The translations under genes and the position numbers were made by a program. DNA of 64,000 bases, from positions 3,552,001-3,616,000 of the forward strand of contig OZ244170.1 in NCBI GenBank assembly GCA_965216565.1, written 5' to 3'. Under the pieces are notes generated by a model. It ran no database searches and was not told where the DNA came from. It worked only from the letters and a program-made list of their open reading frames with translations. Shown in pieces: positions 1 through 64,000 of the stretch; position 1 is the first letter of the stretch, and each line of letters begins with the position of its first letter. The stretch is from Bythopirellula sp. Lineage in GTDB: Bacteria; Planctomycetota; Planctomycetia; Pirellulales; Lacipirellulaceae.

Positions 1-398
1 GAATGTCGTTTGCATACGGTCGCTCAGCTTTCAAGGGTAGGAACACGGCAAACAATGCCGTCGCTGTGCGGTGTATTCGTCGCGTTACAACCCTATTCTC
101 AAGAAGATTCGTTGTGCGCCTTACGATCGTTGTGAGTGGCGCATCCGGCAAAGTTTCTCTAGGCTCGCACCAAAACCAGGCCGAGGACGGCCTAAATGTC
201 TAATTTCCGGCTGCCAGGCAGTTCCGCGAATGCCTGAATACTGAGGCCCAAATGTTTGCATCTGCATGAGTTTGTCGGGATAATCAGTAATAGCTCGTAT
301 GGATCACGAATCCGTCGGCATGAAGCAGAGCAAGACGCCCTCCTCGCCACCCTAACTTGCTAGCGAATCACCCTTTTCTGTAGGACACTTCTCGCATC

Positions 399-3300
399 AT
401 GGGTCTGTTCACAATCTTTGCAAGTTGCCTGGGGCTATTTCGCCGTAAACGAACTTCTCATTCGGAGCAATTACAAGCTCGACCACTCGTGCCGCGCACC
501 CTCGAGCGCCGACGCGTACTCGATGCTTCAGCCGCCGGAGCAGCACTAGCGCCCCTGGCCGAGCTGACCGACACCGTACAAACCGGTTTGTACGATACAG
601 GCGAAGGCACGGAAAACGAAGAAGAAATTGTCCTATCTGGGGAGTCAGAAAACACGTCGCCCTCCAATCTGCAGATTCAACCACTCGATCCTGTATTGGA
701 AAACGGTTTCGCTCAGTTATCTTTGTCGTTTGACGACCCCGACTTTGAAGACTCCCACACCGTGGAGATCGATTGGGGTGATGGAACGGTAGAGACCATC
801 AATCTCAACGAAGACCAGCTATCGCTCGTCACACAGCACCAATATCTTGATGACGATCCAACAGCCACGCCATCGGATCTGACTCCGATCATGGTGACCG
901 TCACCGACAGCTATGGAGAATCGGTCAGCGAGTCGGCCACTGTTGAAGTGATTAATGTCGATCCCGAGATCACGTTCTTCTCTGTCACTTCTCCCATCAA
1001 TGAAAATGACAGTGTCATTTTGCAGCTGGCGTTCGAAGACGTAGGCTCGCTGGATAACCATACGGTCGAGATCGATTGGGGCGACGGAACTCCGATCGAG
1101 ACGATCATTCTGAGCGACGACCAGTTTTCGCTCGTCACCCAACATAAGTATCTCGACGACAATCCTAGTGGAACTCCAAGTGACGACTACACGGTGACAG
1201 CCACGGTGATTGATGACGACACTGGCAGCGACTCGGCTATGACGGTTGTTACCGTGAATAATGTCAATCCGATACTCATGCTGAATCCACTGGCGGATAT
1301 TAGCGAAAACGACAGCACAACTCTCAGCGGCAATGTGAGTGACGTCGGCACGCTCGATACTTTCACGCTCGATATCGATTGGGGCGATCCCTTGAGTCCC
1401 GACAACGTGCAGTCGTTTAACCTAGGAAATGTTGTTCTAACCGAAGCGGCCGACGGGATTAATTGGAATCCCGTGACGGGAGACTTCTCACTTTCGCATC
1501 AGTATCTCGACGATAATCCCAGCGGCGATCCCAGCAACGACTACACCGTGAGTGTAACGGTCACCGACGACGATACCGGCACCAACATGGCAATGGCAAT
1601 GCTCACCGTGAGCAATGTTGCCCCGATGGTCACCATCAACGATGCGCCGCTCAACAGCCCCGAAGGCACGCAGATTGATCTAACGAGTACAGTCGTCGAC
1701 CCCGGCTCGCTCGACACCTTCACCTATGCTTGGGAAGCCTCTGTGGGCGGCAATGTCGTGGCCACGGGAAGTGATCCAAACTTTAGCTTCACACCGGCTG
1801 ACGATGGAACCTACCTGGTGAAACTGGAAGTAACCGACGACGATGGTGAGTCGGGTATGAATATGGTCTCCATAGAAGTGATGAACGTAGATCCAACTTT
1901 GGCACCCATCGCCAACATCACAGCCAATGAGGGCGAGTTCATCATGCTTCCTCCGGCTACCTTTAGCGATCCCGGATTTGATCTCGTAGCGGCTGGCACC
2001 CAGGAGAACTTCACCGCCACCATCGACTGGGGCGATGGAACCACCGAGCCGGTCGGCGATATCACCCTGGTCGAAGTCCCAGGTAGCGAAGGCGTGCTTA
2101 CCACCGGCACCATCCAGGCCATGCATGCTTATGCCGACAACGGAGTTTACACCGTGACCGTCACCGTGATAGACGACGATGGTGGCAGTGCCTCGCAGAT
2201 GTTTGAGGTCACCGTTAGTAACGTTAATCCCACGCTCGATCCCATCGCTAATATCACAGCCAATGAGGGCGAGTTCATCATGCTCCCCCCCGCTACTTTT
2301 AGCGATCCCGGGTTCGACTTGGCAGCGGCTGGCACCCAGGAGAACTTCACCGCCACCATCGACTGGGGCGATGGCACCACCGAGCCGGTCGGCGATATCA
2401 CCCTGGTCGAAGTCCCAGGTAGCGAAGGCGTGCTTACCACCGGCACCATCCAGGCCATGCATGCTTATGCCGACAACGGAGTTTACACCGTGACCGTCAC
2501 CGTGATAGACGACGATGGTGGAGTCGGGATGGCGGAGTTTACCGTGACAGTGGCCAATGTTGCGCCATCTCTCACCGGCGTGGATGGCTCCGAGATATTG
2601 GACGAAGGCGAAGAGTTCACTCTGGCTGACTTTGGGTTGGGGATTAGTGATCCGGGATTCGACAATCCCCTCAACGTCGGCGGTGAATTGGAAGAGACGT
2701 TTACCGGAGTTTCGATCGACTGGGGCGATGGCACTGCAGCGATTCCAGTAAACGTCGTGAATAGAGTTTCGGGCAGTGAAGGTGTATTGACCACCGCTGA
2801 ATTCGACCATGCAGCCCACGCTTACGCCGATAACGGCACGTACACGGTTACCGTCACATTCTCGGACGATGACGGTGGAGTAACCGCTGCTGAGTTTGAG
2901 GTGATCGTGAACAACGTGGCGCCAACATTGGTGCTCACCGATCGGGTGCTGGTGATCAACGAAGGCGATACGCTCGATTTGTTCGACCTTGGCACATTTA
3001 GCGATCCAGGGTTCGATAACCCAGCCAATCCCAACGGTGCCTCGACAGAGAGTTTCACCTACGAAATCACTTGGGAACAAGGCGTTGCGCCGGAAGGTGG
3101 CTTACTCCCAGCCACAGAAGTGGACGGGATGCAAGGCACGCCTACCACAGGCACATTGGCTGACAGCCACCTCTATATCGACAATGACGACGATAGCTTT
3201 TTCACCATTACGGTCACACTCACTGACGACGACGGCGGCAGTGACACGCAGCAGATTATGGTGCAGGTCAACAACCTCAACCCGGTCCTCGATCCTATCG

Positions 3301-4424
3301 CAGCAACCGATATCAATACCAAAGGCGAGACGGTCCTGACGCTAAGCTTCGATGACATCGGTATCGAAACTGCCTATCTCACCGCGGATGACAGTGCATT
3401 CCGCATTATGATCGATTGGGGTTATGTGGGTGTACCCGGTATGGAAGGGTTTATTGAGCAAGTCGACTACAACGGCGGCACTCCCGAGTCGTTTGTCATT
3501 CAGCATACCTACATGCAACAGCCGAATCCGATGAATCCCGCGGCCGATCTCATTTTGCGCGTCCAAATTCTGGACGATGATAATGGCAACGACCTAGTCA
3601 TGGCCGAAGGTGCGAGCAACATCGAAATCGTAGCTATTTCCAATCCGGGAATCGGTGGGCAACCTGTCAGCATCGATACCACTCCGCAGGTTCCCCGGCT
3701 CACGTTCCAGCGCACATCGGCTACAGCACTCTCGTTCCAGTTTTCCACTACCTCTGAGGCTAACGTTAGCGGCGGCGATATACGCTCTGCCTCTTCTGAT
3801 TCCAAGGCAACGACCGAACAAATCCTGGAACTGCGGGTCATCGACTCCTACGGTGTGGAAAGCGAGGGAATTCCGCTCAAGGCAGAAGTCCTCAACAACT
3901 TGCCTGATTTGTTCTACAAGCTTCCAGACAATCACTACGTGATTTATCTGGTCCGCCAAGAGACTAACAGCGAACGTCTGGTCATCGAGATCTATCTACG
4001 CGGTGGCCGTATCATCGATCCTACCGATGACAGCGAGGGCCTGCGCAATCGTCCGCCCACAGAAGAACAAAATGACCTGCTTGACCAAACGGGCGAACAA
4101 GGTCAGCAGGACTCTGATGTGGACGCCATGCTGGAAGAAGTCAAAGAGACGCTCCAGGATGAAATTGAACCCGAGGGCGAATTGCGGATCGAGCCAGCAC
4201 AACCAATCGCTCCGCCATCAGAACAAGAAGTCGGCCCGGGAATCGACGAGGGAGCGAGCCGCGACAGGTCGACGACGCAGATGCTCGGTCTGGCCACCGG
4301 CCTGGTTGCAACCCGCTCGTTTGGCACCTGGGCTCGCCGTGTCGATCGCACCTTGGCCCAAGCAGACAAGAAAAAATGGCGAGAACTTCGTCGTCGCACC
4401 CGGCATAAGCGAAAAAACCGGTAA
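399..4424 (+). CDS. Large acidic PKD/Ig-like repeat surface or secreted protein with planctomycete LE..R.L leader motif
   Basis: 1341 aa ORF; N-terminal RTLERRRVLDA; repeated IDWGDG...H.Y.DDG.Y.VTVTVTDDDG PKD-like units. Confidence 0.85.
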   Translation: MGLFTIFASCLGLFRRKRTSHSEQLQARPLVPRTLERRRVLDASAAGAALAPLAELTDTVQTGLYDTGEGTENEEEIVLSGESENTSPSNLQIQPLDPVLENGFAQLSLSFDDPDFEDSHTVEIDWGDGTVETINLNEDQLSLVTQHQYLDDDPTATPSDLTPIMVTVTDSYGESVSESATVEVINVDPEITFFSVTSPINENDSVILQLAFEDVGSLDNHTVEIDWGDGTPIETIILSDDQFSLVTQHKYLDDNPSGTPSDDYTVTATVIDDDTGSDSAMTVVTVNNVNPILMLNPLADISENDSTTLSGNVSDVGTLDTFTLDIDWGDPLSPDNVQSFNLGNVVLTEAADGINWNPVTGDFSLSHQYLDDNPSGDPSNDYTVSVTVTDDDTGTNMAMAMLTVSNVAPMVTINDAPLNSPEGTQIDLTSTVVDPGSLDTFTYAWEASVGGNVVATGSDPNFSFTPADDGTYLVKLEVTDDDGESGMNMVSIEVMNVDPTLAPIANITANEGEFIMLPPATFSDPGFDLVAAGTQENFTATIDWGDGTTEPVGDITLVEVPGSEGVLTTGTIQAMHAYADNGVYTVTVTVIDDDGGSASQMFEVTVSNVNPTLDPIANITANEGEFIMLPPATFSDPGFDLAAAGTQENFTATIDWGDGTTEPVGDITLVEVPGSEGVLTTGTIQAMHAYADNGVYTVTVTVIDDDGGVGMAEFTVTVANVAPSLTGVDGSEILDEGEEFTLADFGLGISDPGFDNPLNVGGELEETFTGVSIDWGDGTAAIPVNVVNRVSGSEGVLTTAEFDHAAHAYADNGTYTVTVTFSDDDGGVTAAEFEVIVNNVAPTLVLTDRVLVINEGDTLDLFDLGTFSDPGFDNPANPNGASTESFTYEITWEQGVAPEGGLLPATEVDGMQGTPTTGTLADSHLYIDNDDDSFFTITVTLTDDDGGSDTQQIMVQVNNLNPVLDPIAATDINTKGETVLTLSFDDIGIETAYLTADDSAFRIMIDWGYVGVPGMEGFIEQVDYNGGTPESFVIQHTYMQQPNPMNPAADLILRVQILDDDNGNDLVMAEGASNIEIVAISNPGIGGQPVSIDTTPQVPRLTFQRTSATALSFQFSTTSEANVSGGDIRSASSDSKATTEQILELRVIDSYGVESEGIPLKAEVLNNLPDLFYKLPDNHYVIYLVRQETNSERLVIEIYLRGGRIIDPTDDSEGLRNRPPTEEQNDLLDQTGEQGQQDSDVDAMLEEVKETLQDEIEPEGELRIEPAQPIAPPSEQEVGPGIDEGASRDRSTTQMLGLATGLVATRSFGTWARRVDRTLAQADKKKWRELRRRTRHKRKNR
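1905..2521 (+). repeat. Tandem intragenic duplication of one PKD unit (period 336 bp)
   Basis: 1905-2185 matches 2241-2521; 1988-2185 vs 2324-2521 differ at one base by eye. Confidence 0.9.
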
Positions 4425-4528
4425 CAGTCCCTTTTTCTCCGCCGCCGAATTACAATCAATGGTAGGGCTTTTCCGCCATCCGGCTGCCCCTGACTTGGCA
4501 ATTTTCTATTCGGATCTGGGATCGATTT

Positions 4529-7500
4529 ATGGCCGCGTGTCATGTCTGCCACAATTTAGCCGACGAGTCCTCACTTGCCGCTGGAAAGTGTGGCGTGTGT
4601 GGCGCTGTGCTGCGTAAGATGCCACGGCGTAGCATTGATGACCAAACGCAGCCGCTCGATCCCACGAAGACTCCACCTTCGCCAGAACCGCCCGCCCCTC
4701 CCAGTTCTCCCGGCGAACAAACCATCACTCTTGGTGAGGAACAAGCCACGGTCATTAGCCCGATGGATCTCTCCGCCGGTTCACCACCTGCAACAGACAC
4801 AGGCGAGGACTTGGGTCCGGAGCATGATACGAACAGCGGTCAGGAGAATCTCGAAACCCATCGGACTGAGACTCCTGCTGAGCCGACTGATTCAGATCCC
4901 TACAAGACAGTAGCTCCCGAAGAGAAGCTACCAACCGAAGAGGCACCGACTTCGGATCAAGGCTCTTCAGATGAGGGGCAAGGCACCGTTGCCTTCTCGC
5001 CCGATCAAACCGTCGATTTCGCAGCCGGGATCACGGGTCTCGACAGCGATTCGGATGATCCTCCCTCCGACGAAGGCCAAGGAACTGTTGCATTCTCGCC
5101 GGACAAGACCATCGATTTTAAAGGAGACGTCTCTGGCGATGACCTTGATTCTTTGGTCACGGCCAATTGGGACACCAATGTCGAAGGCGATGTGAAGGAT
5201 TCCCGGGGCACAATCAAGCAGAAAGACACCGTGCATGGCCAGATGGCCACTAAAAGTTCGATCGTGGTTAAGTCCCGGCAATTCCATAGTGGGCGATCTG
5301 CCGTCGATCAAATTATTTCTCCTGCCGATGCACCTGACTACGAGTTGCTCGATGTGATCGGTGAAGGCGGCATGGGCGTGGTTTATGCCGCACGCCAATC
5401 GGCGATTGCTCGGACTGTGGCCGTCAAGATGCTGAAAGGCAAAGACACAGAGTCGGTAGAGCAGAGAGAGAAATTCATTTCCGAAGCGGTAGTCACTGGC
5501 GAACTCGACCATCCGAACATCGTGCCTATTTACGATCTAGGCTCAAACGATAGCGGTGCCCTCTTCTATTCCATGAAGCGGGTGAAAGGAACGCCATGGA
5601 ACAAGGTACTTAGCGAGAAATCGCTTGACGAAAATCTGAACATATTGCTAAGGGTCGCCGACGCGGTAGCGTTCGCCCATGCCAATGGCGTGGTGCATCG
5701 CGATCTGAAGCCTGAGAACACCATGCTCGGCGACTTCGGCGAAGTGCTGGTGATGGACTGGGGACTTGCGCGCATCAGCCCCGACTTCCCTAATGCCGAC
5801 TCCGTGAGCCAATCGGACGTGATGGGTGGCACGCCCGCCTATATGGCTCCCGAGATGGCTACCGGACCCATCGAGAAGGTAACAATCGCCAGCGATATTT
5901 ATCTGCTGGGGGCCATGCTCTATGAAATCATCGAGGGTCGCACCCCTCATACTGGCAGCACCGTAATGGCCTGTCTGTTCGCTGCCGCCAAGAACAAGAT
6001 TCCTCCGCCCAAGAATCCCGGCGAGTTGTCTGACATAGCCCTCAAGGCCATGGCAACCGATCCGGCGGATCGTTACGCGTCAGCTCGCGAATTCCAAGAA
6101 GCCTTACGAGTGTACCAATCGCACTCCGAGAGCATTGTACTTACTGATAGTGCTGCTAAGAGTCTGGCCGAAGCGCGTGACAAGGACGACTACGATCTAT
6201 TCAGCCGAGCCATGTACGGTTTTCAGGAAGCGGTCACCATGTGGTCGGGCAACCGACGCGCCAAGGAGTTGCTTTCGGAATCGAAAGTGGCCTATGCCAA
6301 CTCGGCGTTAGGTCGTGGCGACTTTGAATTAGGCCTTTCGCTACTGGACTCGCAAGATGCCGAGCACGCGGAGGTGATTGCCCAACTGGAAGCGGGTCGC
6401 AAAGAGCGCCGGTCGCGGCAACGTCGCATGAATCTCCTGAAAGGTCTCGTGGCAGCGCTCATTGCCGCCGTGATTGGCACGGTTGGCTATGCGTATGTGG
6501 CTGTAAGCCAGCAACGCGACATTGCCGTCAAGGCGCGCGACGAGGCAGTCACTCAGCGCGACCGCGCCGAAGAGCAGGAGAAAATTGCCAAAGAGCAAAC
6601 AAAACGCGCCGTCGCGGCAGAAAAAGACGCCTTAGAGCAAAAAGACGTAGCTCTGGCCGCCGAAGAAGAGGCTGTGAAACAAAAAGTGAAGGCTGACGTC
6701 GCCAGAGACAAGGCTATTGAGCAAGAAAAAATTGCTAAAGAGCAACGCCAGCTAGCCGTAGAAGCCAAGCAGCGAGAAGAGTACGAAGCCTATGTGGCTC
6801 AAATCGGATTGGCGAATGCCAAGATCGAAGAGAACGCGTTCGACCGAGCTCAGCAACTCTTGATGCAATGCAACGAGGAGCTCAGCCGCTGGGAGTGGGG
6901 ACGGCTCGCCTATCTATGCCAACTTAGCGAGGCAACCTGGCAGTTGGACGGGCCAGTGGAAGACATCGCTTACTCTCCCGATGGCAAGTACTACGCTACC
7001 GCTGATCTGGCCGGCAACGCTATCCTCTGGGACGCAGCGAATCACAAGAAACTCAAGACCCTTTCTCACGGGCAGTACGTCCACGCAGTCGCCTTCGATA
7101 ACACGGGCACCAAGTTTGCCTCAGGCAGTAGCGATCGAACGATTCGCATCTACAGTGTCCCCGATGGCAAACAGTTGCGACAACTTGCGGGACATAAAGA
7201 TGGGGTGATTAGCCTGAGCTTTAGTCCAGATGGCCGCCAACTACTAAGCGGTAGTTTTGACAACACCGCAGTTCTGTGGGACGTCCGTTCTGGAAAACCA
7301 GTTCAACAGCTGAAGGGGCATAGTTGGTGGGTCTGGAACGCGGAGTTCTCCAAAGACAATAACCGCATTGTTACCGCCGGTCAGGATGGCAAGGCAATCG
7401 TCTGGAGCCGTCAGGCGAGCCAGGGAGCCTACCGACCTCTAACCGAATTTACAAAGCATCGCGGCCCAATCAACGCAGCGACCTTCTCGCCAGATGGTTC

Positions 7501-9712
7501 TCGAATCGCCACGGCCGGAGCCGACGGACGGATACTGATTTGGAATCCCGATGAAGTCCAGCCTGTGGATATTGCCCGACGCATTGATAACGAAGTCGAT
7601 CCACCCGCCCCCTACGTCGAATTCTTAGGTCACGAAAAACCGGTTTGCTCGATTGCCTTCTCACCCGACGGGTCGCAATTGATTTCTGGTGGCGAAGACA
7701 ATGTCAGTCGAATTTGGCAAGTGGCAACTGGCGAACAATTGTTGAGCTTGCGGGGTCATACAAGCTATGTCCGAGACTGTGTGTTCTCTCCCGATGGCAG
7801 TCGGGTGCTCTCCGCTAGTCGAGATCAACAAGTGAAATTATGGGATCCCTCGTCGTATGGTGAGGCCCTGGCGTTGGGCCGCAACGAAGGTTCGCAACAT
7901 GCTGATGCCGTGCTGTCGGCGCGATTCTCTACCGACGGGAGTCAAATCGTAACCGCCAGCCGCGACCGCACCGCACAACTGTGGGACACGCAATCGCAGA
8001 CTTTAGTCGAGTCGTTCAACGAGGGACATGAATTTCTGGCCTCCTATGCTGTGTTCTTTAGCGGTGGTAGCAAGCTGGCGACTTCCGCTGGGGATGGCAC
8101 GACCCGGATTTGGAACGTCGCCAGTGGTACGGAAATCGATAGTCTCAAGGGCACAGGTCGCACAGCGTCGCTTGATGTCTCTGCAGACGGTCGTTGGCTT
8201 GCCACGGCTGGCAATGAGAACAACGTGAAAGTATGGGATCTAAATTCTAATAAGTTGGTTGCGAATCTAAGGGGACACGAGGAGGCTGTGAGCGCGATTA
8301 GTTTTGCCTCGGATGGCACGGCCTTGGCTTCGGGTGACGAACGAGGGCGTTGCCGGACCTGGATTCTGGAAGACAACCAGTGGCGGGACGGACAAGAGCT
8401 ACGAGGACATAGCCGGGCCATTACGGGACTTGCGTTCACGCCGCAGGGTCGACTAGTTTCGGCCAGTGGCGACAACACATGTGCCCAATGGGATTTGAAA
8501 ACCGGTCGAGAGTTGACCACGCTTGTTCTTAAGCATCCTGGTTGGGTCACCGATCTGGATGTTTCCGAAGACGGTGCAATGGCTCTAACAATTTGCGACG
8601 ATGGTCAGTTGCGGTTGTGGTCTTTGGAAGACGCCCGGCCACTTCGCAAGATTCAGCCCCGTACCAATGTGCTATTCACCTCGGTCGATATTTCGCCTAA
8701 CGGGAAGTTGGCTATCGCTGCCTGTGCGGCTGAGGCTTCTGTGCAAATGTGGAAGTTAGATACGGGCGAAGAGGTCACTGATGGTAATGCAGCTTGGCTC
8801 GACTTGGGCGATCGCAGTGGTATCCTCTGGTCGGCTCAGTTCTCTCCCAGCGGCGATCGCGTGCTAACGATCGGCGGAAATGATGCACAAATGTGGGATA
8901 TCGGCAGCCGCGAACAACTAGTGCGATTTACCCCGCACGGAACCGTGGCGTCGGCCGATCTGTCACCCGATGGCAGACTTTTGGTCACCGGCAGCTGGGA
9001 CCGTTCGGCCAAGATTTGGGATGTCTCTACAGGAAAAGCGATTCGCAAGCTCGACGGCGTTCACCAAGGTTTTGTGAATAGCGTTGAGTTTTCGCCGAAT
9101 GGAAAACTCATTCTCACGGCTAGCGACGATGGTACAGCCCGCGTTTGGGATGTCGCGTCTGGCGAGGTAACCGAACCTATATTCCAGGGTCATTCGGGGC
9201 GTGTCCTCAGTGCCCGCTTTAGCGCCGACGGCTCGAAAGTGCTGACCACCTCCGGTGACAAGACCGCGAAGATTTGGGATGCAAGCACTGGCAAAATCTT
9301 AACAACCTTGTCGGGACATCGATGGGGCGTGCTGTGCGGAGAGTTTTCTGCGGATGCCAACAGAGTTGTCACGGGCAGCGCAGATGACCAGGCGATTGTC
9401 TGGGACGCCCGCTCAGGTGAGATCCTGATGAAGTTGGCCGGCCACACCTCCAGCGTCACTGGGGTTGCCTTCTCGCCCGATGGCAATCGAGTACTAACTG
9501 GGAGCCGAGACAGCCTTTGCAAGCTATGGGATGCCCGCACTGGCAAAGAGATTTTGACACTCGAAGGTCAAAACGCTGAGATCACTTCGGTGAGCTTCTC
9601 CCCGGACGGACTTTCCGTTCTGACGAGTGACCGCGATGGCCAGACAAGACTGTGGCCGGCGCTCGACTGGCGACAACGGCGTCCCCAACAGGCATGGCAC
9701 ACTCCACGCTAG
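4529..9712 (+). CDS. Hanks-type Ser/Thr protein kinase with TM helix, coiled coil and C-terminal WD40 repeats
   Basis: IGEGGMGVVY, VAVK, HRDLKPEN, DWG, GTPAYMAPE; LVAALIAAVIGTVGYAYV TM; many GH...FSPDG...WD repeats; N-terminal CxxC..CxxC. Confidence 0.95.
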   Translation: MAACHVCHNLADESSLAAGKCGVCGAVLRKMPRRSIDDQTQPLDPTKTPPSPEPPAPPSSPGEQTITLGEEQATVISPMDLSAGSPPATDTGEDLGPEHDTNSGQENLETHRTETPAEPTDSDPYKTVAPEEKLPTEEAPTSDQGSSDEGQGTVAFSPDQTVDFAAGITGLDSDSDDPPSDEGQGTVAFSPDKTIDFKGDVSGDDLDSLVTANWDTNVEGDVKDSRGTIKQKDTVHGQMATKSSIVVKSRQFHSGRSAVDQIISPADAPDYELLDVIGEGGMGVVYAARQSAIARTVAVKMLKGKDTESVEQREKFISEAVVTGELDHPNIVPIYDLGSNDSGALFYSMKRVKGTPWNKVLSEKSLDENLNILLRVADAVAFAHANGVVHRDLKPENTMLGDFGEVLVMDWGLARISPDFPNADSVSQSDVMGGTPAYMAPEMATGPIEKVTIASDIYLLGAMLYEIIEGRTPHTGSTVMACLFAAAKNKIPPPKNPGELSDIALKAMATDPADRYASAREFQEALRVYQSHSESIVLTDSAAKSLAEARDKDDYDLFSRAMYGFQEAVTMWSGNRRAKELLSESKVAYANSALGRGDFELGLSLLDSQDAEHAEVIAQLEAGRKERRSRQRRMNLLKGLVAALIAAVIGTVGYAYVAVSQQRDIAVKARDEAVTQRDRAEEQEKIAKEQTKRAVAAEKDALEQKDVALAAEEEAVKQKVKADVARDKAIEQEKIAKEQRQLAVEAKQREEYEAYVAQIGLANAKIEENAFDRAQQLLMQCNEELSRWEWGRLAYLCQLSEATWQLDGPVEDIAYSPDGKYYATADLAGNAILWDAANHKKLKTLSHGQYVHAVAFDNTGTKFASGSSDRTIRIYSVPDGKQLRQLAGHKDGVISLSFSPDGRQLLSGSFDNTAVLWDVRSGKPVQQLKGHSWWVWNAEFSKDNNRIVTAGQDGKAIVWSRQASQGAYRPLTEFTKHRGPINAATFSPDGSRIATAGADGRILIWNPDEVQPVDIARRIDNEVDPPAPYVEFLGHEKPVCSIAFSPDGSQLISGGEDNVSRIWQVATGEQLLSLRGHTSYVRDCVFSPDGSRVLSASRDQQVKLWDPSSYGEALALGRNEGSQHADAVLSARFSTDGSQIVTASRDRTAQLWDTQSQTLVESFNEGHEFLASYAVFFSGGSKLATSAGDGTTRIWNVASGTEIDSLKGTGRTASLDVSADGRWLATAGNENNVKVWDLNSNKLVANLRGHEEAVSAISFASDGTALASGDERGRCRTWILEDNQWRDGQELRGHSRAITGLAFTPQGRLVSASGDNTCAQWDLKTGRELTTLVLKHPGWVTDLDVSEDGAMALTICDDGQLRLWSLEDARPLRKIQPRTNVLFTSVDISPNGKLAIAACAAEASVQMWKLDTGEEVTDGNAAWLDLGDRSGILWSAQFSPSGDRVLTIGGNDAQMWDIGSREQLVRFTPHGTVASADLSPDGRLLVTGSWDRSAKIWDVSTGKAIRKLDGVHQGFVNSVEFSPNGKLILTASDDGTARVWDVASGEVTEPIFQGHSGRVLSARFSADGSKVLTTSGDKTAKIWDASTGKILTTLSGHRWGVLCGEFSADANRVVTGSADDQAIVWDARSGEILMKLAGHTSSVTGVAFSPDGNRVLTGSRDSLCKLWDARTGKEILTLEGQNAEITSVSFSPDGLSVLTSDRDGQTRLWPALDWRQRRPQQAWHTPR

Positions 9713-9896
9713 CAGTCTCAATTACAATACTTCGACTCGCACTTTATCTACGCTAGCACCGTTCACCTGGAAACCTCCTTCAGGTGTATGGCAAGATGAA
9801 CCGATAATGTTGACGAGTACATGCTCTGCGCACAGGGACTGTGCATGCATAGCGACGACTGTCTACCAACTAATTGTCGAACAAGGAAGTGTCGAC

Positions 9897-10904
9897 GTGC
9901 TGAAGCCGTATCGAATTCATGACGCCGAAAATCGGGCTAGCTCTTTCTCGCGCCGGCCTATTGTCTTGGCTCGGCTACCATTCGTTGGTCAGGAAGTAAG
10001 CCCGCCTGGCGAATACCACCCTGAGCATGAGCGCGCGCCTCAGGCAATGCCTCCAGCTCCAGCACAGGTACCACAGCAGCCAAATTTCGAGAGTCTTGCT
10101 GCACCGCATTTGGAGTCGCGCAGCTTCTTGGCAGATGATCAGGTTACGTCCGAATACAATTCGCCCCGGATAGATCCCGGTCACCAAGCTACTGAGATTC
10201 AGGCGCCAGAAGTACAGCAACCAGAGATCCAGGCGCCGGCAAATCATCAGTCCAATAATGAGCAACATTCTTGGACGCGAAGCGCAAAGAACCCCGGCGG
10301 GCTCTATCAGCTACAAAAGCAACTTGCTACCAACTCTGGGCTTATTGTAACCCTGGCACTGGTTGCTTCGGCACTGTTCCTCTACATGGCAATCATTGCT
10401 CCTGTGGAGCCCCCGACCGTGGATTATAGCAATAGCTATGAATTCTACGGTGAAAATCAGGCGGTGCCACAAACGAACCTGCCAGATACCGAGATGTCTT
10501 CTGAAGCTCAGGTGAATTCTCTGGACCTTCCTGCGGATCCCTTTGAAGTCGGTGCGGCGGAGTCGGGTCGAGCCGCGCTGGTGCAGGGCGATAACTCGTC
10601 CATCGGCGGCACACCCACTCGCCCCAAAGACAGGGTTGCTGCTGCTATTGACGAGGAGCTCAAGCTTGCACCTTCACATTCTGGGATTAGCAAACGACCC
10701 GAGGTCGTGCAATTGCCAACCATCGATGAGGATTCGGGGAACGTGGAACTAATCTTCGACGATGCCAGCGCTTTCACATATCCCCATACACCACAACCGA
10801 TTTTCGACTTTGGCCCCTTGAACATTACCGATGATCCGGCAGATGCACCGAGTCGAGAATCCGCAAGCAAGTCGGCCGTGGCCAATCGACCGCAATTCAA
10901 TTAA
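9897..10904 (+). CDS. Hypothetical single-pass membrane protein, Pro/Gln-rich (start uncertain)
   Basis: ORF 9627-10904; GTG 9897 follows AAGGAAG; one TM (GLIVTLALVASALFLYMAII). Confidence 0.6.
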   Translation: MLKPYRIHDAENRASSFSRRPIVLARLPFVGQEVSPPGEYHPEHERAPQAMPPAPAQVPQQPNFESLAAPHLESRSFLADDQVTSEYNSPRIDPGHQATEIQAPEVQQPEIQAPANHQSNNEQHSWTRSAKNPGGLYQLQKQLATNSGLIVTLALVASALFLYMAIIAPVEPPTVDYSNSYEFYGENQAVPQTNLPDTEMSSEAQVNSLDLPADPFEVGAAESGRAALVQGDNSSIGGTPTRPKDRVAAAIDEELKLAPSHSGISKRPEVVQLPTIDEDSGNVELIFDDASAFTYPHTPQPIFDFGPLNITDDPADAPSRESASKSAVANRPQFN

Positions 10905-10962
10905 GCAGACGAAGCTAGACATTGGTATCCTGCGCTCCTCTGCCATATCGGAACAAATTATT

Positions 10963-12000
10963 ATGAGTCAAATCGATCAGGCGTTCATTCAGGCGTACAG
11001 CTCGGAAGCACCGCCGGCCACCCCGGCAAGCCATCCCCATAGCATTAGACAACCGGCACCCAGGCTGTTCCAGGATCAGCCGCCTCCTGCTAACAGCTAT
11101 GAGATGGATGTCCACGCCGGTGTTCGATCTCCACATGTCGATTTTTCCAGCGGCAGCGAAACTGCAGCCCACGATCCTCGGGCAGAGATCGCAGCGCTGC
11201 AGCAGTCGAGCGTGGCACAGGCCATGCCCAGTGGTGTGCAGTCGGCTGAAGCTCCCTCGACGCCAAGACAACCTCTGTCCAGCTTTGCGGCAGCTCAGAA
11301 AGAGAGTACGAACTCGTTTCGTCCTGTGTTTGAGGTCGACGCCTTTCGCTGGCCGGCGGTGACGACCAATTTGCTACAGCAACATGCGTCGATGTTAGCA
11401 CCAATTGCTGAAGAGCTGATCTCGTCTAGTGAGGCGGGGCGTTCGATGGTGGCCATCGCCGGTGCCCGTCATTGCGTAGGTGCGACAACGATTCAGCTAA
11501 GCTTGGCACGAATGCTAGCCGCGGCCGAAAAAGAAGTCGCAATCGTTGACGGCGATTTCGCCACTCGTGCGATGGCGAAAGCACTTGGACTTGAGTTTGA
11601 CACAGGTTGGGAGGACGTCTTAACCGGTCAGGTACCACTGGCCGAAGGGGTCGTTCATTCGATTCAAGACAATATCTCTCTGCTACCTTTAGCGGGTCGA
11701 GACTCGAACCCTGTTGAACTGTTGGCAGGCATCCAGGCTTCGATCAGTGCTGGGGTGCTTCGGTACCATTACGACGTGGTGCTTATCGATTTTGGCGATG
11801 CCGGTCGCCAACCTCAATGGCCAGTTGCCCAGAAATTGTTCGAGCAGTGCCGCATCGATTCGAGCATTATCGTGGCAGACGCCGCCCACTCCAATCAAAC
11901 GATGTATGAGAACATCGACCCGTTGATGAATTTATTTGGGAATACTTGTCTGGGTGTGATTGGCAACTCTACGGTCTCCCCCTCGATCCCCACTCGCTAA
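10963..12000 (+). CDS. CpsD/CapB/MinD-like P-loop protein with degenerate Walker A
   Basis: MVAIAGARHCVGATT, VAIVDGD, YDVVLIDFG; start MSQIDQAF. Confidence 0.7.
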   Translation: MSQIDQAFIQAYSSEAPPATPASHPHSIRQPAPRLFQDQPPPANSYEMDVHAGVRSPHVDFSSGSETAAHDPRAEIAALQQSSVAQAMPSGVQSAEAPSTPRQPLSSFAAAQKESTNSFRPVFEVDAFRWPAVTTNLLQQHASMLAPIAEELISSSEAGRSMVAIAGARHCVGATTIQLSLARMLAAAEKEVAIVDGDFATRAMAKALGLEFDTGWEDVLTGQVPLAEGVVHSIQDNISLLPLAGRDSNPVELLAGIQASISAGVLRYHYDVVLIDFGDAGRQPQWPVAQKLFEQCRIDSSIIVADAAHSNQTMYENIDPLMNLFGNTCLGVIGNSTVSPSIPTR

Positions 12001-12012
12001 ATCGAACGACGC

Positions 12013-12837
12013 ATGTACACAGAATATTGGCAACTCGAGGCGAAGCCTTTTGAGTCCAACTGCGACGAGCGGTTCCACTTCCCTTGCGCCAGTCAGCAAG
12101 CAGCCCTCAACAAACTACAATATGCTGTCGACAGTGGTCGCGCTGCCGCCATGATTGCCGGTGCTTCCGGCTGCGGCAAGAGCCTGGTGATCAGGCTGCT
12201 CGAGTCGAAACTTCAAGCATCGGTCGGCAATTTCATTCAGTTGGTATTTCCTCTGATGTCGACTCGCGATTTATTAACGTATCTAGCTGAAGAAATTGGT
12301 GCACCGGCTGCCGATCCTCCGCTTAGGACTGTGGAGGAAAGCCTGCGTCGGCTCGAGTTTGCCCTGGAAGAGCGCGATCGAAGGGGGAAACATACCGTGC
12401 TGGTGATCGAGGAAGCCCATTTGCTGGAAGACTCGGGACTCCTGGAAACGCTACGGTTGCTAATCAATCTGCAAGCTGCCGGACGAACCAAACTTACGCT
12501 TCTGCTCGTCGGTCAACCGCCGCTTTTATCAGGACTGCGGAGACACGCGACCCTGGATGAGCGGCTCGACATGAAAGTGCTCCTCAAGCCATTCACGGAG
12601 CAGGAAACAGCCGACTACATAATCCACCGGCTCAATGCCGCCGGTGCCTCGCGACCCATCTTCTCGGCCGCAGCGATGGATGCTGTCCACCGGCTTTCAA
12701 GCGGTATCCCTCGGCAGATTAATCGCCTTTGCGATTTGGCCTTGGTCGTTGGTTTTGCTGCTTCGCAGGAGAGCATCGATCCCGCACATCTGGAGTCGGT
12801 CCACAAAGAGTTGGTCAGCTTTCCCGCTGCCGCCTAG
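12013..12837 (+). CDS. ExeA/GspA-family AAA ATPase
   Basis: MYTEYWQLEAKPF N-terminus, GASGCGKS, LVIEEAH, LLLVGQP, SGIPRQINRLCD. Confidence 0.9.
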   Translation: MYTEYWQLEAKPFESNCDERFHFPCASQQAALNKLQYAVDSGRAAAMIAGASGCGKSLVIRLLESKLQASVGNFIQLVFPLMSTRDLLTYLAEEIGAPAADPPLRTVEESLRRLEFALEERDRRGKHTVLVIEEAHLLEDSGLLETLRLLINLQAAGRTKLTLLLVGQPPLLSGLRRHATLDERLDMKVLLKPFTEQETADYIIHRLNAAGASRPIFSAAAMDAVHRLSSGIPRQINRLCDLALVVGFAASQESIDPAHLESVHKELVSFPAAA

Positions 12838-12917
12838 TGGTAGCGGGAGCAATGTTCTTTGGTCGCGGACTATTTCGCCAATTGTTCCCAGGTCTGTTTG
12901 CATAGTAGACTGCTGGG

Positions 12918-13688
12918 ATGGATGGCAATCTATTAGTGACCCTAGCAGGTCGTCTGGCAGCACAAGAAATATCGGCCGACGAGTTTCTGCGCCTGGCAGC
13001 AGCAGAGACTCAATCTCTCAACAATCAGGCCTCTGACTTTGCCACGGTTGATCTACAACGGTCTCAACGCTGTGGATTTCCCGAAGTCATTTTTGGGGAA
13101 GGCAAGACGCCGAAGATGATTGCGTCGATCGCCCAAGAGCTGTTGGCCGAGCAGCAACCTGTGCTAGTCACTCGCGTAGAGGAAAGCAAGTCGACACCCT
13201 TGCTGGAACAGCTATCCACAGCGCGTTACAACCGTGTCGGCAGAACGCTGAGAGTCGACCCCGAGGATTGGCAAAAACTCGCGGTCGGACAAGTGGCTGT
13301 GATCACGGCCGGCACTAGTGATTTGCCAGTGGCTGAGGAAGCGCGGGAGACGCTTGACTGGATGGGCATCGCAGCCACCATGGTGCACGACGTGGGAGTT
13401 GCGGGGCCACATCGGTTGCCGGAACGGTTGGCCGAATTTTCCGAAGCCGATGCCATCGTTGTTGTCGCGGGCATGGAAGGAGCGCTGCCCAGTGTTGTTG
13501 GCGGCTACGTGCCCTGCCCTATCTTTGCTGTGCCTACGAGCGTGGGATATGGAGCCAACCTGGGCGGCTTGGCGGCATTGCTGTCCATGCTGAATAGCTG
13601 TGCAAGTAATGTGGCCGTCGTTAATATCGATGCGGGCTTCAAGGCAGGCTACCTTGCGGGGCTCGTTGCCAAGCGACGACATCCGTAA
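12918..13688 (+). CDS. larB: LarB, nickel-pincer cofactor biosynthesis (AIR carboxylase-like)
   Basis: R..RCGFPEVIFGEGKT, AGTSDLPVAEEA, DVGVAG, AGMEGALPSVV, PTSVGYG, VVNIDAGF. Confidence 0.9.
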   Translation: MDGNLLVTLAGRLAAQEISADEFLRLAAAETQSLNNQASDFATVDLQRSQRCGFPEVIFGEGKTPKMIASIAQELLAEQQPVLVTRVEESKSTPLLEQLSTARYNRVGRTLRVDPEDWQKLAVGQVAVITAGTSDLPVAEEARETLDWMGIAATMVHDVGVAGPHRLPERLAEFSEADAIVVVAGMEGALPSVVGGYVPCPIFAVPTSVGYGANLGGLAALLSMLNSCASNVAVVNIDAGFKAGYLAGLVAKRRHP

Positions 13689-13703
13689 TTTTCAGGCTTT
13701 GCT

Positions 13704-14582
13704 ATGTCACTAATCAATATCTCTACTGAACCACTACCGTCACTACCGACGCGTGCTGCAGACAGTCACAAGGGCGACTACGGTCGCGTGCTGGTCCTAG
13801 GTGGCTCGCGAGGAATGTCGGGTGCCCCGGCACTCGCGGGAATGGCGGCTTTGCGTAGCGGAGCAGGCCTGGTGACGCTTGCCGTTCCGGCACACATTCA
13901 GTCTACCGTTGCTTCCTTCGAGCCTGCCTATATGACGCTCAGTTGTGGGTCCGAGGAAAGTGCATCGATTACTAGCGGCGAGCGCGAAAGGCTTCTGCGT
14001 GTAGCTGGCAATATGTCGGCAGTCGCATTGGGACCAGGGATGGGAACAGATCCGAGCACTGTCACGCTCGTGCATCGGCTGTTTCAGGAACTCACGGTGC
14101 CAACGATCGTCGATGCGGATGGACTGAATGCATTGTCCAAAGACATCACTCTACTCAGCAATTCACCAGCACCACGAATTCTCACGCCTCATCCAGGCGA
14201 ATTCGCAAGGCTAGCCGGTACACAATGCTCCAATGATGAAGAGGAACGAATCACCCAAGCTGCCGAACTTTGTTGTCGTGATGAATCGGGGAATACAATC
14301 GTTGTCTTGAAAGGGCATCGGACGATCGTGACCGATGGAAATCAGTATTCGCTCAATACAACTGGCAATCCAGGCATGGCGACAGGCGGCACTGGCGATT
14401 GCTTGACGGGCATCATCGTCGCGCTATCGGGCCAAGGACTAGATCCCTTTGAAGCAGCACGATTCGGAGCCCATGTCCATGGCCTGGCCGGCGATTTGGC
14501 AGCAGCTCAAATGGGACAGATATCGATGACGGCTCGTGACCTGATAGAATTCCTACCTCAAGCATTCCTGCAATGCCAATAG
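13704..14582 (+). CDS. nnrD: ADP-dependent NAD(P)H-hydrate dehydratase (stand-alone)
   Basis: SHKGDYG, GPGMG, VDADGLN, LTPHPGEF, NPGMATGGTGDCLTG. Confidence 0.92.
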   Translation: MSLINISTEPLPSLPTRAADSHKGDYGRVLVLGGSRGMSGAPALAGMAALRSGAGLVTLAVPAHIQSTVASFEPAYMTLSCGSEESASITSGERERLLRVAGNMSAVALGPGMGTDPSTVTLVHRLFQELTVPTIVDADGLNALSKDITLLSNSPAPRILTPHPGEFARLAGTQCSNDEEERITQAAELCCRDESGNTIVVLKGHRTIVTDGNQYSLNTTGNPGMATGGTGDCLTGIIVALSGQGLDPFEAARFGAHVHGLAGDLAAAQMGQISMTARDLIEFLPQAFLQCQ

Positions 14583-14594
14583 CGATCAGCGAGA

Positions 14595-16178
14595 TCAGTC
14601 CTTTTCCATCGAGACCGATTGGCCATTCCACTGAATGCTAAGTTCCGCGTCGAACACCTGCTCGAACAGCCCGGCACGACGCCTGGCTGCCCAAAGATCG
14701 ACCTCGGGGAACTCGTCTGAAATCACAAGTAGCTCAACTTGATTCTTCGTACACTTCACCATCACAGCATCAATGGTCTGGTTGTGGCTACGGTCGAGTC
14801 CCCCGGCGAGTCGCAAAATGGAGGCTAGGGTAAGCACCCGTTGCTGGTCATTGGACGAGAGGCGGGAAAAATTGTCGTGCTTTTTCTTCGGCAGTGCCCC
14901 ACGGTGATAGCGGGCCACGTTGGCGATAATCTCCAACTCCTCCGGTCGAAAGCCTTCCAAATTGCTATGCAGAATCAAATGGTAAGAATGTTTGTGGTGG
15001 CCATCGTAGTTGATCAGATAGCCCACATCCTGCATGCGGGCGGCGGCATCGAGTAAGCGGCCGTTTTCCGGCTTAAGCTCGTAATGCTCGCTGAGACCCT
15101 CAAATATCTGCCCCGCCAGTTTGGCAACCTGCTGCGAGTGTTCTAGCTCAACTCCACAAGCAACGGCAAAGCGCTCCATTTGAGATATTTCATCCGGTGG
15201 ACTCTGGTTGGCGGCGCCTTGCATTTGCTCGATCATCGTGAGCAGCAAGCCATCTCGAACCCCGTAAGCATGCACTTGCAAAAGGTTCACCCGAAACCGA
15301 GACATGATGCAGTCGATCACCGTTAACCCGGGGACAATGATATCGGCGCGGTCTGGATTTAGTCCCGCAACTTCCCGGCGTTGTTTCACAGAGAGCTTTC
15401 GAAGTCGATCAATCAAGTGGCGAAGTTCTGCCCGAGATACCTGGCAACCCGCAACGGGGAGACGCGACTTGCCTTTCGAAGCCATCACCACGCCAGCAAG
15501 GTTGGTGAACGTGCCGCCCGAGCCGATGAGGAGATGGATTGGTGCTCCCGGCTTGTCGGTAACAGCCTTGAGCTCTTTTATAATCCATTTTTCCATGCGG
15601 TGGAAATCATCGCCGGCCAGCGATTGACCACCGCCGAATTTCTCGCTCAGCCGAACAGCACCGAGACGCGTGGCGAACATCGATTCAATATGTTCGCCAC
15701 TGGCAAGCACAATCTCAGTACTCCCGCCACCAATATCTGCCAGCAATGTATTCTTACCGATAAGATCGAATCGACGCCGAACGCTATGAAATGCCAGGTG
15801 CGCTTCCTTCTCGGCACTGATGACTTCGACGGACTGTCCAATCACATCTTGCGCTAAAGCGCAGAACTCGGCGCCGTTGGTCGCTTCTCGCACAGCACAG
15901 GTGGCAATGGCGCGTAAGCTCTCGACGCCCATGCCATCGGCGATGGCTTTGAAACGCCTCAAGGCGGTGAGTGAGTCGTCAATCGACTGCTGATCCAGTT
16001 TACCCGTGTTGGCCAGCGCCCTTCCAAGCCGAGTCGATTCCCGTTCTTCGTCAAGAATTCGATAGCGACCGCCAGCTTGAGCCTCAGCAATGACAACCCG
16101 GATACTATTACTGCCAATGTCGATGGCACCGAGCCGAGGAACGAGATCGGGGGCAAGATAAGCTTGTTGTTCCGGCAT
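14595..16178 (-). CDS. ppx: Ppx/GppA exopolyphosphatase with C-terminal HD domain
   Basis: IDIGSNSIR, ATCAVREA, DIGGGSTE, GVRDG, HHKHSY. Confidence 0.92.
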   Translation of the reverse strand: MPEQQAYLAPDLVPRLGAIDIGSNSIRVVIAEAQAGGRYRILDEERESTRLGRALANTGKLDQQSIDDSLTALRRFKAIADGMGVESLRAIATCAVREATNGAEFCALAQDVIGQSVEVISAEKEAHLAFHSVRRRFDLIGKNTLLADIGGGSTEIVLASGEHIESMFATRLGAVRLSEKFGGGQSLAGDDFHRMEKWIIKELKAVTDKPGAPIHLLIGSGGTFTNLAGVVMASKGKSRLPVAGCQVSRAELRHLIDRLRKLSVKQRREVAGLNPDRADIIVPGLTVIDCIMSRFRVNLLQVHAYGVRDGLLLTMIEQMQGAANQSPPDEISQMERFAVACGVELEHSQQVAKLAGQIFEGLSEHYELKPENGRLLDAAARMQDVGYLINYDGHHKHSYHLILHSNLEGFRPEELEIIANVARYHRGALPKKKHDNFSRLSSNDQQRVLTLASILRLAGGLDRSHNQTIDAVMVKCTKNQVELLVISDEFPEVDLWAARRRAGLFEQVFDAELSIQWNGQSVSMEKD

Positions 16179-16348
16179 CCGGGAACCAAAGGGGTAGTGG
16201 TGGTCGTCATCCTAAACGGCTTCTGCGGAGAGCGAAAAGTCAGTCCATTAACTAAGAGTCGTTGACCACTTCGCCTATTGGCAGAATAATCGTGAAACAA
16301 CCACAGGACAAGCGACCCGCTCGATTTAACAACTTTGCGACCCATTCA

Positions 16349-17275
16349 GTGCCCATAATTCGCGATTTAAATGCCCTCTCCGAAACCGCTCGTGGGGGTG
16401 CTGTAGGGATTGGTAATTTCGACGGAGTTCATCGCGGTCACTTGCGCATCGTCGAGCGTTTGCTTCAGAGAGCTAAAGACGTCGGCGGACCTGCGGTCGT
16501 GTTTACCTTTGATCCGCACCCGGTGCGTATTTTGCGACCAGAGCAATGCCCACCCCCACTCACCTGGACCCTCCGCAAGGCCCAACTGCTGGCTGAACAC
16601 GGCGTTGACCAGATCGTTGCCTACCCGACAGACGAAGCACTACTGCAACTCACTGCTAAGCAGTTCTTCGACAAGATCATTCGCGACTCGCTTCAAGCCC
16701 AAGCAATGGTCGAAGGGCCTAACTTTTATTTTGGACACAATCGGGAAGGCAATATTCAGAAGTTGGAAGAGCTAACCTCCGAGGCAGGAATTTCACTAGA
16801 CATCGTCCAACCCTATGCACTCGATGGCACGATGGTTTCCAGCTCGCTGATTCGCCAGCTTGTGGCCCAGGGGGAAGTAGCGCAAGCTGCCAAGATGCTC
16901 TCTGCTCCCTACCGCATCCGAGGAATGGTGACTCATGGAGCGGCACGTGGTGCTAAAATGGGCTTCCCCACTGCAAACCTGGAAGCCGTTGATACTTTAC
17001 TGCCCGGTACTGGTGTCTACGCTGGACGTGCCATCCTTGAAGGGATCGAGTACCCCGCGGCCATCAATCTTGGACCGAACCCCACTTTCGGTGAAGGACT
17101 ACTCAAGGTGGAAGTTCATTTGATTGATTTTGCCGACGCCATTTATGGGCAGACGTTGGAAGTTGAATTTTTGTCGAGACTAAGAGACATTACAAACTTT
17201 GATTCACAAGATGCGTTAGTTGCCCAACTTCAGCAAGACGTCCAGAAATGTCGAGACATTGCTGAGGATAATTAA
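16349..17275 (+). CDS. ribF: Bifunctional riboflavin kinase/FAD synthetase (start approximate)
   Basis: [43 protein letters not shown]. Confidence 0.95.
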
Positions 17276-17343
17276 CTGATGGCAATCAAAAGCCTCATGC
17301 TTGCCAGCCACGAGCGAATCGGGTACAAGCGAGACAGAATTTT

Positions 17344-18138
17344 ATGAAGCAGTACCTACAACTTCTCGATCATGTTCTTAAAAGCGGCGTAGCAAAATCG
17401 GACCGCACAGGTACCGGTACGCGCAGTGTATTTGGCTACCAAATGCGATTTGACCTCGGCCAAGGCTTTCCTTTGCTGACCACCAAAAAACTCCACTTGC
17501 GATCGATCATTCACGAATTGTTGTGGTTCTTGCGTGGTGAGACGAATGTTCAATATCTGAAAGAGCAGAAGGTTTCGATCTGGGACGAATGGGCAGACGA
17601 GCAAGGCGAATTGGGGCCCGTCTACGGTAAGCAATGGCGAAGTTGGAGTACGCCAGATGGCCGGTCGATTGATCAGATTTCTGAGGTGGTCGAAATGATT
17701 CGCACGAATCCCGATTCTCGGCGACTCATCGTCAGCGCGTGGAACGTTGGAGACGTACCGCAGATGGCGTTGCCGCCCTGCCACCTGCTTTTTCAGTTCT
17801 ATGTTGCGGAGGGCCGTCTTTCTTGCCAGCTTTATCAGCGCAGTGCCGACATCTTTCTAGGGGTTCCCTTCAACATCGCTTCTTACGCTCTGCTGACCAT
17901 GATGATGGCACAGGTAACTGGCCTCGAGCCAGGTGACTTTGTGCATACCCTCGGCGATGCCCATTTGTACGACAATCATTTGGAGCAAGCGCAGCTACAA
18001 CTTTCGCGAGAACCAGGGGCCTTGCCTACGATGCATCTCAATCAAGAAGTGGGCTCTCTATTCGATTTCACATTCGAAGACTTTCAGCTAAAAGATTACA
18101 ATCCCCAGCCCCATATCTCGGCACCAGTCGCTGTATAA
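17344..18138 (+). CDS. thyA: Thymidylate synthase
   Basis: [34 protein letters not shown]. Confidence 0.98.
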
Positions 18139-18171
18139 TCAAAGCGATTGACCAAGAATACGCGAATCTCT

Positions 18172-18678
18172 ATGCAACTCAGCCTGATTGTCGCACTTGC
18201 AGAGAACGGAATCATTGGTCGCGACGGCGACCTACCCTGGCACCTATCGGCCGACTTGCAGAGGTTCAAGCGATTGACGATGGGGGGCGCAATATTGATG
18301 GGGCGTAAAACCTGGGAATCCATCGGCAGACCATTGCCGGGGCGCAGGTCGATCGTGATCTCACGCCAATCGGACTACCATACTGGGTTCGACGAAGTGA
18401 TCGTAACCGCGAATCTCGACGATGCACTCTCCCATGCGCGTAGTCACGAGTCTGCCGAGGAGGAAGCGTTCGTCATTGGAGGCGCACGGATCTACGAAAT
18501 GTGTCTCCCTCGGACGGATTGGCTCTATGTGACGCGCGTCCACGCCGAAGTGACTGGCGATGTGACGTTTCCCGAGGTCCAGTGGGCCGACTGGCAAATT
18601 GTGAGCGAAGATTCGCATGCCGCAGACGAGAAAAACGATTTCTCACACACTTACCAAGTATGGCAAAGAAAAAACTAA
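18172..18678 (+). CDS. folA: Dihydrofolate reductase
   Basis: IG..GDLPWHLSADL, MGRKTWESIGRPLPGR, VIGGA; directly after thyA. Confidence 0.96.
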   Translation: MQLSLIVALAENGIIGRDGDLPWHLSADLQRFKRLTMGGAILMGRKTWESIGRPLPGRRSIVISRQSDYHTGFDEVIVTANLDDALSHARSHESAEEEAFVIGGARIYEMCLPRTDWLYVTRVHAEVTGDVTFPEVQWADWQIVSEDSHAADEKNDFSHTYQVWQRKN

Positions 18679-19253
18679 CTCGCTGCCAGTGGACCGAAGC
18701 TCAGGTCGACCCCGCCTACTTGAAATATCATGACGAAGAATGGGGAGTACCGGTCCACGACGACCGTAAGCAATTCGAGTTTCTCACACTCGAAAGTGCC
18801 CAGGCTGGCCTCAGTTGGTGGACGGTACTCAATAAACGGCAAGGTTACCGCAAGGCATTCGCCGAGTTCGATCCCGTGCGAGTTGCACGGTTCACCGACA
18901 AGCGGATCGAACGGCTTCTCAAGGATCCTTCAATCATTCGCAATCGGCTGAAAGTTGCCGCAGCGGTGAATAATGCGAAACGCTTTCTAGAAGTTCAGGA
19001 AGAATTCGGATCCTTCGACGATTACATCTGGCAGTTTGTGGACGGACGTCCAATACAAAACAATTGGCGACGCTTAGAAGAGGTCCCAGCAACTACGAAA
19101 GAATCCGATTCACTAAGCAAAGACCTCAAGCAGCGCGGCTTCAAGTTTGTAGGCAGCACCATCGTTTATGCACACATGCAGGCGGTGGGAATGGTCAACG
19201 ACCACCAAACCAACTGCTTTCGCCACCGTGAATGTGCCAAGCTAAGCCAGTGA
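18660..19253 (+). CDS. tag: DNA-3-methyladenine glycosylase I
   Basis: RCQW, YHDEEWG, LESAQAGLSW, IIRNRLK, GFKFVG, GMVNDH; ATG 18660 overlaps the folA end. Confidence 0.95.
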   Translation: MAKKKLTRCQWTEAQVDPAYLKYHDEEWGVPVHDDRKQFEFLTLESAQAGLSWWTVLNKRQGYRKAFAEFDPVRVARFTDKRIERLLKDPSIIRNRLKVAAAVNNAKRFLEVQEEFGSFDDYIWQFVDGRPIQNNWRRLEEVPATTKESDSLSKDLKQRGFKFVGSTIVYAHMQAVGMVNDHQTNCFRHRECAKLSQ

Positions 19254-19256
19254 AGC

Positions 19257-20198
19257 CTAACCATCGCCGAAGGGAATGATTTCATCCAGAGTCTTTTCTC
19301 CGCAGCCCAGCATCGCTAGGCGGTCGAATCCAAGAGCACAGCCCGAACAGGCTGGCAATCCCGTCTCCATGGCCGCCAGTAGCGACTCGGGCAGCGGCAG
19401 GCAGTCCCTGCCGTCAGCCTGACGGGCCTCATTTACGGTGTGAAGCCGAGAGCGGAGTTCCTGGGCATCGGTCAACTCGTGGTAGCCATTGGCTAGTTCG
19501 ACTCCTTGCCAGTACATCTCGAACCGCTCCGCCACCTGATCGCCATCCGGCTCCTCAACAATCTTCGCAAGGGCAGCCTGACTGGCGGGATAGTGGTAGA
19601 GTATCTCGGGTTCTGATTTGCCTAGTTGGGGCTCCACTTTGGTAGCCAACAGAAAATTGAGCCATTCGTCGCGATCGCTCGTACACATGCCTGCAGGCGT
19701 TTCGATATCAAGTGCCCCAAACTCTTTGGCTGTTGACTGATGGGGGTTCACACCGACGAACTTCTGAAATGCCTCCCCATAGCTGGTGCGTTTGGCGGGC
19801 GGTGTCTGCACCAAGGCTTGCAGCAGTTCATCTAAAAGATTCATGCCGCCCTGCATATCGTCCCCCACTCGATACCATTCAACGATCGTAAACTCAGGGC
19901 GATGCAGTGCCCCACGTTCCTCGCCGCGGAATGATCTGGTGACTTGAAACAGGGCCTCCATCCCTGCCGCCACTAGCCGTTTCATATGAAGTTCCGGCGA
20001 GGCCTGGAGCCACTCCGGCATTGAATCGCTCGCGCTCTGAGCACACAAGACGCTTCGCGGTTCGATATGGAGTTCTGGTATCACTTCGTGAGACACCAGC
20101 GGAGTTTCGACCTCAACAAAATCCCTATTAAGAAAGAACTGACGCAGCTTCGCCAAGAGAATGCTTTTTTGCCGCAACAGTTCAAGGTTGATAGCCAT
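19257..20198 (-). CDS. epmA: EF-P lysine aminoacylase (PoxA/GenX)
   Basis: LQASPELHMKRL, HRPEFT..EWY, ERFE, ELANGYHEL, GCALGFDRL; no anticodon-binding domain. Confidence 0.93.
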   Translation of the reverse strand: MAINLELLRQKSILLAKLRQFFLNRDFVEVETPLVSHEVIPELHIEPRSVLCAQSASDSMPEWLQASPELHMKRLVAAGMEALFQVTRSFRGEERGALHRPEFTIVEWYRVGDDMQGGMNLLDELLQALVQTPPAKRTSYGEAFQKFVGVNPHQSTAKEFGALDIETPAGMCTSDRDEWLNFLLATKVEPQLGKSEPEILYHYPASQAALAKIVEEPDGDQVAERFEMYWQGVELANGYHELTDAQELRSRLHTVNEARQADGRDCLPLPESLLAAMETGLPACSGCALGFDRLAMLGCGEKTLDEIIPFGDG

Positions 20199-20225
20199 AA
20201 CACTTGCTGAAATGAACGCTGCTTC

Positions 20226-22160
20226 TTACTTGACAGGTTGACCGGGCAACAGCGGCGGCATCGGGCAGTCGAGCATATCGCAAATTCCCCGCAACAGTTC
20301 CGCCTCGCGAATTTTCACTTGATCGTCCGCACAAATAGCGGCAGCACAGGCATCGACTAGCCGCTCGCGAAGCTTAGGCGAGACCGAGGCGAGCTCGGTC
20401 AACGCCTGATCGAGTTCAGCAAGTTTGCATTTCTCCTGCGGCAGCAATTCGATGCGGACTTTCGGCAGATGCTGTGCGGCTTCGGCCAGGGCCGCGACTG
20501 CATTGTCTGGTGAATTTCCCGTATAGGCCAAAGTCGAGAGCAGTATCGAACATTCTTCGCCCAGGCGAGTCAATGCATAGTATCGAATCCGCGGTGGGCT
20601 GGCTGTTTCGAACTGCGGACGTAAGTGCCGCAACAACACCCGATGCAAGGTCCACTCGAATAAGGCAACTCGATCGTCGGCACGAACCAGTTCCCTGAAT
20701 GCCAAGGAAAACTCGCGATACTGTGGTTTGGTCATTGCCCGTAACGCAGGAAGTGCCATATCTACTAACGGCAGCCGAGTTCGAGTATCGAGCTCATCCA
20801 CAATCTTGGAGACGGCCTGCGTGAGTTGCACGACGTCTGGGCGAATATTTTTCGCTAACGCTTCGAATTGCTTTTTCCGAACAGAGCCATTCTTGTCTAG
20901 CAGTAGCGAAAAAATTACAGCCCGTGCGCCGTAAGCCTCGTGAACCACGGCTACCAGTTCGTCGGGCAGTTGATCGACTAACTCGTGTGCATAGGTCCGA
21001 TGTTGTTCAGTGGGGCTACCAACCTGATCGGCAGCATCCTCGACCACATCCACAGGCACTTCGTCTCCTTGAAATTGCGAACCGACGAGTCCCGCAGCTC
21101 CTGCAATTTCGACATAGGCCGAGGGTTTGGCAGGCATCGCAGGAAACTTTCCATTCCACTCGGGATCGAGAGCCAGGATTCGCTTGCCTAGTGGCGGATG
21201 CGTTGCCATCAATCCGGTGAAACCCTCCCGAACGCCTTGCCCGAAATACATGTGGCTCATCTCAGCCGCGTTGGCATGTTCGATTCTCGAACCGAAGACG
21301 GCGGCCCCGATACGCTTCAGCGCTCCTGCTATCCCACCAGGGTTGCGCGTGAATTGCACCGCAGAAGCGTCGGCCAGGTACTCTCGCTGCCTGGATACCG
21401 CGGCCTTAATCAAACCACCGATCGTAGTGCCGACAAATCCGAGGATCACCAGCACCAGCCCAACTAGAAATAGGTAGGCCACGCCGCCGTTCTTAGAGTT
21501 GCGGCTGCTTCCGCGACCACTGTGGGCAGCAATCCGGAAGAGGAATCTTCCAATCAGTCCCATCAGCAATATGCCATGAAGAATACCGATCAATCGGATG
21601 TTGAGTCGCATGTCGCCGTTGAGAATATGACTAAACTCGTGGGCCACCACGCCTTGCAGCTGCTCGCGGGTGAGTTGCTCGGCAGTGCCTCGCGTGACGG
21701 CGACAACCGCGTCGCTAGGAGAATAGCCCGCCGCAAAGGCATTAATCCCCTGTTCCTGAGCCAACATATAGACAGGCGGAACAGGAACTCCGGAAGCGAT
21801 CGCCATTTCCTCAACGACGTTTAGCACGCGGCGTTCGATGGGATCGTTCGTATTCGTATGAATCCGCGTCCCACCAACGGCTTCGGCCACGGTTGTGCCA
21901 CCGCCGCTGAGCGCGGCTACCTTGTACGCACTGCCACCCAGAATCAAGACCAGAGTAGCAGCGCCAACTAATAAACAAATAGCAATCTCGTCGGAACCAA
22001 AGTTGACTGCGCTTCCTCGGTCCTGCGCCGAGGCAACCGCCAATGCAGTGGCCGCGACTACCAAACCAACGATAATAACGACGGCCAGCACGAACATGGC
22101 CACCAGCCACTTGGTGCTGCGACGGGCATCGCTTTGGCGCTGAAAAAAATTGGTAGACAT
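20226..22160 (-). CDS. M48 (HtpX-like) membrane metalloprotease with C-terminal extension
   Basis: INAFAAG, AHEFSH, SRQREYLADA, ATHPPL. Confidence 0.92.
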   Translation of the reverse strand: MSTNFFQRQSDARRSTKWLVAMFVLAVVIIVGLVVAATALAVASAQDRGSAVNFGSDEIAICLLVGAATLVLILGGSAYKVAALSGGGTTVAEAVGGTRIHTNTNDPIERRVLNVVEEMAIASGVPVPPVYMLAQEQGINAFAAGYSPSDAVVAVTRGTAEQLTREQLQGVVAHEFSHILNGDMRLNIRLIGILHGILLMGLIGRFLFRIAAHSGRGSSRNSKNGGVAYLFLVGLVLVILGFVGTTIGGLIKAAVSRQREYLADASAVQFTRNPGGIAGALKRIGAAVFGSRIEHANAAEMSHMYFGQGVREGFTGLMATHPPLGKRILALDPEWNGKFPAMPAKPSAYVEIAGAAGLVGSQFQGDEVPVDVVEDAADQVGSPTEQHRTYAHELVDQLPDELVAVVHEAYGARAVIFSLLLDKNGSVRKKQFEALAKNIRPDVVQLTQAVSKIVDELDTRTRLPLVDMALPALRAMTKPQYREFSLAFRELVRADDRVALFEWTLHRVLLRHLRPQFETASPPRIRYYALTRLGEECSILLSTLAYTGNSPDNAVAALAEAAQHLPKVRIELLPQEKCKLAELDQALTELASVSPKLRERLVDACAAAICADDQVKIREAELLRGICDMLDCPMPPLLPGQPVK

Positions 22161-22279
22161 CGGCTAAGAATAGGGGGACAGAGTTCTATGCACGTCGGCT
22201 TGTAGGCCACTTCGTACAGTTTGCATACGGGCAAAGATGCTACTAGCTAGCTCTTCCCCGACTACTCAATCCTGCTCCC

Positions 22280-22879
22280 TCAAAACGATACCTTCGGCGC
22301 TTCGGCGATGGCTTCGCTGTCGAATTGCAGAAGCTCTGCATCCGTCGCATGACCGAGCATATTCGCAAAGACCACAGGAGGAAACGTTTGGCGGTACGTG
22401 TTGTATTCGGTCGCCGAGTCGTTGTACGCTTGCCGGGCGAAGGCAACTCGATTTTCTGTCGACGTCAGTTCCTCGGTAAGTTGGGCCATATTCTGATTGG
22501 CCTTCAAATCGGGATAGGCCTCGGAAAGTGCAAACAGCTTTCCTAACGCGCCAGAGAGCATGTTCTCAGCACCAGCCAATTCCTGCATAGCAGCCGGGGC
22601 GCCTGGGTTGGCCGCCGCTTTTTGCAGCACACCCGCCGCTTGGTTACGGGCATTAATAACAGCTTCGAGCGTATCTTTCTCATGGTCCATATAGCCCTTG
22701 GCCACCTCGACTAAATTGGGAATCAAGTCGTAGCGACGCTTGAGCTGAACTTCAATCTGCGAAAAGGCATTTTCGAATCGATTCTTGAGTGCCACTAGGC
22801 GGTTGTAGACCCCAACACCATACATTGCGAGCAACAACGCTAAGCCACCAATTACTGCCAACATGATCCACGCTGTCAT
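22280..22879 (-). CDS. lemA: LemA family protein
   Basis: QLKRRYDLIPNLV, EAYPDLKAN, ENRVAFARQAYND; paired with the M48 gene. Confidence 0.95.
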   Translation of the reverse strand: MTAWIMLAVIGGLALLLAMYGVGVYNRLVALKNRFENAFSQIEVQLKRRYDLIPNLVEVAKGYMDHEKDTLEAVINARNQAAGVLQKAAANPGAPAAMQELAGAENMLSGALGKLFALSEAYPDLKANQNMAQLTEELTSTENRVAFARQAYNDSATEYNTYRQTFPPVVFANMLGHATDAELLQFDSEAIAEAPKVSF

Positions 22880-23026
22880 GGTTATCTCCAGAAATGAGCC
22901 TAATGGTTTTCAGTTTTCTCAAGGTACACCTTCAGCGCAAAATTGCAAACCCGCAGGCGCACGATTGTTATTCGCAAAGTGTGAGAGAATCTTGCCTGGG
23001 AAATCGAATAGTCTCTAGCAGAGTTA

Positions 23027-23767
23027 CTAAAACTCGATCTCCATGCGATCCGTCGCCAATTCGATCTTAGGGAAGATCTTCTTGGCCGAAGCGATGTCGA
23101 GCTCGTCGCCCGACTCGGAAAGTGGGTTTAGATGGACCAAGACGAGTCGTCCCACATTGGCGGCGGCGGCGACTTCCACAACTGGGGTGATGCAGCTGTG
23201 GCCGGTAAGCTCCGCTTGATCGGGCTGGTCGTCACCGAAGTTGCATTCGTGCAACAGGAGATCGACATCTTTGATTTTTTCGATGTAGTCCGAATCCTTG
23301 GCTGCGGTAGTATCTGTGACATAAGCAAAAGAACGTTCCGGCCAATCGATCCGATAGCCCACGGAGCCTCCCGGGTGTTTCAACGGAAAATGCGTTAGCA
23401 GGCCTCCATCGGAGAGTGTGATTTTTTCCGTCAGGGGCTTGGAATCGAAAGGAGGCTCTACAGGAAAAAGAAACTCCGAGAACAAGTGCTTTTCGACCGC
23501 TTCCAGCTTCTCAGGTTCGCCGTGAACCGCGACCTGTTTCATCTCTTTGCCATTGAGCACGTCCAACAGAAAAGTCAGCCCCACGACATGATCGAGATGG
23601 GCGTGAGTTAAAAAGATGTCGAGAGTATCGGTATGAAGATAATCGGCGATTCGGAAGGCTGCCGTGCCTGCGTCGAATACGACACCCAACTCCGGAATCA
23701 TTAGGCACGCAGTATGCCTATGATCGTTGGGATGGTATCCGACTGTGCCCAAAATAACGAGTTTCAT
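23027..23767 (-). CDS. Metallo-beta-lactamase-fold hydrolase, RNase Z/BN-like
   Basis: LGT, FDAGT, THAHLDH, YVTDT, LLHEC, GHS, LVH. Confidence 0.85.
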   Translation of the reverse strand: MKLVILGTVGYHPNDHRHTACLMIPELGVVFDAGTAAFRIADYLHTDTLDIFLTHAHLDHVVGLTFLLDVLNGKEMKQVAVHGEPEKLEAVEKHLFSEFLFPVEPPFDSKPLTEKITLSDGGLLTHFPLKHPGGSVGYRIDWPERSFAYVTDTTAAKDSDYIEKIKDVDLLLHECNFGDDQPDQAELTGHSCITPVVEVAAAANVGRLVLVHLNPLSESGDELDIASAKKIFPKIELATDRMEIEF

Positions 23768-23915
23768 ATCAGCCCTTGCCAAGGCGGTAACGTAAGGAAA
23801 TTATTGTAGCTCCCACTCTCCAGAGAAGCTACGTGATAGAAGCTGAAATCTGGCCTCTTGTTGAATACAGCTGTCGTCCATTTTACGAGATTATTCGACC
23901 TTATTGGTGAAATTG

Positions 23916-24965
23916 ATGAGCAACCGAAAGTCTTTGCAAACGATGTGCCTCTATGGCTTAACGATATTCGTGCTTGCCGGTTTGCTGCTCCTCGCCTGGC
24001 CGCCAAACAGCACCACCCCAGAGGTCGTGGTCTACACGGCCCTGGACCAGGAATTTAGTGCGCCTATTTTTGAGGAGTTTCAGCAGCAAACGGGGATCCG
24101 TGTCCGGCCAAAGTTCGACACCGAATCGACGAAGACCGTCGGACTTACTCAGGCCATCCTGGCTGAGCGAGAAAGGCCCCGCTGCGATATCTTCTGGAAC
24201 AACGAGATCGTCAATACTTTACGGTTGGAAAAAGAAGGATTGCTTACGAGCTATCCCACGGCAGCCTGTTCGACGTACCCATCTCAATTTTACTCGAAGC
24301 TGGGCCTCTGGCATGGCTTTGCGGCTCGCGCTCGTATCCTGATCGTTAATACGGAACTTGTACCGGAGGAAAAGCGGCCCAGTTCGATCATGGACTTGAT
24401 CGACCCGCAGTGGCAGGGACAAGTGGGGATCGCCAAGCCTTTAGCTGGGACCACTGCCACCCACGCGGCGTGCCTATTTACAGTTTGGGGCGATGAGAAA
24501 GCAAAAGGCTTCTTCACACAACTAAAAGACAATGCTCGCGTGATGGCTGGGAACAAACAGGTGGCCCAAGCGGTGGCCAAGGGCGAACTCGCATTTGGAA
24601 TCACCGATACCGACGACGCCATCATCGAACAAGAGGCGCTCTGGCCCGTGGAAATCGTCTTCCCCGACCAGGGTGACGAGCAAATCGGCACCTTGTTTAT
24701 TCCCAATACCGTCGCGATCATCAACGGCACGAAGCGCGTACGCGAGACAAAAGCACTCGTCGATTTTTTGCTTTCTAGAAAAGTAGAACGCCTGCTTGCC
24801 GAAGGGCCCAGCGCGCAGATTCCACTGAACGCCGAAGTACGAGTCTCGTCGCGAGTCGAGCCTAAACAAGAAGCGCGGGCCATGAAAATCGATTTTCAGG
24901 CGGCTGCCGAAGAGTGGGATACTACCGCTCTATTCCTACGCGATCTATTCGCCACGGCCAAATAA
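23916..24965 (+). CDS. ABC transporter extracellular solute-binding protein (Fe3+/thiamine-type family)
   Basis: VVVYTALDQ, CDIFWNNE, FAARARILIVN, ITDTDDA; no permease adjacent. Confidence 0.85.
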   Translation: MSNRKSLQTMCLYGLTIFVLAGLLLLAWPPNSTTPEVVVYTALDQEFSAPIFEEFQQQTGIRVRPKFDTESTKTVGLTQAILAERERPRCDIFWNNEIVNTLRLEKEGLLTSYPTAACSTYPSQFYSKLGLWHGFAARARILIVNTELVPEEKRPSSIMDLIDPQWQGQVGIAKPLAGTTATHAACLFTVWGDEKAKGFFTQLKDNARVMAGNKQVAQAVAKGELAFGITDTDDAIIEQEALWPVEIVFPDQGDEQIGTLFIPNTVAIINGTKRVRETKALVDFLLSRKVERLLAEGPSAQIPLNAEVRVSSRVEPKQEARAMKIDFQAAAEEWDTTALFLRDLFATAK

Positions 24966-24967
24966 GA

Positions 24968-26239
24968 CTACAACCCGCGACGATGGCGGCGACGAGGCCG
25001 CTGGCCGGGTGCCCTGGGCTTGGGTTCTTTGGGTTGTTCGTCTGCTTCTTGCGGAGGTGCGACTTGAGCTACTGCCTGAAAACCTTCGAGCTCGTCACGC
25101 ACCAGGAGCGTATTGATCAGCATTTCAATTCGCGTCAGCTCGATACCCTGCTCAGGCGTCACAAAGGAGAATGCGATCCCCTCGCGGCCCATGCGGCCTG
25201 TTCGACCAACACGGTGGACATAATCGTCCGAGGACTGCGGAAGATCGTAATTGATGATATGGGAGATGCTGCTCACGTCGATGCCCCGACCCACTACGTC
25301 CGTGGCAACCAAGATTTCCACGTCGCCACCACGAAACTTTCGCATCACTCGATCTCGCACGTTTTGAGCCATATCGCCATGAATGGCATCGACGCCTTCA
25401 ACCTTTTTCGTCAGCTTACGCTGGACGCGGTCGGTTCCCCTTTTAGTCCGACAAAAGATGATCGCCTGCTGAGGCTGTTCGCGCTCGAGTAGTTTCACAA
25501 GGAGATCAAACTTGCGGTCCTCTTCGACGGTGAAGTAACGTTGTTCGATCGTGTCGACGCTCTTGGTCTTCGGCGAGAAGTCCATGATCTCTGGGTCGAC
25601 CATGTAACGCTTTGCAAGTCGTTCGATTCCCGGGCTGACGGTGGCACTCAGCAGCAAAGTTTGTCGCTTCTTGGGACAGCGGCGGAGGATTTTTTCAATA
25701 TCAGGACGAAAGCCAATATCAAGCATGCGATCGGCTTCATCGAGAACAACACAGGCAATTTGTTCTGTGTTTAAAGTTCCCCGGCCTAGATGATCGAGCA
25801 CGCGACCGGGTGTGCCGACCACAATGTCGCTGCCCTTTTGCAATTGATTGATTTGGGAGCGAATCGGTTTGCCACCATAAACTGCAATGCAGCGGGTCTT
25901 TCGGCCTTTCGCAAGTTTGACAATCTCGTCACGGACCTGCACTGCCAATTCTCGGGTGGGGACCAGCACTAGCGCACGAGGTTTGTGACCCTTGGTCAGC
26001 TCGGTGAATTGCTCCAAGATGGGAATGCCAAAGGCGGCTGTCTTGCCAGTACCCGTACGTGCCTGACCTAGCAGGTCGAGGCCCGTCAATGCCTTGGGGA
26101 TCATCCCCGCCTGCACAGGCGACGGATCGTGATAGTGGGCAGCGGCGAGCGCCTTGAGCATCGTTTCCGAGAGTCCAAGTGAATCAAAACTAGGTGTCGC
26201 GGAAGAGTCTGAAGAAGCGTCGATGTTCGGGTCTTTCAC
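24968..26239 (-). CDS. DEAD-box RNA helicase
   Basis: ARTGTGKT, PTRELA, TPGR, DEAD, SAT, HRVGRTGR. Confidence 0.97.
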   Translation of the reverse strand: MKDPNIDASSDSSATPSFDSLGLSETMLKALAAAHYHDPSPVQAGMIPKALTGLDLLGQARTGTGKTAAFGIPILEQFTELTKGHKPRALVLVPTRELAVQVRDEIVKLAKGRKTRCIAVYGGKPIRSQINQLQKGSDIVVGTPGRVLDHLGRGTLNTEQIACVVLDEADRMLDIGFRPDIEKILRRCPKKRQTLLLSATVSPGIERLAKRYMVDPEIMDFSPKTKSVDTIEQRYFTVEEDRKFDLLVKLLEREQPQQAIIFCRTKRGTDRVQRKLTKKVEGVDAIHGDMAQNVRDRVMRKFRGGDVEILVATDVVGRGIDVSSISHIINYDLPQSSDDYVHRVGRTGRMGREGIAFSFVTPEQGIELTRIEMLINTLLVRDELEGFQAVAQVAPPQEADEQPKEPKPRAPGQRPRRRHRRGL

Positions 26240-26429
26240 ACTTGCCGAGGAGGCAAGCTATGGTGATGAAATAATTGGTGAACAGTTCAGGGAGAATTAG
26301 TACGAAGTCTCCCAAGTCACGCGGTAATTAAGGCAATTAGGCTAACATGCGTGATATTGCTGGTCAACGTAGGATCGTCGCATCAGCCAGTTCACTGAAA
26401 GAGCCCAGGTCCCTTGAAACCGCAGACAG

Positions 26430-26472
26430 AAAAAGGGGCCGACCGCGCCATACCTAGCGCCATCGGCCCCTT
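26430..26472 (-). terminator. Likely intrinsic terminator after the histone-like gene
   Basis: AAGGGGCCGA (26433-26442) / TCGGCCCCTT (26463-26472) stem followed by a T run on the minus strand. Confidence 0.65.
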
Positions 26473-26516
26473 CAAGTCTCAATTTCAATCCGCTCCGGTG
26501 GAGCAGATTGGCTCAA

Positions 26517-26810
26517 TTACTTTTTGCGAGAAGACTTCTTACGAGTGGTCTTCCGCTTCTTTGTGGCCTTCTTCTTGGTGCTCTTCTTGGCCTTACGCTT
26601 AGTGGCCTTCTTCTTCGTACTCTTCTTGGCCTTGCGCTTCGTGGACTTCTTCTTAGTCGACTTCTTTTTCGTCGACTTCTTCTTGGCGGCCTTCTTCTTT
26701 GTGGCCTTCTTCTTCGTGCTCTTCTTGGCGGCCTTACGCTTAGTGGCCTTTTTCTTGGTGCTCTTCTTGGCCGGCTTACGCTTCGTGGCCTTCTTCTTAC
26801 GAGTAGCCAT
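26517..26810 (-). CDS. Histone H1-like Lys-rich nucleoid protein
   Basis: 97 aa made only of M/A/T/R/K/P/S with KKKAT and KKKST repeats; AGGAG upstream of ATG 26810; terminator downstream. Confidence 0.8.
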   Translation of the reverse strand: MATRKKKATKRKPAKKSTKKKATKRKAAKKSTKKKATKKKAAKKKSTKKKSTKKKSTKRKAKKSTKKKATKRKAKKSTKKKATKKRKTTRKKSSRKK

Positions 26811-27364
26811 AACTTGCTGGCTCCTTCCCTGACGCGCCATGGTTGTTATGAGGCTCTCTTCCCGGGCGCTACTAGGCAAGAAAAGAACCAACGTAGAACT
26901 GTCCGTCCGGCTCCAATGCTGAATTCAGCTGCCGAACGACAACAACTTTCAATTACGGCCAGTCAATCCGACGTGTAGAAACATGAATAGAATCATGATC
27001 GGAAGTAACAAATAAACTCATGACCGTAAGGTTTACTCCATTGGGTCTATCAAAGGATCGCACTTATTGACGAGCGAGGACAGCTTTCGACTGGTCCCCC
27101 TTCGCATCGCTTGTCTCTTGGCATAGCCAACGACCGTCTGAGTCATAAGAATCAAACAAAACTTAGATCGATTCAAAGCACTGTGCGCGCATTGAACCAA
27201 TATATCGAACCATCAGTCAAGACGAATTTAGAGATAATGAGAAAAAATTATAGCGCCATGGTCTTCGCCACAGTCAACGAAGCCACTGATTTGCATTCCG
27301 CTAGGCAGTTGATCGAGAGCAATCAACTGACTCGAGCATCGTTTCGCAACGACATACTTAGTCG

Positions 27365-28567
27365 TCACTCAACTTGTCCGGCCCAGTCGGCGAGCAGTTG
27401 CGTTTGATCGAAAAATGCCTGTTTTTCTTGCTGCAAAGGGCTCTTGAAGAAACAACTCAGAAAGCCGAGCGACCCGGTTTCGTTACGCTCGTGAGCCAGC
27501 GCAGCAAACCGGGCTAGGTCTAGCACTAGTGGTGCGGCGAGCAGCGAATCGCAACCCTGCCAAGTGAGTTGCAAAGTCATCGGAGTATCCAAAAAACCTC
27601 GGAAGTGGATGTGATCCCAAGCTGTTTTCCAATCTCCAAGGCTCTCGATGTGCTCGATACTGACTAAAGTTTGGGGTGCGTAGCCAAGGATTTCGCCGAG
27701 CAAGTGATCCTTGCTAGTTACTTTGGCCTGCTTGTTCGCAGGATTATCTAAGACTTTGCCATCCATGTTGCCAAAGATGTTGTGGCCCACCCAACTCATC
27801 ACCGGGAGATTTCGTGCGGCAAACATTGGTGCCAGGACACTCTTGAGCAAAGTTTCGCCCGTCTTGCCGTCGCGGCCCGCATGGCACGTCTTTCGTAGCC
27901 GAGCAAGCTCATCGATGCCTGCCGGCGTGGCGCCCAGTGACGGGGTAAAATTGACATAGGGAAGTCCAAGGTCCAATGCGGCGATGGCATAGAGGCTGCT
28001 GGCCGGCAGTGGGCAGTCGGCCGATGCGAGTTGACTCTGGGCCTGCTCCCAAGAATTTGGCCAATCAGACTCAGGCACGGGCGCTTCGGTTGATGCCAAG
28101 TTGACCACCACGACATCGTGCAGGTCGTTGGCTTGCTGAAACTCGGTGAGGTCGGCTTGCAAGCGTTCGATGATTAGTTGAGGAGAAGACTGGTCCTGGT
28201 CGATTTCGTTTCCATTGGCCAATTCGCGAATGGTTTCGCCGACGTTCCAAATGGAACCGGGTCGAATCCGTGCGTCGATACTTTCGAGATCGTCACTGCA
28301 GGAATCGATCAACGATTCGCTAAAGACCCGGCTATCTCGATTTAGCCGCTGCGCCTCGGCCTGGAGCGAACCCGAGCGAATCTCGTGCCCGCCCACCACA
28401 AACTGGTCCCAACCGGGTAACGGTAGATGATCGAAGGTGGGTAGCGCGCTAACCAGTCCGATTGGCTCGGTCAGCTTTTGCTTCAGGGCGGCAAGTCCGA
28501 GAGCAGCAGAAACGGCTACTCCGCCACGAGCCCCAACTAACCACAGTCCAATTTTGTGCGTGCTCAT
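27365..28567 (-). CDS. ino1: Inositol-3-phosphate synthase
   Basis: VNLASTE, GRDGKTGETLLKS, NIFGNMDG, GDWKTAWD, GCDSLLAAPL.LDL. Confidence 0.93.
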   Translation of the reverse strand: MSTHKIGLWLVGARGGVAVSAALGLAALKQKLTEPIGLVSALPTFDHLPLPGWDQFVVGGHEIRSGSLQAEAQRLNRDSRVFSESLIDSCSDDLESIDARIRPGSIWNVGETIRELANGNEIDQDQSSPQLIIERLQADLTEFQQANDLHDVVVVNLASTEAPVPESDWPNSWEQAQSQLASADCPLPASSLYAIAALDLGLPYVNFTPSLGATPAGIDELARLRKTCHAGRDGKTGETLLKSVLAPMFAARNLPVMSWVGHNIFGNMDGKVLDNPANKQAKVTSKDHLLGEILGYAPQTLVSIEHIESLGDWKTAWDHIHFRGFLDTPMTLQLTWQGCDSLLAAPLVLDLARFAALAHERNETGSLGFLSCFFKSPLQQEKQAFFDQTQLLADWAGQVE

Positions 28568-28799
28568 GGGAAGTCAGATGGCTGGCTTGGCTCTCGTCTC
28601 TAGTTGTTAGTCTCTCCACTCATCAAGATTGTCGCACGATTCTGCGCATAGCGTCAACGGGCCGGTGTCGAGCAACATCGGACAACCGGTTTTAATCGCC
28701 AAGGTCGACGTGTAAACTGAACGCTTCGCTGCTCTCCGGTGTCCGTGAGGCACCCCACTAATAAATCTCTGATATTGAATCTCTAAGGAATCACCTACC

Positions 28800-29990
28800 G
28801 TGCTAGAGAAGCTCGAAGCGGCGCCACGTGACGCCATCCTGGGACTGACTGCTGCCTTCAAAGAAGATAGTCGGCCAGAGAAAATCAACCTGAGCGTTGG
28901 GGTCTACCAAGATGAGACTGGTACGACACCAACTTTAGCGTCCGTGGTAGAAGCCGAAAAACGATTGGCCAGTGCTGGAGGCACGAAGTCGTACCTGCCA
29001 ATTCCAGGCCTGCCTGCCTACGTCGAATCGGTACGAGAGTTAGTGTTTGGCCAAGGTCACGAGGTGATTGAGTCAAATCGGATCGCAACAGCGCAAACTC
29101 CTGGTGGCACCGGGGCGCTGCGTGTGATCGGCGATTTTCTGCATACAAATTTGCTAGGGGCTACCTTGTGGATGACCGATCCCACCTGGCCGAATCATCC
29201 CAATATTTTTAAAGCTGCCGGTGTGCCACTAGAGAGCTTCCCCTACTTCAATGCGGCAACCAATCAATTGGACTTTGCCGGGATGATGGCCGCCATCGAG
29301 AAGATCCCCGCTGGTCACGCGATTTTGCTCCATGGTTGTTGCCACAACCCAACTGGCGTCGATCCCTCTGTCGAACAGTGGAAACAAATTGCCGATACCG
29401 TCTACGATCGTGGCCTGCTGCCGATTTTGGACTTCGCCTATCAAGGCTTTGCCGATGGCATCGAGCAAGACGCGGAAGGACTACGTGCATTCCTCCGACC
29501 CAATTGCGAGTTGCTTGTTTGCAGTTCCTTTTCGAAGAACTTCGGGCTGTACCGAGAACGGGTGGGAGCACTCTCGGTAGTTTCCCCCGACGCCGAGTCA
29601 GCCCAAGCCGTACAGAGCCAACTCAATCGGGTGATCCGCTCAAACTACTCCAATCCCCCCGCTCACGGCGCAGAAGTGGTGACCTGCATACTGCAAGACG
29701 GATCGCTTCGCAAAACCTGGGAAGAAGAGGTTGCCACCATGCGAGCGCGTATTAATGGTATGCGCAAGAGCCTGGTGGACGAACTGGCAGCCAAGGGCGT
29801 ACCGGGGGATTACAGCTTTATCAATCGTCAACGCGGGATGTTCTCATTCACCGGGCTGACCAAGGAGCAAGTCGAGACACTCCGCGAAGAATATGCCATC
29901 TACATCGTCGGCTCGGGACGCATCAATGTCGCGGGGCTCACTCCCAGCAATATCGGTCGCGTGGCAGAGTCGATTGCTAAGGTGGTCTAG
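28800..29990 (+). CDS. aspC: Aspartate/aromatic amino acid aminotransferase
   Basis: KINLSVGVY, HGCCHNPTG, DFAYQGF, SFSKNFGLYRERVG, GRINVAG. Confidence 0.93.
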   Translation: MLEKLEAAPRDAILGLTAAFKEDSRPEKINLSVGVYQDETGTTPTLASVVEAEKRLASAGGTKSYLPIPGLPAYVESVRELVFGQGHEVIESNRIATAQTPGGTGALRVIGDFLHTNLLGATLWMTDPTWPNHPNIFKAAGVPLESFPYFNAATNQLDFAGMMAAIEKIPAGHAILLHGCCHNPTGVDPSVEQWKQIADTVYDRGLLPILDFAYQGFADGIEQDAEGLRAFLRPNCELLVCSSFSKNFGLYRERVGALSVVSPDAESAQAVQSQLNRVIRSNYSNPPAHGAEVVTCILQDGSLRKTWEEEVATMRARINGMRKSLVDELAAKGVPGDYSFINRQRGMFSFTGLTKEQVETLREEYAIYIVGSGRINVAGLTPSNIGRVAESIAKVV

Positions 29991-30129
29991 CAGTCAATTG
30001 CGGTTAGTCTGCTTGTCTACGCATGGTAGACTGCGTCAGTACGCTGAACTCACAGGTATCCTGGAGATAGGCGTTCTGGTACCCTAGTACTAGTGACTTT
30101 CATTCTGATCGCCTTTGGATAAATTGCCG

Positions 30130-31623
30130 GTGAACATTCTTTTTGCCACTTCCGAAGCGGTTCCCTTCTGCAAGACCGGTGGATTGGGCGATGTTTGTGG
30201 AAGCTTGCCGCGGGCGCTTGCTGAACTGGGACATTCTCCCACGCTCGTGCTGCCTGCCTTTCGCCAAGTGCACCAAGCGGGTGTGCCGATCGAACCTACT
30301 GGCGTGGAGTTCGAAATTCCCATTGGGCAGAAGAAAGTCCACGGACGTTTCCTGCGGGGGACGTTGCCCGACTCCGAAGTGCCGGTCTATTTTGTCGATA
30401 ACCCCGACTACTTCGACCGACCAGAGCTCTACTGGGAGAACGGCGAGGACTACCGCGACAACTGCGAGCGCTTCACTTTTTTCTGCCGAGCCGCGCTGCG
30501 TGCGATCACGCTACTCGACTTAGGAACCGATCTTATCCATTGCCACGATTGGCAAACGGGCTTAATTCCTGCCTACTTGAAAACGATGCTCAACGATCGA
30601 GCTCCCTACGATCAAATCGCTAGCCTCTACACAATCCACAATCTTGCCTATCAAGGCAGCTTTTGGCATTGGGACATGGCCCTCACCGGGATCGATTGGA
30701 AGTACTTCAATTGGCAGCAGATGGAGTTCTACGGCAATCTGAACTTTATGAAGACGGCGATCGCTTTTTCAGATGTTATCAACACCGTGAGTCCTACCTA
30801 TGCCGAGGAAATCATGCGGCCGCCGCTCAGTTGCGGGCTTGAAGGAGCCTTGCAACACCGCAGTGCGGACCTGTATGGAATTATCAACGGTGCCGACTAC
30901 TCGGCTTGGAATCCTGCCACCGATCCTCACTTGGGCGACAACACATACGACGTCTCGACGGTAGACGTCGGCAAGCCTGCCTGCAAGGCAGCGCTGCAAC
31001 GGGAGTTGGGACTACCCGAACATGCAGATGTGCCCCTCCTTGCCGCGGTAGGACGACTAGCCGATCAAAAAGGATTCGACCTCATCGCCCGCGTCATGCA
31101 ACAATGGGCCGGCCAACGCGAGTTGCAGTGGGTCATCCTCGGAACGGGAGAGCCCCGGTATCACGAGGCGTTTCGTCAGTTGGCCAAAGAGAATCCCGGA
31201 CGGGTGGCAGTAAGGCTGGAGTTTTCTAACGAACTGGCTCATCGAATTGAAGCCGGGGCCGACATGTTCCTCATGCCTAGCCAATACGAGCCCTGCGGCC
31301 TGAATCAGCTCTACAGCATGAAGTACGGAACGGTACCAGTCGTCCGCAAAACGGGCGGCTTGGCCGATACAGTGGTCGACACCAATGAATCGACGATTGC
31401 CAACGAGGTGGCTACCGGGTTTGCATTCGAGGAATACACTTCGCTGGCCCTGGCCGACACGCTAGAACGTGCGTGCGGATACTATGAAGATAAAGACACC
31501 TGGCGAAACTTGATCCTTCGCGGAATGAATCAAGACTGGTCCTGGAGCCGAAGTGCGGCAGTCTATAGCGATCTCTACCAGCAAGTTTGCTCGCGCCCTC
31601 GCCAGGCAATGTCACCCGCGTAG
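30130..31623 (+). CDS. glgA: Glycogen synthase
   Basis: KTGGLGDV, HCHDWQT, TIHNLAYQG, QKG, EPCGLNQ. Confidence 0.96.
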   Translation: MNILFATSEAVPFCKTGGLGDVCGSLPRALAELGHSPTLVLPAFRQVHQAGVPIEPTGVEFEIPIGQKKVHGRFLRGTLPDSEVPVYFVDNPDYFDRPELYWENGEDYRDNCERFTFFCRAALRAITLLDLGTDLIHCHDWQTGLIPAYLKTMLNDRAPYDQIASLYTIHNLAYQGSFWHWDMALTGIDWKYFNWQQMEFYGNLNFMKTAIAFSDVINTVSPTYAEEIMRPPLSCGLEGALQHRSADLYGIINGADYSAWNPATDPHLGDNTYDVSTVDVGKPACKAALQRELGLPEHADVPLLAAVGRLADQKGFDLIARVMQQWAGQRELQWVILGTGEPRYHEAFRQLAKENPGRVAVRLEFSNELAHRIEAGADMFLMPSQYEPCGLNQLYSMKYGTVPVVRKTGGLADTVVDTNESTIANEVATGFAFEEYTSLALADTLERACGYYEDKDTWRNLILRGMNQDWSWSRSAAVYSDLYQQVCSRPRQAMSPA

Positions 31624-31662
31624 CCCACCGGTGGCCAAGATCGTAGCGGTACTGCTCCAAAT

Positions 31663-32688
31663 ATGATTGATAAGCCAGTTTCCGAACTTCGAACCGATCC
31701 GGTGACCGGTCGCAAAGTCTATATTGCCGAAGATCGTGCCGGACGGCCTTCCGACTATTCCAGCCGTGAGCAAGAGGTCGTCACGCAGGCCTCACGCAAA
31801 ACGAGCGAGTGCCCTTTTTGTGCCGGTCACGAAAAACAGACGCCACCGACGTTGGCCGAAGTGGATGACGCCAACGGAAACTGGCGCGTCCGCGTGATAC
31901 CCAACAAGTACCCTGCAGTGAGTGAAGACCCCTCGGACCCCAGCAACACAGCTCCGCTTCTTGATGCTACCCGTCAGCCAGCCAATGGATCTCACGAGGT
32001 GATCATCGAGTCGCCCGAGCACCTTGGCGATCTTACCGACCTATCTGCCGAACATTTGACCACAGTGCTCGCGGTCTATCGCGATCGGGTGATGTTTCAT
32101 TTGAAGCAGGACCAGAACAAGCAGATCAGTTTATTCAAGAATGTTGGCTATGCGGCAGGGGCCTCGCTGGAGCATGCGCATAGCCAGCTGATTGCGCTGC
32201 CCTATGTGTCTCCAGTTCTCGAAGCTGAGTTAACGGGAACGCAGCAATACCATCAGCAACACGGCAGTTGCCAATTCTGCGATTTGCTAGCAGAAGAACT
32301 TGCATCCGGAGAGCGACTTGTCGTCGACGAGGAGCACTTCGCCGTGATCTGTGCCGTGGCCGCGCGTCAACCTTTTGAATTGTGGATCGCACCCAAAGCG
32401 CATGCGGCCAACTTCACAACTGCCACGAATGACCATCTGACGCAGCTTGCAAATCTCCTGCAACAGATTCTCAAACGTCTGCAGCATCACTTGAAGCCTC
32501 TGTCCTACAACCTTCTGTTGCATACCTCCCCTGCCGGTGAGCAGTACGAGGAGACCTTTCATTGGCATTGGGAATTAATCCCGCGCACAGCCCAGCTGGC
32601 TGGCCTGGAATGGGGCAGTGGCGTCTATATCAACTCGCTTTCGCCGGAACGTGCCGCCAAGTTGCTGCGGCAGACCGAAACAGCCTAG
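31663..32688 (+). CDS. galT: GalT-like hexose-1-phosphate nucleotidyltransferase (HIT superfamily)
   Basis: ELR.DP, CPFC, PNKYPA, HEVIIESP, GASLEHAHSQ, FHWH. Confidence 0.88.
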   Translation: MIDKPVSELRTDPVTGRKVYIAEDRAGRPSDYSSREQEVVTQASRKTSECPFCAGHEKQTPPTLAEVDDANGNWRVRVIPNKYPAVSEDPSDPSNTAPLLDATRQPANGSHEVIIESPEHLGDLTDLSAEHLTTVLAVYRDRVMFHLKQDQNKQISLFKNVGYAAGASLEHAHSQLIALPYVSPVLEAELTGTQQYHQQHGSCQFCDLLAEELASGERLVVDEEHFAVICAVAARQPFELWIAPKAHAANFTTATNDHLTQLANLLQQILKRLQHHLKPLSYNLLLHTSPAGEQYEETFHWHWELIPRTAQLAGLEWGSGVYINSLSPERAAKLLRQTETA

Positions 32689-32984
32689 TGAGGCTCGCCC
32701 CACGACAGCGAATGTGTCGTTCCTACTAGGAAATCATTCAGAATAGGCGTCCGCACGATATCCCAACGTGCTCTGGTGGTGAAGAGTAACGATCCTGTAG
32801 AATAAATGGTCTCAGGAAACCTTCACTTGTGTGCCTGTTACGGGTTCCATTCGTGGCGATCCTGCCAATCATTTCACCGTTTTCTCCGCCAGATGGCTAG
32901 TCGTAGTCGGGCTAAATTGCAATCTTGGAAGGAACTGGTTTAACTCCTAGCTATTCACCGACCCGGCCAACCATACCTACTGCT

Positions 32985-35168
32985 ATGAATCATCCTCTCC
33001 GCCTTGTTCTGGTTTTGCACAACCATCAGCCAATTGGCAACTTTGATGGCGTCTTCGAACAAGCATACCAAGACAGTTATCTGCCGTTTCTGGACGTTTT
33101 CGACCGGTTCGATACTCTACGGATCGCTTTGCATACCAGCGGTTCGTTGATGGAGTGGCTCGACGCCAAACATCCCGAGTATGTCGACCGCCTGGCCGGG
33201 CTGGTGGCCTCGGGAAGAATTGAGATTGTCGGCGGAGCCTACTTCGAGCCAATCTTGGCCATGATCCCCTCACGTGATCGCGTGGGACAAATTTCCTCCT
33301 ACAACGAATGGCTCGAGGCACGACTGGGGGCAAAAGTTCGCGGCATGTGGGTTCCCGAGCGTGTGTGGGAACAATCGATGGCCAGGGACATCGTCGACGC
33401 CGGCATCGGCTACACGATTCTCGACGATTTCCATTTCAAAAATGCGGGCCTCTCCCAAGAACAGCTCCACGGCTACTACGTTACCGAAGACGATAGCCGT
33501 GTACTCAACGTCCTGCCCGGCAGCGAGCGGTTGAGGTATCTAATTCCCTTCCAGGATGCCCACCAAACTATCGATTACCTGCGGTCTGTTGCTGAGCAAC
33601 ACCCGGGGGCGGTGATGGCCTTCGGGGATGATGGCGAAAAGTTTGGTACCTGGCCTGGTACGAAGGAGCACGTTTACAATCATGGCTGGTTGAACAACTT
33701 TTTCGAAGCACTGGTTGCGAACAGCGATTGGCTGAAAGTCACCACTCCCTCGGAAGCCATCGAGAATGTACCCCCACTAGGTAAGCTGTACATTCCCGAA
33801 GGTAGTTATCGGGAAATGACCGAATGGGCTCTACCCGCGGCCAAAATCAACCAGTTCGACGATATGTATCACGATCTCGAACATCAAGGTCAGTGGGAAA
33901 AAGTCGCTCCATTCGTACGCGGAGGTTACTGGCGAAACTTCAAGGTGAAATACCCCGAAACCAACGCCATGTATTGTCGAATGCAGATGGTAAGTCGTCG
34001 CTTGCAGGAGGCGGTCGAAGCCGGCGCCAAAGGCGAACTTATTGATCAAGCACGCTTAGAACTGTATCGAGGACAATGCAATTGCAGCTACTGGCATGGT
34101 GCGTTTGGAGGAGTCTATCTTCCTCACCTCCGGAATGCCGTCTACGAGCATCTGATCGCGGCAGACAATCTGCTTAACCAAGCAGAAGATCGTGGTTGGC
34201 AGCCTGGGCAACAGCCTTGGGTAGAGCTGGAAGCAGATGATTACAATCTGGATGGTCGACCCGAGACGCTGCTGGCCAACAATCGGCTGACCGCGTTGGT
34301 CTCGCCGGTCGAAGGTGGACAGATCTACGAGCTCGATGTCAAATCGATTTGCCATAATCTACAAGCATCGTTGACGCGTCGTCCCGAGGCTTATCACCGT
34401 AAAGTCTTGCAGGGTCCCTCGTCCGATAACGGTGAGGTCGCCAGCATCCACGATCAGGTGGTGTTCAAGCAGGAAGGTCTCAATGAGCGTCTCGATTACG
34501 ACAATTGGGCCCGCAATAGCTTGGTCGATCATTTCTATTCCGCAGATGTTTCCCTAGAACAAATCGCAAATGGTCAGGCCGAAGAGCACGGTGATTTCGT
34601 ACACGGACCCTACGAGGCCAAATTGCGTCGCAACGAGGATCGCGTCCAATTGCAACTCATTCGCACAGGTACTGTTCATGGTCGTGAAATCAAAGTTACC
34701 AAGGGCATCTCTCTGAATGTTGAGGAATCGGCACTAGAGATCGCTTACTTAGTAGAAAACATACCGAACGATGTCACCCTGCATTTAGCACCAGAGTTCA
34801 ACATTGCCGGGCTCCCTTCAGGGGCGGATGATCGATTTTTCCGCGGGGCCGATCAGCAAGCGATGGGCCAATTGGGAACCCAGCTTGATTTGCATGAAAC
34901 AACGGAACTGGGACTCGTGGATCAATGGCTCGGCATCGATGTCGGACTCACATTCAATCGTCCCACTTCGATTTGGACCTATCCGGTCGAAACCGTCAGC
35001 CAATCGGAGGGTGGGTTCGAGCTTGTTCACCAATCGGTAGCCGTGCTGCCGCATTGGGCGCTTGTGCCCGACCTCAATGGTCGCTGGAGCATGACAATGC
35101 AGCTTGCCATTGATACCAGTCTGGCAGAATCGCGAATGGAACAGTTGCCCGAAGTCGCAAGAGTGTAA
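32985..35168 (+). CDS. GH57 alpha-amylase/4-alpha-glucanotransferase
   Basis: HNHQP, WVPERVW, DDGEKFG, QCNCSYWHG, VSQSEGGFE. Confidence 0.92.
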   Translation: MNHPLRLVLVLHNHQPIGNFDGVFEQAYQDSYLPFLDVFDRFDTLRIALHTSGSLMEWLDAKHPEYVDRLAGLVASGRIEIVGGAYFEPILAMIPSRDRVGQISSYNEWLEARLGAKVRGMWVPERVWEQSMARDIVDAGIGYTILDDFHFKNAGLSQEQLHGYYVTEDDSRVLNVLPGSERLRYLIPFQDAHQTIDYLRSVAEQHPGAVMAFGDDGEKFGTWPGTKEHVYNHGWLNNFFEALVANSDWLKVTTPSEAIENVPPLGKLYIPEGSYREMTEWALPAAKINQFDDMYHDLEHQGQWEKVAPFVRGGYWRNFKVKYPETNAMYCRMQMVSRRLQEAVEAGAKGELIDQARLELYRGQCNCSYWHGAFGGVYLPHLRNAVYEHLIAADNLLNQAEDRGWQPGQQPWVELEADDYNLDGRPETLLANNRLTALVSPVEGGQIYELDVKSICHNLQASLTRRPEAYHRKVLQGPSSDNGEVASIHDQVVFKQEGLNERLDYDNWARNSLVDHFYSADVSLEQIANGQAEEHGDFVHGPYEAKLRRNEDRVQLQLIRTGTVHGREIKVTKGISLNVEESALEIAYLVENIPNDVTLHLAPEFNIAGLPSGADDRFFRGADQQAMGQLGTQLDLHETTELGLVDQWLGIDVGLTFNRPTSIWTYPVETVSQSEGGFELVHQSVAVLPHWALVPDLNGRWSMTMQLAIDTSLAESRMEQLPEVARV

Positions 35169-35176
35169 CTGCCAAC

Positions 35177-35860
35177 TTAAGTACTCGCCGTGGCGAGATC
35201 GTTCCAATTGACCTCGGTTGCGAATTCTTCTGCTTTAAACTCGACTTGCCCCAAGAGGGGCACACTACAGCGACGAGCAATCTCGCCAGCGTTAGTCGCC
35301 AAACTATCGTCGGTCCTGCTGGTAGGTTGATTGAGTACGACTCCAGCGATCGGCAAATCTGGAGCTTTCGTCTGGGCGGTGATCACCGTTTGCAATGTGG
35401 CATTGATCGTACCCAATTCGTTGGCGGAGACAATTACCAGGGGATATCCAAACTCTCTAGCCAGGTCGATGTTGTAATCGTCCCAACTGAGTGGCGACAT
35501 CAGACCTCCGGCGCCCTCAACGATCACCACTTCTGAGAGGTTCCGCCAGTAATCCAATCCGGATCGGAGTAAATCACGGTCAACCTCTTTTCCGGCAGCC
35601 CTCGCGGCTTGCGGTGGTGCCACGGGCAGCTCGAAGCATTGAGGACAGACGCGAGCAAACTCACCCGGCTTCCCAGCCGCTTGCCACAGCAGTTCAGCAT
35701 CTTCTGCGATAAGTCCTGCAGATTCCCGACGACATCCGCTAGCCGCCGGTTTATAAACGCCGACGCGGCATCCTGCGCCGGCCAACTCCCGCGCAATCAA
35801 TGCTGCGACATGAGTCTTGCCGACTTCGGTATTTGTACCGGCGATAAACAGGCCTGCCAC
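35177..35860 (-). CDS. bioD: Dethiobiotin synthase
   Basis: FIAGTNTEVGKT, YKP..SG, VEGAGG, LGTIN; GTG 35860. Confidence 0.93.
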   Translation of the reverse strand: MAGLFIAGTNTEVGKTHVAALIARELAGAGCRVGVYKPAASGCRRESAGLIAEDAELLWQAAGKPGEFARVCPQCFELPVAPPQAARAAGKEVDRDLLRSGLDYWRNLSEVVIVEGAGGLMSPLSWDDYNIDLAREFGYPLVIVSANELGTINATLQTVITAQTKAPDLPIAGVVLNQPTSRTDDSLATNAGEIARRCSVPLLGQVEFKAEEFATEVNWNDLATAST

Positions 35861-35892
35861 GAAAGAAGTTCCCAGTCCGAAAAGGCCAAAAA

Positions 35893-36759
35893 TTATAGAA
35901 CTAAAAACTCTTCCACAGCTTCGCGCATCGTTTGACGATCTGCCGAGACGCCCGTCCAAGCCTCGAACGCCAAAGCCGTTTGTTCGATTAAGAGCGTCAA
36001 ACCATCGATCGTCGTGCAATCGAGTTCTTGCGCCTCTCGCAACAGAGCCGAGGAGGGCGGATTGTAGACCAAGTCGGCGACAACAGTCTCGCGCGGGATG
36101 GTCGCCAGTTTTATCGGCATTTCATTGGACGATGGTCCTTGTCGGAGAGAACTGGCGTTGATCAACAAACGACACTCTTCGCCAAGATTCAAAGACTCGT
36201 TGCTTGGCTGCGAATGGCAAGTGCAAGATTCCAACGGAGTTTGTTCAACCAAGGTATCTACAAACTCTTTTGCTTCGGCTTGTTGATCAGCATCCTTGCC
36301 AATTAGGAGAACTTCCTTGGCACCCTGCAAGGCGAATTCCGCTGCTAGTACACGTGCCAGCGGGCCAGTCCCCAAGATTGTAACTTGGTTGCCCCGAATA
36401 TCTGTCGATTGCTCAACAAGGTGACTCAGGGCTTTTCCCAGCGTGTTTTCGCCATGCAACTGACCGCCGACCTGCTTAATGCAATTGACCTGCTTGCTGA
36501 GGCGAGCCACCTCCGAAATCTCCTCCAGATAGGGGAGCACGGTCACATCGTGAGGCGGAGTCAGCATGATGCCACGAAAACCGAAAATCCTGGCGCCTCG
36601 CAGTGCCCCTTCAAAATCGAGAGCTGGAATCTGGAATGTCAGGAACCGCCAATCGAGCCGCCCGGCCTCAATCGCCTTTTCCAACATATATTGGGTGGGA
36701 TTTCCAGCCACACGATCGCCCATCAAACAACATACATCTTGCTGGGGCTGATTGGTCAC
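35893..36759 (-). CDS. Shikimate dehydrogenase-like protein with non-canonical active site
   Basis: AroE-fold motifs (VNC, LINAS, DLVYNP, DGL.LL.Q...FE.WTG), but TPPHD and NTLG replace T.P.K and NTDG. Confidence 0.8.
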   Translation of the reverse strand: MTNQPQQDVCCLMGDRVAGNPTQYMLEKAIEAGRLDWRFLTFQIPALDFEGALRGARIFGFRGIMLTPPHDVTVLPYLEEISEVARLSKQVNCIKQVGGQLHGENTLGKALSHLVEQSTDIRGNQVTILGTGPLARVLAAEFALQGAKEVLLIGKDADQQAEAKEFVDTLVEQTPLESCTCHSQPSNESLNLGEECRLLINASSLRQGPSSNEMPIKLATIPRETVVADLVYNPPSSALLREAQELDCTTIDGLTLLIEQTALAFEAWTGVSADRQTMREAVEEFLVL

Positions 36760-36967
36760 CGGTTTGTCCTCAGGAATACTCTTCGATCAAAGCTGCTCAT
36801 GCGACGGCGTATCTGGAAATCCTATTTTGACTGGCTCTAGGTTAGTTTTCAACGGCACCTGAAAACTAGATTCTGCCTGAAAAATATTCCCGTCGTCCTC
36901 TCTGGCAGGCGTAACGTACAATTGCAGAACCACATCGGGCCCGACGTACTCAACTCATATTGCTGCA

Positions 36968-37774
36968 ATGTTGCGACGTAATCCGCTAACTATCCTGCTG
37001 CTGATAGCTACTATTGTAGTCGACATCGTATTTGTGACAGTCCGTTTGCCCGGCGGGCTCGACAAACGGGCGCTATTCGCGGGGCTTCTGTTCGGACAAA
37101 TGGCGGCCTGTGCCATTTGGGCCGCTCGCGGAAGTAGTGGGCACCGTCTGGGGCGGGGCAGTTTGCTCGTGATTGCTGCTTGCTTAATTGGACTAGCCTC
37201 GGGAGGCAGCGCCCTGCTGGGACGCTATCAATGGCTGGCAATCTTAGTCGGCTATACCCTCACCGTATATGGCGCGACTGTTCTGTTAGCCTTCGCACAG
37301 AAATACACCTCCCAGAAATCCGAAGATTCTCCGGCCGAGCCAACCTGGCAAGTCTCGATCATCGAGCTCTTTGGCTGGACGATTTTGGTGGCCATCGCCA
37401 GTTTCGCAGCCCGCTCGATGGAATTTGGTTTTATAAGACTCGACAATCACATCATTGAGAAAGTTGTCTTGCTGTTAGCCTTACCGCTAACCTTGGCTAC
37501 GTTCATTCGCAAAGACCTGGGCGATCTTTCTCAAGGAAAAGCGGCGACAATTGTGCTGGTCGTTCTGACGGTAGTTATCGCCTATCTACTTCGTACAAGA
37601 GATCCCAACATCGCGTTGCCGCTAATTTTCGGACAGGGAGGCTATCTGGTGCTGTGGTTTTTAGTGCTTGGCATGGATCGGCTCGTCCGGCAAGCCCAGG
37701 GTACAGAAGAACAAGTGGCACGGTTCGCTCCTCCTCCGGAACAGGCAGAAGACTCACAGCAACTCGATCCCTGA
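36968..37774 (+). CDS. Hypothetical multi-pass membrane protein
   Basis: About 7-8 hydrophobic segments; WQVSIIELFGWT motif. Confidence 0.7.
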   Translation: MLRRNPLTILLLIATIVVDIVFVTVRLPGGLDKRALFAGLLFGQMAACAIWAARGSSGHRLGRGSLLVIAACLIGLASGGSALLGRYQWLAILVGYTLTVYGATVLLAFAQKYTSQKSEDSPAEPTWQVSIIELFGWTILVAIASFAARSMEFGFIRLDNHIIEKVVLLLALPLTLATFIRKDLGDLSQGKAATIVLVVLTVVIAYLLRTRDPNIALPLIFGQGGYLVLWFLVLGMDRLVRQAQGTEEQVARFAPPPEQAEDSQQLDP

Positions 37775-38581
37775 CGTGCTTGTCTGTTCAACCGTCTTTC
37801 GAGCCTTGATGCGTACATACGGCGCAATCATTTGCGAACGATGGCCGAAAGAGCCCGGTTCGGCCTTGGCATCGGCATGCATCGGTTCAATCAAATCCTC
37901 GATTACAAAGCCGGCTCGGCATATGCCACCGACAATCTGTTCCCAACGGTGCAAGAATTCCAAGGTGCCTTGTTCCCGTAGGCGACAGGGCTCATTGGCC
38001 GGCAAGGGTCCCTCTCGATAATACGTTTGCTGAATTCTATAGTGGCTCCCTTCTAAGCTCGTATCCGATTGCAAGCTGACTGGAGTCTTGTGCTGGCTTA
38101 CGTAGATTCCACCGGGTCGAATCACCGTGGCAACCTGGCAAAACACGGGATCAACATCGGGGACATAGCATGTGCTCACCGGGTGAATCACCACGTCGAA
38201 ACTCGCCGGTGAGAACATACTTAGATTGTCCATCGAGCCCTGAATGACTCGGATATCGTACCCACGCACTTCCGCGACGGTACGATCCAGCGCAAGCATT
38301 CCCGCACTAATGTCAACGACCGTCACACGGGCACCACACGCTGCGTACAAGATACTATGCTTTCCACCTCCGGCAGCTAAGCAAAGAACGTCCGAACCGG
38401 CGATAGAGTTTCCCAGCCACCCAAGCGGATCGACTGTCTTGAGCGGTTCTCTTAAATCTTCGTCTCGCACAGGCTGAGCTAAGGCAGCTTGTTGGCGAGC
38501 CAATTGATCCCACGCCCGCGCATTATGTTCTAGGGTAGCGGCGGTGTTGCGATTAGTACCTGAACTCTTCGGCTCCGCCAT
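37754..38581 (-). CDS. Class I SAM-dependent methyltransferase
   Basis: VLCLAAGGG, VVDIS, FDVVIHP, IRPGG. Confidence 0.88.
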   Translation of the reverse strand: MAEPKSSGTNRNTAATLEHNARAWDQLARQQAALAQPVRDEDLREPLKTVDPLGWLGNSIAGSDVLCLAAGGGKHSILYAACGARVTVVDISAGMLALDRTVAEVRGYDIRVIQGSMDNLSMFSPASFDVVIHPVSTCYVPDVDPVFCQVATVIRPGGIYVSQHKTPVSLQSDTSLEGSHYRIQQTYYREGPLPANEPCRLREQGTLEFLHRWEQIVGGICRAGFVIEDLIEPMHADAKAEPGSFGHRSQMIAPYVRIKARKTVEQTSTSGIELL

Positions 38582-38625
38582 GATTTCGACCAAGTACTGG
38601 TTCTCTGGAAACTAATTAATCAGAA

Positions 38626-40062
38626 CTAGCTATCAACGACTAAGATCGTGTCGATCGGATGTTGATCACCTTTTGGCAGGAGAATATTGAAATTACCTGA
38701 GGGTACTTTTTCAAACTCTACCGATTCGCCGGAATCAAAATGTCGTAGCGACTCAGCCTGGAGTTTGCCGGTTCCTGGCAATTCGATCCATCCCTCGTCG
38801 TTGGGTGGTGGCGGATCAAGCAGGTGAAGATAGATTGTGCCGCCGCTCTTGGTGGTCACCCCCCAGTCTTGAGGCGGACAAGGGCCTGCTTCGCTCGCAT
38901 AAACTGTCTTCCCAAACTGATCGAGCCATTTCCCAATAGCTTCTAATCGCTCGGCAAATTCCTCCTGAATAGTTCCGTCCGGGCGAGGGCCCACGTTAAG
39001 CAAGAGATTCGCATTCTGGCCTGCGGCTCGAACCAGGTAGTGAACTAATTGCTTTGGCGTCTTGAACTTTTTGTCATGGACATTGTAGCCCCACGAACCA
39101 TTGATCGTATCGCAAGTTTCCAAGGGCAGACTGCCTATGACAGAATCCTCACTGAATCCGGTCGTGTTCTGCCCCGGCAAATCGCGTTCGAACATCTGAA
39201 AGTCTTCCCCAGGGAAAGGTGCCACATGATGATTGTTCCCAATCAGGCATGTCGGTTGCAGTCGATGAATCAGGCCGTAAGTTTGCCCGAGCCGCCAATC
39301 AATCTGTGTCTCCTTGGGGTCAAAGTTGCCCTGGTTCTCTTTGTTCTCCGGGAGTTTCTTTGATTTCTGGTCCCACCAACCATCGAACCAAATCCCTGCA
39401 ATTTTGCCATACTCTCCGCCGAGTAACTCGGTGAGCTGAGCATCCATGAAATCCAGGTACTTGGAAAAGTCACCCGACTTGGGACGCCCCGAGTGCCGTC
39501 CTGTTTTCCCTCGCGGATAGTAGTCGGGATGTGTCCAGTCGAGATGAGAGTGATAGAAGAACAGCTTCAAACCTTGCTTCTCACACTCCTTAGCCAATGG
39601 CTTGAGTAAATCTTGGCCATAGGGAGTTGCGTCCACGACGTTCCAATCGGTAACGTCCGAGTCCCAAAGTGCAAAGCCATCGTGGTGCTTACTGGTGATG
39701 GTTACATACTTGGCACCAGCACGCTTAAACAGAGATACCCATTCGGCCGGATCGTACTTTACTGGGTTAAACTGTTTTGCATACTTCTTGTACTGGTCGA
39801 CGGTCATCTTTTCGTTGTGCATCACCCATTCACCGCGCTCCAGTCCACTGTAAACTCCCCAGTGAATAAAGATCCCAAATTGATCATCGCGAAAATCTTG
39901 TTGCTCGGCCTGGCGTTGTTCCGACGGCGAGGCCTGCTGCTCTTTCGTGACGCCTACCTCTTGACTCAAGGCAATGCATGAGCCGTTGAGCAGACTAGTA
40001 ACTATCACGCACAGGAACGCGAATGAAACCGCACATTGTTGGCGGGTTGCCAAACCGTTCAT
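38626..40062 (-). CDS. GH29 alpha-L-fucosidase, secreted
   Basis: FGIFIHWG, TSKHHDGF.LW, WFDGWW, WGY, LLNVGP; signal peptide. Confidence 0.93.
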   Translation of the reverse strand: MNGLATRQQCAVSFAFLCVIVTSLLNGSCIALSQEVGVTKEQQASPSEQRQAEQQDFRDDQFGIFIHWGVYSGLERGEWVMHNEKMTVDQYKKYAKQFNPVKYDPAEWVSLFKRAGAKYVTITSKHHDGFALWDSDVTDWNVVDATPYGQDLLKPLAKECEKQGLKLFFYHSHLDWTHPDYYPRGKTGRHSGRPKSGDFSKYLDFMDAQLTELLGGEYGKIAGIWFDGWWDQKSKKLPENKENQGNFDPKETQIDWRLGQTYGLIHRLQPTCLIGNNHHVAPFPGEDFQMFERDLPGQNTTGFSEDSVIGSLPLETCDTINGSWGYNVHDKKFKTPKQLVHYLVRAAGQNANLLLNVGPRPDGTIQEEFAERLEAIGKWLDQFGKTVYASEAGPCPPQDWGVTTKSGGTIYLHLLDPPPPNDEGWIELPGTGKLQAESLRHFDSGESVEFEKVPSGNFNILLPKGDQHPIDTILVVDS

Positions 40063-40096
40063 AGAGTCACTCCTGAGTCGGACCGAGTTGGAACCT

Positions 40097-40972
40097 TCAA
40101 CTGATCATCTTACGCCACCGACCTCTGCGGTTGAGGAACATAGTGAAAAAAGTTGCCGACAGAATCAAGGCGTTCGGCTCAGGAACCTTGTTGATCGCTC
40201 CCACAGCATCGAGATCCATGCCACCGGAGCCGGTCGTGTGCCACGTGTCGAGAATAGGATTACCCAGCGAATCTACGACCGAGCCATCTCCCGGAATATC
40301 GACCAGTCGAACGAATTGAATCGCATTCAGATCCACCGAGCCACCCGTGACCAACGGATCGCTGGCCAACTCGCTGAGGTCGAATGGCGTTCCAGTCAAA
40401 GTCAGATTGACTCCGGCAAGATTCTCGATGTTGGTTGTGTTTGCGCCTGCGAAATCTCGCCCAAAGGGGACGTGCAAGTCTCTATCTGGATCGGGATTAT
40501 TGGGATCGGGTTCGATGTTGAGCGAGGTCGCTGGAAAGCGCGCGAAATCTGTTCCGTTCGAAGATACTTCGACAAAGGCCAACTCCGCAAAGACGATGTC
40601 CGGATTGACGTTGGGATCAAACGTAAAATCAAAAGCGTTTTCGAACACAGCGAAGTCAGCACCGGGGCCATCGACGATCGTGGCTTGGAAGCCCACTGTA
40701 ATCGAACCCGGGCCCTCCCCTCCCCCTGTGGGATCGGCAAGATCACCTAGCGAGACGATTACACCATCCGCTGCGCCCAGGCCTTCAGAGGCGTCTCCGA
40801 ACGACCCCAAATCAACTTCGCTCGTGGGCGAGTAATCGACGACCGTCGTGGCCCAAGCGGCAATGCTGGCGGGGTCGACGCCAGCATCGAGGTGGGAATC
40901 AAACGGCCCTGCTTGAGAAACTGCGACGGGAAGGAGAAATGCCAAAAGCGATGTCATTCGGAAACGTTTCAT
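40097..40972 (-). CDS. PEP-CTERM surface protein (SLG...DFAVFENAF...DLDAV domain)
   Basis: Signal peptide; VPEP + hydrophobic stretch + RRGR tail. Confidence 0.8.
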   Translation of the reverse strand: MKRFRMTSLLAFLLPVAVSQAGPFDSHLDAGVDPASIAAWATTVVDYSPTSEVDLGSFGDASEGLGAADGVIVSLGDLADPTGGGEGPGSITVGFQATIVDGPGADFAVFENAFDFTFDPNVNPDIVFAELAFVEVSSNGTDFARFPATSLNIEPDPNNPDPDRDLHVPFGRDFAGANTTNIENLAGVNLTLTGTPFDLSELASDPLVTGGSVDLNAIQFVRLVDIPGDGSVVDSLGNPILDTWHTTGSGGMDLDAVGAINKVPEPNALILSATFFTMFLNRRGRWRKMIS

Positions 40973-41001
40973 TTGCTTGTCCTATCTATGGGTGTTGAAA
41001 T

Positions 41002-42024
41002 TCAAGGGGATGTTCTTCTAAATCTTCCACCCGCCAGTATCAGCCAGCTACTCGCCAGGAAGAAACCTGCAGGTTCGGGGACTACGTTCAAAGTTCCGAC
41101 GGGCAGAGCAACACCCTGTTGCCAGAGCAAAAAATCGAGTCCGCCAACATAGCCATCTTCATCGGCATCTCCGGAGGTGAATGTTGCGCCGGACGTCGTA
41201 CCATAATGCGTTTGCCAGATGTTAAGATCTTGCGAATCAACAATACCGTTGAGATCGAAGTCCCCAGACGTAGCAGCGACCTCCAGTACCAAATCGTCGA
41301 TGGCGACATACGCGGGCGTGTTCATTCCAAAAGAAGGATGCGTATCGCTGGAACTGAGACGGAAATCGAGCCGGGAAACGCCTAAGCCTGACAGTGCTGC
41401 GAGATCCACTTCGGTCCAGTCCTCGAGCAGGTAATCCTCGTTCGGATCGGTAAAGCGGTAATCCGCCAGATAAAACGGGACACTGCCTACAAAGTTGTTG
41501 GCATCGTTATAACCTTCGACCGTGAGCAGAAACCAATCGGGGTCGTTCCCCGACAGACCGCCAAATTTCTTCGCAAAAGTATCGCCGTGCAACATGCTCA
41601 AAGCTGAGTAGGTGGTATTGGTGATTAGCACGCTTGCCGGTTCGGCACCTGCAGGAAGGGAGATCTCGGGCACAATGCCTCCGCCGGCATCGAGGCCACT
41701 GAAAGCCACGCCATACTTGGCCGACCCGTTCGCACCGCCACCCGCGTATGCGCTATATTGATTGCCCGGTCCCGGTGTATTGGGATCGGTCGTTTGCGAA
41801 TAAGCCCAGCCGTTCCAGCAACAGCCACTACCAAAATCGGTGTACAGATTGTTGAACATCGTGCCATAACTGGTGAATCCGCCTTCTTCGTCGGAGCCGT
41901 TGTAGAAGTCTTCGCCAACGAGCGGCAACTCTTCGAAATCGATGGTGACGGTCACGGCCTGGGCAAAGCTGGCCCCCAGCATCAGCAAAACCGCAATCGT
42001 GAGACTGAGGGCATGCTTTTTCAT
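41002..42024 (-). CDS. DUF4465-like protein with dockerin/EF-hand-like repeat and PEP-CTERM anchor
   Basis: WNGWAYS, NQYSA, TNTTY, FAKKFGG, FYLADYR, W..VDL..L, GMNTPAY.AIDD; GDFDLNG.VD; VPEP; ATGA overlap with the upstream gene. Confidence 0.85.
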   Translation of the reverse strand: MKKHALSLTIAVLLMLGASFAQAVTVTIDFEELPLVGEDFYNGSDEEGGFTSYGTMFNNLYTDFGSGCCWNGWAYSQTTDPNTPGPGNQYSAYAGGGANGSAKYGVAFSGLDAGGGIVPEISLPAGAEPASVLITNTTYSALSMLHGDTFAKKFGGLSGNDPDWFLLTVEGYNDANNFVGSVPFYLADYRFTDPNEDYLLEDWTEVDLAALSGLGVSRLDFRLSSSDTHPSFGMNTPAYVAIDDLVLEVAATSGDFDLNGIVDSQDLNIWQTHYGTTSGATFTSGDADEDGYVGGLDFLLWQQGVALPVGTLNVVPEPAGFFLASSWLILAGGRFRRTSP

Positions 42025-42824
42025 TCCCACCCTCCAATTGCCTCGCCCCCGGCGCGGGAGCAGAGAGCGGCAAGCACTTTCAAGTCGAGATCGTCAGAAA
42101 GAAAATGAACCGAACCGCTGCAAGTCAGCCCTTGCGCACCACCCGGGTGTTCGCTGCGGATGTCGTTTTCGGTTTTGGGATTCGCCTTTTTCGAGTTGAT
42201 TTCGTAGGCCTGAGTCAGAATGTTGCGTCCGTTGATCCATTGTCCGTCGGCAAAGCGAGAATCCTCTGCCACGATCAATGTCGAAACGGTTCCGTCTGTG
42301 ATTTCAGAGACACTGACTTCCCGATCAACTAGCAAGACACCTCGTTGAGGATAGTTAGGTGTGACGGTGTTCTCGCCATTGATACCGGCGTAGTGGGTCG
42401 GACCGCGGCTTACCTCGTCCAACTCCGCGCTGGGGCAGAGGTAAACGGCGACCATCGAGGAAGCAGGCTCTTCGTTCACAGGATGGTCGAACGGTTTGCT
42501 CAAATCGAGGCGATTGTAAAGCGATTGCTGTTCGAGATGAGGGAGCAAATAGGCAGACCAGGCCAGTTGCCGTTGGTCCCTTCCTCCCCAGGGACGCCAT
42601 TCTAAGCAGCCGACCGGATACGCTTCGTGCACATCGTGATACGCAATCAGTGCAAGTCCCAATTGCTTGAGATTGTTCTGGCACTTCACGCGTCGTGCAG
42701 ACTCTCTTGCCGCCTGAACAGCGGGAAGCAGCAGAGAGATAAGCGCGCCAACAATGGCGACGACCACTAGCAATTCGACCAGGGTAAAACCATCTCTAGA
42801 GCTACCGACCCGAAATCGATTCAT
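42021..42824 (-). CDS. DUF1559 prepilin-type N-terminal cleavage/methylation protein
   Basis: GFTLVELLVVVAI...LLLPAVQAARESARR..CQNNLKQ; EITDG; HPGG..SGSVHF; start could be further upstream (42893). Confidence 0.93.
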   Translation of the reverse strand: MNRFRVGSSRDGFTLVELLVVVAIVGALISLLLPAVQAARESARRVKCQNNLKQLGLALIAYHDVHEAYPVGCLEWRPWGGRDQRQLAWSAYLLPHLEQQSLYNRLDLSKPFDHPVNEEPASSMVAVYLCPSAELDEVSRGPTHYAGINGENTVTPNYPQRGVLLVDREVSVSEITDGTVSTLIVAEDSRFADGQWINGRNILTQAYEINSKKANPKTENDIRSEHPGGAQGLTCSGSVHFLSDDLDLKVLAALCSRAGGEAIGGWE

Positions 42825-43018
42825 GCCAAACGCGCTGCACCTTGCGGTGCCACCAGCGCCTCCGCCTTTCATCATTCCCGATTCGATTGCCACAGCTCAA
42901 GTAACAGCGTGCCCGTCCAGCACGGCCGAGCAAAGACCTGATAAACCAGTCCTGAGGCAACCAATCGAAAAAAAGACTCATTACGAAGCTTTCTACCCGC
43001 GAGAAAACTTCATACCAA

Positions 43019-43205
43019 GCGTTGGTAGGTCTTCTGACTCCCAAACTCAAGCCTGGCAATGCCTTCTCGGTCGCCGAGGCGGCCAATGGCTGAAGAAATG
43101 CCTTGCTTGAAGTCGTTTGGTCACAGCGGCGGGGCCGTCCCGGATTCGCACCGGAGTTCCCTGTTTCGTCGGTCGAAGAGCAATCTTTCGACCGACCACC
43201 AACGC
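43019..43205 (-). ncRNA. Cobalamin (B12) riboswitch
   Basis: Minus strand: GCGTTGGT...AACAGGGAACTCCGGTGCGAATCCGGGACGGCCCCGCCGCTGTGA...GCCATTGG...GAGAAGGC...GAGTCAGAAGACCTACCAACGC; P1 ends pair. Confidence 0.93.
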
Positions 43206-43346
43206 ACGTTCAATGCGAAAGCTGTTATAGGCCTGTCATTTCTAATTGTCAAACCCCACCAACTCCGGCTAAAACTTGTTGCTCCCCCCTCTGCGAGCTA
43301 GAATCGAGTATTGAGCTGGGTTGGGGAACCTCGAGAGGATGCACCT

Positions 43347-43892
43347 GTGCCAGAAACTGCGCAGTCTTTTGCTCAACTTTGGCTTCGCGATTACGGAGAC
43401 AAACTGTACGCCTACGCGCTGAGTCGCGTTGGCGGTGATCGTGCGTTGGCCGAAGATTTGGTGCAAGAAACGCTGCTAGCCGGGCTCAAAGGGTTTGCAA
43501 ATTTTGCCGAGCAGTCGACCATCGAAACTTGGTTGTTCAGTATTCTGCGACGCAAAATTATCGATCACTATCGTCAGCGCGGCCGCCGTGGCAAAGAGTT
43601 TGCCTATGAAGACTACTTTTCCGAGCACGGCAGTATCAAGCATTTAGGCGATTGGCGGTACGATGCCGAGCAATTACTGCAGAACCAGGAGTTTCTGGAA
43701 GCTGTCCATGGATGCCTGCAAAACCTAAGTGAACCGCTGGCCGAGGCGTTCTCCTCCAGTGTGATTGACGGACTCGAAACCGAAGAGGCTTGTAAGCGTT
43801 TGGATATTACACCGACTAATCTATCGGTCCGATTACATCGAGCTCGGCTTGCGGTGCGTCGATGCCTAGAAATCAAGTGGTTTGAGGAATAA
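43347..43892 (+). CDS. ECF sigma-70 factor
   Basis: AEDLVQETLL, TWLFSILRRKIIDHYR, NLSVRLHRAR; GAGAGGA before GTG. Confidence 0.93.
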   Translation: MPETAQSFAQLWLRDYGDKLYAYALSRVGGDRALAEDLVQETLLAGLKGFANFAEQSTIETWLFSILRRKIIDHYRQRGRRGKEFAYEDYFSEHGSIKHLGDWRYDAEQLLQNQEFLEAVHGCLQNLSEPLAEAFSSSVIDGLETEEACKRLDITPTNLSVRLHRARLAVRRCLEIKWFEE

Positions 43893-43896
43893 CTGG

Positions 43897-44175
43897 ATGT
43901 CTGTTTGGCGTGCCATAGTGATGTTGCTGACGCTTAAATGCGATCACGCTACACACTTGGTTTCCGACAGTTTCGAGCGCGATCTCACCGCCGTCGAGCG
44001 CTGGGCCCTCAAACTCCATCAGCTGAGCTGCAAATACTGTCGACGACTAGCCAAGCAACTTGAACTCATTCACTCCGCTGCCCGCACCACCGCAGCACCG
44101 GCCGGAGAATTGCCGGCGGAGGCCCGCGATCGTATCGCCGCTGCCATTTCCAGCTCAGAAGAGAAAAACAGCTAG
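43897..44175 (+). CDS. Soluble zf-HC2 (ZAS) anti-sigma factor
   Basis: C....HLVS...LKLHQLSCKYC (HxxxCxxC), directly after the ECF gene. Confidence 0.88.
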   Translation: MSVWRAIVMLLTLKCDHATHLVSDSFERDLTAVERWALKLHQLSCKYCRRLAKQLELIHSAARTTAAPAGELPAEARDRIAAAISSSEEKNS

Positions 44176-44495
44176 TCCAACGCAGCTAGCAGGACCACTC
44201 TCATTTTTTCTCAGATTTCTTGTAGTCGTTCGCTCTCAACCACGACTAACAGTTCAATCGCACCCAAATAGTCACTCATGCTGACTACAGTTCGGGGCCG
44301 GAACACGGAACTTTCTTCGAGAGCTAGTGATACCTAAACAACTATTCTAATCGTCCTGGAACAATACATCTTGGCCTGGGCTCAACCCACGCTGACGACG
44401 CTCGACCAGACGAACTAGTCCGACCCTTTTTCAAAATCACCTTTATTTTCTGCGCGAAATGTACGCGCCCACCACACCCTGAGGAGCACCCACTT

Positions 44496-45335
44496 ATGTT
44501 ACGAACCAACCTAATCGCTACCGTCCTTACGCTGGCAGTCCTATCCGCTAACGCCAACGCACAATTGGCGTCGACCGACGTCCCTTCCACTCCCACCGAT
44601 ATCCAGGTCACCGTCACTAACGAAGGCAATTCCGATTTCACGCTCACGCCGCTTTGGTTTGCATTCCAGAATGGTGGCTTCGATCTATTCAACACGGGCG
44701 CCGCACCGTCGCCTGGATTGGAACTGATTGCCGAAGATGGCGATGTCGCAGTACTCACCTCTGAGTTCGATGCCGCCGGCCAACCTGGGAATCGGCAAGG
44801 TGCGGTGTTTGCCCCCGGTGGATTCGGCGGAGCTCCAGTGATCGAGCCCGGCGAAACTGGCACGGCTTACATTACGCCCATCAATCCCAGCAACTATCAG
44901 TTCTTCAGCTTTGCTTCGATGATCATTCCTTCCAACGACACATTCATCGGCAACGAGAGTCCCACGCAGTATCAGGTGTTCACCCCTGGCGGTGACATTA
45001 ATGATCCTTCCGGAACGTTTACGATTCAGATTTTTGGAAACGATCTGCTCGATGCGGGAACGGAAGAAAACAATGCGATGGGAGCAGCATTTTCCACCGA
45101 GGGAGGCAGCCCCACCGACACGACTGACGGCATTGGACCGGCCGGCGACTTGAACGAGTTCTTGAATACGGGAACACCTTCAGGGCTCACCATCACCGAT
45201 TTCATTGCACCTGGAGAACTCGTAGCCACAATTACGATCTCGCAGTTACCAGAACCTTCGACGGTCACACTCGCGATGCTTTCCCTCGGTGGAATCATCG
45301 TGAGAAGAAAGAGGTCGCTTCACACAGCATCATAG
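44496..45335 (+). CDS. Spondin_N domain PEP-CTERM protein
   Basis: LTPLW, GLELIAEDGD, ASMIIPSNDTF, DAGTEEN; LPEPS-TM-RRKR. Confidence 0.88.
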   Translation: MLRTNLIATVLTLAVLSANANAQLASTDVPSTPTDIQVTVTNEGNSDFTLTPLWFAFQNGGFDLFNTGAAPSPGLELIAEDGDVAVLTSEFDAAGQPGNRQGAVFAPGGFGGAPVIEPGETGTAYITPINPSNYQFFSFASMIIPSNDTFIGNESPTQYQVFTPGGDINDPSGTFTIQIFGNDLLDAGTEENNAMGAAFSTEGGSPTDTTDGIGPAGDLNEFLNTGTPSGLTITDFIAPGELVATITISQLPEPSTVTLAMLSLGGIIVRRKRSLHTAS

Positions 45336-46400
45336 AGCACTACGACCTAGTGAGAGTGGCGGAACACGACTCCCCCCAGTTCCGCACGTGTGAAGCTTGG
45401 GCGACCGGTCCCCCACCGGTCGCCCTTTTTTTGTGCGTAGTTGCAATGCGACGACCAAAGATAGAAATATCGCAAAAGTCGATGGCTCGGGGACCACCTG
45501 GTCAGCGGCGAAGTTTGATACAAAGCCGTAGTTGTTTTCCCACAAAGCAAGATCGCCCGTAGTGTAGAGCGACGGAAACCCACTTTGCCACTCGAGAAAA
45601 TCTAGTCCGTCCACGTTGCCACTAAAGTCGAAGTCTCCATCAATCGCGGGACTGGCATCGAGTCGCACGTCGTCGAAGTCGACTTCCTGATCTGAATTCG
45701 TATAGTTGGGATCCTCTTCATTGAGATGGACGAGCAAGATGCCCAGCGATTCGTTCATCTGGGGATGGCTTGCTCCCGTGGTGAATGTCACTGTACTGGT
45801 AGCGAATTCACCATCAGGGATCAAACCAGCAAGTGTATTGTCATCTTCTTCGAGCATCATGCCCCCCGCTTGCAGTTCCACACGGTATCCCGTGAAGCCT
45901 TCTAGTGGAAAAAACTGTCCGCTCATGGCTGTGGCGGAATCAATGTTACCAATGCCAACTTCAAGCGTATAAGTGGTGTAAGGCTGAAGCGTTGCAGCTA
46001 GTTCTTGATAGAACCCATACTCATGTCCCTCGCTGCCATCGAAATTAAATGCAATGCCGACTCGCTGACCTTCTGGTGCACCTGCTGGAAAGTTAGCAAA
46101 CACTCCGGGATTCCCGATGGGATCTGGTTCAAACGGAGTCAACGTTCCGATGAAATAGGTGGGCCCATCTCCCTGGCTTGTCACGTCATTGGGGTCGTAC
46201 AGATCCCAGCCGTTGAGCTCGCCGAACGTGAACTCATTGACAACATTTTCACCGGTGATGTCTTCAAAGCCCGGATTCGTGACGGCCACCGGCGCTGCCC
46301 ATCCAGGAAGAGCGAACAGCAAACACACAACAGCTAAAACAGTGGCAATACACTTCGAGGAGCAATTCATAACCCGCCTGCAATTCAATACAGAGTTCAT
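45330..46400 (-). CDS. Secreted PEP-CTERM protein (NPGFE carbohydrate-binding-like domain plus dockerin-like motif)
   Basis: Signal peptide, VTNPGFE, GDFDFSGNVDGLDFLEWQ, VPEPS; start uncertain. Confidence 0.8.
   Translation of the reverse strand: MNSVLNCRRVMNCSSKCIATVLAVVCLLFALPGWAAPVAVTNPGFEDITGENVVNEFTFGELNGWDLYDPNDVTSQGDGPTYFIGTLTPFEPDPIGNPGVFANFPAGAPEGQRVGIAFNFDGSEGHEYGFYQELAATLQPYTTYTLEVGIGNIDSATAMSGQFFPLEGFTGYRVELQAGGMMLEEDDNTLAGLIPDGEFATSTVTFTTGASHPQMNESLGILLVHLNEEDPNYTNSDQEVDFDDVRLDASPAIDGDFDFSGNVDGLDFLEWQSGFPSLYTTGDLALWENNYGFVSNFAADQVVPEPSTFAIFLSLVVALQLRTKKGRPVGDRSPKLHTCGTGGSRVPPLSLGRSAL
45399..45432 (+). terminator. Intrinsic terminator of the spondin gene
   Basis: GGGCGACCGGT-CCCCC-ACCGGTCGCCC-T7. 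Confidence 0.85.
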
Positions 46401-46445
46401 GGCTTCAATTCGATTCTAAGTGGACATCACGCGAATGAACAGCAA

Positions 46446-47504
46446 TTACACAGCAAAATCAGTCACTTGCTGCGCCGCACGCAGACGCCGGTTCTCCTGT
46501 CGCACCAGTTGCCCACAAGCCGCTGCAATATCCGCCCCCAGCGAATAGCGAATCGTCGTACTCAGGCCGTCCTGCTTCAGCACCCCAGCAAACGCGTCGC
46601 GCACCTCTCGATCGCTGCCCACCAGTTCCGGGGCATCCTCGATCGGATTGTAAGGAATCAGATTCACGTGGACATCGAGACCTCGGAGCCAAGCGGCAAG
46701 CTCCCGAGCATCCTCCAAAGTGTCGTTCATCCCCGCCAACATGAGATACTCGATCATTACCGGCTTGCCTTGCAACTTGTTGAGCTGAACTAACGCCGAC
46801 CGCAGTTCTGATAATTGATATTGCCTGGCAAGGGGAATCAATCGCTCCCGCGTTGTTTGATTCACGCTGTGTAAACTCAGTGCCAGGTTAACCTCGGGAA
46901 AGCGGCGCACGCAGCGAATCATTGCCTCAGGTATCCCAACCGTGGAAACCAAGATTTTCGCGGGCGAATGGTGAAACATCTCTGCAGCCGTCAGCAACTC
47001 AAGAGCTTCGTACAAATTTTCTTCGTTGTGGAACGGTTCGCCCATGCCCATGAAGACAATATTCCGCACACGGCGTTGTTCCTCAGCCAGTAGCTGCCCA
47101 GCTTGCAAAACTTGATCGGCGATTTCCGGCGCGGAAAGATTCTGAGCAATGCCCATTTTGCCAGTTGCACAAAACTCGCATGCCGCAGCGCAACCCACCT
47201 GACTCGAAACACACAGCGTCGTGCGGCCGGTCGCGATACGAAGAATCACCGACTCGATAAGCAACCCCTGCCCGGTGCGGAACAGCAGCTTACTAGCGCC
47301 ATCCAATTCCGAGTCGACTTGAGAATGGAGCTCCAAAGGATGCAAGGCAAGTCGCTCAGCCGCGGGAAAATCCGCCAGGGCCACTTCGTCTTGCTGAAAT
47401 CGCTTGAGCAGCGCCGCCCGCAATTGCTTAATGCGCTGCGGATCGATTTTCAATTCGCGATGTAGCTTTTCAAGCTCGGCAGTGTGGTAGATGCTAACTG
47501 ACAA
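46446..47504 (-). CDS. rlmN: RlmN/Cfr-family radical SAM RNA methyltransferase
   Basis: CVSSQVGCAAACEFCATG, FMGMGEP, LSLH, NLIPYN, DIAAACGQL; start approximate. Confidence 0.88.
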   Translation of the reverse strand: MSVSIYHTAELEKLHRELKIDPQRIKQLRAALLKRFQQDEVALADFPAAERLALHPLELHSQVDSELDGASKLLFRTGQGLLIESVILRIATGRTTLCVSSQVGCAAACEFCATGKMGIAQNLSAPEIADQVLQAGQLLAEEQRRVRNIVFMGMGEPFHNEENLYEALELLTAAEMFHHSPAKILVSTVGIPEAMIRCVRRFPEVNLALSLHSVNQTTRERLIPLARQYQLSELRSALVQLNKLQGKPVMIEYLMLAGMNDTLEDARELAAWLRGLDVHVNLIPYNPIEDAPELVGSDREVRDAFAGVLKQDGLSTTIRYSLGADIAAACGQLVRQENRRLRAAQQVTDFAV

Positions 47505-48525
47505 TGGTCTTGCTCGCCTCGCCGGGCAGTTCTTGCACATATCGCGGCACCATGTAGCCCGGCAGTTCGCTACGCAGTTGCTGTACGATTCGTTTCCCTT
47601 CGCTCAGAGGAACCTCAAAATGTGCGGCGCCCGTCACCCGGTCCAACTGATGTAGATAGTAAGGCAACACATCAATTTCTATGAGCCGTCGGCTCAACTC
47701 CGCTTGCGTTTCTACGGAGTCGTTCACACCACGTAACAGTACCGCTTGATTGAGCAACATGACCCCCGCAGCGCGGAGACGCCCGAGCGCACTGGCAACC
47801 TGGCCGTCAAGCTCCTGAGCATGATTCGCATGAACCACCACAATCGGCTTGAGCCGCGACTGCGTCAGCCAGGCCATCATCTCCTCAGTCACACGCGCAG
47901 GAACAACAATCGGCAATCGGGTATGGACACGCAACAGACGAACATGCTCAATGGCTTCGATGCATGCAACCAATCGCGACAGCTTCTCGTCGACCAACAT
48001 CAGCGGATCGCCACCACTGAGGATCACTTCGTGGATGGTGTCGTCATCGGCAATGGCCTGCAATGCACTATCCCAGGCCGTGTCGCTATGAGGAATGTCG
48101 TGATAGGGAAAATGTCGTCGGAAGCAATAACGACAATGCACTGCGCACGCGCCAGTTGTAACGAGCAAAGCGCGGCTAGCGTACTTCTTCAGCACACCGG
48201 CTTCGAGTTGAGCCTCCGCATCGCCTACCGGATCGGAGACATAGTCTAGCTCCGGATTCGATTCGCTAGCCAGCGGCAGCACCTGTCGCAACAGAGGATC
48301 ATTTGGATCGCCCACCTGTATTCGGGCCAGGTACGAGGGCGGCACAAAAACGGGAAAATCTGCGGCCCCACCCGCGCCAGCCCCAGCCAATTCCGGCGGC
48401 AGTTCCAGTAACCGGCACAGAGTCGGGGCATCCCGCACGGCGGCTTTTAGCTCGTTCTGCCAAGGCATTGACGCCTGCACAGATTCGGCGCCGACAACAC
48501 TCCCATTACTCGCTAAAATGCTCAT
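47494..48525 (-). CDS. epmB: EF-P beta-lysylation lysine 2,3-aminomutase (KamA-like)
   Basis: DPLLRQVLP, CAVHCRYCFRRHFPY, SGGDPL, LLNQAVLL.GVND; divergent from efp. Confidence 0.95.
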   Translation of the reverse strand: MSILASNGSVVGAESVQASMPWQNELKAAVRDAPTLCRLLELPPELAGAGAGGAADFPVFVPPSYLARIQVGDPNDPLLRQVLPLASESNPELDYVSDPVGDAEAQLEAGVLKKYASRALLVTTGACAVHCRYCFRRHFPYHDIPHSDTAWDSALQAIADDDTIHEVILSGGDPLMLVDEKLSRLVACIEAIEHVRLLRVHTRLPIVVPARVTEEMMAWLTQSRLKPIVVVHANHAQELDGQVASALGRLRAAGVMLLNQAVLLRGVNDSVETQAELSRRLIEIDVLPYYLHQLDRVTGAAHFEVPLSEGKRIVQQLRSELPGYMVPRYVQELPGEASKTIVS

Positions 48526-48580
48526 TTTGATATTCTAAACAAACCCCACTCATACGCACAGTCTTACGGAAAGATCACCA

Positions 48581-49162
48581 GTGGCAACATATAGTACCAA
48601 CGAATTTAAGAAGGGGCTGAAGATTCAGATCGATGGCGTACCATACCAAATGATCGAGATGAACTTCCGCAAGCCCGGCAAAGGAACTGCGCTCTACGAG
48701 TGCAAATTGAAAAATCTCATTCGCGGCACCGTCACCGACCGCACTTACCGCGCCGGCCAAACCCTGGAAGCGGCCGACGTCTCGGAGTTCACCGCCCAGT
48801 ACCTCTACCGTCAGGGCGAGGGCTTCGTCTTCATGAACAATTCCGATTACGAGCAATACGAGCTCTCCGCCGAGCAGGTTGGCGACGGCGCCGGTTTTCT
48901 GAAAGAAGGCATGGACTGCCAACTCGTCATCTACAACAACAACCCGATTGGCGTCACACTACCCAACCACGTCATTCTCCAAGTGACCTACTGCGAGCCT
49001 GCCGTCAAAGGCAACACGGCCACAAACGTCACCAAGCCTGTCCAACTAGAGACGGGCGCCGAAATCCTCGCCCCCGCCTTCATCAACAACGGCGACTGGC
49101 TCCGCGTCGATACCCGCACGCAGGAATACGTGGAACGGACGAAAGAGCCCGAGGGTGATTGA
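48581..49162 (+). CDS. efp: Elongation factor P
   Basis: KPGKG loop, KGNTA, LETGA, VDTR..EYVER. Confidence 0.96.
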   Translation: MATYSTNEFKKGLKIQIDGVPYQMIEMNFRKPGKGTALYECKLKNLIRGTVTDRTYRAGQTLEAADVSEFTAQYLYRQGEGFVFMNNSDYEQYELSAEQVGDGAGFLKEGMDCQLVIYNNNPIGVTLPNHVILQVTYCEPAVKGNTATNVTKPVQLETGAEILAPAFINNGDWLRVDTRTQEYVERTKEPEGD

Positions 49163-49169
49163 GTCTTTG

Positions 49170-49404
49170 TCAACGCAGAGCACACGGAGAAGCAGAGGGC
49201 CGCGGAGAAGTTAAACTACTACAACATCGACTGACTGGTTTGCCGTGGATATGAATTTATCTATTTTGGTTTGAGATTGCTCCAAAGATAACTTCTGAGA
49301 ATTATCTTGTGGATCCTGCCAATCCCGTCATCCTGTCTAACAAACTCTCATTCTTATTTTGAAATTCTCCGCGACCCTCTGCTTCTCCGCGCACTCTGCG
49401 TTGA
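49170..49404. repeat. 40-bp imperfect inverted repeat pair around a 155-bp AT-rich core (MITE/REP-like)
   Basis: 49170-49209 vs reverse complement of 49365-49404: 36/40 identical. Confidence 0.8.
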
Positions 49405-50712
49405 ATCCCCTTCAAACCGAACAATAAGACTCCGCAAGCGCCGTCGGTAACTGTAGTGCTCCACTTCTAGCAAGTGACGCGAGGTATCGAGATAGCGAAT
49501 GCCGCCGCTTGTGGTTTCGCCATTTTTCCGTTTCAACTCCTGAAACCATTTGAAATCCTGGGCGGGCTGGTCGAGTGACTGCAGATAGCGCGTGATGAGC
49601 TGGGCCTGATAGTCAACCAACCCCCATTGTCCACTGTCTGGTTGAATCAGCCCGGCACAGAATAGATCGTCCCGCTCCGGATGAAACACATTGAGAAACA
49701 ATTGCGGCTTGCCGTCGCTCCAGTTTAGGTGCTTCTGGTCGATAAACGGAAAACTGATTTGAAAACCGGTGGCAAACACAATCAAATCGACTTCGGCCTC
49801 AGTACCATCGACAAACTTGACCGTCTGTCCTTCGAAACGCTCAATGTCGGGGCGTGCCGCCAAATCGCCATGGCCGAGATAATAGTGCATTTGCGAATTG
49901 ATGATCGGATGGCTCTCGAACAGCTTATGATCCGGCTTGGGTAGCCCAACTTGTTCGGCACTGCCCAGTGTCCATCGCACAACCATCCGAGCCCCAAATC
50001 GACGCAGCCATAACGGCATCCGCCAGCGCAGCCAACGTTCGTTGAATTGATCGATGGGCATCCCTTTGAAAAACTTGGGGAGCACGTGATAGCCACGCCG
50101 CAAGCTGATGAGTGCCTCCTCAGCATGAACTGCCGCGTCCACCGCGATGTCGCAACCACTGTTGCCACCGCCCACCACCAGCACCCGCTTGCCCTGCATG
50201 ACGTCTGGCGTTTTGTATTCCCCAGAGTGCAACACATCACCCGTGAACTCACCGGGGTACTCCGGACGATTTGGGTGCCAGTTGTGGCCGTTGGCGATGA
50301 TGACACCCCGATAGCTACGCTGACAACCATCGGTTAGGGTCACTTGCCAGCCGCCAGTGACTGGTTCCATGCGGTCGACCGCGACACCGAATTCAATGTG
50401 TTCGTAAAGCTTAAACTCGCGTGCGTAACTGTGCAGATACTCAAGCACCTGCTCGTGGCTGGGGAATTCCGGATAGTCCGTCGGCATCGGAAAGTCGGGG
50501 TACTCAGTCAGTCGCTTCGAAGAGATGAGATGGGTCGAAGCGTAGACGCTGCTATGAGGTTTTCCGAAATTCCAATTCCCGCCGAGGTCATCCTCGCGTT
50601 CCAGGCAATCAAAAGGAATTCCTGCCTGGAGAAAATTCTTAGCCACTGCCAGCCCAGACGTACCCGCACCCACTATGCAGTAGCGTTCGGTGGAGGAATT
50701 GGGAGCGATCAC
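49354..50712 (-). CDS. Flavin-containing monooxygenase
   Basis: VGAGTSG, GGNW, F.G..LHSGEY, VVGGGNSG.D, ATGF. Confidence 0.92.
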   Translation of the reverse strand: MIAPNSSTERYCIVGAGTSGLAVAKNFLQAGIPFDCLEREDDLGGNWNFGKPHSSVYASTHLISSKRLTEYPDFPMPTDYPEFPSHEQVLEYLHSYAREFKLYEHIEFGVAVDRMEPVTGGWQVTLTDGCQRSYRGVIIANGHNWHPNRPEYPGEFTGDVLHSGEYKTPDVMQGKRVLVVGGGNSGCDIAVDAAVHAEEALISLRRGYHVLPKFFKGMPIDQFNERWLRWRMPLWLRRFGARMVVRWTLGSAEQVGLPKPDHKLFESHPIINSQMHYYLGHGDLAARPDIERFEGQTVKFVDGTEAEVDLIVFATGFQISFPFIDQKHLNWSDGKPQLFLNVFHPERDDLFCAGLIQPDSGQWGLVDYQAQLITRYLQSLDQPAQDFKWFQELKRKNGETTSGGIRYLDTSRHLLEVEHYSYRRRLRSLIVRFEGDSTQSARRSRGSRRISK

Positions 50713-50866
50713 AGCGGCACTGTTCTAGGCAGGATTCTTCGGGTAATCCCCGATTTTTCCCGACCCACTGCTACATAGCAATGCCCCGCCCTTGACTACT
50801 TTACCCAAATAGTGTACGTCTGTATATATTCTCACTATTTAGCAGTAAACCCTCCCCGCCATCATT

Positions 50867-51400
50867 ATGCCCGCAATCCCCGTGTTGACCCATGATCTGC
50901 GAACATTGCATGGGGCCAACGTGCGACGGCTCATGGCCCGACTGAATCTGACACTGCAAGACGTAGTCGAGGCCTCGGATCTCGACGAAAGGACCGTGCG
51001 CAGCATTCTGCAAGGCGTCACACGACCCCATGCCCGTACGCTCCACAAACTAGCCACAGGCCTGGGAGTTGAGGCAGACGAGCTATTTCAGGATCTATCG
51101 CACACCCATCGAGCTTCCTTCGACCGGGCTACCAATCCCGCTGTTTCGGCGGCAATCGATGCCGATCCCCAGCGGTTCGCAGACTGGACCCCCGCCGAGT
51201 TTGAAGAACTATTCAGCCGCATGGCGGTGGGAGGCGAACTGACCGAAGAGGGCGTCCTCACCTCGGCCGAGGCGATTAATTCGCGTCGTCAATTGATGAG
51301 CCAGATAGCTGTGATTCTAGAAAGCGGCGAAGCCGATCACCTGCGCGAGTTTGTCGCCATGCTCTATCATCGCGTGACAGATGTCAGCCATCTCACGTAG
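50867..51400 (+). CDS. XRE/Cro-C1 HTH transcriptional regulator
   Basis: NVRRLM..LNLTLQDVVEASDLDERTVRSILQG..RPHARTLHKLATGLGV. Confidence 0.85.
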   Translation: MPAIPVLTHDLRTLHGANVRRLMARLNLTLQDVVEASDLDERTVRSILQGVTRPHARTLHKLATGLGVEADELFQDLSHTHRASFDRATNPAVSAAIDADPQRFADWTPAEFEELFSRMAVGGELTEEGVLTSAEAINSRRQLMSQIAVILESGEADHLREFVAMLYHRVTDVSHLT

Positions 51401-52040
51401 AAACGCGCACTACTTTGGCGATGGGTAACTTGTCGATCCGCGCTGCCTGCTCGATCGATTCCAACCGATAGATTGCGCCATCGGAACCGACGAAGCGATC
51501 GTCCGACTCCACAGGAAACTGCTCTCCCATGACAATTGTAAACCGCTCGATAGCGGTGGGAGCATTGGAGGTGTCGCTCACCGTAGTTTCATCCGGCTGA
51601 ATTCGCACTGGCATCGCAGTATAGACATCGTCCCAACTAGTGATCTCAGGCCCCTGGCCCAAGTCTTGCCAAACGGCCCGCTGTACGTCTACAGAATCGT
51701 CGCAGCCCAAGGCAACGCGCAGTTCCCGCGTTTCGCACTTCAATCGGCCTAGCAGCGAATGCTGGTCCACTGCCAACACAGTCCACTGAGAATCGTCGGC
51801 ATCGATGATGATGTCCCCCAGTTCCAACCGTGTTCCAGCATCCGGCAATTCCAAATACCACACGGCATCCGATTGAACACTCGTACCACCACTCGGCTCA
51901 GCTTCACTCGAAATCTGCTCTCGACGCAGCGAGGTAAGACCGGCCACGAGCGATCCTGACTCGCGCTTACGCAGGGACACGGTTTCCAAACCATCTACCG
52001 AAGTTACAAAATCTTGGCTAGGATCAAACTCAATGCTCAT
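51393..52040 (-). CDS. Putative head-closure protein (two tandem gpFII/gp16-like beta domains)
   Basis: Last gene of the operon; two similar halves (LGDIII.AD.SQWTVLAV / DDRFV.SDG.IYRLESI); call is positional. Confidence 0.5.
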   Translation of the reverse strand: MSIEFDPSQDFVTSVDGLETVSLRKRESGSLVAGLTSLRREQISSEAEPSGGTSVQSDAVWYLELPDAGTRLELGDIIIDADDSQWTVLAVDQHSLLGRLKCETRELRVALGCDDSVDVQRAVWQDLGQGPEITSWDDVYTAMPVRIQPDETTVSDTSNAPTAIERFTIVMGEQFPVESDDRFVGSDGAIYRLESIEQAARIDKLPIAKVVRVST

Positions 52041-52255
52041 CCGGTAGTTCCTTCCGACCTAATTTCAAAAGGATCGCAATCAAGCAACTTGCGATCGCAC
52101 CAATCGACGGTGCGCTGTAGCGACTCGACATAGTCAACCCAGGCAACACTTTGGCCATCAATCGAATAAGTAGGTTTGGGACTGGCTCGTAGCTCTTCGA
52201 GCTGCGTCAGCGTCTGAGCTCGAATTGTGGAAATCTGCTCGGTTTCGCTCGACAT
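52037..52255 (-). CDS. Putative gpW-like head-completion/adaptor protein
   Basis: 72 aa helix-hairpin-helix with PTYSIDGQSV, resembling the gpW-type YSI.G hairpin. Confidence 0.55.
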   Translation of the reverse strand: MSSETEQISTIRAQTLTQLEELRASPKPTYSIDGQSVAWVDYVESLQRTVDWCDRKLLDCDPFEIRSEGTTG

Positions 52256-52257
52256 GG

Positions 52258-52656
52258 TTAGATACACCTCAATTGGAAACGGAAAATGGTTTTCTGCCCT
52301 GTAACGGGCGTTAGTTCATAACGAACTTGATAGACCTTGCCGGCGTCAGGAAATGCTTCGTTCGTAGAGACATAGATTTCGTGCCGGAAGTTGTACCCAT
52401 CGCTATCTACCGTCCAGGTGTCGTCGGTTTGCAAGCTGTCGAACACCACGTCACTAACCGTCAACGAGACCGCATCGTGACCCGTGACGGCACTCAAGCC
52501 AGAGGGGTCGTTGGTCGTTAGTTCGTAGATGCTGTATTCGATTGACGAAACAGATGCCTGGTTCAAATACTGCCCCGACGCGTTGACGACCCGAGCCATG
52601 AGAACGGCAGAACCATTTCGAAACACTTTTGATTTGAAATCAGCCGCTATCGGCAT
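52258..52656 (-). CDS. Hypothetical beta-rich virion-associated protein
   Basis: 132 aa ORF tightly packed in the operon. Confidence 0.6.
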   Translation of the reverse strand: MPIAADFKSKVFRNGSAVLMARVVNASGQYLNQASVSSIEYSIYELTTNDPSGLSAVTGHDAVSLTVSDVVFDSLQTDDTWTVDSDGYNFRHEIYVSTNEAFPDAGKVYQVRYELTPVTGQKTIFRFQLRCI

Positions 52657-52727
52657 TTACTCGCTCCTTCCAATTGAAGTGGTCAATCACAACAGGCCCC
52701 TGGCAAAGGCAACTCGCCGCTAACACG

Positions 52728-53492
52728 TCACGCCGCAAACGCTTCGGCCCCAACATTTTCGATTCCTGAGAGATTGACCTCCGCACGCTCGGCTCCATCT
52801 GTTTGCAAGCCCTCCTGCTCGACTGTGTAGGGCCCCGAGAAACGGCAAGGCTGAATGACGGCCTGGCCTCCACGCGGCATGAGCACCCGAGGGTGTTCGG
52901 TCGCGATTGTCCCTCCGGAACTCGTCGCAACTGGTCCCCAACCGGGATGGTTCAACCGGCGTACGCAGTTGTGGTAACAGAGTAAGTTGCTTAGATCGGA
53001 GATCATTAGCGGAGAAATCCCGGCTGCCAACGCCTGGATGTCACCGTCTTGCAGAGCGATATCCAATAACGCAACTTCCGCAGCATCGACTGCGGTGCTT
53101 GTGGCAAGGTTCCCCAAGCTGAAATCATTGACGCCATCAAAGAGTCTTTCGTGATTCACTTCGGTTTGGTTCCCACCGTCCAAATAGACACGCCTGGCAG
53201 TCGCCGATTCAAAGACTCCCGTCACTTGATGCCATTGATTCGCAGACATCGGCGCAGTCGACCGTGCCGCACTGGTACTGGAAACTCTAGATATCGCAAC
53301 CACTTGATTCGCATTATGTCCCTCGTAGTTCAATCCGTGATACGATCCCGTCGTCGTGTTGCTGACACGCATCAAGGTCATCAACGTAGAACTGCTTGGA
53401 ACGCGGAACCAACCCGTCAAGGTAAACGGATAGTCCGTCACAGATAGCGAACCAAGGTCTACTAGATTGCTCGATCCTATTGCCAAAGCCAT
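52728..53492 (-). CDS. LamG/concanavalin-A-like domain protein
   Basis: PFTLTGWF, QWHQVTGVF, RVYLDG, FSLG, AEVALLD.AL. Confidence 0.75.
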   Translation of the reverse strand: MALAIGSSNLVDLGSLSVTDYPFTLTGWFRVPSSSTLMTLMRVSNTTTGSYHGLNYEGHNANQVVAISRVSSTSAARSTAPMSANQWHQVTGVFESATARRVYLDGGNQTEVNHERLFDGVNDFSLGNLATSTAVDAAEVALLDIALQDGDIQALAAGISPLMISDLSNLLCYHNCVRRLNHPGWGPVATSSGGTIATEHPRVLMPRGGQAVIQPCRFSGPYTVEQEGLQTDGAERAEVNLSGIENVGAEAFAA

Positions 53493-53498
53493 CGTTGG

Positions 53499-53984
53499 TT
53501 ATGCCTCACGCAATTCTAAGGAAATGAGTTCCACGTCTCCCACCAACGTGTCAGCCACATCGGCCGCCTGGCGATTCACTAGCACCTGCAGAACATCGCC
53601 TGCGGCTAGCCCCGTGACCGCGATGGAATCGCTCACGGCAACAACGATGTCTCCGCTAGTTGCAGGGGCTGCGGTGGTTACTTGGCTGCTTCCACTCGCC
53701 GTTGGAGGAGAATCGAGGTTATCTCCAGCGGCAAAATGCACGAGTTCAACCTCGAATTTGCAGTTGCCCGTTACAGCCGAACTGGTTGTCCAAGTCAAAA
53801 GGGCTTCGATCTCACCGCCCGCAAAGTGGCTTGGGACAACCGCTTGAAATTGAGCTTGCTCTTCCGTGGAGTCATCAAAGTCCAGCACCACAAAGTCGCC
53901 TCGCATGTCGACCGTGGCAAAGTCGGCACTTGGCGGTCGATTGGACAATGCGTCGGCAGTCATCAAAGAATCACCGCTTGCCAT
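53499..53984 (-). CDS. Hypothetical beta-sandwich virion protein
   Basis: GGGAG before ATG 53984; 161 aa immediately after the capsid gene. Confidence 0.6.
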   Translation of the reverse strand: MASGDSLMTADALSNRPPSADFATVDMRGDFVVLDFDDSTEEQAQFQAVVPSHFAGGEIEALLTWTTSSAVTGNCKFEVELVHFAAGDNLDSPPTASGSSQVTTAAPATSGDIVVAVSDSIAVTGLAAGDVLQVLVNRQAADVADTLVGDVELISLELREA

Positions 53985-54083
53985 TTGCTCTACACTCCCT
54001 TCGATTCGTTTGTTGGCATGGAGAAATATTTGTGAATGGCCAGCCACCAGTGCATTGCTGACTGGCCATTCACTCTGGAAGTG

Positions 54084-55244
54084 CTAGCCAGTGCACTTGA
54101 CGACATACCGAGGGTTGAGAACCGCTGGAGCCCCACGTTCGCTCGCCTTGAAGCGAAGCACGATATCATTATTGAAATCGGCTTCACTATTGATGGGTGC
54201 TTGCGTCACCGTAATTGGCCAATTCTCCATGTAGGCGAACGCCTTCGAGAAGTCGCCGATAAACCAGTACTTCTTCGCATCGGCGGCAGCAACGCCCGAG
54301 TTCACGAGCCGCCGGTAAGCAAGGCGACTTTGCTCCACTCGATAGTTGCCCAAGGGATTGGTAGCGGTCGTCGTGGTCGGCAGGCCCGATCCCACGTATG
54401 CAATCTCCGTGGCGTTGAACACGCGATGAGCGGCATGGCGATAGGCTGGCATCACCAACACGCTTGTCCCGCTAACGAGAACGGGTTCGCCGGTCGCTGG
54501 ATCGCTCATTTCGGCAAACAACTGCTCAGCAGCATCGACATTGGTCCAGTCTACTAACTCGTTCGACGCCAGCAGATTCGCCCAACTGCCAGCGGCAGAG
54601 AACGTATTGAAGTTTGCCCCGTTCTGGTTGAAAGAGTTGGTAATACCCATCACGGTATCGAGTAACCGCTTCTCTTTGTTGAGCCCCAACACCTCGCCTA
54701 CCTCAGCGGCACGCGACAAGATTAAGTTAGTCCTGTCGAAGAAAATCGCTTCTTTCGTCACCGGGACAATAAAACCATGCTTGGCAGTTGACGGCGTTTC
54801 GATGTAGTCTTCGCCGAATCCGAGATGAGGATAGGGCATTCCGTTCCCTACTTCGTCGATTCGATCCTCAATGCGATTGACTCCCGGGATCTTTTCTCCA
54901 TCGAATCGTGTCGGAATCGTTTGAACAAGTTTTGATGCAACGAAGGCTTCCTGGGAATAGGAGTCCAAGATTTTCGAATAGATCACCTGGCCTGCGATGT
55001 TTAGAAATGCGGTGACATCGATTCCGTCGGACGACTCCGTCAAGCTTACTGAACCGCTGCTCCGGGGATCGAGCATCCGCACCCAATGACGGCCTTCGGG
55101 GACGAGTGCCTCCGCCAAATCGCGGATGCTAAAATCTTCTGGTTTCAGATGCCCTTCACTGAGCGATTCGGAAAGATGCCGAACCGTGTTTCCGGCTCCG
55201 TCCAGATCGTAACGCCTCTTAAGTTCTCGATAGTTCAAAGTCAC
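54084..55244 (-). CDS. Major capsid protein (HK97 fold predicted)
   Basis: GTG 55244 after AGGAG; 386 aa; KHGFIVPVTKEAIFFD, WFIGDF, ERGAPAVLNPRYVV; follows the protease and decoration genes. Confidence 0.75.
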   Translation of the reverse strand: MTLNYRELKRRYDLDGAGNTVRHLSESLSEGHLKPEDFSIRDLAEALVPEGRHWVRMLDPRSSGSVSLTESSDGIDVTAFLNIAGQVIYSKILDSYSQEAFVASKLVQTIPTRFDGEKIPGVNRIEDRIDEVGNGMPYPHLGFGEDYIETPSTAKHGFIVPVTKEAIFFDRTNLILSRAAEVGEVLGLNKEKRLLDTVMGITNSFNQNGANFNTFSAAGSWANLLASNELVDWTNVDAAEQLFAEMSDPATGEPVLVSGTSVLVMPAYRHAAHRVFNATEIAYVGSGLPTTTTATNPLGNYRVEQSRLAYRRLVNSGVAAADAKKYWFIGDFSKAFAYMENWPITVTQAPINSEADFNNDIVLRFKASERGAPAVLNPRYVVKCTG

Positions 55245-55306
55245 AGATTCTTCTCCTGTTTTGCGGGTAGTCTGATTCTGGCTCTCTGCCTCATCACTCT
55301 TCGAAA

Positions 55307-55780
55307 TTAGGCGGCCGCCTGCGGACCTCCGCGGACCACTGTGCTGACGACATCGACAAACACACTCGTGCTGGCAGTTGGAACCCGCTTCACGCACCGT
55401 CCAATGGCGAGGTTCGCAGAAGCGACCCCTTCTACAATCTGGTCTTCCAGCTCCGTTCCCAAAGCTTCTTCGGCACCGCCGATGAAGTCGCCAATCTCAA
55501 ATGTTGACGAGCTGCACTCGAACTCAAACACGCCACTCGTGGCGACTCGAATGGAACCCGATGATTCCGCTGGTGAGGCCTGCATCGCGACGCCAAGAAA
55601 CTGGTCGTGCAATAATTCTTGATTTGCTGCCGGTGTTCCCTGGTCAGTCAGACCCGAGGCCGGCTTTGCCGTCCCACTATCGAGTACGACCAGATCGCCA
55701 ATTTCGATTCCCGCTGAACTCGAAACCGGCATGAGGATCGGATTCGTCTCTCCGTAACGCCAACGCATAGAACTTGCCAT
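55307..55780 (-). CDS. Capsid decoration/cement protein (DUF2190-like)
   Basis: IEIGDLV, FLGVAM, IRVATSGVFEF, FEIGD; sits between the protease and capsid genes. Confidence 0.7.
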   Translation of the reverse strand: MASSMRWRYGETNPILMPVSSSAGIEIGDLVVLDSGTAKPASGLTDQGTPAANQELLHDQFLGVAMQASPAESSGSIRVATSGVFEFECSSSTFEIGDFIGGAEEALGTELEDQIVEGVASANLAIGRCVKRVPTASTSVFVDVVSTVVRGGPQAAA

Positions 55781-55829
55781 GAATTTCTTCTCCTGAATTT
55801 AGGGTGTGCAAATAGACAATCGGCTTTGT

Positions 55830-56792
55830 TTAGTTGAGGGAGCCAACACGCTGAATAGCCTTGGCAAACGCTGAAGCACCTTCCGGCTCATTGGAAGGCT
55901 GAGATTGCAGAGCAATTTGATCGACGGAGCGAGGAATCCTGGGCGAGTTTAGTTTCGAGGATGTACCAGCCGTCTCAAGAAGTTCAACCCGCTCCAACAC
56001 TAGCTGTTCGAGTTGCGAATCGTCTTCGATTGCGAGCAACATCTCATAGAAAGCCCGGCTTACCGTTTGAGGCCCCGCAGCACTCCTGTTGCCATTACCT
56101 TCCCGGTGCTTTGGTAAGCGAAGCCCATGCTCACAGAGCAACTCCAGCGTCTTCCTCTGTCGGGCGAGCCCCGCACATCGAACTTCCGACTCTTGCAACT
56201 TTTCACGCAGGCTCTCAGCACTTTGACGACTGTGCTCCTCGAGTAAATCTGGGCGACAATTCTGCAGATGCTCCAAAGTAAGCTCATTCCACTTGAGCCC
56301 TTCTTGATCGTACTCGTACAAACCCAGCGTCGCGGCAGGATCGGCGACCAAGTCGACACTTTGAACATGCGTAATCTCTTCCACCACAGTCGATTGCCCA
56401 TCTCGCGTGACACGTGCGAGTACGTTGTGAGAGACTCCCACATTCCGAGGATTGTGCTCAGCATCCCAAACCAGTTGCTCCGCCAAAGGATGTTTGGGAT
56501 TGAAATGCAAGTCTCCAAACAGCCCTTCGCTTTCGCGAAACTGAACCTCCCGAATCACGCCCAGCCGATCCTGGTAGTCGCGTGGCGATAAGGGCCCGCT
56601 CTTGGGATGATTCACGTTGACTTTTGCTCCTTCATAAAGCGATTGAGCCTTCCGCAGTGCATTTGGTTCATACACCCGGCCATTGCGCGAGGTGAGTCCG
56701 ATAAGCTTCACTCCCTTGAGCACGCCGCGTTTCGAGTCGACACGAAGCGTTGTTCCTTGCGAGTCGACAAATTCTTGTAGAGCTTCGGCCAT
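55830..56792 (-). CDS. Prohead protease with C-terminal scaffold region
   Basis: SRNGRVY, NHP, VGVSH, SVDLVADPA resemble T4 gp21 (S77)-type motifs; helical/coiled C-terminus. Confidence 0.75.
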   Translation of the reverse strand: MAEALQEFVDSQGTTLRVDSKRGVLKGVKLIGLTSRNGRVYEPNALRKAQSLYEGAKVNVNHPKSGPLSPRDYQDRLGVIREVQFRESEGLFGDLHFNPKHPLAEQLVWDAEHNPRNVGVSHNVLARVTRDGQSTVVEEITHVQSVDLVADPAATLGLYEYDQEGLKWNELTLEHLQNCRPDLLEEHSRQSAESLREKLQESEVRCAGLARQRKTLELLCEHGLRLPKHREGNGNRSAAGPQTVSRAFYEMLLAIEDDSQLEQLVLERVELLETAGTSSKLNSPRIPRSVDQIALQSQPSNEPEGASAFAKAIQRVGSLN

Positions 56793-56824
56793 TGTCTGTC
56801 AGTCCTCATTCATCCTTAGTGAAT

Positions 56825-56869
56825 AAAAAAAGCCTCGGACAAAAACCTCAAGGGTTCTCGTCCGAGGCT
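56825..56869 (-). terminator. Strong intrinsic terminator inside the phage-like operon
   Basis: Minus RNA AGCCUCGGAC-GAGAACC-CUUGA-GGUUUUU-GUCCGAGGCU-UUUUUU; 17-bp stem whose G-U pairs form only on this strand. Confidence 0.85.
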
Positions 56870-56943
56870 CGATGGGATACGCCTGCCGCTCAATCAGCAC
56901 ACGCTCTTTTCGATACCTGTTTGCCTGGGGTCGCTTACGCCGC

Positions 56944-57123
56944 TTACTTCACCATCCGATCTACGTTGACCCGTGTGTACTGAATGTGTCCGTCTTGTAC
57001 GTTCACCGTCACACTTGCGGTACCAAAGAAGCCACGACCACTGACGCTTTCGATGAGCCTGTCAAATTCCTGACGGGCTTGGGTGCTTCGATCAGTCGAA
57101 TTCAAAGAGTTTTGTTTGCTCAT
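56944..57123 (-). CDS. Small DUF2292/YezD-like protein
   Basis: 59 aa; GFFGTASVTVNVQDGHIQ.TR pattern (helix, then G..V...QDG beta-hairpin). Confidence 0.6.
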   Translation of the reverse strand: MSKQNSLNSTDRSTQARQEFDRLIESVSGRGFFGTASVTVNVQDGHIQYTRVNVDRMVK

Positions 57124-57168
57124 GATGGGTCTCACTTTAGCAAAATGCGAAGGTCATTTCAGCAACTA

Positions 57169-58572
57169 TTATTGGCCACTTTGGTTGGCCGATTCGTCAC
57201 GATGCATGAGGATGTTCTTTTGCTCCTGGTCATAGTCGAGCCCCAACCGCAGGCTCCATGTTTGAGGTGAAATTAGTCCATTGTCGAACGCCACCTTTTC
57301 GACCTGGCAGTCTCTTACCTGGTCGCGCACCCGTAGCGACGGAGGTGTGATCTGAAGTTCGATCAATTTTCGGGTGTCGCGGTGTAGGCGTCCTTGGGCG
57401 ACCGCATTTTCGATTACATGCCACATCACGCGGCGATCGTCTTCAATGACACTGGCCTGAAGTCTTTCAAACATTTTTACCGCAGGACCCTCTGCTACGA
57501 GTGTCGAGGCATAGTTTGAATTCGAGGCGTCGGAAGTAAACATATACTCTGGCATCACCAGCCTGGCGGCCACGGCACGCAGCTCTGCCTGTAGCACGGT
57601 TACGAAATTACTGGCGTTGATCCCCGCAGCAGGAAAGTCGTACTCGGTGCCGTCAGGGGCATCGAGAATCGTGCCCGGTGAATACTGCGAAAGCTGACGT
57701 CGCCGGCCACTTGCCGGGTCAAGACCACTCGCTTCGCTATTACCGCTGACAAACTGTTCGACACCCGTGCGAGAAGCGCCTCGATGCTTGCGAATTAACG
57801 CAATTGCCGACTGAATTTCTGAAACAATGCTCATGTTTCGCAGCAGTTTTTCTATCCGACGCAGATTCTTGCTCACCGGGTAATACAGGGGCAAACCTCG
57901 TTTCACGTTTCGATCCACGTTTGCCTTTCGATGCTGAACCTCCGTGGCAGGCACCACCTCACCGTCAACAAAATAGGACAAGACCGATTCCACATCATTT
58001 GCCTCTGTATGAATCCCAAAACTAGCCTCCGGACTCTGTAGGAGTTCCCGCGGTGTGACTACTTGATCTGGCTCAACAAATCGAACACGAGTAATACCTG
58101 CGGAATCAACAAAGAATCGAAGAAACAGCTCTCCGTCGCGATCCATACGACGCATCATCTCCTGTTGCCTTGATTGCCATGAGTTCTCTTCCATAAACTC
58201 CTCGAGCAGTTTTTGCACATCCATTTCCAAATTGGTCGGAGCATTAGCACCTTTCCGAGCTGACGCCCGATAATGATGACCGACCCCGACGACATAGCTC
58301 GTCCGGTTTTCAATGCCGTTAATTGCAAACTCATTGGTTGCTACCAAGCGTCGACTCTGTTGGCGGATCTCTGCCAGTTGCTCAGTATTCCCATATGGCA
58401 CGCTGCGGGCTGGGACGCTGCCCTGTTCGCTGGACACAACGTTCCACCAAACGCCATCGTCGTGCACATAGGCTTCAGAGGGATCGACCAGTTGACTCCA
58501 CAACGCATCGCAAGCTTCGGTCAGGCGTTGTTCTAATTGCGCTTGGCTATTGCCGTTTGCCATCGTTGTCAT
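57169..58572 (-). CDS. Portal protein (lambda-like family)
   Basis: 467 aa after TerL; RDGELFL, RFVEPDQV, RGLP, DASNSNYAS. Confidence 0.85.
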   Translation of the reverse strand: MTTMANGNSQAQLEQRLTEACDALWSQLVDPSEAYVHDDGVWWNVVSSEQGSVPARSVPYGNTEQLAEIRQQSRRLVATNEFAINGIENRTSYVVGVGHHYRASARKGANAPTNLEMDVQKLLEEFMEENSWQSRQQEMMRRMDRDGELFLRFFVDSAGITRVRFVEPDQVVTPRELLQSPEASFGIHTEANDVESVLSYFVDGEVVPATEVQHRKANVDRNVKRGLPLYYPVSKNLRRIEKLLRNMSIVSEIQSAIALIRKHRGASRTGVEQFVSGNSEASGLDPASGRRRQLSQYSPGTILDAPDGTEYDFPAAGINASNFVTVLQAELRAVAARLVMPEYMFTSDASNSNYASTLVAEGPAVKMFERLQASVIEDDRRVMWHVIENAVAQGRLHRDTRKLIELQITPPSLRVRDQVRDCQVEKVAFDNGLISPQTWSLRLGLDYDQEQKNILMHRDESANQSGQ

Positions 58573-58652
58573 CGTTCTTGCTCCCGATTTGTTTAACGTG
58601 TTGAAATGGATTCATGGATACTAGTTGACTGTTGTGTCATCCTCGATACGAA

Positions 58653-60269
58653 CTATCCGACTGCCAATCGGTCGCCCAGACCATCGTCGGGAATGTTCTG
58701 GTTCACACTACCAATCAGCCGCACTGCCATCTCGAGGGCGTCCGGACCATCGTCGTGAGCGCCCAGCGGAAAGTCGCGCAGTTGGTCTACAAGTAGCGTG
58801 GTTGAGACGGAGCCTTGCACAAAACGCAAACGCCGCTGCGAAAGCAATGCCTCCAATCGGCGTATTCGAGATTGCTTATTCAGAGTATTGTGAATCGAAC
58901 AGACTTGTAGCGAGCGGAGCCCGCGTGTGTTGCACTCCCGACGAAACTCGTCGGCTAGCAGTTCTTGAAACTGATTGGCTTCTACGCCAAAGGTATTAAC
59001 CCGATGCCGCTCGCAGAGCGTCAACCCATCGGCGACCATCTGCGAGATATGCCGTTTCGCCAAATCGGCTTCGACGTACATGACTCCGCGATCGTCCATG
59101 CCTAGGACAACAAAAGCAGAGTAGTCGCCCTGTCGAGACTGCACGCCTTTGCTGGGATCCAAAGCAATTACTTTCCGCGGCAACTGTTCCGGCCACGCTT
59201 GGAACCACACGTGCTCGCCAAAGTACTCATCCGGCCATTCGCAACGTTCGGGATCGATCGGTGAACTTTGCTTTTCTCTCTCAAATGCACTGCGGCCTTC
59301 TTCCACACACATTTTCATCAGCGTGTATAGATCCTCTTCCTCAGGCCATAAGAGTTCCGCACCTTCATCCATTGCCTTTCTGTTCTTGACATAGAAAAAC
59401 CAAGCATCGCGGCGGGCAGAGTGGTTGCTGAGATCGCAATATATCGTTTCCCATCGCTTCCACAGTGCGTCGTTCGTGGGCCATTTGAGAATTGCCTTGA
59501 ACTTCTTCGAACGCCACCCTGGATTGCGATCGAACTGCATCGCCAGCGCATCGCGGTGGAGGGCTGTTGCTAGGTTGAGAACGTTCGTGTGCTTGGTCCC
59601 CGCCTTGAGTAGGGTTCCATGAAACCAGCGCGTCGAGCTTTCTCGGAGCGTGGCCGATGCCATGTGGTCATCGTTTTGCAAATCATCGCAGACGATCAGC
59701 GAGGGGCGAGACTCTCTGATTCGTCTGCCTCGCAATCGCTGCCCAGTTCCAAAACCTTCGATCACAACTCCATTTGGAAGAATCATAGAACCACGTCGCC
59801 AGCGGGCCCCGCGTCCTGTTGCCTGCGGAAAGTCGCGCGCCAGGAGCGGATTGCCCTCTAGCTCGGCTTTGATGTTCTCCAGATGAGTTTGTGCCTGGTC
59901 CTTGGTATCGGAGACTAGCCAGATGTAAGGCTCCCACGCATCTAGTGCCGCCCGGAGGATGTAGCACAGACTTCCAATGGTCGACTTGGCCCCGCCTCGC
60001 GGGCCGATGACATTGATTTTCGTGCCGCGCTGGTTGTGCATATCGTCCAGCTGCTGTCCTAGCCAGCAGTGCATAACCGAAGGCTGCCGGTGGAAGTGCC
60101 GCGGCAAGTAGCGACGGCCCCACGATAGTGTGTCGAGCTGACTACTACGTTGCTTGCACCGGATACGTCGGCCAATGCCCTGGAACAACGCACGCGACAA
60201 TCGGCTGACGTGGCTATCTACCTGGCACGAGTCGGAGTTGGGGTCGATTCGCCGCCTGTGGTCACTCAT
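58653..60269 (-). CDS. Terminase large subunit
   Basis: GPRGGAKST Walker A, LIVCDD Walker B, IALDPS..GDYSA, VEANQFQ, HDDGPDALE; ATG 60269 overlaps the TerS stop. Confidence 0.92.
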   Translation of the reverse strand: MSDHRRRIDPNSDSCQVDSHVSRLSRALFQGIGRRIRCKQRSSQLDTLSWGRRYLPRHFHRQPSVMHCWLGQQLDDMHNQRGTKINVIGPRGGAKSTIGSLCYILRAALDAWEPYIWLVSDTKDQAQTHLENIKAELEGNPLLARDFPQATGRGARWRRGSMILPNGVVIEGFGTGQRLRGRRIRESRPSLIVCDDLQNDDHMASATLRESSTRWFHGTLLKAGTKHTNVLNLATALHRDALAMQFDRNPGWRSKKFKAILKWPTNDALWKRWETIYCDLSNHSARRDAWFFYVKNRKAMDEGAELLWPEEEDLYTLMKMCVEEGRSAFEREKQSSPIDPERCEWPDEYFGEHVWFQAWPEQLPRKVIALDPSKGVQSRQGDYSAFVVLGMDDRGVMYVEADLAKRHISQMVADGLTLCERHRVNTFGVEANQFQELLADEFRRECNTRGLRSLQVCSIHNTLNKQSRIRRLEALLSQRRLRFVQGSVSTTLLVDQLRDFPLGAHDDGPDALEMAVRLIGSVNQNIPDDGLGDRLAVG

Positions 60270-60732
60270 CTTGCGGTTCCTCATGAGTCTCGTCGGGTTC
60301 TGCTTCCGCCATCTGGGCCATTTCAGCAAGTTTCATTAGTACGCGATCACGATCTTCCTCGCAGTTGACGCTAGTGAAAATCACTTCGATCAGCTCTTTC
60401 AAATATTCCTGCAGATCCTTGGTGGTCACAGGCTTGCTAGAATTCCGGTTTCGACGCCGTTTTGCTTTTTGCTCCAACCACCAGGTGGCTGCGCGCCAAT
60501 GCTTTTCATCCTCGGCCGCCTTGTGAACCGCCTTCATACGATGAAGTTCCGCCATCCCTTCGCTGCGTAATAACTCTTGGGCGAACTCTGAGTCGTCCTC
60601 CATCTGTTTTTGAAGTTGAACGATGGTCGCACGCATAGCCTGTGCGGCGGACGCCCGTTCGCAACCCATCTGCACCATGTGACAGATCGCGTGTTTTTGT
60701 TCTGTGGAAAGAGGGGGCGTTGATTCGGGCAT
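60262..60732 (-). CDS. Terminase small subunit-like protein
   Basis: N-terminal HTH-like region, WRAATWWLE motif, directly upstream of TerL. Confidence 0.7.
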   Translation of the reverse strand: MPESTPPLSTEQKHAICHMVQMGCERASAAQAMRATIVQLQKQMEDDSEFAQELLRSEGMAELHRMKAVHKAAEDEKHWRAATWWLEQKAKRRRNRNSSKPVTTKDLQEYLKELIEVIFTSVNCEEDRDRVLMKLAEMAQMAEAEPDETHEEPQDE

Positions 60733-60790
60733 ACACGAGGCGATTGGGGCGAGTCAATCCGTTAAGGCTTGTTCATTTGATTCGTTGCGG

Positions 60791-61942
60791 CTAGTCCCCG
60801 ACATATTCAAACGACACCACAGCCCGGCCGGCGGAACTTCGATAGTTGGCAAACCGTTGCGCATTGGACCGGCCCGAGCCAGTTTTCTTTACGCTAACCG
60901 CTTTCCATTGTGTAGAACGTTTGCAATGGCGAATGAGCGATGGGTGACTGCTGGTGACGTTGATCCGCAATCCCTCTGCGCGATGCAGCGACGCCACGGC
61001 AGCCACCACCCGCATGCCGATGCCCATGCCTTGAAAATCTGGCAGCGTCACTATTCGCGTGAATCGCCTGTGACCTTTCTTCGCAATCACAGGAAGCGTG
61101 GCACAAAACGCCACTGGCTCGCCCTCCCAGGTGGCCAGGTAGCTGCGCGCTCCGATGGCAAGAGAACCGCTCAGATAGTGATGCTTCGCAAACAGTTTCC
61201 AAGCAGCCAATTTCGAGCGGTGGATTTCCAATTGAATTGGGGGTCGCCGAAGACGCCTCCGGTGCAGTTGACGCGTGGCCATATCCAAGACCCAATCCGC
61301 CTCCAGCCACTCCGCCACGTCGTAGTGGCAGGTGACCGCTACGAAGCGGCGCGGGATATTCCTCTTGCGAACTGCCTTGGAGATGGCCGTCGAGCAGGCC
61401 TTGGCCACATTGCGATCAACCACACTCGTGAACTCATCGAAAACGACTAGGGGTCTAGAGTCTAGAGACGAGAGCCCAGAGCCACTCTGTCCGCGAGTCT
61501 CTTCTGGCTCTCGACTCTCGTCTCTAGACTCTCGACTACCCAATAACGCCTTGGCCAGATTGCAACGAAACTGTTCGCCACAACTTAGCACCTGGTAAGG
61601 TTTGATCCAGGAAGGCGGCGAACTGAATCCCACTGCAGTGAACAACTCGACAACTTGCTTCACTGGCAAATCCTCGAAGCAGTCGAGCACGGATCGTTCT
61701 GCTGGCCAGCTCTCGGTGCTATAGAGTTCTTCTCCGTACAGCTCATTGGCAATGGTACTTTTTCCGCTTCCCGAGGGGCCCACGATCAGACCGATGTCCC
61801 ACGATTCCTGACGACTGGGTGTCTCCACCGAGAACTTCTCGGAAACCCTCTCCTCTAGCGGCACATCGAACATGCCTGCCACCTGCTGCACTCGAAACGA
61901 ATCATAGATCGGGCAACTCACTACAACGTCAACACTCGACAT
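60791..61942 (-). CDS. ABC-type ATPase fused to a Mom-like GNAT acetyltransferase
   Basis: GPSGSGKS, LSCGEQFR, VVFDEF, TCH; FAKHHYL, RIVTLPDFQGMGIG. Confidence 0.85.
   Translation of the reverse strand: MSSVDVVVSCPIYDSFRVQQVAGMFDVPLEERVSEKFSVETPSRQESWDIGLIVGPSGSGKSTIANELYGEELYSTESWPAERSVLDCFEDLPVKQVVELFTAVGFSSPPSWIKPYQVLSCGEQFRCNLAKALLGSRESRDESREPEETRGQSGSGLSSLDSRPLVVFDEFTSVVDRNVAKACSTAISKAVRKRNIPRRFVAVTCHYDVAEWLEADWVLDMATRQLHRRRLRRPPIQLEIHRSKLAAWKLFAKHHYLSGSLAIGARSYLATWEGEPVAFCATLPVIAKKGHRRFTRIVTLPDFQGMGIGMRVVAAVASLHRAEGLRINVTSSHPSLIRHCKRSTQWKAVSVKKTGSGRSNAQRFANYRSSAGRAVVSFEYVGD
61453..61536. repeat. 84-bp palindromic element inserted in frame in the ABC-GNAT gene
   Basis: Arms 61453-61484 and 61505-61536 are 29/32 complementary and built of GAGTCTA/GAGACGA/GAGTCGA heptamers. 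Confidence 0.85.
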
Positions 61943-62478
61943 CGACGCCCCTCCTCTCGCATACGCTCGTAGATTTCGCGCTGTTCCTCTTCGTTGTCGC
62001 ACTGCACAACGACTTGAAATAACTCGGGAATTTGCAATTCTGCTTCGGCCAGCGAATCTTCTCCGCCATTGGCATGTGCTCCCGTCTGCAATTGATCCAG
62101 CATTTCGGCGACATGCGGACTATCGAAATCGCATAGCCCCAGCAAGTCGTCTACCTGGCCCATGTTTGTTTCAGCCAACGCCGCCAGGGGATCGTGCGTT
62201 AACAGAATCTTCAGGGCTTCCTCTTCGTTCACGTCGAGCACCAACACCGGCACCTTGGCATCAGGTGTGGTTTCGGCGCGGAGATGCCCATCAATTAATT
62301 CCAATCGGCCGTCCTCCAATTCTCTGGCCAGCAGTGCATCGGCATAGCCAATCTCCGCAAGCACGCCGCATAAGGCATCGCGTTGTGCGGGAGGATGGCT
62401 ACGCCAATTCCTGGGATTAGGCACCAAGTCGCTGGCCCGAACGCGACGCAGCTCTTTTATGCGATCCTGTATTTGCAT
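61921..62478 (-). CDS. ParB/Srx N-terminal domain protein
   Basis: LVPNPRNWRSH, IGY, LIDGHLR, VPVLVLD; C-terminal FQVVVQC..EEEQ. Confidence 0.88.
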   Translation of the reverse strand: MQIQDRIKELRRVRASDLVPNPRNWRSHPPAQRDALCGVLAEIGYADALLARELEDGRLELIDGHLRAETTPDAKVPVLVLDVNEEEALKILLTHDPLAALAETNMGQVDDLLGLCDFDSPHVAEMLDQLQTGAHANGGEDSLAEAELQIPELFQVVVQCDNEEEQREIYERMREEGRRCRVLTL

Positions 62479-62505
62479 CTAATGACTTTCTCTGCAATCA
62501 GTCGC

Positions 62506-62805
62506 TTAATGCTGTTTAAGCAACTGCCTGACCAAGTCGCGGACCTCTTTGATTTCGCTGCGCAGTTCCGTCCGCATGCGTTGGTTGCCTATCTCGATGG
62601 CTGCCAATCGGGCTTGAACTTCGCCGATTTCCCGAGTGGAAACGTAGTCTCTCGCATTCCTGGTAGCGAAGTCTTCCTCGGGTTCCGACGGCGACGCCAC
62701 CGTGGTGGCCACGGCACCCAGAATTGCCGTAATCAATGTCGCCGCCGCAGGCCAACTTAGCTCTCTGCGATGGGGCTTCGTTTGCGATGGTTCAGTTTGG
62801 TCCAT
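62506..62805 (-). CDS. Small protein with one TM helix and a C-terminal coiled coil
   Basis: WPAAATLITAILGAVATTVA, then a heptad-rich tail. Confidence 0.6.
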   Translation of the reverse strand: MDQTEPSQTKPHRRELSWPAAATLITAILGAVATTVASPSEPEEDFATRNARDYVSTREIGEVQARLAAIEIGNQRMRTELRSEIKEVRDLVRQLLKQH

Positions 62806-62820
62806 ACACCTGGGCCCTTC

Positions 62821-63501
62821 CTATTGAACTTTTCCACCTGCGGTTTCGGAACGTAAGTTAGGCGAGTCACCTGGCCCCAGTGGCTCTTCGCTTGGCCGTA
62901 CACCAGCCGCCATATCGGTACGATTCGCATCGCCAGCAAACGCATTGAGGTATTCCAAAACTTGCACGTAGTTGCCGTACATTCGCATCGAATCGTTGAC
63001 GTAAATAAACGTGCCGCGAAATCGACTTTCCAGGCGCGTCCAATTGCAGATAGCTCGATCAATCGCGCCTAGCAGAATCAGCGCGTTCTGACTGCGGAAG
63101 TTGAGTTGACTGCTGACGGGGATATTGGGATCGCTACCGTCTACCGCCCAGGGCAACGCAATCAAGCCACCAGGAGCGTCCTGAACGTCGTCGCCGCCAA
63201 AGGGCTCGGTCGAACCCAATAGAGTTTGGTTCGAGTCGATCGCACGCTCGATAAGTTCTCCCAGCGGAGTTTTCTCCGGATTGTAGGTCACCCGGCGACG
63301 CATCCGATCGCAGGCTAATAAATGTGAGATGTAGTGCGACTTGGTGGTATTATCGAGACCGCCCCGCACACCGAACTCATCGTTTGAAACCACTTCGCTG
63401 CGAAAATCGAACAGGGGTCCCAACGCGGCCACGATATGTAAGTTGCGAAATTCAGAGATTGCCCGACGAAATTGTTCTTGTCCTGGGTCACCAGCTGGCA
63501 T
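62821..63501 (-). CDS. Hypothetical protein
   Basis: 226 aa; AAAGGAG RBS before ATG 63501. Confidence 0.7.
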   Translation of the reverse strand: MPAGDPGQEQFRRAISEFRNLHIVAALGPLFDFRSEVVSNDEFGVRGGLDNTTKSHYISHLLACDRMRRRVTYNPEKTPLGELIERAIDSNQTLLGSTEPFGGDDVQDAPGGLIALPWAVDGSDPNIPVSSQLNFRSQNALILLGAIDRAICNWTRLESRFRGTFIYVNDSMRMYGNYVQVLEYLNAFAGDANRTDMAAGVRPSEEPLGPGDSPNLRSETAGGKVQ

Positions 63502-63503
63502 GG

Positions 63504-63833
63504 TTAGTTCTCCTTTGTCTGAACTTGAAGTTTGGTGGGAGCAATTTCATTGAACCGCTCTCGTAAATCTCTTCTCAACGCGTCAGCCCAACTTCGCTCG
63601 TCCTGCGACGAACGGTCACTGTCGGCAATCGCATCGAGTCGATCGAGTGCAAGCCTTCCTGCAACCGCATCTTGTAACGGGTCACGTCCCTCATGTCGCG
63701 AAAGTTGTAGAAGTTGTCGAGCCTCATGGTCGTCTCGCTGGATGGGTTGAAATATGGCCGCCGATTCGTCGGCGACCTCCTCTTCTTCCTTAGATGCTGC
63801 GGTTGATTGCTGCGTACTATTCCCCGAGAAAGG
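63504..63833 (-). CDS. Start-less reading frame, probable +1 frameshift extension of the upstream gene
   Basis: Open 63857-63504 (…QRDDHEARQLLQLSRHEGRDPLQDAVAGRLALDRLD…RERFNEIAPTK…); the only ATG/GTG/TTG is a late TTG. Confidence 0.6.
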   Translation of the reverse strand, partial: PFSGNSTQQSTAASKEEEEVADESAAIFQPIQRDDHEARQLLQLSRHEGRDPLQDAVAGRLALDRLDAIADSDRSSQDERSWADALRRDLRERFNEIAPTKLQVQTKEN

Positions 63834-64000
63834 GACGCCGACGACCTCGGGCGTCGTTCAATCGGTTCTTCATTCCGCGTCCCACTAGCCAACCAGCCAC
63901 CGTCCCAACGGCCAGCACTGCCCAGCCTGCGGGACCGCTGAGCCCGAGAGTCGTGGCGATCTTACTGCCAACGTGTTTCCCAACACCGACGCTTCTTGAG
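63817..64000 (-). CDS. 3' end of a gene entering from the right edge (Gly-rich TM, then basic tail)
   Basis: Frame from 63999: …LGLSGPAGWAVLAVGTVAGWLVGRG…RGRRRPFLGE*. Confidence 0.65.
   Translation of the reverse strand, partial: SRSVGVGKHVGSKIATTLGLSGPAGWAVLAVGTVAGWLVGRGMKNRLNDARGRRRPFLGE

Follow-up and report, generated by a model that had tools for sequence, protein, structure and literature searches.

The window (the whole 64,000-nucleotide stretch of Bythopirellula sp. DNA that was analysed) is entered at its right edge by a minus-strand gene for a membrane protease, whose layout from N to C terminus comprises a hydrophobic stretch or signal peptide, a trypsin-like S1 domain (Trypsin_2, PF13365, Pfam E 1.7e-16 for the 363-aa zero-frame protein), a Pro-rich linker, a Gly-rich hydrophobic segment and an Arg-rich patch (Table 1). 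The sequence-only reading that this analysis followed up had placed a transmembrane helix ahead of the basic patch; a hydrophobic segment is indeed present, but its Kyte-Doolittle peak is that of an only moderately hydrophobic stretch, and the membrane helix is probable. The protease gene is the second of a minus-strand run, the first gene of which probably encodes a permuted papain-like peptidase (a weak match, E 0.026 to 3kw0). Upstream of that first gene, just past the window (~17510-17570 of locus L125), a GC-rich inverted repeat followed by a T run was seen by eye; it is absent from the terminator scan, and Rfam gave no match upstream of the window end.

The genes behind the protease gene follow in the order given in Table 1, from the 226-aa protein to the major capsid protein. 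Gene order is the same in eight of the nine regions compared, and the cluster is kept in one copy and, in three genera, at one chromosomal place, with flanking host genes common to all three; here it covers 51393-64000 and runs on to window-coordinate ~65550. In all lineages examined, a phage contig included, the 226-aa gene comes after that of the protease, and its product is 83-87% identical across three genera, exceeding the capsid protein (68-79%); searches for a family, a viral fold and a match in phage collections returned nothing for this protein, the best fold match reaching Z 6.2. In another planctomycete order the protease and 226-aa genes are likewise adjacent, and a 30%-identical capsid gene is located more than 100 kb away or on a separate contig. 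One region (L132, genome G131) is without the 226-aa, ParB-like and ABC+GNAT genes and most of the large terminase, with protease, portal and capsid remaining. The large-terminase ORF of the window, read from a TTG (58653-60329), overlaps that of the small terminase (60262-60732); its N-terminal stretch aligns poorly across relatives, and the true start may be later. Three Pfam tail families were searched for and not found in genome G000 (94% complete). Judged from its gene content, the operon looks like a domesticated phage head module, and a head cluster that is tail-less on the evidence of these three families is a candidate GTA-like or domesticated particle system.

Table 1. Features of the protease locus and its operon, in window coordinates
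Feature	Position	Strand	Basis or remarks
Zero-frame protease gene, 3' end	63817..64000	-	363 aa in total; 5' end at window-coordinate 64908, outside the window
Gly-rich hydrophobic segment (residues ~317-343), probable membrane anchor, then basic residues	63880..63960	-	Kyte-Doolittle peak 1.34
Hairpin upstream of site 1, 5-6 bp, loop CGAGGU (GGAGGU-like)	63838..63857	-	Alignment pairing and covariation; window copy z -0.15 against shuffles
Putative shift site 1, UUU-C (Phe360), zero frame to frame A	63828..63831	-	TTTC 29/31, TTTT 2/31
Zero-frame stop TAG, 4 codons past UUU (relatives 2-17)	63817..63819	-	Sequence and located sites
Frame A (+1), 107 residues past the shift: conserved three-helix domain A, preceded by an acidic linker	63504..63857	-	Open frame and homologues
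Element upstream of site 2: GGAGG 63780-63776 (ends 23 nt before UUU) and 9-bp hairpin 63777-63756	63756..63780	-	Hairpin z -3.8 in the window
Putative shift site 2, UUU-C within frame A, opening frame B	63749..63752	-	In-frame TTT-C kept in 58/59 loci
Candidate frame B (+1 relative to A), 57 codons, basic, entirely within the domain A overlap	63575..63748	-	Stop TGA 63577-63575
226-aa conserved protein without known family	62821..63501	-	Next conserved gene downstream in every lineage examined
Remainder of operon: 99-aa protein with hydrophobic stretch, ParB-like, ABC+GNAT, small and large terminase, portal, head protease, decoration, major capsid, more small genes	51393..62805	-	

The zero frame of the protease gene ends with CCC TTT CTC GGG GAA TAG (63834-63817), and the sequence-only reading had located both the CCC TTT C (63834-63828) and the TAG (63819-63817) correctly. 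It was also right in that a +1 frame, here called frame A, is open for 117 codons from 63857 to a TAA at 63506-63504 and is missing from the ORF list, that a GAGGT lies 9 nt before the CCC, and that frame A lacks a usable start, no ATG, GTG or TTG being found in the window upstream of its conserved part. Its statement that frame A ends 2 nt before the next ATG holds for the window (ATG at 63501), but the gap is not conserved, the commonest values including 2-133 nt; with this variation, and with a varying distance from the second site (see below) to domain A, a fixed downstream stimulator or a coupling to the next ATG was rejected. Contigs from two of four sequencing runs equal the window over all 601 bases compared (63400-64000), although they may be the window's own source, and a run from another study spans the break in two overlapping gap-free contigs, with no single record bridging it (contigs, not raw reads, were compared). 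By this contig comparison, the frame break is not an assembly indel.

Judged from its homologues, frame A is a conserved protein domain and not a chance opening. It was matched in 18 of the 24 other genomes of the genus and in 41 of 120 family genomes (7 of 24 genera), with one match per genome in 40 of the 41, counts over kin such as these being overstated by the non-independence of their rows. A search for longer proteins gave 88 hits, mostly fusions of the protease with domain A and several of them named as Lacipirellulaceae proteins, and a profile search gave 159, many again with the protease motif. Domain A has no Pfam, PHROG or NCBIfam match; its best fold match reached Z 4.8, Atlas matches stayed below 0.9, and its predicted model is three helices at low confidence (pTM 0.28).

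Sixty distinct anchored loci were compared, three duplicate and two unanchored loci of one 24-locus batch having been left out: 32 are split by one and the same +1 offset, a further 21 are fused, and 7, mostly at contig ends, were not classed. The split loci come from at least four genera and several metagenomes, with the same phase and the same motif. In 25 of 31 split loci, a zero-frame ORF with the catalytic GxSG motif of the protease stands at a +1 offset to A (five of the others are cut by the locus end and one has indels), and downstream of the break domain A is 56-77% identical. The alignment of homologues that had been proposed as a check thus bears out the frame break and coding-type conservation downstream, but not the CCC of CCCTTTC, which is not kept. 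Fused homologues had been named as a sign of sequencing error; they do exist at 21 loci, yet they do not indicate an error in the window, because these loci are of other lineages and retain the second site. Two copies carry further damage that could reflect decay or assembly error: L063 (genome G130) has a +1 break without UUU and a stop inside A, and L067 (genome G129) has extra breaks through indels. A quick tree of 45 rows, long branches among them, requires at least three changes between split and fused states and rejects a single clade of split loci (p-AU 0.006), and therefore site 1 would have been either gained more than once or gained early and then lost.

At the split loci, the last zero-frame Phe codon is TTT, followed by C in all but two of the 31 automatically located sites, where it is followed by T; site 1 of the 32nd split locus (L066) was assigned by eye. 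TTT makes up 46% of Phe codons genome-wide, so it is not rare, and TTT followed by C accounts for 11.6% of Phe codons genome-wide and 31% in the neighbouring gene, which gives the background for this site. The preceding codon varies (AGG in 11 of 31, CCC in 9, others in the remainder), which rules out CCC as a component of the slip site, contrary to the earlier proposal that a Pro tRNA re-pairs there; because CCC is not part of the signal, only tRNA-Phe need re-pair. The zero-frame peptides preceding the site are Gly/Arg-rich, with no conserved Trp. Between site 1 and a second UUU-C inside frame A lie linkers of 3-66 codons; 25 of them, 731 codons in all, are without exception stop-free in A, against 11.9 expected open by shuffling, and 24 of the 25 contain a zero-frame stop, a test that is partly circular in that site 1 was searched for within the A-open stretch.

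A GGAGGU-like tract lies ahead of site 1 in 30 of 30 rows, ending 15 nt before the UUU in 24 of them and 12-18 nt before it over the whole set (12 nt in the window and three other rows). This tract is the loop of a 6-bp stem in which 91.7% of 180 cells are paired, with seven two-sided changes and none of 500 shuffles as high; the region contains CGC repeats, and a stem slid by three columns is still 76-78% paired, with a covariation of 0.174 against 0.213, and the window's own hairpin is no more stable than its shuffles. The SD-like tract to which the sequence-only reading had pointed is thus the loop of a conserved hairpin, and its distance from the UUU does not agree with the SD spacing known for +1 shifts, 3 nt. 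Some natural rearrangements are seen among the relatives. Two metagenomic loci (L071 and L072) have two UUU-C sites just three codons apart with one upstream hairpin common to both; in L019 (genome G014) both sites have apparently merged into CCC TTT TC, where one slip could give A and two could give B; and in the metagenomic locus L083 and the protein P0003 a site-1-like motif stands in frame with domain A, so that a shift would truncate the product, an inverted arrangement.

The second site is the more widespread of the two. Inside frame A, upstream of the conserved domain, an in-frame TTT-C is present in nearly all loci with sequence there, whether split or fused (57 by script and L005 by eye, out of 59), L065 being the sole exception. 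Ahead of it, 45 of 52 loci have a GGAGG whose end is 20-26 nt away from the UUU, against 46 of 4944 control TTTC codons (0.9%); the distance is 23 or 26 nt in 42 of the 52, the GGAGG is absent in 7, and L005 is without it. A hairpin often lies between the GGAGG and the site, as it does in the window. The same signal can be read from proteins: in 77 of 78 motif-matched fusion proteins (the 88 longer proteins minus 10 off the motif pattern) the Phe is followed by P, R, Q, H or L, whose sole common possible first base is C, and in distant homologues the Phe is followed by a residue whose codons start with C or U in 99 of 108, compared with a background of 49% (10 fragment or false hits and 4 unanchored and 3 Phe-less proteins were excluded).

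A +1 shift at site 2 would open frame B, which has 55-95 codons and a median net charge of +8, the window's A being acidic. All 51 loci tested keep frame B open, where synonymous redraws would lead one to expect 21.9 (L005, L019, L065, L070 and L091 were left out of the frame-B tests). The modal third-base share of frame A is 0.86 in the B overlap, 0.55 past the B stop and 0.58 in the 226-aa control gene. Further marks of dual coding appear in the 56 non-redundant loci (L063, L067 and two near-duplicates omitted): a Leu codon is CTT in 56 of 56, another position alternates between CTA (29) and TTA (27), silently in both frames, a Phe and a Tyr of B are each kept in all 56, and Val/Leu/Ile exchanges in A leave B unaltered. 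The B stop falls at one position in 38 of 55 and is made by AGG or AGA after a Leu codon, these being 1% and 3%, respectively, of Arg codons in the control gene.

The arrangement at site 2 extends beyond the family. In another planctomycete order, all eight matching genomes of one family have a fused gene with CCN TTT CCC, a +1 frame open for 39-66 codons and a purine-rich tract 21-30 nt upstream that encodes differing residues in each genome. An IMG/VR phage contig, which also carries a virion protein, Sak4, SSB and an exonuclease, has a fused gene with TTT-T, a frame B similar to that of the window and, by eye, an upstream hairpin. Scans of viral sequences with two distant A homologues gave no match, and a DNA-pattern scan gave three contigs, all previously found. 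A natural control is provided by family f19, in which 3 of 3 loci are without Phe in the linker and have a closed +1 frame; because slip site and B constraint are missing together there, the two go together. The single A-to-B site of the fused lineages, the other order and the phage is the wider and probably the older state.

Several other explanations were weighed against serial frameshifting. Site 1 could be real and frame B untranslated, with an antisense ORF, or an element acting at the DNA or RNA level, behind the conservation over A. The antisense shadow of B is open in 52 of 56 loci, B is not rigid (21 of 73 possible A-silent, B-altering changes are seen) and no database protein with B fused in frame was found among five candidates in a weak search; yet of the 15 common changes at the first codon position of A, 12 are silent in B and every one alters the antisense shadow, none of the 7 possible B-stop changes is seen, the constraint stops at the B stop with its rare Arg codons, and site 2 and open B are jointly missing in f19. 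RNA structure in the dual-coded core was rejected, as 19 sequences showed no stable fold there (mean z +0.25), and on balance this reading is improbable. A separate small protein in the split lineages, A or B being translated from an internal start served by the GGAGG tracts, has a lower probability again. The GGAGG does match the anti-SD found in the window's genome, 24 of 31 split loci have some ATG, GTG or TTG in frame A, several of them just ahead of site 2, and 45 of 51 loci have a start codon in B, but the B starts are not enriched (44.0 expected), the positions in A vary, 7 of the 31 (the window among them) have no such codon in A, and such starts would explain neither the invariant UUU-Y and the open linker nor the fusion of A to the protease in 21 loci.

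The matched UUU codons, the stop soon after the first of them and the upstream hairpins would also suit translational bypassing, in which the ribosome hops from the first UUU to the second and lands in A. A hop has no need for an open frame between the sites, whereas that stretch is A-open in every linker, and fused genes without the first site retain the second; with a stop 2-17 codons away from the take-off codon instead of adjacent to it, a bypass of the T4 gene 60 type was ruled out, and bypassing in general is very unlikely. We consider transcriptional slippage or a -2 ribosomal shift, either of which also reaches the +1 frame, yet more remote: only three to five Ts are present, with no conserved homopolymer, and because the codon preceding UUU varies, tRNA-Phe would have no cognate triplet to re-pair with after a -2 shift. 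The least credible account is sequencing error or a decaying prophage gene. To this account belong the 21 of 60 loci and most of the 88 longer hits that are fused, together with the extra breaks of L063 and L067; it is contradicted by 32 loci from at least four genera and metagenomes that share one phase and one motif, by the identity of A downstream of the break and by the indel-free contigs.

We therefore favor, with a probability of about 0.74, the reading that two serial programmed +1 frameshifts decode the protease gene into three putative isoforms, with computed lengths of 363 aa (no tail), 467 aa (via A) and 443 aa (via B). Site 1 taken alone is very likely a real +1 shift, and translation of frame B is likely as well, at a slightly lower confidence. 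The comparison shows a conserved phase, a conserved slip tetramer, open linkers, an upstream G-rich tract with a hairpin, and coding-type selection on both A and B; that ribosomes actually shift at either site we infer from these patterns. The sequence-only reading had proposed a short form and a form about 105 aa longer, and the comparison strongly supports the shift between them (104 aa longer), but there are probably three isoforms, the second UUU-C feeding the dual-coded frame.

Mechanistically, P-site tRNA-Phe would sit on UUU and, in some of the ribosomes, move over to pair with the UUC that overlaps it. At site 1 (63831) the choice would be between the stop four codons on, giving the tail-less protein, and entry to frame A; at site 2 (63752) it would be between the complete acidic three-helix domain A and the overlapping basic frame B. 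Site 1 would be a further layer, one through which both tails become minority products. The stimulator could be an upstream duplex, formed by a hairpin refolding behind the ribosome and/or by pairing of GGAGG with 16S rRNA, and at site 2 the intervening hairpin might bring the GGAGG into range. The spacings of the GGAGG(U) tract (12-18 nt at site 1 and 20-26 nt at site 2) match neither SD rule, namely 3 nt for +1 and 9-14 nt for -1 shifts as given in the available text of PMC5009743. In vitro, artificial hairpins placed upstream raise the level of +1 shifting by 70S ribosomes (PMC6321510), an effect that, in the text available, concerns a CUU-UGA site and RF2-free conditions only, unlike the UUU-C sites here.

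The positive-inside rule is the basis for the topology of the protease helix and the basic residues behind it: with a signal peptide, one membrane helix and these residues, the protease would be periplasmic and its tails cytoplasmic. As to purpose, the likeliest suggestion, though still a tentative and rather doubtful one, is that the shifts fix the stoichiometry of the cytoplasmic tails of a protease that is anchored in the membrane, faces the periplasm and belongs to an envelope-remodelling or particle-release module; tail A would dock on the adjacent 226-aa protein, and tail B would bind nucleic acid or anionic lipid. The fullest version of the proposal, which we place a little below even odds, would hold that two serial +1 shifts, each driven by an upstream hairpin/SD unit of undescribed spacing, yield three isoforms with two tails overlaid in the same DNA, that this is kept in two orders and a phage, and that it sets the subunit ratio of an envelope module in a tail-less capsid system that the host has domesticated and that may represent a new type of GTA or particle.

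To our knowledge, bacteria offer few natural examples of +1 frameshifting at conserved signals. The locus offers two related cassettes, dozens of natural variants, a natural negative control (f19) and natural rearrangements (a merged site and an in-frame site 1), which make it testable whether a 5' refolding hairpin or a long-range SD is a natural driver of +1 shifting on 70S ribosomes. It also suggests that a dual-coded frame can lie beneath an annotated domain and be overlooked even where the gene seems intact; serial sites together with a dual-coded third frame are the features that may surprise specialists. In the literature searched, in which subscription journals were thinly covered and supplements lay outside the scope, no account was found of this gene, of this operon or of serial bacterial +1 shifts; according to the available text, the GeneTack set (PMC3711429) included two Planctomycetes genomes.

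Among known systems, RF2 (prfB) shares the +1 slip in the P site and an upstream SD-like tract, but it shifts at CUU-UGA, with the SD 3 nt upstream and a stop in the A site, whereas the present sites have UUU-C, a sense CNN codon in the A site and a tract 12-26 nt away; the spacings and sense codons rule out a site of the RF2 type. The capsid and tail shifts of the Listeria phages PSA, A118 and A500 (available text of PMC5009743) likewise concern phage-derived genes, a +1 direction and a C-terminal extension, but in these phages the slip takes place on a Pro codon, CCC, of structural genes, and a site of their type was ruled out here, CCC being dispensable and the gene encoding an S1 protease. 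The parallel with phage structural or chaperone genes drawn by the sequence-only reading does not apply, the membrane protease being neither capsid, tail nor chaperone. In the available text of the same source, UUU-Y is described as shift-prone in bacteria, and two systems there use it without resembling the whole arrangement. The Yersinia YopN-TyeA hybrid shares a UUU-Y slip without an adjacent stop and the joining of frames in an envelope-related bacterial system, but it joins two separately initiated genes, and that text describes no second site or dual-coded frame. Influenza PA-X (UCC-UUU-CGU) shifts +1 at UUU-C into an overlapping ORF to give an alternative C terminus of 41-61 aa, which parallels site 2 and frame B; unlike the present locus, it belongs to a eukaryotic virus and has a single site and no evident stimulator.

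The closest known case is the UUUC +1 shift of FseA in ICEMlSymR7A (msi172-msi171), which occurs at 4-13% and has an upstream G-rich region (available text of PMC4755241). Common to both are a bacterial tRNA-Phe shift from UUU to UUC, a conserved upstream G-rich region, an origin in a mobile element and the coexistence of single-ORF and two-ORF homologues. FseA has a Trp-Gly four codons upstream of the UUU (available text of PMC5009743), which is absent before site 1 here. Moreover, FseA has a single site, and its one functional product activates transcription, whereas the protease gene would combine two sites in series with a covarying hairpin on their 5' side and a second product read from a wholly overlapping frame.
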